From positions 21,289 to 45,288 of the forward strand of contig NZ_AUJO01000002.1 in the NCBI RefSeq assembly GCF_000424265.1: 24,000 nucleotides of DNA. The letters are read 5' to 3'. The position numbers were made by a program, and so were the translations under genes. Below the pieces are notes generated by a model that was given only the letters and a program-made list of their open reading frames with translations, was not told the DNA's origin and did no database searches. The stretch is from Butyrivibrio sp. WCD3002 (GTDB taxonomy: Bacteria; Bacillota; Clostridia; Lachnospirales; Lachnospiraceae). Of this stretch, positions 1 through 24,000 are shown piece after piece; position 1 is the first letter of the stretch, and the number at the start of each line of letters is the position of its first letter.

Positions 1-758
1 AGGGAGCTGTAACCGGTGACATAGGAGCCCTCGCCAAAGGTAAATGAAAGATAGTAGGACACATCATCCGCCGCATTCCTTACGCCCTGTACAATCCGAA
101 CACCCGCATCAACGACAGGCGTCCAGTCAATAGGTTTATTCCCCATGGGAAGAGCCAGTACGATAATCCCTACAATCGCGAAATAGTAAAAAGGAAAAGC
201 ATCTTCTCTAAGGGCGTATATCAGCTTTTGTAGTGCCGACAAGGTCAGAACAGTAAGGCAAATAAAAAGCAGCTTATCCGTATAATACTTTCCGCTAAAA
301 GCTTTCCATTCAAAGAAAAGGCATAGCGCTGCAATATCCAACACAAAGCATCCCCACAAAAGCACAAGCTCTTTTTTCCGTATAAAAGCAAACAGAACTC
401 TTAGGACAGCTGCCACAACAACTGCAATATCAAGGTATGGCCACGCTTCGTTATCCTTTAAAAGCGCAAATAGCAAAAGCGCAGGAAGTATATGAAAAAC
501 TGAAGATATGCTACTAATTATAAAAAATCCAAATAGGTACTCAAGCGCCGAGAAGAACAGGAAAAAGGAAATTACAGACATGATAAAGAAGCCTCTTTCA
601 AGGTCTGTTTCATTACCCTTGAGAAGCAAAAAAACTTCTGTGCATATACTTACAAGAGAAAGCACAAACAGATGAAGCCTAAGCTCATCAGCAAATAACG
701 AAGTGACTTTCTCCGGGCTTTGGATCTTCTCTGATGACGATCCTTGTATCCTGGGCAT
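1..758 (-). CDS. Polytopic membrane protein, N-terminal part only (runs off the window at position 1); possibly the transglutaminase-domain partner typical of MoxR/DUF58 operons
   Basis: The minus-strand frame is open from the window edge up to 758. It is absent from the ORF track because no stop lies inside the window. The translation (...LHLFVLSLVSICTEVFLLLKGNETDLERGFFIMSVISFFLFFSALEYLFGFFIISSISSVFHILPALLLFALL...) is a series of hydrophobic helices. The start is unresolved: ATG at 758 (71-nt overlap with the DUF58 gene), GTG at 665, or ATG at 581 (preceded by GAAAGAGG). The product guess rests only on the common MoxR-DUF58-transglutaminase gene order; no catalytic domain is visible here. 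Confidence 0.45.
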   Translation of the reverse strand, partial: MPRIQGSSSEKIQSPEKVTSLFADELRLHLFVLSLVSICTEVFLLLKGNETDLERGFFIMSVISFFLFFSALEYLFGFFIISSISSVFHILPALLLFALLKDNEAWPYLDIAVVVAAVLRVLFAFIRKKELVLLWGCFVLDIAALCLFFEWKAFSGKYYTDKLLFICLTVLTLSALQKLIYALREDAFPFYYFAIVGIIVLALPMGNKPIDWTPVVDAGVRIVQGVRNAADDVSYYLSFTFGEGSYVTGYSS

Positions 759-1755
759 AATCGCTGCTCCTTTTATCCTCTGTCATATTCATGAGTTCTT
801 CAAATTCTCTGTCCGATCTGTAGAATATGCCATCCGCTACCTGTCCGTAAAAATCAAGAAAACTATCATAGGAATCAACTGTGGCTTCTATGATTGTTCC
901 TGAAGGATAGATCAGTCTAACGGGAACACCCTGCTCTCCAAAATGCCAGGCAGCCGATACCGCAAATTCAAGGAAGAAATCCCGCTTTTTCAAAAATTCA
1001 ATATCCTGTTCTCTCTCAGGAACATTTGCTGCCTGCATCAAAATGGTAACTCTTCGCTTTTCCATCCTGTCAGGGACTCTTGTCATGAGTGTTCCAAGTC
1101 TTGCAGAAACCTTCCAATTGATAGAATTAAGGGCATCACCCTTTTGGTAGGATCTGATATCGCTCCCGGGAGCGTCCTCATAGATTTTGTTACTTTTAAG
1201 CCCGGTGCTGTTTATGAGATTTTCAAGCTCTAAAGCTGAGCTTGCCACATCCGTTATCTGCGGACTCACAACTGCTCTGAAGTTATATGGAATGTCAAAC
1301 TCCGCCGTAAAAATATTGAAGGGGTCCGTAAAAGCCACGCGCTTTATCCCTACATCATAGGATCCCGCATACTTACAGCTTATGCCTGAATTCAGTTCTT
1401 TTTTCTCATGGATATCAAGAGACAGACTCTGACCGTTTTCTATCTCATACAGATTGCATCTGTCATCATAGATGAACATTTGCATATTATGAACCGGGAG
1501 AAATCCCGCATTTTCGATTGTTGCCCTGTAGTTATGGTCCTCACCCCTGGTGAGCTTATGAACTTCTATTTCCTGGAAAATTCGAAGAAAGCGGAAATTC
1601 AGAAAAATATATACCGCAGAAAAAGGCACAAGAAGCAGTACTGCATAAAGCCATGCAAAAGAAACCGGACCTCCGTAAAAGCTTGCAAATACAAGGCTCG
1701 CTGCAACGACGATAAGATGTATGATCATGCCTTTTTTATTTACAGAAATATTCAT
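688..1755 (-). CDS. DUF58 domain protein (MoxR-associated, two N-terminal TM helices)
   Basis: 355-aa ORF whose start overlaps the stop of the upstream MoxR gene. The N-terminus has two hydrophobic helices. The DUF58 signature is recognisable in IRSYQKGDALNSINWKVSARLGTLMTRV (R-x-Y-x-x-G-D ... W-K-x-S-A-R). Confidence 0.8.
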   Translation of the reverse strand: MNISVNKKGMIIHLIVVAASLVFASFYGGPVSFAWLYAVLLLVPFSAVYIFLNFRFLRIFQEIEVHKLTRGEDHNYRATIENAGFLPVHNMQMFIYDDRCNLYEIENGQSLSLDIHEKKELNSGISCKYAGSYDVGIKRVAFTDPFNIFTAEFDIPYNFRAVVSPQITDVASSALELENLINSTGLKSNKIYEDAPGSDIRSYQKGDALNSINWKVSARLGTLMTRVPDRMEKRRVTILMQAANVPEREQDIEFLKKRDFFLEFAVSAAWHFGEQGVPVRLIYPSGTIIEATVDSYDSFLDFYGQVADGIFYRSDREFEELMNMTEDKRSSDYAQDTRIVIREDPKPGESHFVIC

Positions 1756-2675
1756 GGCACCTTCACTTGCTCAAGAATCTTTTTCACCAGATCCTCCTTT
1801 GTTACTCGGCTAAGTCTTGCCTGGGCTGAGAGGATCAGTCTGTGGGGAATTGTAAGTAATGCTGCTTCCGTAATGTCCTCGGGAATACAATAATTTCTGT
1901 CGTTTATGTAGGCGATTGCCTGTGCACACCTTAGCATGGAAAGAAGAGCCCTCGGGGATGCGCCGTAGGAAATCTCCGCTTTGTTCCTGGTGGCATCAAC
2001 GATATTTACCGCATAAGCTCTTAAGTTTTCATGAATTGTGACAGAGGCAGTCTCCTTTTTCATGGCAATTATGTCATCACCTGAAAGGACAGGGCTTGTC
2101 TCATCATGAAGATCGCCATCCAGGAAACGTCTCGCCATATCCTCAGATGCAGAGGCATCGGGATAACCAACAGAGAGCTTCATCATAAATCTGTCCAGCT
2201 GTGACTCGGGAAGCGGATAGGTTCCCGCCATTTCCGCAGGGTTCTGGGTTCCTATCACCATGAAAGGCAGCGGCACCGGAATCTCTTTTCCGTCAATCGT
2301 AACCTTATATTCTTCCATCACTTCAAGCAGTGCCGACTGGGTCTTGGGTGATGTTCTGTTAAGCTCATCTGCAAGAACAATGTTGTTTACTACAGGGCCG
2401 GGAACAACCGTAAACTTGCCATCTGCGGGGCTATAAACTGAAAGTCCCGTAATGTCCGAGGGCGTGGTATCAGGTGTACACTGTATCCTGGAAAAAGAAA
2501 CAGATAGCGAATCGGCAAGCGCCTTTGCAAGAGATGTTTTACCGACTCCGGGTACATCCTCAAGCAAAAGATGTCCGTCAGCCAAAACAGTGATAATGAT
2601 CTTATCGATCACATCACCCTTGCCGACTATACGCTGCTCCATGCTATCTTTAAGTCTCTTTGCCTTCTCGTTCAT
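1752..2675 (-). CDS. MoxR-family AAA+ ATPase
   Basis: Walker A is GVPGVGKT, Walker B is VLADELNR, and the sensor region is GASPRALLSML; length is typical of MoxR. The track ORF begins at a TTG (2708). The ATG at 2675 (MNEKAKRL...) is the more likely start. Confidence 0.85.
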   Translation of the reverse strand: MNEKAKRLKDSMEQRIVGKGDVIDKIIITVLADGHLLLEDVPGVGKTSLAKALADSLSVSFSRIQCTPDTTPSDITGLSVYSPADGKFTVVPGPVVNNIVLADELNRTSPKTQSALLEVMEEYKVTIDGKEIPVPLPFMVIGTQNPAEMAGTYPLPESQLDRFMMKLSVGYPDASASEDMARRFLDGDLHDETSPVLSGDDIIAMKKETASVTIHENLRAYAVNIVDATRNKAEISYGASPRALLSMLRCAQAIAYINDRNYCIPEDITEAALLTIPHRLILSAQARLSRVTKEDLVKKILEQVKVP

Positions 2676-2740
2676 AAGTTCCCCATCCTTTTCCCAAAAA
2701 AGCTGCAATATTCTAATATGATGGAATTTCCGGCGAGTCT

Positions 2741-3646
2741 CTATCTGTAAACAGGCTTCTGATTCTTTAATTCCTCGTAGATAATTCTGTAGTTATCGTA
2801 TCTTACCCTTGAGATTTCTCCCTTTTCCAGGGCGGTCTTTACGCCGCAGTCAGGCTCAGCGATATGACTGCATCCGCCAAATCTGCAGAAGGGTTCATAG
2901 GGCTCAAATTCAGTGTAATACTGTGGAAGTTCCTCCGCAGTGATATCCTTTAATGCCAGCGATGTAAATCCCGGTGTATCGAGGATATAGGTCTTCTCCT
3001 TATCATCTGAAAGTGCTGATACGAAGAACATCTCGGAATGTCTTGTTGTATTTCTTCCTCTTGCAATCTTCCTGCTAAGCTCCCCGGTCTCCATTTCAGC
3101 CTCAGGGTGAAGCTTATTAAGGAGAGACGATTTTCCAACGCCGCTTGGTCCAGCAACAACGGAAGTTTTTCCTCTGAGCTTTTCGCATAGCACATCAAGC
3201 CCCGCGCCTTCGTGTACACTTATGAAAATAACTTCATATCCGCATTTTTCATAGGCATCCATCAGCTCCTGCTGTTCTTCCTTTGTGGCTATGTCCTGCT
3301 TGTTAAAACAGATGATAACCGGCAGATTGTTTCGCCTCATCTGAATAAGGAACTTATCAAGAACGTTATAATTGGGATCCGGCTTTACTATTGCAAACAG
3401 AACAACCGCCTGGTCGACATTTGCGACCGGCGGTCTTATAAGCATGTTGCGGCGAGGCAAAATCTCGGTGATATTGCCTGTGCCGCTCTCTTCATCAATT
3501 ATCTCGATATTTACATCATCCCCAACGAGAGGCTTAATGCCGTCTTTTCTGAAAATACCTTTTGCCTTGCATTCATAGACGCGCTCGCTTCCGGTATTCA
3601 CATAATAAAAGCCGGCTATTCCTTTTACAATTCTCCCCTGCATCAA
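2741..3646 (-). CDS. rsgA: Ribosome small-subunit-dependent GTPase A (circularly permuted GTPase)
   Basis: Permuted G-motif order: NKQD (CFNKQD), then the P-loop GPSGVGKSSLLN, then DTPG. A C-terminal zinc knuckle is present (CRFGGCSHIAEPDCGV). The gene sits directly downstream of prkC, as in the conserved Firmicutes cluster. Confidence 0.9.
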   Translation of the reverse strand: MMQGRIVKGIAGFYYVNTGSERVYECKAKGIFRKDGIKPLVGDDVNIEIIDEESGTGNITEILPRRNMLIRPPVANVDQAVVLFAIVKPDPNYNVLDKFLIQMRRNNLPVIICFNKQDIATKEEQQELMDAYEKCGYEVIFISVHEGAGLDVLCEKLRGKTSVVAGPSGVGKSSLLNKLHPEAEMETGELSRKIARGRNTTRHSEMFFVSALSDDKEKTYILDTPGFTSLALKDITAEELPQYYTEFEPYEPFCRFGGCSHIAEPDCGVKTALEKGEISRVRYDNYRIIYEELKNQKPVYR

Positions 3647-5667
3647 TTCTCCTGAGTAAATGTAACTGCTCTTGTTACTGTGTACTCCTGCGTTGTTCCT
3701 TCGATAATGTTACCTTCAGCATCGGATGTGGCGGGAGTAGACGCCAGATACTTAAATGTTATAACACCTGTAGGAGACGTAAGTCCTGTTCTGCTTACAC
3801 CTGCAATCGGGAAAGAAGCAGTCTCTGTGTCAAGAAGTGATGTACCGTCAGCTGTCACAAAAGAAACATGAACGCTGATGCCATCAGTATAATTCTGACC
3901 CTCAGTAGGAGCTGCTATATCTCCTGAAAAAGCATAGGTTGTAGGGCTTGAAGGTCCTTTGGATTTCTCCATATTGATCTTGGTGCCCTTTTCAAGCATC
4001 GTTCCAACAGGCTGGCTCTGTGCTGTTATGGTGTCAACAGGATACTGCTCATTATTTACATCAATGATTGTTCCCTGAACAAGTCCTGCTTCTGCAAGGG
4101 CTGCAATAGCCTCATCTACAGAAAGGCCAACAAGATTAGGCATTGCTACCTGGTTGGATTCAGGCTCTTCCTCAGAGGAAGCCTCTTCTGCAGAATCGCT
4201 TGTTTCTGTACTTGCACTTGCAGAGGTCTCAGCATTTTTCTCTCCGCCTGTACTAACTGTGATGGTAACAGTTGAACCGCTCTCAGCAAATTCGCCTGCT
4301 TCCGGTGACTGTGAAACAACAGTATTCTTGGAAGCTGAACTGGTCTCATCATCAATCTTGGCTACCTGGAAGCCTTTGCTGTTAAGAATAGATACAGCCT
4401 GTGCATAAGACATGTTACCGCTTACGACATCAGGAACCTCTATTCCGTTCATAACATCGTTCGGATTATATTCACCTTCAAAAATAGTTACATCCGAATA
4501 ATCATCTGATCCAAATAATCCAATTCCCTTACCAACAAGGAAAATAACAATTACTCCCACAAGAACAGCAGCTACTATAGCAAGTGCGATGGTGATCTTC
4601 TCCATGCGGTTACCATACGCACCTGAATGTCTGTCGTACTCGTCCTCATCATCATCATAGTCGCCATTGTCATAGCCACGTCCTGATGAACCGCGTCTCT
4701 TCTGCTGTTCATACTCACGCATCACATCAGCATTAAGACGCATCTGCTCTGTGTCAGACATTCCGCCTATGCTCTTCTGCTCTGCCTCTGTGGCAACTCT
4801 TGTGGCGCTCTCTTCATCGGGATCCACAAGATTTACAAAATCATCATCAGGTGTGATAAGTGATCTCTTAAGGTCAGTTATAAGCTCTGCAGCATTCTGA
4901 TATCTTCTGTCAGGACTCTTCTGACAGCACTTCATAACTATCTTCTCAACACTGATAGGAATATCTTCGTTAAACTCAACCGGTGTGGGAAGGTCCTCCT
5001 GAATATGCTTTATGGCAATTGCAACAGTTGTATCCCCATTAAAGGGAAGACGTCCTGTAAGCATTTCAAAGAGTGTGATACCGAGTGAATATATATCACT
5101 CTTTGCATCCGAATAACCGCCTCTTGCCTGCTCAGGTGATGTGTAGTGAACAGATCCCATTACATTGGAGGTAATTGTGTTACTGGTGGCAGCTTTGGCA
5201 ATACCAAAATCTGTAACCTTAACCTTTCCTTCCTTTGAAATGATAATGTTCTGAGGCTTAATATCACGATGAATTATGTGATTATTGTGGGCAGCCTCAA
5301 GACCCATCGCCACCTGAATGGCAATACTGACAGCTTCCTTAACCGTAAGTCTTGATTTTTTCTCTATATATCTCTTAAGGGTGATGCCGTCAACAAGCTC
5401 CATTACTATGTAATGAATGCCGTTCTCATCACCTACATCATAGACATTAACAATATTGGGATGCATAAGGCCTGCAGCAGCCTGGGCCTCAACACGGAAT
5501 TTGGAGACAAAATTGTCGTTCTCCGAAAACTCCTGCTTAAGAACCTTAACCGCAACCGGTCTGTTCAATTTGTGATCTTTTGCTCTATAAACGTCGGACA
5601 TACCACCGGTTCCTATTTTTTCAAGGATCTCGTAGCGATCTCCGATCATCATTCCTATTTTTATCAT
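3643..5667 (-). CDS. prkC: PASTA-domain Ser/Thr protein kinase
   Basis: Hanks kinase motifs are present: IGTGGMSDVY, VAVK, HRDIKPQN, DFG. A TM helix follows (ITIALAIVAAVLVGVIVIFLV). The extracellular part has PASTA-like repeats (e.g. VAMPNLVGLSVDEAIAALAEAGL...). The gene overlaps stp upstream and rsgA downstream. Confidence 0.9.
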   Translation of the reverse strand: MIKIGMMIGDRYEILEKIGTGGMSDVYRAKDHKLNRPVAVKVLKQEFSENDNFVSKFRVEAQAAAGLMHPNIVNVYDVGDENGIHYIVMELVDGITLKRYIEKKSRLTVKEAVSIAIQVAMGLEAAHNNHIIHRDIKPQNIIISKEGKVKVTDFGIAKAATSNTITSNVMGSVHYTSPEQARGGYSDAKSDIYSLGITLFEMLTGRLPFNGDTTVAIAIKHIQEDLPTPVEFNEDIPISVEKIVMKCCQKSPDRRYQNAAELITDLKRSLITPDDDFVNLVDPDEESATRVATEAEQKSIGGMSDTEQMRLNADVMREYEQQKRRGSSGRGYDNGDYDDDEDEYDRHSGAYGNRMEKITIALAIVAAVLVGVIVIFLVGKGIGLFGSDDYSDVTIFEGEYNPNDVMNGIEVPDVVSGNMSYAQAVSILNSKGFQVAKIDDETSSASKNTVVSQSPEAGEFAESGSTVTITVSTGGEKNAETSASASTETSDSAEEASSEEEPESNQVAMPNLVGLSVDEAIAALAEAGLVQGTIIDVNNEQYPVDTITAQSQPVGTMLEKGTKINMEKSKGPSSPTTYAFSGDIAAPTEGQNYTDGISVHVSFVTADGTSLLDTETASFPIAGVSRTGLTSPTGVITFKYLASTPATSDAEGNIIEGTTQEYTVTRAVTFTQEN

Positions 5668-6407
5668 TCAGCTCCTCCGTCAGCAAATGGTTCTATCAAG
5701 ATAACGGCAATGTTGTCTTTACCGCCATGCTGGTTAGCCATATCAACCAACTTCTGTGCCTTCTCTATTATGTCTCTCTGCCCACTGACTATCATGCGAA
5801 TTTCCTCGTCCTCGAGCATATTTGTAAGCCCATCAGAACACATGAGCACAATATCCCCCTTCTCGAGTTCGACATTAAAGAAATCCACATCGACGCTATC
5901 ATCCGCACCTATGGCACGGGTAATAATATTCTTCTCCGCATGAGATCTGGCCTCATCCGGGGCGAGTCCGCCGGCACGTACCATCTCCTGAACCAGTGAA
6001 TGATCCCTTGTTATCTGTCTGATATTCTCTCCGATAACATAGAGTCTGGAATCACCTACATTAGCGACCTGCAAATACCTACCCATAACAGTGGCTGCCA
6101 CAACTGTAGTCCCCATTCCGTAAAGATGCTCATCTTCCGCTGCTTTAATCCTAAGCTTCTGATTAGCCTTCTTGATCGCATTCTCCAAAATGCGCACGGG
6201 GTTCTGTTCAAGAGACCTTTCAATCTCTTCTACCATAGTATTTACCGTATATTTAGATGCGTAGTCCCCGGCGTTGTGTCCGCCCATACCATCCGCAACA
6301 ATAAATACGTTAGAGAGATTCCCAATTCGTCTCTCGGAGGTAAACACGTAGTCTTGATTAAGTTTTCGTTTCTGACCCACGTCAGTTATTGAAAATGTTT
6401 TTAGCAA
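5664..6407 (-). CDS. stp: PP2C-family Ser/Thr phosphatase (Stp/PrpC)
   Basis: PP2C motifs are present: TDVGQKRKLNQD, ADGMGGH, SDGLT, GGKDNI. The track ORF extends to 6467. However, a TTG at 6407 lies 5 nt downstream of GGAGG (6417-6413 on the minus strand) and gives MLKTFSITDVGQ..., a typical length of about 247 aa. Confidence 0.85.
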   Translation of the reverse strand: MLKTFSITDVGQKRKLNQDYVFTSERRIGNLSNVFIVADGMGGHNAGDYASKYTVNTMVEEIERSLEQNPVRILENAIKKANQKLRIKAAEDEHLYGMGTTVVAATVMGRYLQVANVGDSRLYVIGENIRQITRDHSLVQEMVRAGGLAPDEARSHAEKNIITRAIGADDSVDVDFFNVELEKGDIVLMCSDGLTNMLEDEEIRMIVSGQRDIIEKAQKLVDMANQHGGKDNIAVILIEPFADGGAE

Positions 6408-6483
6408 GGATGCCTCCGATAAATTTTTTATTGGCATATATATTAGTAAGATATCGTTAAAAATCAATCTATGCCAATTAAAA

Positions 6484-6512
6484 AATATACCACAAATGGC
6501 TCTGATTTACAA
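6484..6512 (-). promoter_or_regulatory. Candidate sigma-A promoter of the stp-prkC-rsgA operon
   Basis: The minus strand reads TTGTAA, a 17-nt spacer, then TATATT, with TG two nt upstream of the -10 (extended -10 like). It lies about 70 nt upstream of the proposed TTG start. Confidence 0.4.
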
Positions 6513-6587
6513 ATCTTGGCATAACTTTGCGAAAAAACGCTTTTTCTTTTTCAAATTATTAACAACGGTTTTATAAAGCCTTAATTA

Positions 6588-6616
6588 TTGAAGCTTATAA
6601 TTATGCTATGTATGAT
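6588..6616 (+). promoter_or_regulatory. Candidate sigma-A promoter for the 6647 gene
   Basis: TTGAAG (6588-6593), a 17-nt spacer, then TATGAT (6611-6616). It lies about 30 nt upstream of the GGAGG/ATG of the downstream CDS. Confidence 0.4.
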
Positions 6617-6646
6617 CACTTTTTATTAAAAAGCGGAGGATACCAC

Positions 6647-7948
6647 ATGAAAACAGGAAGAATAATACGTTCTATTTTTTCATTATCACTGACGTTTTTT
6701 CTACTGGCACCGGCTCTTAAGGTGAATGCAGCTTACAATGCACTAAGCTATGCTTCAAGATATTCAAACGATTTCCAAACTCTGCGTCCAGTCGGATATG
6801 ACGAAGATGTAACCATCCACACTGTAACAGTCGAGGGCGAGACCTCCACCACCTATGACACTGAGTATATAAACAGAACAAATCAGGAATCCTATCAGGA
6901 CTATCTGCAATATTCAATAGCACAATACGCCATTCCCGAAAAGCTGAGAATACCCGTAGGCGAATATACCGACTTATCACTGACTTTCATAAACGGGATA
7001 GCCGAGGTAAGTTCACCGGAATCCGGCAGCAGTGCAATCCTTAAAGTCAGAAACCTTCATACAAAGTCAGTATGCGATGAAAACAATAAGACCATGTTCA
7101 GCGGATATGACCTTGAAAAGGACGGCACCTACAATTACTACTATTTCAATGATGAATGCAAAAAGATATATGTGGGCTACTATGCAAATCTTCCCTCTGC
7201 TTCCGTTACATCAGTTAAATTCAGATTGTTCGCCAAAAAAGAAGGCAATACAACCATTAAATTTTCAACCTACAACGATGACGGAGAAACTGTAAAAACA
7301 TATAAGATAAACGTGACAGCTACTGATACAACTCCATTTAAAACAATAACCTTTGGAGGCAAAAATCTTTGGTACAACGGAGAGCCCGGAGCAGATAATA
7401 AGAATTATATTTATCAGGGCAAAAAGAGATTCTGCGAGAAGAGCAGCGGAAAGCTGGTCATCAAAATGAACAGCGGTTTCAAACTAAAAAAGATCGAGTA
7501 CGGAACACTCTACAATGAAGAAACCGGAGCACCTTGGGGATACGATGAAGCGGATTACAACATGTCCTCCACAGATGAAGACGGAACAACCACAACTGTC
7601 TCCTACTCAGGAATTTCACAGAGACACAAGGTGGATCTTAACAATGATGGTGATACCCTTGACATTGTAGACGGAGTAAGTGAGAGCAACGTCCTTTTCA
7701 GGATGAAAAGAATACGCAACAATAAAAAGCTTACGCTCAGTAAGATTTCACCACTTACCAATTACGAGAATGGCATCAAAGTAACGACCACAACTTACAA
7801 GAATGGTGCTCAATCCCAAAGCATTGAGACCTCCGCCAGCGGTAAGGAAAATCTGGCACCAACACTGCTTAAGATTACGTTCTATGATGCAACAGAAAAG
7901 CAAAACTACGAGTATGAGACTGTACTAAATAGGAGAATCAAGAAATGA
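6647..7948 (+). CDS. Secreted protein of unknown function (signal peptide)
   Basis: The ATG at 6647 is preceded by GGAGG with a 7-nt spacing. The N-terminus MKTGRIIRSIFSLSLTFFLLAPALKVNA-AY looks like a Sec signal peptide. The rest is Thr/Asn/Tyr-rich with no motif I recognise. Confidence 0.7.
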   Translation: MKTGRIIRSIFSLSLTFFLLAPALKVNAAYNALSYASRYSNDFQTLRPVGYDEDVTIHTVTVEGETSTTYDTEYINRTNQESYQDYLQYSIAQYAIPEKLRIPVGEYTDLSLTFINGIAEVSSPESGSSAILKVRNLHTKSVCDENNKTMFSGYDLEKDGTYNYYYFNDECKKIYVGYYANLPSASVTSVKFRLFAKKEGNTTIKFSTYNDDGETVKTYKINVTATDTTPFKTITFGGKNLWYNGEPGADNKNYIYQGKKRFCEKSSGKLVIKMNSGFKLKKIEYGTLYNEETGAPWGYDEADYNMSSTDEDGTTTTVSYSGISQRHKVDLNNDGDTLDIVDGVSESNVLFRMKRIRNNKKLTLSKISPLTNYENGIKVTTTTYKNGAQSQSIETSASGKENLAPTLLKITFYDATEKQNYEYETVLNRRIKK

Positions 7949-7962
7949 TGAGCATGGGATGA

Positions 7963-8034
7963 TAAACGGACGCGAGAGGGGGATTCGATCTCCGCTCAAA
8001 ATATTTGGTAAACGGACGCGAGAGGGGGATTCGA
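7963..8034. repeat. Tandem duplication of an att-like/tRNA-3'-end-like 26-mer (two perfect copies, 46-bp period)
   Basis: taaacggacgcgagagggggattcga occurs at 7963-7988 and again at 8009-8034. Only the second copy continues as ...acc to complete the 20-nt core shared with the tRNA. Confidence 0.85.
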
Positions 8035-8037
8035 ACC
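8018..8037. repeat. attL core (direct repeat of the tRNA-Met 3' segment)
   Basis: Identical over 20 nt to 15807-15826; identity stops on both sides. Confidence 0.75.
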
Positions 8038-8094
8038 ACTTCTCGCTACGCAAATACCAGTAAAATAGCGGATGTTCATGATGTCACAGCCCAA

Positions 8095-8116
8095 ATGTAT
8101 TCAAAATGTATTCAAA
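8095..8116. repeat. Tandem ATGTATTCAAA x2 (candidate integrase arm-type sites, left arm)
   Basis: Two perfect 11-mers lie at 8095-8105 and 8106-8116. The same 9-mer core, TGTATTCAA, occurs twice in the same orientation at 15710-15729 near the other end of the element. Confidence 0.5.
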
Positions 8117-8161
8117 AAATCTAAGTCAGCTATCTACCGCACAGCGGAAAGATGCTGACTT
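8113..8161 (-). terminator. Intrinsic terminator after the 8167-8391 gene (hairpin usable on both strands)
   Basis: The stem is aagtcagc (8123-8130) / gctgactt (8154-8161). T-runs follow it on both strands (tattttttac on plus, agattttttg on minus). It lies 6 nt beyond the stop codon at 8167-8169. Confidence 0.55.
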
Positions 8162-8166
8162 ATTTT

Positions 8167-8391
8167 TTACATATTCATCACTGCTTCTTTAAGCTCATCC
8201 TCTGTCTTCACAAAGCTGTAAGGCTCATATTCTCCATACGCAGCTGGTCTGCTTATTGTAACAAGCTGTATTCTTTCCAATCCAACTTTTGAAATCAATT
8301 CTTTTTTTAAAGCTACAAGTGCCGGACCATGCTTTGTTTTATAAGCAATACAGCCTCGCTTATTTATATCTTTAGCTACAAGATAACACAT
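8167..8391 (-). CDS. Small hypothetical protein (74 aa)
   Basis: ORF with an ATG at 8391 (MCYLVAKDINKRG...), 10 nt downstream of GAGGAG. The longer track ORF (to 8439) lacks an RBS. No motif recognised. Confidence 0.5.
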   Translation of the reverse strand: MCYLVAKDINKRGCIAYKTKHGPALVALKKELISKVGLERIQLVTISRPAAYGEYEPYSFVKTEDELKEAVMNM

Positions 8392-8552
8392 TCTTAAGCA
8401 TCTCCTCAAAATCCAATAGTTGTATTGTATCCATAACAAAATCCTTATTTAGTGTTAGCTTTAATATATCATAGTCAGGTTTTTTCGACAATCAAGCCAT
8501 GACAGCTCATTACAATTTGAAATGTGTCTGATAATCAAGTACTGTAGAAAAT

Positions 8553-8572
8553 GATTATGACATGTCATAATC
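8553..8572. promoter_or_regulatory. Perfect 20-bp palindrome GATTATGACATGTCATAATC (candidate operator, two TATGACA half-sites)
   Basis: Exact dyad symmetry. The same outer arms (GATTATGACA ... TGTCATAATC) frame the 4-half-site array at 8629-8669. It lies in the intergenic region upstream of the 8391 gene. Confidence 0.5.
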
Positions 8573-8630
8573 CAGAAACACTCTATAATTCTTTACTAGA
8601 TGATCATTAAAATCCGCTTGTGAAGCCGAT

Positions 8631-8667
8631 TATGACACATTATGACATTGTCATAGCATGTCATAAT
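8631..8667. repeat. Left copy of a perfect 37-bp inverted repeat (TATGACA-cat-TATGACA-t-TGTCATA-gca-TGTCATA-at)
   Basis: tatgacacattatgacattgtcatagcatgtcataat. Its exact reverse complement lies at 9842-9878, including the asymmetric spacers. Confidence 0.9.
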
Positions 8668-8781
8668 CCGATATTTATGCATATTTCAACAATTAAAAGA
8701 AAATGTGTGTTGAAACAGAAATTATTTATGATAACACAATTTGCATGTAATTTTCAGTGGAAGTATGTAGATAATTAGTAT

Positions 8782-8822
8782 AAAAAATTCCCACTTCACG
8801 GATTTTATCCGCAGAGTGGGGG
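8782..8822 (-). terminator. Intrinsic terminator of the Big_2/hydrolase gene
   Basis: On the minus strand a 14-bp stem (cccac...gtggg, with one mismatch and two G-U pairs, 3-nt loop) is followed by AATTTTTTA. It starts about 10 nt after the stop at 8832-8834. Confidence 0.65.
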
Positions 8823-8831
8823 ATGAGTTTG

Positions 8832-9710
8832 TTATTCATATCTAGTTGCAATCCATTTTAAAGGATAAGAACCAACGGGTACGAATTCAGTATCACTTTG
8901 CTGAAGCCAGGAGGCTAATATTGTTGCTGATGTTATTTTATATTGTCTGCCCCATGCAACAGTACCGCCAACGTTTCCGTCCGCTGTTGTGACTATATCT
9001 CCATTTCGTGCAATAACTATTCCAGCATGAGGTCCAGCAGGTCCTACATAACCCACAACATCGCCAATCTTGATGTCGTATAGATTGTTGTGTCTGCGGA
9101 TGGGCGCTGTCACACCAAATACTGTGTCCTGAAGAAGCGCAGCAAATGCGCCACAAGCTACACATCTCTCATTGGTCGCTTCCCAAAAATATGTTTTATC
9201 CATACCCCAGGGTGTTCCATCAGGATACTGGGATTTCAGTGCCATAATTTTTGCCTGAGCTTCAGCTTCTGTGAGCTGAACAATTTCTTCTTTATCTGTT
9301 TCATATCCGCAGACTTTGCATTTCTTGCATTTGTATGCGCCATGTTCTGATGTTGCAGGAATAGTTGTTTCTACATATTTGTGCCGCTTGCAAAAGACTG
9401 AAAGCTGACACTTGTAGGTCTTGCCACCTACTTTAGCCTTGATGGTTGTCTTACCAGGCTTCTTGCCAGTTACGACACCCTTGTTTGAAACAGTGGCGAT
9501 CTTCTTTTTGGAAGAAGACCATTTGACTTTAGCGCCTTTAGCACCTTTGATTTTGAGCTTTGTGGTCTTTCCTACCTTGACTGATGCTTCTGTCTTGTTG
9601 AGTTTCACGGCAGCTTCAGCTGTTACGGGATTCATGATGCTGAGTGTGAGCGTGAGCATCAGGACAGAGAAGAGGCAGGAAAGCAGTGATTTGTTGTTTG
9701 CCTTTTTCAT
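8832..9710 (-). CDS. Secreted Big_2 domain / Cys-knuckle / papain-fold (NlpC-P60/CHAP-like) putative peptidoglycan hydrolase
   Basis: The RBS is GGAG, 9 nt before the ATG. Signal peptide: MKKANNKSLLSCLFSVLMLTLTLSIMNPVTAEA. Big_2-like segment: VKLNKTEASVKVGKTTKLKIKG...IATVSNKGVVTGKKPGKTTIKAKV. Cys cluster: CKRHK...CKKCKVCG. The C-terminal part has a candidate nucleophile Cys (ERCVACGAF) and a His (GPHAGIVIA) with GD/ADGN spacing, as in NlpC/P60-CHAP enzymes. Confidence 0.6.
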   Translation of the reverse strand: MKKANNKSLLSCLFSVLMLTLTLSIMNPVTAEAAVKLNKTEASVKVGKTTKLKIKGAKGAKVKWSSSKKKIATVSNKGVVTGKKPGKTTIKAKVGGKTYKCQLSVFCKRHKYVETTIPATSEHGAYKCKKCKVCGYETDKEEIVQLTEAEAQAKIMALKSQYPDGTPWGMDKTYFWEATNERCVACGAFAALLQDTVFGVTAPIRRHNNLYDIKIGDVVGYVGPAGPHAGIVIARNGDIVTTADGNVGGTVAWGRQYKITSATILASWLQQSDTEFVPVGSYPLKWIATRYE

Positions 9711-9788
9711 TGGTTATTTCTCCTTACATTCTGACAAGCAAACGTTGCTTATCAAAATTATATTTATCTTATTATTTTTATCTATATA

Positions 9789-9828
9789 AAAAGTAACCCA
9801 TTCCGGTGCTTCTTTTGGGTTACTTTTT
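9789..9828. terminator. 12-bp perfect hairpin with A/T-runs on both sides (possible bidirectional terminator/insulator)
   Basis: aaaagtaaccca (9789-9800) pairs with tgggttactttt (9816-9827) across a 15-nt loop. It lies between the right inverted repeat and the promoter region of the 9710 gene. Confidence 0.45.
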
Positions 9829-9841
9829 CATGATCAATGTC

Positions 9842-9878
9842 ATTATGACATGCTATGACAATGTCATAATGTGTCATA
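9842..9878. repeat. Right copy of the perfect 37-bp inverted repeat
   Basis: attatgacatgctatgacaatgtcataatgtgtcata is the exact reverse complement of 8631-8667. Confidence 0.9.
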
Positions 9879-10253
9879 CCAGAATAAGCAGCCCATACAG
9901 GTATATCCAAAGGGGTTACTTTTAAATAATTAACCCATATAGGGACACTAAAGGGGCTACTTATAATAAATAGCCCCTTTGGAGACCCTCATGTTGCATT
10001 ATTATATCACAGCGACAAGAATTAATAAATGCACGTCTTAACTTAATACAATGCATACCTTAATTTATATAGGTCCGTTAATTTATTTTTGATAGAGAAA
10101 CTTTTTATATTTGCATTTGTTATCCGGGCTACTTAGTGCACAATGAAGAAACTTTAGATAAATATGTTTACCACAATAAAATATTATTCTTGTACCAATG
10201 GTGCAGTCACCCATATAATAGAATGCGACATCAAATTAAGGAATGTAACATAA

Positions 10254-10712
10254 ATGAAAAGATGTACAGAATTATCAGTCGAGCAAATACTTAAAGAAAA
10301 GTGCATATCAATTGGAACAATCCCAAAAGAGATTGCAGAATTCATTACAACTAAAAAGCCTGATCTTCATATAGATACTACGTCAGAAATATCATTTTGG
10401 GATAATCGTATTACACATACTGAAAATCATAAAGATGATTTTATGTCCGATATAATGTATGACGATTGTTTCAGGTCAATTCCTGACTTCATCAAGAATC
10501 CTGATGTAATAAGTATAAAGAAAGACAACAGCAGCATTTCGTTTATTAAAAGGTTGACACAGGATATAAGTGTTGTTGTCAGGATCACTAACAAAGGAAC
10601 GTATTCTTATCGTACAATGTATCCGCTTATGTCAGCGCAGCTAGATAAATATCTAGCAGATGGCACAGCATGGGAATATCCCAAAAACGATATTGACTCA
10701 GAGAATGAATAG
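10254..10712 (+). CDS. Hypothetical protein; possibly a PBECR-type (phage Barnase-EndoU-ColicinE5/D-RelE-like) nuclease-fold protein
   Basis: 152-aa ORF with a weak RBS (AAGGAA, 10 nt upstream). A candidate promoter is TTGTAC-N18-TATAAT at 10190-10219. The motifs FWDNRITHTENHKDDF, then IPDFIKNPDVI, then a beta-rich tail resemble my recollection of PBECR domains. This is not verified. Confidence 0.4.
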   Translation: MKRCTELSVEQILKEKCISIGTIPKEIAEFITTKKPDLHIDTTSEISFWDNRITHTENHKDDFMSDIMYDDCFRSIPDFIKNPDVISIKKDNSSISFIKRLTQDISVVVRITNKGTYSYRTMYPLMSAQLDKYLADGTAWEYPKNDIDSENE

Positions 10713-10720
10713 GTTATAAT
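10693..10720 (+). promoter_or_regulatory. Near-consensus sigma-A promoter firing into a non-coding region
   Basis: TTGACT (10693-10698), a 16-nt spacer, then TATAAT (10715-10720). The -35 lies in the last codons of the upstream gene. No credible ORF follows for about 800 nt. Confidence 0.45.
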
Positions 10721-11103
10721 AAAATTACCAAGAGATAGAAGCTGAGGACGGAACAGGCAGCCGTCGCGCCCTTGTGGTCTTAAAATGAGATGCTGGATTG
10801 CCACCCAGCCTCTTCTATCTTAACGACAAAAAAGTTCCTATCTTCTGTAAATATGCAGAAAGACGAGGAGCTTTTTTGTTGCCTTTTTAACTGCTATGTT
10901 GCAATTATTATTGTTCACAAAAAATATCCATCGATATGCCAAAGGCATATTCTTATATCTTCTCTATTACATCACGGTTGTGATGTCAATTGTCTCCTTT
11001 TTTATCACGAGCGTGTGACCAACCATCCATCAGTAAGCCACACGCTGTACTGCGTTGTAACTATATATCGTCCACAATATATCTTTATTGTGATATCACC
11101 ACC

Positions 11104-11240
11104 ACTTAGAGTGCGTGACATGAGGGTGGTTCAAAACTTAGAGTCCACGATTGCTGAAACGCAGTAATACTGCCCATCTTCTCCAGAGACTTAGAGTCTC
11201 TAAGGCGACTTAGAGTTGAAAAAAGATGACGACTCTAAGT
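11104..11240. repeat. Iteron-like cluster of the 9-mer ACTTAGAGT (4 direct, 2 inverted copies)
   Basis: Direct copies lie at 11104-11112, 11136-11144, 11189-11197 and 11208-11216. An inverted full copy lies at 11232-11240, and an inverted core (ctctaag) at 11198-11204 abuts the third copy. Confidence 0.8.
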
Positions 11241-11469
11241 CACATAACGCAGACAGAATCTGGGCTTGAATAAAAAACACTCTCTGACCACATATAATGT
11301 GGTCCAAAACTAAAAGAGCATAAGAGTCAGCAACACACCCTAAAAATGCACAGCATTTTTGTGTGCTCGGCACAGCCGAGGCTGACCGTGACATTCGCTC
11401 TATTCGATGTGTATTCTGCACGTGATATTTTCCTTTTTTTCGCAACTCTAAAGCGTGCTATCTTTGTTT

Positions 11470-11488
11470 GCCCATTTTGAAAATGGGC
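11470..11488. promoter_or_regulatory. Perfect 19-bp palindrome GCCCATTTTgAAAATGGGC upstream of the DUF5688-like gene (candidate operator)
   Basis: Exact dyad. It lies about 50 nt upstream of the ATG at 11540 and next to A/T-rich -10-like hexamers. It has no flanking T-run, so it is not a terminator. Confidence 0.35.
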
Positions 11489-11539
11489 CGGTGGGAATAA
11501 TGAAACTAATAATAACATTTATCCAAAAGGAGGATAAAA

Positions 11540-12445
11540 ATGAACGCAATTACATTTAACGAAACAATCAAAACAAAAGTCTCAAACATTCTCGCTGCAA
11601 GGCATCTCGATGTAGATGTTAATGTTGAACATCTAACTAAGGCAAATGGTATTGAATATGATGCCTTAACTTTCACCGGAAAAGATATGCTTCAACCTGT
11701 GATCAATTTGAATCAGTTCTTCCATTCTTATCAGTGCCACGATTCTAATATTGATGATATTGCAAATGATATCGCAGATATATATGAAGAATCTTTCCTG
11801 CCAGATGACGATTACAAAGTAATCTTCAACTTTGAGCAGGTAAAGAATAAGATATTTCCCTGCCTGTATAACACGGCTATCAACAGCAAAATCAGTGACC
11901 AATATATTCATCGTGAATACTTAGACTTGTCAGTATATTATTATGTCACTCTACCTATCAAGAATGATGGATCTGGCACCATTCTTATCAGTAGGAAGTT
12001 GCTTGATCTCTGGAATATATCAATTGAGGAGTTGGATCAGACAGCCTTCAATAACCTTCATGTAAATAAACATCCTCAAATAACCTCTATGTATGATTTG
12101 TTCAAGGATGAAAATGATGAAAAAGATATATCATACATAGATGATCTGTCTCGCAATATGTTCATTCTTTCCTGTAAAAGTGATACCAACGGAGCTATAT
12201 ACATGACAGATACCGGAATATTAGACCAGCTTTCAAGTATGACTTCATCTGATTTAATAATTCTGCCTTCAAGCAGGCATGAGCTGATTGTCCTGCCATC
12301 ATATCTTATGAAATCACATGCTGAAATAAATGATTTCAGATCAATGGTACACGAAGTCAATTCAACTGTGCTTCGTCCTGAAGACTTCCTCTCTGACAAT
12401 GTATATTGCTATTCTGCAGAGGATCATGAACTTAATATAGCTTAA
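11540..12445 (+). CDS. DUF5688-like protein (family common on Clostridia mobile elements)
   Basis: Strong RBS: AAAGGAGG, 6 nt before the ATG. The N-terminal pattern (MNAITFNETIKTKV...VEHLTKANGIEYDALTF...PVINLNQFF) and the C-terminal LIILPSSRHELIVLP motif match my recollection of DUF5688. Function unknown. Confidence 0.55.
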   Translation: MNAITFNETIKTKVSNILAARHLDVDVNVEHLTKANGIEYDALTFTGKDMLQPVINLNQFFHSYQCHDSNIDDIANDIADIYEESFLPDDDYKVIFNFEQVKNKIFPCLYNTAINSKISDQYIHREYLDLSVYYYVTLPIKNDGSGTILISRKLLDLWNISIEELDQTAFNNLHVNKHPQITSMYDLFKDENDEKDISYIDDLSRNMFILSCKSDTNGAIYMTDTGILDQLSSMTSSDLIILPSSRHELIVLPSYLMKSHAEINDFRSMVHEVNSTVLRPEDFLSDNVYCYSAEDHELNIA

Positions 12446-12452
12446 TCCAAAA

Positions 12453-13505
12453 ATGATTGACCGAGCCTGGCGCACAGCGCTGGGCTCTGAAAGGATAATA
12501 ACAAAAATGTATAACGGAAAACTTAGACCTATAAGTTATGCAACACCATCCATTACAGATAAGGCTTACTATAAACCTGCTTTTTACAAGGATGAATTTG
12601 CTATGTACTATGACAATCATGGTGATTCTGAAGTCCTCAAAACTCCTCAAACCATATATGAATACCTTGATACGTACGTCTACGGGCATGACTACTATAA
12701 AAAGATGCTTTCTGTTTTTGTATGGAAATGCGTTAATAATCACCGACCTACCGGTGCTCTCCTAGTTGCAGGGCAATCAGGAAGTGGTAAGACAGAAATG
12801 ATCCGAGCTTTAAACGAGATATACGACAATATCTACATATGCGATGGTAGCAGCATCACGCCTCAAGGCTATAGGGGAAACAGTAAGCTTTATTCAGGAC
12901 TTCAAATGTTAGACATGACTAAGGATGCTCCTATGCCCATATGTGTTATAGATGAAGTCGATAAGCTCATTGACTGATCGCAGTCCGGATGGAATGGAAC
13001 CGGTTTGGTTGCTGAACTTTTAAAGCTCCTTGAAGGAGGCAATGTTAACATCGGTACTGAAGAAAAGCCTAAGATAATTGATACTTCAAGAATTGCCTTT
13101 ATTTTGCTTGGTTCCTTCTCTTGCCTTGATAAAAAACATGCATCTTCACCAATAGGCTTTTCTACAGAAAATAGCGAGAAAAAATCAACATCCTTAAATA
13201 GAGATGAAGTACTAGCCATGATTCCGCCTGAGCTGAAAGGTCGAATTGAGCAGACTATCATCCTGGATAACTTTAGTGAGGATGACTATTTCAAGATAAT
13301 GAAAGATGAGAGATATTCGCCCATTAAACGGATAGAGCGCGAATTTAGTATATCTATTTCCATATCCAACGAAAAAGTCAAAAAGATATCTCAGGATGCC
13401 TTTCTCAATAAAACAGGTGTCAGAAGCATGAATAATGAAATCAATGAATTTGTGAACCAGCAATTTTTTGAGAATCCTTCTGTAAAAAAGATACAGATGG
13501 ATTAA
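12453..13505 (+). pseudogene. ClpX-like AAA+ unfoldase lacking the N-terminal Zn-binding domain, interrupted by one in-frame TGA (12975-12977)
   Basis: The two track ORFs (12453-12977 and 13005-13505) are in the same frame. Read through the TGA, they align colinearly with ClpX. TPQTIYEYLDTYVYGHDYYKKMLSVFVW matches [28 protein letters not shown]. Walker A is GQSGSGKT, the pore loop is GYRG (ClpX has GYVG), and Walker B is VIDEVDK. After the stop, GLVAELLKLLEG matches GVQQALLKLIEG, DTSRIAFILLGSF matches DTSKILFICGGAF, SPIGFS is the IGF loop, IPPELKGRI matches IPEFIGRL, and KTGVRSM matches KTGARGL. The second half has no ATG start. The start of the first half is uncertain (12453 or 12507). Confidence 0.7.
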
Positions 13506-13519
13506 GGAGGCAGAATATA

Positions 13520-13876
13520 ATGGAACTTGCTTTAAAATACGATAATAACCGAATAACAGATGTTCATATCGCTCCTACCAAGGAAGAAAATGTGAAGCAG
13601 CTGTATGATCTATCTCAGGAACTACTAATAAAAAATCCAGCTGTTGAATTTGCAGATAAAGCTAAAGCGGGAAAATTCAATACCTTGTCTGAGGATGAAT
13701 ACTCATATGCCTTAGATGAAATAGCGGCTATCAATCAACTGTTCTACTGTACTGATGAGCCAAACAAACAACTAGCAGAAATTAACATTTTCCTACTGCT
13801 TGAAAGATTACTTCTTGCATATTTGAGGCATATTGAAATCTATATAAGAGATGTAAAAGTATTTAAGCGTTTGTAA
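13520..13876 (+). CDS. Hypothetical 118-aa protein, third gene of the DUF5688/ClpX-like module
   Basis: Strong RBS: AAGGAGG, 9 nt before the ATG. It starts 14 nt after the ClpX-like stop. It looks predominantly helical and acidic, with no recognised motif. Confidence 0.6.
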   Translation: MELALKYDNNRITDVHIAPTKEENVKQLYDLSQELLIKNPAVEFADKAKAGKFNTLSEDEYSYALDEIAAINQLFYCTDEPNKQLAEINIFLLLERLLLAYLRHIEIYIRDVKVFKRL

Positions 13877-14548
13877 ATCCAAAATTCATGCTTTAGCATT
13901 GTCTGTAAAATTTGGTAATTTTTACCAACAGCTGCCATATTAATATAATATATAGCGCTTTGGTTATCCTTCACGAAATTTTAGAATTGCTGTAAATATC
14001 GTTGATTTAGTATGTTCTCTATGCGTACAATTAATGTTGAGATATAAAAAAAACACTAGGAGGTATATAAATACGTCTAGGGACGACGACGGTTCCCCTT
14101 CCGCTTGATTCGCACAGGGCGGATGGATCTGCTGTAAAAAAACAGTAATAGATCTTCGCAATTGTTGATATGGCTTAGTGCTGGATGTGCCACATTAGGA
14201 CGTCGTATATTTATACGCATGTGGGAAACCGCTAATAGATATCTGAATCAGTATCTATTTTGCACAGAAACCGACAGACTAATTACATAGCCTGCTAACC
14301 ACCCGAACCAGCACAGTTGCAGAACCAAAGTGTAGTATCGCGTGTTAGTGACGCATGCTGACAATAAACCTTCTGTAGCTGTGCGTGTGTATATCAGGGT
14401 GGTTTTGTTTTGGATCCTGTTTTTTATAGGAAGGATTATTATGGCTGATAAGGATTCCATAATGCCAGAATTAGCGGAGATTGAATATTACTTTAGAATT
14501 GGAATAATACAAATTGATGACATCATGAACTCCGACAAGGAGATAATC

Positions 14549-23955: not shown

Positions 23956-24000
23956 CGAATTTAACAAGGAAGCTCTGCTCTCGCTACGCTCGCCAGAGCA

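What the first reader, a model, noticed from the sequence alone, without database searches (positions are those of the whole stretch)
8631..9878. Self-contained hydrolase gene cassette bracketed by perfect 37-bp inverted repeats
8631-8667 and 9842-9878 are exact reverse complements (37/37). They enclose 1174 bp that contain one complete transcription unit. That unit has a promoter-like region with a TATAAT (read on the minus strand, ~55 nt upstream of the ATG at 9710), an RBS, the 292-aa secreted Big_2/papain-fold hydrolase, and its own terminator (8782-8822). A 12-bp hairpin insulator (9789-9828) lies just inside the right repeat. Each repeat is internally a quasi-palindrome of four TATGACA half-sites with asymmetric spacers. 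This is the architecture of a recombinase target (symmetric binding arms plus an asymmetric core), and the two sites are in inverted orientation. The possibilities are an invertible segment (inverton/shufflon-like), a transposase-less mobile insertion cassette, or paired operator arrays that loop the DNA. No target-site duplication is visible next to the repeats.
Basis: seen in the sequence. Interest (0 to 1): 0.7.

Follow-up and report, generated by a model that had tools for sequence, protein, structure and literature searches.

The report
Repeated operator-like sites around amidase gene
The perfect 37-bp inverted repeats are real, but they are two copies of a palindromic array of protein-binding-type 7-bp sites that recurs through the control regions of a small Butyrivibrio genomic island, and related strains show no sign that the enclosed gene flips or moves.

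Summary
8631-8667 and 9842-9878 are exact reverse complements. Each is four TATGACA heptads spaced 10-8-10. The enclosed gene has its own promoter, RBS and terminator.

The "bracketed cassette" reading does not hold. A third site, the 20-bp perfect palindrome at 8553-8572, lies outside the bracket. Six independent related loci carry the same modules (two Butyrivibrio genomes, four metagenome contigs). In them the hydrolase gene always has the same orientation, and the two flanking arrays are direct repeats or partly degenerate. Only this strain has a perfect inverted pair, because the 21-bp interior of its right array is flipped between unchanged flanks. That flip depends on 7 asymmetric bases.

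Outer heptads and the 35-bp array length are invariant; spacers and inner heptads vary. The segment that differs between strains runs from about 8750 to about 10060, so its breakpoints are not at the arrays. The array occurs nowhere else in 185,579 species genomes.

Best reading: operator arrays in duplicated regulatory modules of a 7.8-kb tRNA-Met island that carries one or two variable secreted-amidase genes. The binding protein is unidentified. The closest analogue is the RHH repressor ArtA, whose sites contain CATGACA. Inverton and mobile-cassette readings are unlikely. Interest is moderate to low.

The parts
8553..8572 (.). Site P: 20-bp perfect palindrome GATTATGACATGTCATAATC, made of two abutting TATGACA heptads. 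It lies outside the 'bracket'.
   Evidence: It is conserved in all related loci. It overlaps the -35 hexamer of a + strand promoter-like site.
8562..8589 (+). Promoter-like site ATGTCA-16-TATAAT that reads towards array A1.
   Evidence: 10 of 12 matches. The TATAAT is conserved in the P1-type modules of L001, L002, L046, L101 and L105.
8631..8667 (.). Left array A1: TATGACA cat TATGACA t TGTCATA gca TGTCATA at. This is the left arm of the 37-bp inverted repeat.
   Evidence: It is identical in L001 and L002. In L046 and L101 the third heptad is shifted or degenerate, and in L105 the array is truncated.
8782..8822 (-). Intrinsic terminator of the hydrolase gene. It also forms a hairpin on the + strand.
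   Evidence: -18.1 kcal/mol, z = -4.3, followed by UUUUUU on the - strand.
8832..9710 (-). Gene for a secreted protein with a Big_2 domain, a Cys-rich linker and a putative papain-like amidase domain (292 aa).
   Evidence: The product is 100% identical to a protein of Butyrivibrio sp. WCD3002.
9757..9784 (-). Proximal promoter-like site TAGATA-16-TATAAT of the hydrolase gene.
   Evidence: 10 of 12 matches.
9788..9828 (.). Hairpin T: 13-bp arms with an A-run on one side and a T-run on the other, so terminator-like on both strands. Its left arm can also pair with 9910-9923.
   Evidence: (pairs I6, I7).
9842..9878 (.). Right array A2, in the flipped (R) state: at TATGACA tgc TATGACA a TGTCATA atg TGTCATA. 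This is the right arm of the inverted repeat.
   Evidence: The same R state occurs at L046 position 6013. The opposite F state, between the same flanks, occurs in L001, L002, L046 (position 7601), L101 (twice) and L104.
9880..9998 (.). H module: about 120 bp with two hairpins. It follows every array of this type in all loci.
   Evidence: (pairs I2, I4).
10001..10009 (-). Extended -10 box TGATATAAT on the - strand. It would start a transcript of about 205 nt that runs through H and A2 and ends at T.
   Evidence: Read from the sequence. It is conserved next to every T-A-H module and absent from the H' modules that precede the PBECR nuclease-fold gene (10254-10712). This is an inference; the start site has not been mapped.
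8167..8439 (-). Context: DUF6718 gene for an ATfaRel2-type antitoxin. It lacks its toxin gene here.
   Evidence: PDB 8pu2, E 1.2e-8, TM 0.91, 44% identity. The toxin gene is present in L105 and in L106-L117.
8002..8037 (.). Context: left end of the island (attL), a partial copy of the 3' part of tRNA-Met.
   Evidence: 86% identity to 15791-15826. Homology with all related islands starts at 8018-8025.
14342..15878 (.). Context: tyrosine integrase gene (14342-15745, +) and tRNA-Met gene (15804-15878, -), which form the right end of the island.

Best explanation
The two 37-mers are copies of a cis-regulatory array of 7-bp TATGACA units. They most likely act as operators for a small sequence-specific DNA-binding protein that has not been identified.

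Setting. The arrays belong to regulatory modules that are repeated within a 7.8-kb island integrated at tRNA-Met in Butyrivibrio. There are two module types.
- P-A: the 20-bp palindrome P sits on the -35 box of a promoter, and a four-heptad array A lies 85.5 bp downstream.
- T-A-H: a terminator hairpin T, an array A and a 120-bp hairpin module H, with a conserved extended -10 box just beyond H.
These modules flank one or two paralogous genes for a secreted amidase. The genes are variable and are exchanged or duplicated by ordinary recombination in the surrounding conserved DNA.

Proposed action. The protein would occupy P, where it blocks the -35 box, and the arrays at about +35 and +116 of two short transcription units. 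It may bridge P and A on one face of the helix. In this way it would set expression of the amidase gene and the neighbouring transcripts.

Origin of the perfect inverted repeat. It is a by-product. The array is a quasi-palindrome, and in this lineage the 21-bp interior of the upstream array was flipped between its 7-bp outer heptads. The flipped interior is now the exact mirror of the downstream array.

Shown: the repeat anatomy, its conservation pattern, the gene orientation, the flip, and the breakpoints.
Inferred: protein binding, the promoters and transcripts, and the regulatory effect.
For: 1. Conservation is that of binding sites. In 19 arrays from 7 loci the outer heptads and the 35-bp span never change. 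The 3-bp spacers and the inner heptads vary, giving 8 sequence variants.
2. The same heptad forms a separate perfect palindrome, P. It overlaps the -35 hexamer of ATGTCA-16-TATAAT. That position is upstream of the predicted start site, which argues for action on DNA.
3. The centre-to-centre distance from P to A is 85.5 bp. It is 95.5 bp in the modules where one extra heptad unit of exactly 10 bp is present. Helical phase is therefore kept (positions).
4. Heptads occur at spacings of 7, 8, 10 and 11 bp, in direct and in inverted orientation. This matches the operators of ribbon-helix-helix repressors. ArtA of plasmid pSK41 binds ACATGACATG sites that overlap -35 boxes, and its own operator is TTGTCATGACATGTCATGTG (PMC2777438). 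P shares ATGACATGTCAT with that operator.
5. The relative orientation of the two arrays is not conserved. They are direct repeats in L001, L002, L101 and L104, and both states occur in L046. Gene orientation is constant throughout.
6. The flip is local. In L046 the arrays at 6013 and 7601 have identical left flanks and near-identical right flanks. The reverse complement of one interior matches the other at 20 of 21 bases.
7. The window and L001 are about 100% identical over 8000-8750, 88-94% over 8750-10056, and 97-99% beyond 10100. The exchanged unit therefore includes T, A2 and H, and it is not bounded by the arrays.
8. The arrays are confined to this island family. They are absent from a paralogous gene in the same genome.
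Against: No DNA-binding protein has been identified.
- Pfam, PHROGs, NCBIfam and PADLOC find no HTH or RHH protein in the island.
- No small ORF with a ribosome-binding site lies in the intergenic DNA.
- The neighbouring DUF6718 antitoxin is an unlikely binder. Toxin-antitoxin loci whose antitoxins are 66-82% identical to it carry no such motif upstream.

The arrays lie downstream of the predicted promoters, not on them. They also fold well as RNA (-18.2 kcal/mol, z = -5.6), so action at the RNA level is not excluded.

The related loci are only 1-12% diverged. Invariance of 7-bp units is therefore weaker evidence than it looks.

How the interior came to be flipped is unexplained.
Confidence: 0.5

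Rival explanations
1. RNA-level element. The arrays are hairpins inside two short transcripts: P to A1 to terminator 8782-8822 on the + strand, and the extended -10 box at 10009-10001 through H and A2 to terminator T on the - strand. They would act as sRNA or leader structures, for example in attenuation upstream of the amidase gene, possibly bound by an RNA-binding protein.
For: - Each array lies between a promoter-like site and a terminator-like hairpin.
- The TGATATAAT box is conserved beside every T-A-H module.
- Folding is strong on both strands.
- The left arm of T can pair either with its own right arm or with 9910-9923 (pair I7).
- Flipping a Watson-Crick hairpin does not change its structure, which would explain why both states are tolerated.
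- The 33-codon ORF after A1 is not under coding constraint: 6 of the 7 substitutions change the amino acid, and the ORF is absent in the other variant. A transcript there would therefore be non-coding.
Against: - The same heptads form site P on a -35 box, where no hairpin RNA is expected.
- No compensatory changes are seen. The heptad sequence itself is conserved.
- In several P-A arrays the third heptad is degraded, which breaks the inner stem.
- No Rfam family reaches its threshold. The best hit is tsr25 at 21.6 bits against a gathering score of 63.
- H is used in both transcription directions, T-A-H versus P-A-H'.
Confidence: 0.2
2. Recombination sites for gain, loss or exchange of cassettes. 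The four-box palindromes would serve as crossover sites, either site-specific and attC-like or simply as hot spots. This would explain the one or two amidase cassettes and the hybrid modules.
For: - The number of cassettes varies: 1 in the window, L001 and L002; 2 in L046, L101 and L104; L105 is too short to count.
- The P-A-H' module before the PBECR gene looks like a fusion of P-A and T-A-H across an array. That is the product expected if a cassette were deleted between two direct arrays.
- The four-box layout resembles the R''-L''-L'-R' boxes of attC (comparison from my own knowledge).
- A tyrosine integrase is present in the island.
Against: - The breakpoints of the exchanged segment are near 8750 and 10060-10096, and a recurrent one lies at 8693. 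None is inside an array.
- All cassettes are paralogues of one gene, and each has its own promoter and terminator.
- The integrase resembles Xer and phage integrases, and its att site is the unrelated 3' end of tRNA-Met. Its match to integron integrases is negligible: E 0.0048, 16 bits against a cut-off of 265.
- No empty site was found, and no copy occurs outside this island.
Confidence: 0.12
3. A true invertible segment in this strain. A recombinase would flip 8668-9841 between the inverted 37-mers, switching the amidase gene relative to outside promoters.
For: - A perfect 37/37 inverted pair is present.
- A promoter-like site outside the segment, the extended -10 box at 10009-10001, reads into it.
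- The array has symmetric arms and asymmetric spacers.
Against: - The gene has its own proximal promoter and terminator inside the segment, so inversion would change little.
- The orientation is identical in all 7 loci.
- The inverted junction is absent.
- The inverted relation is not conserved, and in most relatives recombination would delete the segment instead.
- No invertase gene lies nearby.
- The central spacer between the inner heptads is 1 bp. That does not resemble a 6-8-bp tyrosine-recombinase core or a 2-bp serine-recombinase core (my own knowledge).
- The Logan contig break at the repeats is what a k=31 assembly graph produces. It is not evidence of two orientations.
Confidence: 0.06
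4. Transposase-less mobile insertion cassette (MITE- or MIC-like), with the 37-mers as terminal inverted repeats.
For: Terminal inverted repeats enclose a complete gene.
Against: - There is no target-site duplication.
- There are no other copies in 185,579 species genomes or in 2.9 million viral contigs, and there is no plasmid match.
- No empty site is found in relatives.
- In relatives the same 'ends' are direct repeats.
- A further half-site palindrome lies outside the element.
Confidence: 0.02

Closest known systems
ArtA (TrsN) operators of the staphylococcal plasmids pSK41 and pGO1: sites for a ribbon-helix-helix repressor
   Same: - The core sequence is shared. The ArtA consensus is ACATGACATG and its own operator is TTGTCATGACATGTCATGTG (PMC2777438); site P here is ATTATGACATGTCATAAT.
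- The sites overlap -35 boxes.
- Several promoters of one mobile element carry them.
- Units occur singly, in tandem or inverted.
   Different: - No ArtA-like or other RHH gene is found in the island or in the window.
- The unit here is TATGACA, not CATGACA.
- The four-unit 10-8-10 arrays lie downstream of the promoters.
- Binding has not been tested.
Omega repressor heptad arrays (WATCACW) of pSM19035/inc18 plasmids (from my own knowledge)
   Same: Both are arrays of 7-bp units in direct and inverted orientation that control several promoters of a mobile element.
   Different: - Omega heptads are contiguous, with a 7-bp period. Here the periods are 7, 8, 10 and 11 bp.
- The sequence is different.
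- No omega homologue is found.
Invertons: phase-variable segments bounded by inverted repeats, of the kind found with PhaseFinder (from my own knowledge)
   Same: A perfect inverted repeat of inverton-like length flanks a segment in this strain.
   Different: - The segment holds a complete gene with its own promoter and terminator.
- No second orientation is seen in any relative.
- The inverted relation is not conserved.
- No invertase gene lies nearby.
Integron attC sites and cassette arrays (from my own knowledge)
   Same: - The imperfect palindrome is built from four boxes.
- One or two cassettes in the same orientation are separated by such sites.
- A tyrosine recombinase is present in the element.
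   Different: - The cassettes are paralogues with their own promoters.
- The exchange breakpoints are not at the sites.
- The integrase is not of the IntI type.
- There is no attI site or Pc promoter layout.
Small hairpin-associated inversions, in which the sequence between short inverted repeats flips, as seen in chloroplast and bacterial non-coding DNA (from my own knowledge)
   Same: A 21-bp interior is reversed between 7-9-bp inverted repeats while the flanks stay collinear.
   Different: Here the flipped piece carries two more binding-type heptads. As a result, the flip produces a perfect long-range inverted repeat with a second array.

Membership tests
Inverton / site-specific invertible segment | Inverted repeats flank the segment | tested here: met
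   The pair is 37/37 in the window, but only in this strain.
Inverton / site-specific invertible segment | Both orientations exist among related strains or contigs | tested here: not met
   The orientation is the same in all 7 loci and 11 gene copies, window included. The inverted-junction pattern is absent from 123 loci.
Inverton / site-specific invertible segment | Both orientations exist among reads of one culture | not testable with these tools
   Raw reads are not available. The Logan contig L123 breaks 30 nt inside each arm, which a k=31 graph produces whether or not the segment inverts.
Inverton / site-specific invertible segment | The inverted relation of the two sites is conserved in relatives | tested here: not met
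   The flanking arrays are direct repeats or degenerate in L001, L002, L046, L101 and L104, and the left array is truncated in L105.
Inverton / site-specific invertible segment | A dedicated invertase gene lies nearby | tested here: not met
   The only recombinase is the island integrase, 4.5 kb away, whose att site is tRNA-Met.
MITE / mobile insertion cassette | Target-site duplication next to the terminal repeats | tested here: not met
   The flanks are gccgat / ccagaa, with no direct repeat.
MITE / mobile insertion cassette | Several dispersed copies or empty sites | tested here: not met
   The pattern is found only in the same island in 2 of 185,579 species genomes, and in no viral contig. 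No empty site occurs in 7 loci.
Integron cassette / attC | An IntI-type integrase with attI and Pc next to the array | tested here: not met
   The integrase matches XerD and phage integrases. The integron-integrase model scores 16 bits against a cut-off of 265.
Integron cassette / attC | Cassette boundaries coincide with the palindromic site | tested here: not met
   Identity breakpoints lie near 8693, 8750 and 10056-10096.
RHH-type heptad operator arrays (ArtA, omega) | Short repeated units in direct and inverted orientation, with the units conserved and the spacers free | tested here: met
   Across 19 arrays the outer heptads are invariant and the spacers vary. Spacings are 7, 8, 10 and 11 bp.
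RHH-type heptad operator arrays (ArtA, omega) | Sites overlap the promoters they control | tested here: inconclusive
   P overlaps the -35 hexamer of a predicted promoter. The arrays lie at about +35 and +116 of predicted transcripts. No start site has been mapped.
RHH-type heptad operator arrays (ArtA, omega) | A cognate small RHH repressor is encoded in the element | tested here: not met
   No RHH or HTH hit in four libraries. No plausible small ORF.
RHH-type heptad operator arrays (ArtA, omega) | Specific protein binding is demonstrated | not testable with these tools
   This needs EMSA, footprinting or DAP-seq.
ATfaRel2 antitoxin (DUF6718) of toxSAS toxin-antitoxin modules (neighbouring gene) | ATfaRel2 fold and sequence family | tested here: met
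   Pfam DUF6718, E 6e-32. The AF2 model matches PDB 8pu2 with TM 0.91, 44% identity and E 1.2e-8.
ATfaRel2 antitoxin (DUF6718) of toxSAS toxin-antitoxin modules (neighbouring gene) | An adjacent RelA_SpoT toxin gene | tested here: not met
   The toxin gene is absent in the window, L001, L002, L046 and L101. It is present in L105 and L106-L117.
Papain-like (NlpC/P60, CHAP, Amidase_6) cell-wall amidases (the enclosed gene) | A catalytic Cys at a helix N-terminus, a His on a following strand, and a family HMM match | tested here: inconclusive
   The Cys and His are conserved, and the Cys starts helix 185-198. Only 3 of 25 homologues hit Amidase_6 or CHAP. Neither this protein nor the family profile gives a hit for the C-terminal domain.

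The most novel reading that the evidence does not exclude
The four-heptad palindromes could be active recombination or flip sites. A still unknown enzyme, or the island integrase, would use them in one of two ways. It could invert the 21-35-bp array interior, which carries a promoter-like ATGACA-16-TAGCAT that would then point either into or away from the amidase gene. Or it could insert, delete and swap secreted-amidase cassettes. Either would amount to a very small inversion switch or an integron-like cassette system in a Firmicute island. The two array states found between identical flanks, the variable cassette number and the hybrid P-A-H' module are compatible with this reading. The breakpoint data and the lack of a suitable recombinase argue against it.
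Probability: 0.08. Interest if true: 0.75.

Novelty: new member of a known kind. Interest (0 to 1): 0.3.

Why it matters
The result removes a false lead: a perfect long inverted repeat around a gene is not evidence of an inverton. When a site is itself a quasi-palindrome, two copies can become a perfect inverted pair through a change in a handful of bases.

It also defines a compact regulatory system that can be tested. The system consists of three to eight TATGACA sites per locus (three here) plus promoters and terminators. It lies in a rumen Butyrivibrio island that carries fast-evolving secreted cell-wall amidase genes in variable copy number.

Finding the protein that reads these heptads would add a regulator to a poorly studied group of bacteria. 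It could also explain how such islands control a potentially self-damaging lytic enzyme.

Tried and rejected
- DUF6718 as the binding protein. Its model is the ATfaRel2 antitoxin, and ATfaRel2 is reported to bind its own promoter fragment (PMC10565793). However, toxin-antitoxin loci whose antitoxins are 66-82% identical have no TATGACA motif upstream. Rejected.
- Integrase arm-type sites. The arrays lie 520-1840 bp from attL, and none occurs on the integrase side of the att site. Rejected.
- Association with the PBECR gene or the skipping-rope RNA. Homologues elsewhere lack the arrays. Rejected.
- Intrinsic association with the amidase gene family. The paralogue in the same genome has no arrays. 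Rejected.
- Known RNA families. Only sub-threshold hits were found: tsr25 at 21.6 bits against 63, csRNA, and miRNA models. These are treated as chance.
- The 33- and 52-codon ORFs that start in or after A1. They are not conserved as coding sequence. Rejected.
- A small RHH or HTH ORF in the intergenic DNA. None was found.
- Phage, plasmid and viral relatives of the modules. None was found. The 24 viral hits to the 16-17-bp palindrome are, by my rough estimate of the collection's size, about the number expected by chance.
- Guilt by association, using unrelated metagenome contigs rich in the heptad. These are mostly repetitive or eukaryote-like DNA. One contig (L061) sits beside an Xre-type gene. 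The result is not informative.
- The Logan contig that ends inside the repeats. This is an artefact of the k=31 assembly graph.
Full report
1. THE OBSERVATION

The repeat is real. 8631-8667 and 9842-9878 are 37/37 complementary and enclose 1174 nt. The 37-mer has no other match within 3 mismatches, and none in 100 shuffles. The half-site TATGACA occurs 18 times in the window against 4.1 +/- 1.9 expected. Ten of those copies lie in three clusters:
- the two arrays, each TATGACA-3-TATGACA-1-TGTCATA-3-TGTCATA;
It lies 59 bp to the left of the left array, outside the "bracket".

- ORF 8832-9710 (-), 292 aa, with a signal-peptide-like N-terminus and a Big_2 domain;
- promoter-like TAGATA-16-TATAAT at 9784-9757;
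- GGAG before the ATG;
- terminator 8782-8822;
- a 13-bp-arm hairpin at 9788-9828 between an A-run and a T-run.

The "papain fold" is plausible but only inferred. There is a conserved Cys at the N-terminus of a helix and a conserved His. Three of 25 homologues hit Amidase_6 or CHAP. The protein itself gives no direct hit.

2. CONTEXT

The window comes from Butyrivibrio sp. WCD3002; the hydrolase and PBECR proteins are 100% identical to proteins of that strain. Host genes for RsgA, a PASTA kinase and a PP2C phosphatase lie at 2741-6467.

A 7.8-kb island runs from a partial copy of the tRNA-Met 3' end at 8002-8037 to the tRNA-Met gene at 15804-15878. A tyrosine integrase gene lies at 14342-15745. 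The island holds, in order:
- a DUF6718 gene;
- the hydrolase gene;
- a PBECR nuclease-fold gene, followed by a skipping-rope RNA (RF02924);
- a DUF5688 gene;
- a ClpX-like AAA+ gene, broken here by a stop codon;
- a gene for a 118-aa protein;
- the integrase gene.

The DUF6718 protein models as the ATfaRel2 antitoxin (PDB 8pu2, TM 0.91, 44% identity). Its toxSAS toxin gene is missing here. It is present in L105 and in every other DUF6718 locus examined.

3. RELATED LOCI

I scanned 185,579 species genomes for the four-heptad pattern with free spacers. Only two genomes matched, Butyrivibrio sp. JL13D10 (L001) and VCD2006 (L002), and both carry the same island. No viral contig matched. A looser three-heptad pattern, run on metagenome contigs, and look-ups by protein added four more independent loci:
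- L046, which is the same sequence as L067 and L072;
- L101, whose host flanks are 98.9% identical to the window;
- L104;
- L105.

Three results decide the matter.

(a) Gene orientation. The hydrolase gene has the same orientation relative to its neighbours in all 7 loci and 11 gene copies. The junction that an inversion would create is absent from all 123 fetched loci.

(b) Relative orientation of the arrays. The array upstream of the gene exists in two states between unchanged flanks.
- State F, tat-T-gca: L001, L002, L046 (position 7601), L101 (twice) and L104.
- State R, tgc-A-atg: the window and L046 (position 6013).
The reverse complement of the R interior equals the interior of the downstream array at 21 of 21 bases, and the F interior at 20 of 21. 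In most relatives the two arrays around the gene are therefore direct repeats. In L046, L101 and L105 the downstream array has a shifted, degenerate or truncated third heptad. The perfect inverted pair is peculiar to this strain. It depends on the 7 positions of the array that are not self-complementary.

(c) Breakpoints. The window and L001 are about 100% identical over 8000-8750, 88-94% over 8750-10056, and 97-99% beyond 10100. The unit exchanged between strains therefore contains the gene, hairpin T, array A2 and the 120-bp module H. Its breakpoints are not at the arrays. A second recurrent breakpoint lies at 8693, 26 bp beyond A1.

4. ANATOMY OF THE MODULES

Two kinds of module recur.
- P-A. 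This is the palindrome P, then 60-70 bp, then "ccgcttgtgRagccgat", then an array. P overlaps the -35 hexamer of a + strand promoter-like site, ATGTCA-16-TATAAT at 8562-8589.
- T-A-H. This is hairpin T, an array, and a highly conserved 120-bp module with two hairpins. It is followed by a conserved extended -10 box on the - strand (TGATATAAT, 10009-10001).

Loci hold one or two hydrolase genes, paralogues with divergent C-terminal domains. Each gene lies between a P-A module and a T-A-H module. A hybrid P-A-H' module precedes the PBECR gene in L001, L002 and L046. The window lacks that module, with about 330 bp replaced by 39 bp.

Across 19 arrays the outer heptads and the 35-bp span never vary, while the spacers and inner heptads do (8 variants). 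The centre-to-centre distance from P to A is 85.5 bp. It becomes 95.5 bp where one extra heptad unit of exactly 10 bp is present.

5. MOST LIKELY MECHANISM

Four features together are the signature of operator sites read by a small DNA-binding protein:
- the conserved 7-bp units with free spacers;
- the same unit used as a tight palindrome on a -35 box;
- spacings of 7, 8, 10 and 11 bp in both orientations;
- the preserved helical phase between P and A.
The protein may bridge P and A.

The closest described case is ArtA of pSK41. It is a 7-kDa ribbon-helix-helix repressor that binds ACATGACATG sites overlapping the -35 boxes of many plasmid promoters. Its own operator, TTGTCATGACATGTCATGTG, shares ATGACATGTCAT with P (PMC2777438).

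I could not find the protein.
- No HTH or RHH domain appears in any island protein.
- No credible small ORF lies in the intergenic DNA.
- The DUF6718 antitoxin is an unlikely binder, because close homologues elsewhere have no such motif upstream. This holds even though ATfaRel2 is reported to bind its own promoter fragment (PMC10565793).
The binder may be encoded elsewhere in the genome. The operator model is therefore an inference, and I rate it at about 0.5.

6. RIVAL EXPLANATIONS

RNA-level role (about 0.2). Each array sits between a promoter-like site and a terminator-like hairpin, and it folds well. The left arm of T has an alternative partner at 9910-9923. Against this reading: site P sits on a -35 box, there is no covariation, inner stems are degraded in several arrays, and no Rfam hit reaches threshold.

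Cassette recombination sites (about 0.12). This would explain the variable cassette number and the hybrid P-A-H' module. But the breakpoints are not in the arrays, the cassettes are paralogues with their own promoters, and the integrase is not of the integron type.

A true inverton in this strain (about 0.06) and a mobile insertion cassette (about 0.02). The comparative data, the absence of a target-site duplication, the absence of other copies and the absence of an invertase make both unlikely. Read-level inversion could not be tested. The Logan contig that ends 30 nt inside each arm is what a k=31 assembly graph produces in any case.

7. WHAT REMAINS UNEXPLAINED

- How the 21-bp interior was flipped between identical flanks.
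- What the H module does.
- Whether the promoter-like ATGACA-16-TAGCAT inside the four-heptad arrays matters. In the window both copies point into the cassette. In F-state loci the upstream one points away.

8. VERDICT

However, it is a strain-specific consequence of a palindromic, repeated regulatory site, not the boundary of an invertible or mobile cassette. The underlying system is a set of heptad operator-like arrays around variable secreted-amidase genes in a small Butyrivibrio island. I place it as a new member of a known kind, and its interest is moderate to low.

Noticed in passing
window 10737-10816 (+), with 10254-10712: A skipping-rope RNA (Rfam RF02924, 55.9 bits) lies directly after the PBECR2/3 nuclease-fold gene. 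The gene and the RNA region occur together in unrelated genomic contexts: L118-L122 match window 10210/10395-10838/10884 at 81-83%. This fits the published note that this RNA associates with one nearby protein family (PMC5737381).
   Followed up: partly
window 8167-8439 (-): The DUF6718 gene encodes an ATfaRel2-type antitoxin (PDB 8pu2, TM 0.91), but its toxSAS (RelA_SpoT) toxin gene is missing. The antitoxin is orphaned in the window, L001, L002, L046 and L101. The pair is intact in L105 and in all other DUF6718 loci examined.
   Followed up: yes
window 12453-13505 (+): The ClpX-like AAA+ gene is split into 174-aa and 166-aa parts by a TGA near 12975. It is intact in L001 (350 aa) and L046 (347 aa). 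Together with the orphan antitoxin, this suggests the island is decaying in this strain.
   Followed up: partly
window 7963-7988 and 8002-8037: Two adjacent partial copies of the tRNA-Met 3' end lie at the left border of the island. They may be the remnant of tandem or successive integrations.
   Followed up: no
window 8000-10100 compared with L001: The window and the different-species genome JL13D10 are about 100% identical over 8000-8750. They are only 88-94% identical over the hydrolase gene and its upstream modules, then 97-99% again. This points to recent recombinational replacement of the gene region.
   Followed up: partly
window 16284-16625 (+): A 113-aa fragment of an alpha/beta-hydrolase (BD-FAE / Abhydrolase_3) matches only the N-terminal half of the family profiles. 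It is probably a truncated gene just outside the island.
   Followed up: no
window 10713-11540: About 830 bp between the PBECR and DUF5688 genes holds no credible ORF apart from the skipping-rope RNA. The 125-aa ORF at 10790-11167 overlaps the RNA and has no family hit.
   Followed up: no
L104 (ENA k141_3382423) and L105 (ENA NODE_78937): These are variants of the island. In L104 an IS200-type Y1 transposase gene and a small HTH gene lie next to a hydrolase cassette. In L105 the toxSAS gene is present and the left array is truncated after its second heptad.
   Followed up: partly
L024 1067-2589; L052 1839-2092; L058 964-1182; L030 1815-1859; L061 8705-9055: Unrelated metagenome contigs carry dense arrays of the same TATGACA/TGTCATA heptad at 8-11-bp spacing. 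L024 has 75 copies in a 10-bp period, and the L061 array lies beside an Xre-type HTH gene. My search pattern selected these contigs, so their meaning is unclear.
   Followed up: partly
L123 = window 8638-9871: The Logan assembly of run SRR896039 yields a 1234-bp contig that ends 30 nt inside each repeat arm. This shows how inverted repeats longer than k fragment k=31 assemblies.
   Followed up: yes

Follow-up and report, generated by a model that had tools for sequence, protein, structure and literature searches.

A nonsense-interrupted allele of a ClpX-like ATPase without a zinc-binding domain, in a recurrent cassette of Lachnospiraceae integrative islands

What is a relative of ClpX doing on a small integrative element, and could the copy carried by Butyrivibrio sp. 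WCD3002 still work with the ClpP of its host? The question is raised by a 24,000-nucleotide stretch of DNA from this strain (hereafter the window), in which a preliminary description placed a ClpX homolog at 12453–13505 of the forward strand. We think it probable that the gene is a nonsense-killed allele of an island-borne ClpX variant that lacks the zinc-binding domain, that it belongs to a cassette in which it is accompanied by genes for a DUF5688 protein and a protein of about 118 amino acids, and that its intact relatives use the host ClpP with altered specificity.

The gene extends from 12507 to 13505 on the forward strand (332 codons in translation), its start being set by homologs and a check of the reading frame. 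The homologs begin with the sequence MYNGKLR, which corresponds to position 12507, and the residue and coordinate numbers of motifs given here are counted from the Met at that position. The start previously placed at 12453 is 54 nucleotides too far upstream, and the 18-codon extension that it would add does not stay in frame throughout, since a run of A residues differs in length and puts two of the four alleles out of frame.

The ATPase is a ClpX-family AAA+ unfoldase at the level of the superfamily and not an equivalog of ClpX. Its best matches among the NCBIfam models are those for ClpX, with ClpA, HslU (40.7 bits), and ClpB scoring far lower, and the ClpX scores themselves fall below the equivalog cutoffs (102.4 bits versus 359 for NF003745 and 97 bits versus 370.75 for TIGR00382). 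In the PDB, ClpX chains were recovered with an E value of about 5e-19 using a single ATPase sequence and of 4.6e-35 (124.6 bits) using a profile of the family, as compared with about 86–90 bits for HslU and about 52 bits or less for the D2 module of ClpC and ClpA. The AlphaFold2 model (pLDDT 84.6, pTM 0.81) likewise returned ClpX as all of the best 50 Foldseek matches in the PDB. ClpX is, then, the best match by sequence, by profile, and by fold, and the comparison with Clp/Hsp100 profiles that had been suggested for this protein ranks it above HslU, ClpA/C, and ClpB. A MoxR-like, RuvB-like, or other non-Clp placement, which had been named as incompatible with this assignment, is rejected: the ATPase has no Pfam match to AAA_3, AAA_5, or RuvB_N, models that do match the genuine MoxR gene of the window (1752–2708), and no other fold intrudes among those best 50 matches.

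Like bacterial ClpX (TIGR00382/NF003745), the ATPase has a single AAA+ module with a large and a small domain, and the alignment with ClpX spans the full module, which in the window copy is split by a TGA codon. The ClpX motifs that had been listed for it are all present, in frame 1 of 12453–13505 on the forward strand. They comprise Walker A (GQSGSGKT, 12771–12794), which the family shows as G-x-S-G-x-G-K-T-E with little or no variation; Walker B (VIDEVDK, 12945–12965), where D, E, D, and K are invariant; the sequence LLKLLEG in the frame 1 translation (13017–13037); the arginine-finger motif GRI (13239–13247), which aligns with IGRLP of ClpX and is invariant in all 36 family members; and the sensor-2 motif TGVRSM (13413–13430), which aligns with KTGARGL of ClpX and has an invariant arginine. 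Together with the small domain, these elements make up a complete AAA+ module that is invariant in the family. Nevertheless, the ATPase is only about 25–29% identical to ClpX, and it lacks the usual substrate-recognition parts of ClpX, whose specificity is normally ascribed to the zinc-binding domain, the RKH loops, and the GYVG pore loops.

The C4 zinc-binding domain is missing, as the preliminary description had it: there is no Pfam match to zf-C4_ClpX (PF06689) and no cysteine in the first 60 residues, and the CxxC...CxxC pattern of canonical ClpX sequences is absent from the family members. The RKH loop, too, is missing as reported; at its position stands a shortened segment, GTEEKPK (13053–13073, forward strand), without RKH, and this segment is 12–13 residues long in the ATPase family as against 19 (with GGRKH) in canonical ClpX. 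The pore-2 region is shortened by five to seven residues, from 19 in canonical ClpX to 12–14. The pore-1 loop, GYRG (12867–12878, forward strand), aligns with GYVG of ClpX and has its aromatic residue at the same position. That it reads GYRG was correctly seen, but this is an allele-level variant of a family norm, GYKG: the aromatic residue is found in 36 of 36 members and is followed by lysine or arginine in 35, the third position being K in 29, R in six, and V in one. A P-F-Y motif near the N terminus is conserved in the family.

What has been kept is the IGF tripeptide (13152–13160, forward strand; in the window copy, 3' of the stop). In both single-sequence and profile alignments it coincides with the IGF of E. 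coli ClpX (GSGIGFGA) and thus lies in the loop homologous to the one by which ClpX docks on ClpP, as had been proposed. Although the proteins compared are only 41–58% identical, all 36 have the G and the F and 33 have the I. The tripeptide falls in a low-confidence, unstructured or flexible stretch of the AlphaFold2 model (residues 210–231). We see here a natural lineage that has lost or changed the zinc-binding domain, RKH, and GYVG and yet strictly conserves the loop homologous to the ClpP-docking loop.

HslU, which ranks second by profile, is likewise a Clp-type AAA+ ATPase that forms a single ring and has no zinc-binding domain. A large I-domain is inserted in it, however, and it docks on HslV through its C-terminal tail rather than an IGF loop. 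The ATPase has no such insertion between Walker A and Walker B, which are about 50 residues apart, and the insertion divides the match of the family profile to HslU into two stretches. ClpX homologs without the zinc-binding domain, annotated as ClpX, also occur in metagenomes and in metagenome-assembled genomes of Myxococcota, and jumbo phages (Lak phages and, as gp258, Bacillus phage G) carry ClpX genes whose role is unknown (PMC7824862, PMC12707154). These metagenomic and jumbo-phage proteins are ClpX-like ATPases as well, but they are only about 26–29% identical to the ATPase family and none is linked to DUF5688; one example (P0052) has an RKH region and a pore-2 loop (GEGVQQ) of ClpX length and a GYYG pore-1 loop. 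A profile of our family recovered 1,138 cluster representatives that outscore canonical ClpX, and the best 141 of these mostly have a hydrophobic-Gly-Phe loop, a pore loop of the form G[W/Y/F][K/R/S]G, and varied N termini. Members of the family and of this larger clade bear no annotation at present beyond "AAA family ATPase," and our literature search found no description of an IGF-bearing ClpX without a zinc-binding domain on mobile elements. A single-protein locus scan with the ATPase returned two Butyrivibrio genomes only. A plasmid or phage origin was considered and rejected: PLSDB and INPHARED held no family members, only canonical ClpX at about 27%, and a search of IMG/VR with two subclades found no relatives.

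The gene resides on an island of 7.8 kb (8018–15826) whose integration target is tRNA-Met. A tyrosine integrase gene (14441–15745, forward strand; Phage_integrase E value 3e-22, phrog_1 E value 3e-47), whose 434-residue form agrees with the annotation of its homologs, lies beside a tRNA-Met gene with anticodon CAT (15804–15878, reverse strand; found by ARAGORN, and with an Rfam tRNA score of 61.6 bits). A 20-bp sequence inside the 3' end of the tRNA gene, GCGAGAGGGGGATTCGAACC (attR core, 15807–15826), is exactly repeated at the left end of the island (attL core, 8018–8037). Two other Butyrivibrio strains have islands with which the similarity begins at 8018–8025, the shared blocks of homology being bounded at about 8018 and 15925, and the flanks differ among strains; the GC content of the island is below that of the left flank. 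We therefore have an integrase beside a tRNA gene, a far-border repeat of the 3' end of that gene, and strain-variable flanks, which together with the NCBIfam, PDB, and fold results bear out the earlier view that a ClpX-family AAA+ module sits on a small integrative element. The cargo of the Butyrivibrio island includes no restriction–modification (R-M) system but consists of a secreted Big_2 protein, a PBECR nuclease, and a skipping-rope RNA. The skipping-rope RNA was rejected as a component of the cassette, being found only in the Butyrivibrio islands and beside the PBECR gene.

The preliminary description regarded the ATPase as unusual cargo. It is instead the most conserved gene of a recurrent cassette that forms the constant part of such islands. 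This cassette (DUF5688 gene, ATPase gene, gene for a protein of about 118 amino acids) recurs in eight distinct contexts among small integrative islands carried by Lachnospiraceae of the rumen and gut, in which the cassette stays constant while the adjoining cargo varies and often consists of defence genes (type I R-M, McrB-like, Ssp-like phosphorothioation, and AbiEii genes). Whereas clpX is found beside clpP and tig, no clpP adjoins the ATPase gene, there being no CLP_protease Pfam match in any of the eight contexts. The upstream partner in the window (11540–12445, forward strand) is a DUF5688 gene (PF18941, E value 6.8e-67), and such a gene adjoins that of the ATPase in seven of the eight contexts, including one (L015) in which the order is inverted and the two are still linked. 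DUF5688 has a far wider distribution, with more than 150 clusters as against about 36 for the ATPase, and also occurs where the ATPase is absent, and the ATPase for its part occurs without DUF5688 in context L016; the partnership is therefore facultative. A 185-residue protein that takes the place of DUF5688 in L016 was rejected as a divergent member of that family (hhalign probability 0.4). A mirror-tree comparison of DUF5688 and the ATPase gave a Pearson coefficient of 0.65, which rests on one close pair, and a Spearman coefficient of -0.10. The literature that we searched makes no mention of DUF5688. The downstream partner (13520–13876, forward strand) is a conserved protein of 118 amino acids that belongs to no known family and has no Pfam, PHROG, or PADLOC match; blastp places its homologs after the ATPase or the pair in contexts L006, L007, L014, L015, and L016. 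A protein of about 125 amino acids encoded upstream in five other contexts is absent from the window by tblastn.

How might the intact proteins work? Docking on ClpP with altered specificity is plausible for the intact homologs. The most likely mechanism is that an intact ATPase would form a hexamer, dock through its IGF loops on the host ClpP, which we take to be present as in Firmicutes generally, and feed it a specialised set of substrates. The choice of substrate would not be made by zinc-binding domains or RKH loops, which the family lacks, but may be made by the altered pore-1 loop (GY[K/R]G), the shortened pore-2 loop, and the conserved P-F-Y motif, with the co-encoded DUF5688 and small proteins probably serving as adaptor or substrate. 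Because the cassette is constant beside variable and often defensive cargo, and because DUF5688 on its own also turns up in a conjugative element, among genes of the transfer or establishment type, the likeliest role would be targeted proteolysis that helps the element to establish itself, or to survive conflict, in a new host. Re-targeting of a host protease is well known for eukaryotic viruses, and should the intact proteins use the host ClpP, they would exemplify such re-targeting by a mobile element, through a ClpX-like lineage that has fixed partner genes and moves with them on mobile islands.

ClpXP is known to degrade HsdR and so to let type IA and IB R-M systems become established in a new host, and degradation of restriction enzymes by ClpXP homologs encoded on mobile genetic elements is listed in a recent review as envisioned but not yet found (PMC12707154). 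A more specific form of our proposal, which we put forward tentatively and hold to be unlikely in its full detail, is that the intact family consists of element-encoded ClpX variants of swapped specificity that commandeer the host ClpP, with DUF5688, the 118-residue protein, or both as adaptors, to degrade particular nucleases or toxins and thereby ensure that the element becomes established once transferred. The proteins degraded could be restriction enzymes of the recipient (anti-restriction by proteolysis), or else the newly arrived R-M or toxin cargo of the island itself (self-provided restriction alleviation). Since the Butyrivibrio island has no R-M system, a role tied specifically to restriction enzymes does not fit some of the contexts. 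Were ClpP commandeered in this way, the 1,138-cluster clade would amount to a wide and so far unrecognised class of ClpP adaptor-unfoldases dedicated to conflict.

The cassette could alternatively be an anti-phage defence system in its own right, in which a Clp-type ATPase and its partners act in a manner comparable to Dodola, rather than an establishment or anti-defence module. The defence-island layout of several contexts agrees with such a role, and so does the fact that Dodola, a small multi-gene module near defence genes, has among its components a Clp-like ATPase whose mechanism is unknown (PMC11514479). PADLOC did report weak matches of the ATPase to the Dodola ATPase DolB and to a candidate system, PDC-M37B. 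The DolB match, however, is partial, covering about 60 of 375 profile positions in the Walker A half (E values 1e-6 to 1e-8), and the PADLOC matches as a whole extend over some 60–140 residues around Walker A (E values 1e-7 to 1e-13), which amounts to generic similarity among Clp proteins. The partner proteins differ from those of Dodola: PADLOC found no matches among the neighbours of the ATPase, and no DolA-like partner. Moreover, a cassette that is constant while the defence genes beside it vary behaves as part of the element backbone and not as cargo, and the occurrence of DUF5688 among transfer and establishment genes also speaks against defence. We consider this alternative unlikely.

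A second alternative accepts the intact ATPase as a functional machine but dispenses with ClpP, the protein being either a stand-alone remodeller or one whose IGF loop docks on a co-encoded partner, for example a DUF5688 oligomer, in a two-component machine analogous to HslUV. ClpX itself disassembles the Mu transpososome without ClpP, and complexes formed by the recombinase of the island could be a target for such remodelling. The IGF loop could indeed dock on a partner other than ClpP, which counts against our preferred explanation, and a linkage to DUF5688 that outlasts inversion is the pattern typical of physically interacting pairs. DUF5688 also folds confidently (AlphaFold2 pLDDT 91) into a predicted structure that has no match and hence no solved relative, and its invariant I-L-P-S-S-x-H-E motif could have a catalytic function. 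On the other hand, the searches assigned it to no protease-like family or fold, most DUF5688 proteins are found without the ATPase, and L016 has the ATPase without DUF5688. In addition, those Clp/Hsp100 ATPases that bind ClpP are known to be marked by a hydrophobic-Gly-Phe loop at this position. ClpP-independent action thus seems to us distinctly unlikely, and use of the host ClpP by the intact relatives remains the reading that we prefer.

None of this activity is to be expected of the window copy. The open reading frame reported at 12453–13505 is not intact but contains, unmentioned in the preliminary description, an in-frame TGA (12975–12977, forward strand) directly 3' of the DEVDKLID codons, so that the mechanical list of open reading frames divides it into 12453–12977 (174 amino acids) and 13005–13505 (166 amino acids). 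The stop replaces codon 157, between Walker B and the pore-2/sensor-1 region, and is private to this strain: three of three related alleles (L018, L008, and L009) have AGA (Arg), L018 being 97.8% identical to the window copy in nucleotide sequence, and arginine or lysine occupies the position in 35 of 36 family members. Recoding of TGA (code 4 or 25) was rejected, as TGA ends six of the 14 long open reading frames tabulated in the window, and selenocysteine was rejected in view of the Arg or Lys of the homologs. Since TGA does serve as a stop codon in this organism, the window copy is a recent nonsense mutant, created by an A-to-T change of the Arg157 codon. Its product ends after Walker B and is non-functional as an ATPase, and a full-length protein able to dock on the host ClpP, as had been envisaged for this copy, cannot be made from it. 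By the evidence of its sequence the gene is a recent pseudogene, and it should be annotated as such.

The window copy is 95% identical to an intact Butyrivibrio protein (P0001), and it differs from L008 by 28 synonymous and 14 non-synonymous codons, with ratios of 9:3 on the 5' side of the stop and 19:11 on the 3' side that show no clear relaxation. That the TGA is an error of sequencing or assembly, or is read through often enough to yield useful full-length ATPase, is a very unlikely alternative: it is in keeping with these ratios, with the TGA being the sole lesion (no frameshifts, 175 open codons downstream, and mostly conservative changes), and with the intactness of the adjoining cassette genes, but it has against it the AGA of three independent alleles, the ordinary use of TGA as a terminator, the lack of support for selenocysteine, a sole in-frame restart, the TTG at 13005, that lacks an evident ribosome-binding site, and a break inside the alpha/beta core across which assembly is not expected.

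Finally, we note that the spacer between the DUF5688 and ATPase genes contains, as read from the sequence, a GC-rich hairpin, GAGCCTGGCGC-ACA-GCGCTGGGCTC (12463–12487, forward strand), which is broadly conserved in other alleles.

The gene for the ClpX-like ATPase (12507–13505, +) is interrupted in the window. The motifs quoted in the preliminary description are all present in frame 1 of 12453–13505 (+), which had been taken to be a single reading frame, but that frame is broken by an overlooked in-frame TGA at 12975–12977, straight after DEVDKLID, and a mechanical list of open reading frames splits the gene in two (12453–12977 and 13005–13505). The start had also been misplaced. We reject position 12453 because the closest intact homolog begins with MYNGKLR, which corresponds to 12507, and because, in two of the four alleles, an A-run of different length puts the 18-codon extension out of frame. 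The alleles compared with the window were from a metagenome contig (L018, 97.8% identical to the window in DNA sequence), Butyrivibrio sp. VCD2006 (L008), and Butyrivibrio sp. JL13D10 (L009). Codon 157, the stop codon in the window, is AGA (Arg) in all three, so that one A-to-T change accounts for the stop in the window; Arg or Lys occupies this position in 35 of 36 family members. TGA ends six of the 14 long open reading frames tabulated in the window and is therefore a real stop in this organism. Outside codon 157, 28 synonymous and 14 non-synonymous codon differences separate the gene from its L008 counterpart, and relaxation 3′ of the stop was not obvious in this comparison; the lesion is therefore recent, or else the TGA is possibly a sequencing error. 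A protein cut short here would run through Walker B but include none of sensor-1, the IGF loop, the Arg finger, and the small domain. Judged by its sequence, the window copy is best called a pseudogene, and the locus is a recently inactivated allele whose start had been mis-set.

The nearest known family of the ATPase is ClpX. Its Pfam matches are to AAA_2 and AAA only, and its best NCBIfam matches are the ClpX equivalog models, at 102 and 97 bits (far below the cutoffs of 359 and 371), with ClpA (43 bits), HslU (41), and ClpB (25) lower still. A PDB sequence search returned ClpX chains first (E of about 5e-19), as did a 36-sequence family profile, which matched ClpX in one full-length stretch (4.6e-35, 124.6 bits), HslU in two stretches (about 86–90 bits), and ClpC/ClpA D2 at 52 bits or less. 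The intact homolog gave a confident AlphaFold2 model (pLDDT 84.6, pTM 0.81), and when this was compared with the PDB by Foldseek, all of the top 50 matches were ClpX chains. None of these searches placed the ATPase nearer to a MoxR- or RuvB-like clade, the outcome that had been named as speaking against a ClpX variant, and that idea holds at the level of the family. The host MoxR-type ATPase shows what a true MoxR match looks like in the window.

Two alignments to E. coli ClpX, one made with the single sequence and the other with the family profile, agree on four correspondences: GYRG pairs with GYVG at pore-1, SSPIGF with GSGIGF in the IGF loop, GRI with the Arg finger, and TGVRSM with KTGARGL at sensor-2. 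The second outcome named as speaking against a ClpX variant, an IGF match outside the equivalent loop, was likewise not seen in these alignments. At the RKH position, in contrast, the family has 12–13 residues without RKH, whereas canonical ClpX has 19 that contain GGRKH, and the pore-2 segment is 12–14 residues long rather than 19. The first 60 residues of the ATPase contain no Cys, and a Pfam search gave no match to zf-C4_ClpX. Among 36 intact family members, whose mutual identity is only 41–58%, there is no variation in Walker A, Walker B, the Arg finger, or the sensor-2 Arg, and little in the IGF tripeptide (I in 33, G and F in all 36). All 36 have the pore-1 aromatic, and the next residue is K or R in 35 of them, K being the norm and R, as in the window, being found in only six. 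A short P-F-Y motif in the N-terminal region likewise shows almost no variation. These results bear out, for the family, the anatomy originally proposed (no zinc-binding domain, no RKH, altered pore-1, IGF retained). They show an unfoldase module of the ClpX type in which every ATPase element is present, the pore loops are altered, and the ClpP-docking tripeptide is strictly conserved.

The family profile was also searched against 1.84 billion cluster representatives and retrieved 1,138 of them with E values no higher than 1e-30. The top 150 scored 170–467 bits, above E. coli ClpX on the same profile, and 141 of these were aligned. The IGF position is hydrophobic-Gly-Phe in about 129 of the 141 (IGF 82, LGF 21, FGF 9, MGF 7, VGF 7); pore-1 is G[W/Y/F][K/R/S]G, V being rare at the third position; the region before Walker A ranges from 1 to 757 residues (median 179); and a CxxC...CxxC pattern is found in only four. 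No Pfam domains were detected in the N-terminal extensions of ten long members, and PADLOC gave weak partial matches to DolB only. On these counts and scores, the window's family is one branch within a sizeable radiation of ClpX-like ATPases that has gone essentially unannotated. One member of the clade, P0248 (1238 aa), apparently has three tandem AAA modules.

The ATPase had been regarded as unusual cargo; it is instead a conserved component of a cassette. In the neighborhoods of divergent family members, which represent eight distinct contexts, a DUF5688 gene (11540–12445, +, in the window) adjoins the ATPase gene in seven, with the order inverted once (L015). A homologous protein of about 116–125 aa (118 aa in the window; 13520–13876, +) is encoded downstream in six, and another small protein (about 125 aa), absent from the window, is encoded upstream in five. 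The ATPase is the most conserved (40–66% identity), followed by DUF5688 (26–66%) and the small protein (25–36%). The recombinase is of the tyrosine or the serine type depending on context, and the adjoining genes include type I R-M with an McrB-like gene, type I R-M with AbiEii, an Ssp-like phosphorothioation cluster, transglutaminase/zinc-ribbon gene sets, and Fic with ArdC-N. No clpP gene was found in any of the eight neighborhoods. Thus, the linkage of ATPase, DUF5688, and small protein is conserved, and the ATPase gene is carried on integrative islands without a nearby clpP. In L003 (8642–9010; also in L004 and L005), a locus that adjoins the Ssp-like cluster, the upstream gene (NYPASL...MFNRTI) is split into two 47-aa open reading frames, and hence cassette genes are decaying in other islands too. 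DUF5688 is the larger family (>150 clusters) and is not always accompanied by the ATPase: it was seen once as an orphan and once in a conjugative element, where a giant SNF2 helicase gene lies on one side of it and Toprim, RadC, and relaxase genes lie on the other. Its structure model, a confident one (pLDDT 91), resembled no solved or viral structure in structure searches, and we found no mention of it in the literature searched.

How might the cassette act? The intact ATPase would assemble as a hexamer and dock on the host's ClpP, and the complex would degrade a narrow set of substrates, chosen through the N-terminal motif, the pore loops, and the co-encoded partners. We infer, then, that intact family members hijack ClpP. 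The weakest step is the role of the cassette, for which we favor establishment or conflict because it behaves as a backbone beside variable, often defense-related cargo and because DUF5688 has been seen among the establishment genes of a conjugative element. A defense function in the manner of Dodola is an alternative. A role of this kind in establishment has a precedent in E. coli ClpXP, which degrades HsdR and so lets type IA/IB R-M systems enter a new host; a recent review considers restriction-enzyme degradation by ClpXP homologs encoded by mobile genetic elements conceivable, although not yet found (PMC12707154). Against a strictly R-M-linked role are the Butyrivibrio island, which has no R-M system, the facultative partnership with DUF5688, and the Dodola-like alternative itself. 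It is the family and the wider clade that merit experimental attention, the window itself holding only a dead allele.

The cassette lies in a 7.8-kb block that is a classical tRNA-integrated island. It is delimited by a 20-bp exact direct repeat, GCGAGAGGGGGATTCGAACC (8018–8037 and 15807–15826), which is the 3′ end of a tRNA-Met gene (15804–15878, −) just past the integrase gene (14441–15745, +). Similarity to two other Butyrivibrio strains (89–93%) is limited to about 8018–15925, the flanks being different, and the block is more AT-rich than the left flank. The gene order is DUF6718 (8167–8439, −), a secreted Big_2-domain protein (8832–9710, −), a PBECR-type nuclease with a skipping-rope RNA, DUF5688, the ATPase, the 118-aa protein, and the integrase. 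The same type of island is present at a tRNA in JL13D10 (L009). The left 670 bp (8025–8693; 5259–5927 in L008), which contain the DUF6718 gene, are 99.7% identical to VCD2006 and the remainder only about 89–90%, a mosaic that suggests recent recombination or exchange of the left segment. Inverted repeats of 37–39 bp (8629–8667 and 9841–9878; 97–100% identical) bracket the Big_2-domain gene, have further copies at corresponding places in the L008 and L009 islands, and may be a small cassette boundary or a terminator pair. The 61-nt spacer between the DUF5688 and ATPase genes contains a GC-rich hairpin, GAGCCTGGCGC-ACA-GCGCTGGGCTC (12463–12487), which has no T-tract, is broadly kept in the three other alleles, and may be an attenuation element or act in mRNA processing or stability.

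The skipping-rope RNA motif (RF02924; 10737–10816, +; 55.9 bits against an Rfam gathering score of 36.7) follows the PBECR-family nuclease gene (10254–10712) at a distance of 25 nt. It is also present in L009 (8235–8314) and was not found in the cassette loci L003, L006, L007, and L010. Weinberg et al. 2017 (PMC5737381) describe skipping-rope as an orphan RNA that is associated, in either orientation, with one particular protein encoded nearby, and the pairing seen here suggests an RNA–protein, toxin–antitoxin-like unit. Beside the motif is a near-consensus promoter, TTGACT-16-TATAAT (10693–10720), and a terminator-like hairpin is located at 10792–10809.

Finally, an alpha/beta-hydrolase (BD-FAE/esterase) gene just outside the right-hand repeat (16284–16740, +) looks broken, consisting of a 113-aa N-terminal open reading frame (16284–16625) and an overlapping 64-aa, C-terminus-like one in another frame (16546–16740); it is probably a second pseudogene, adjoining the island. 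The host flank at 688–6467 (−) encodes a DUF58 protein, the MoxR-type ATPase, RsgA, a PASTA Ser/Thr kinase, and a PP2C phosphatase, all ordinary housekeeping genes.
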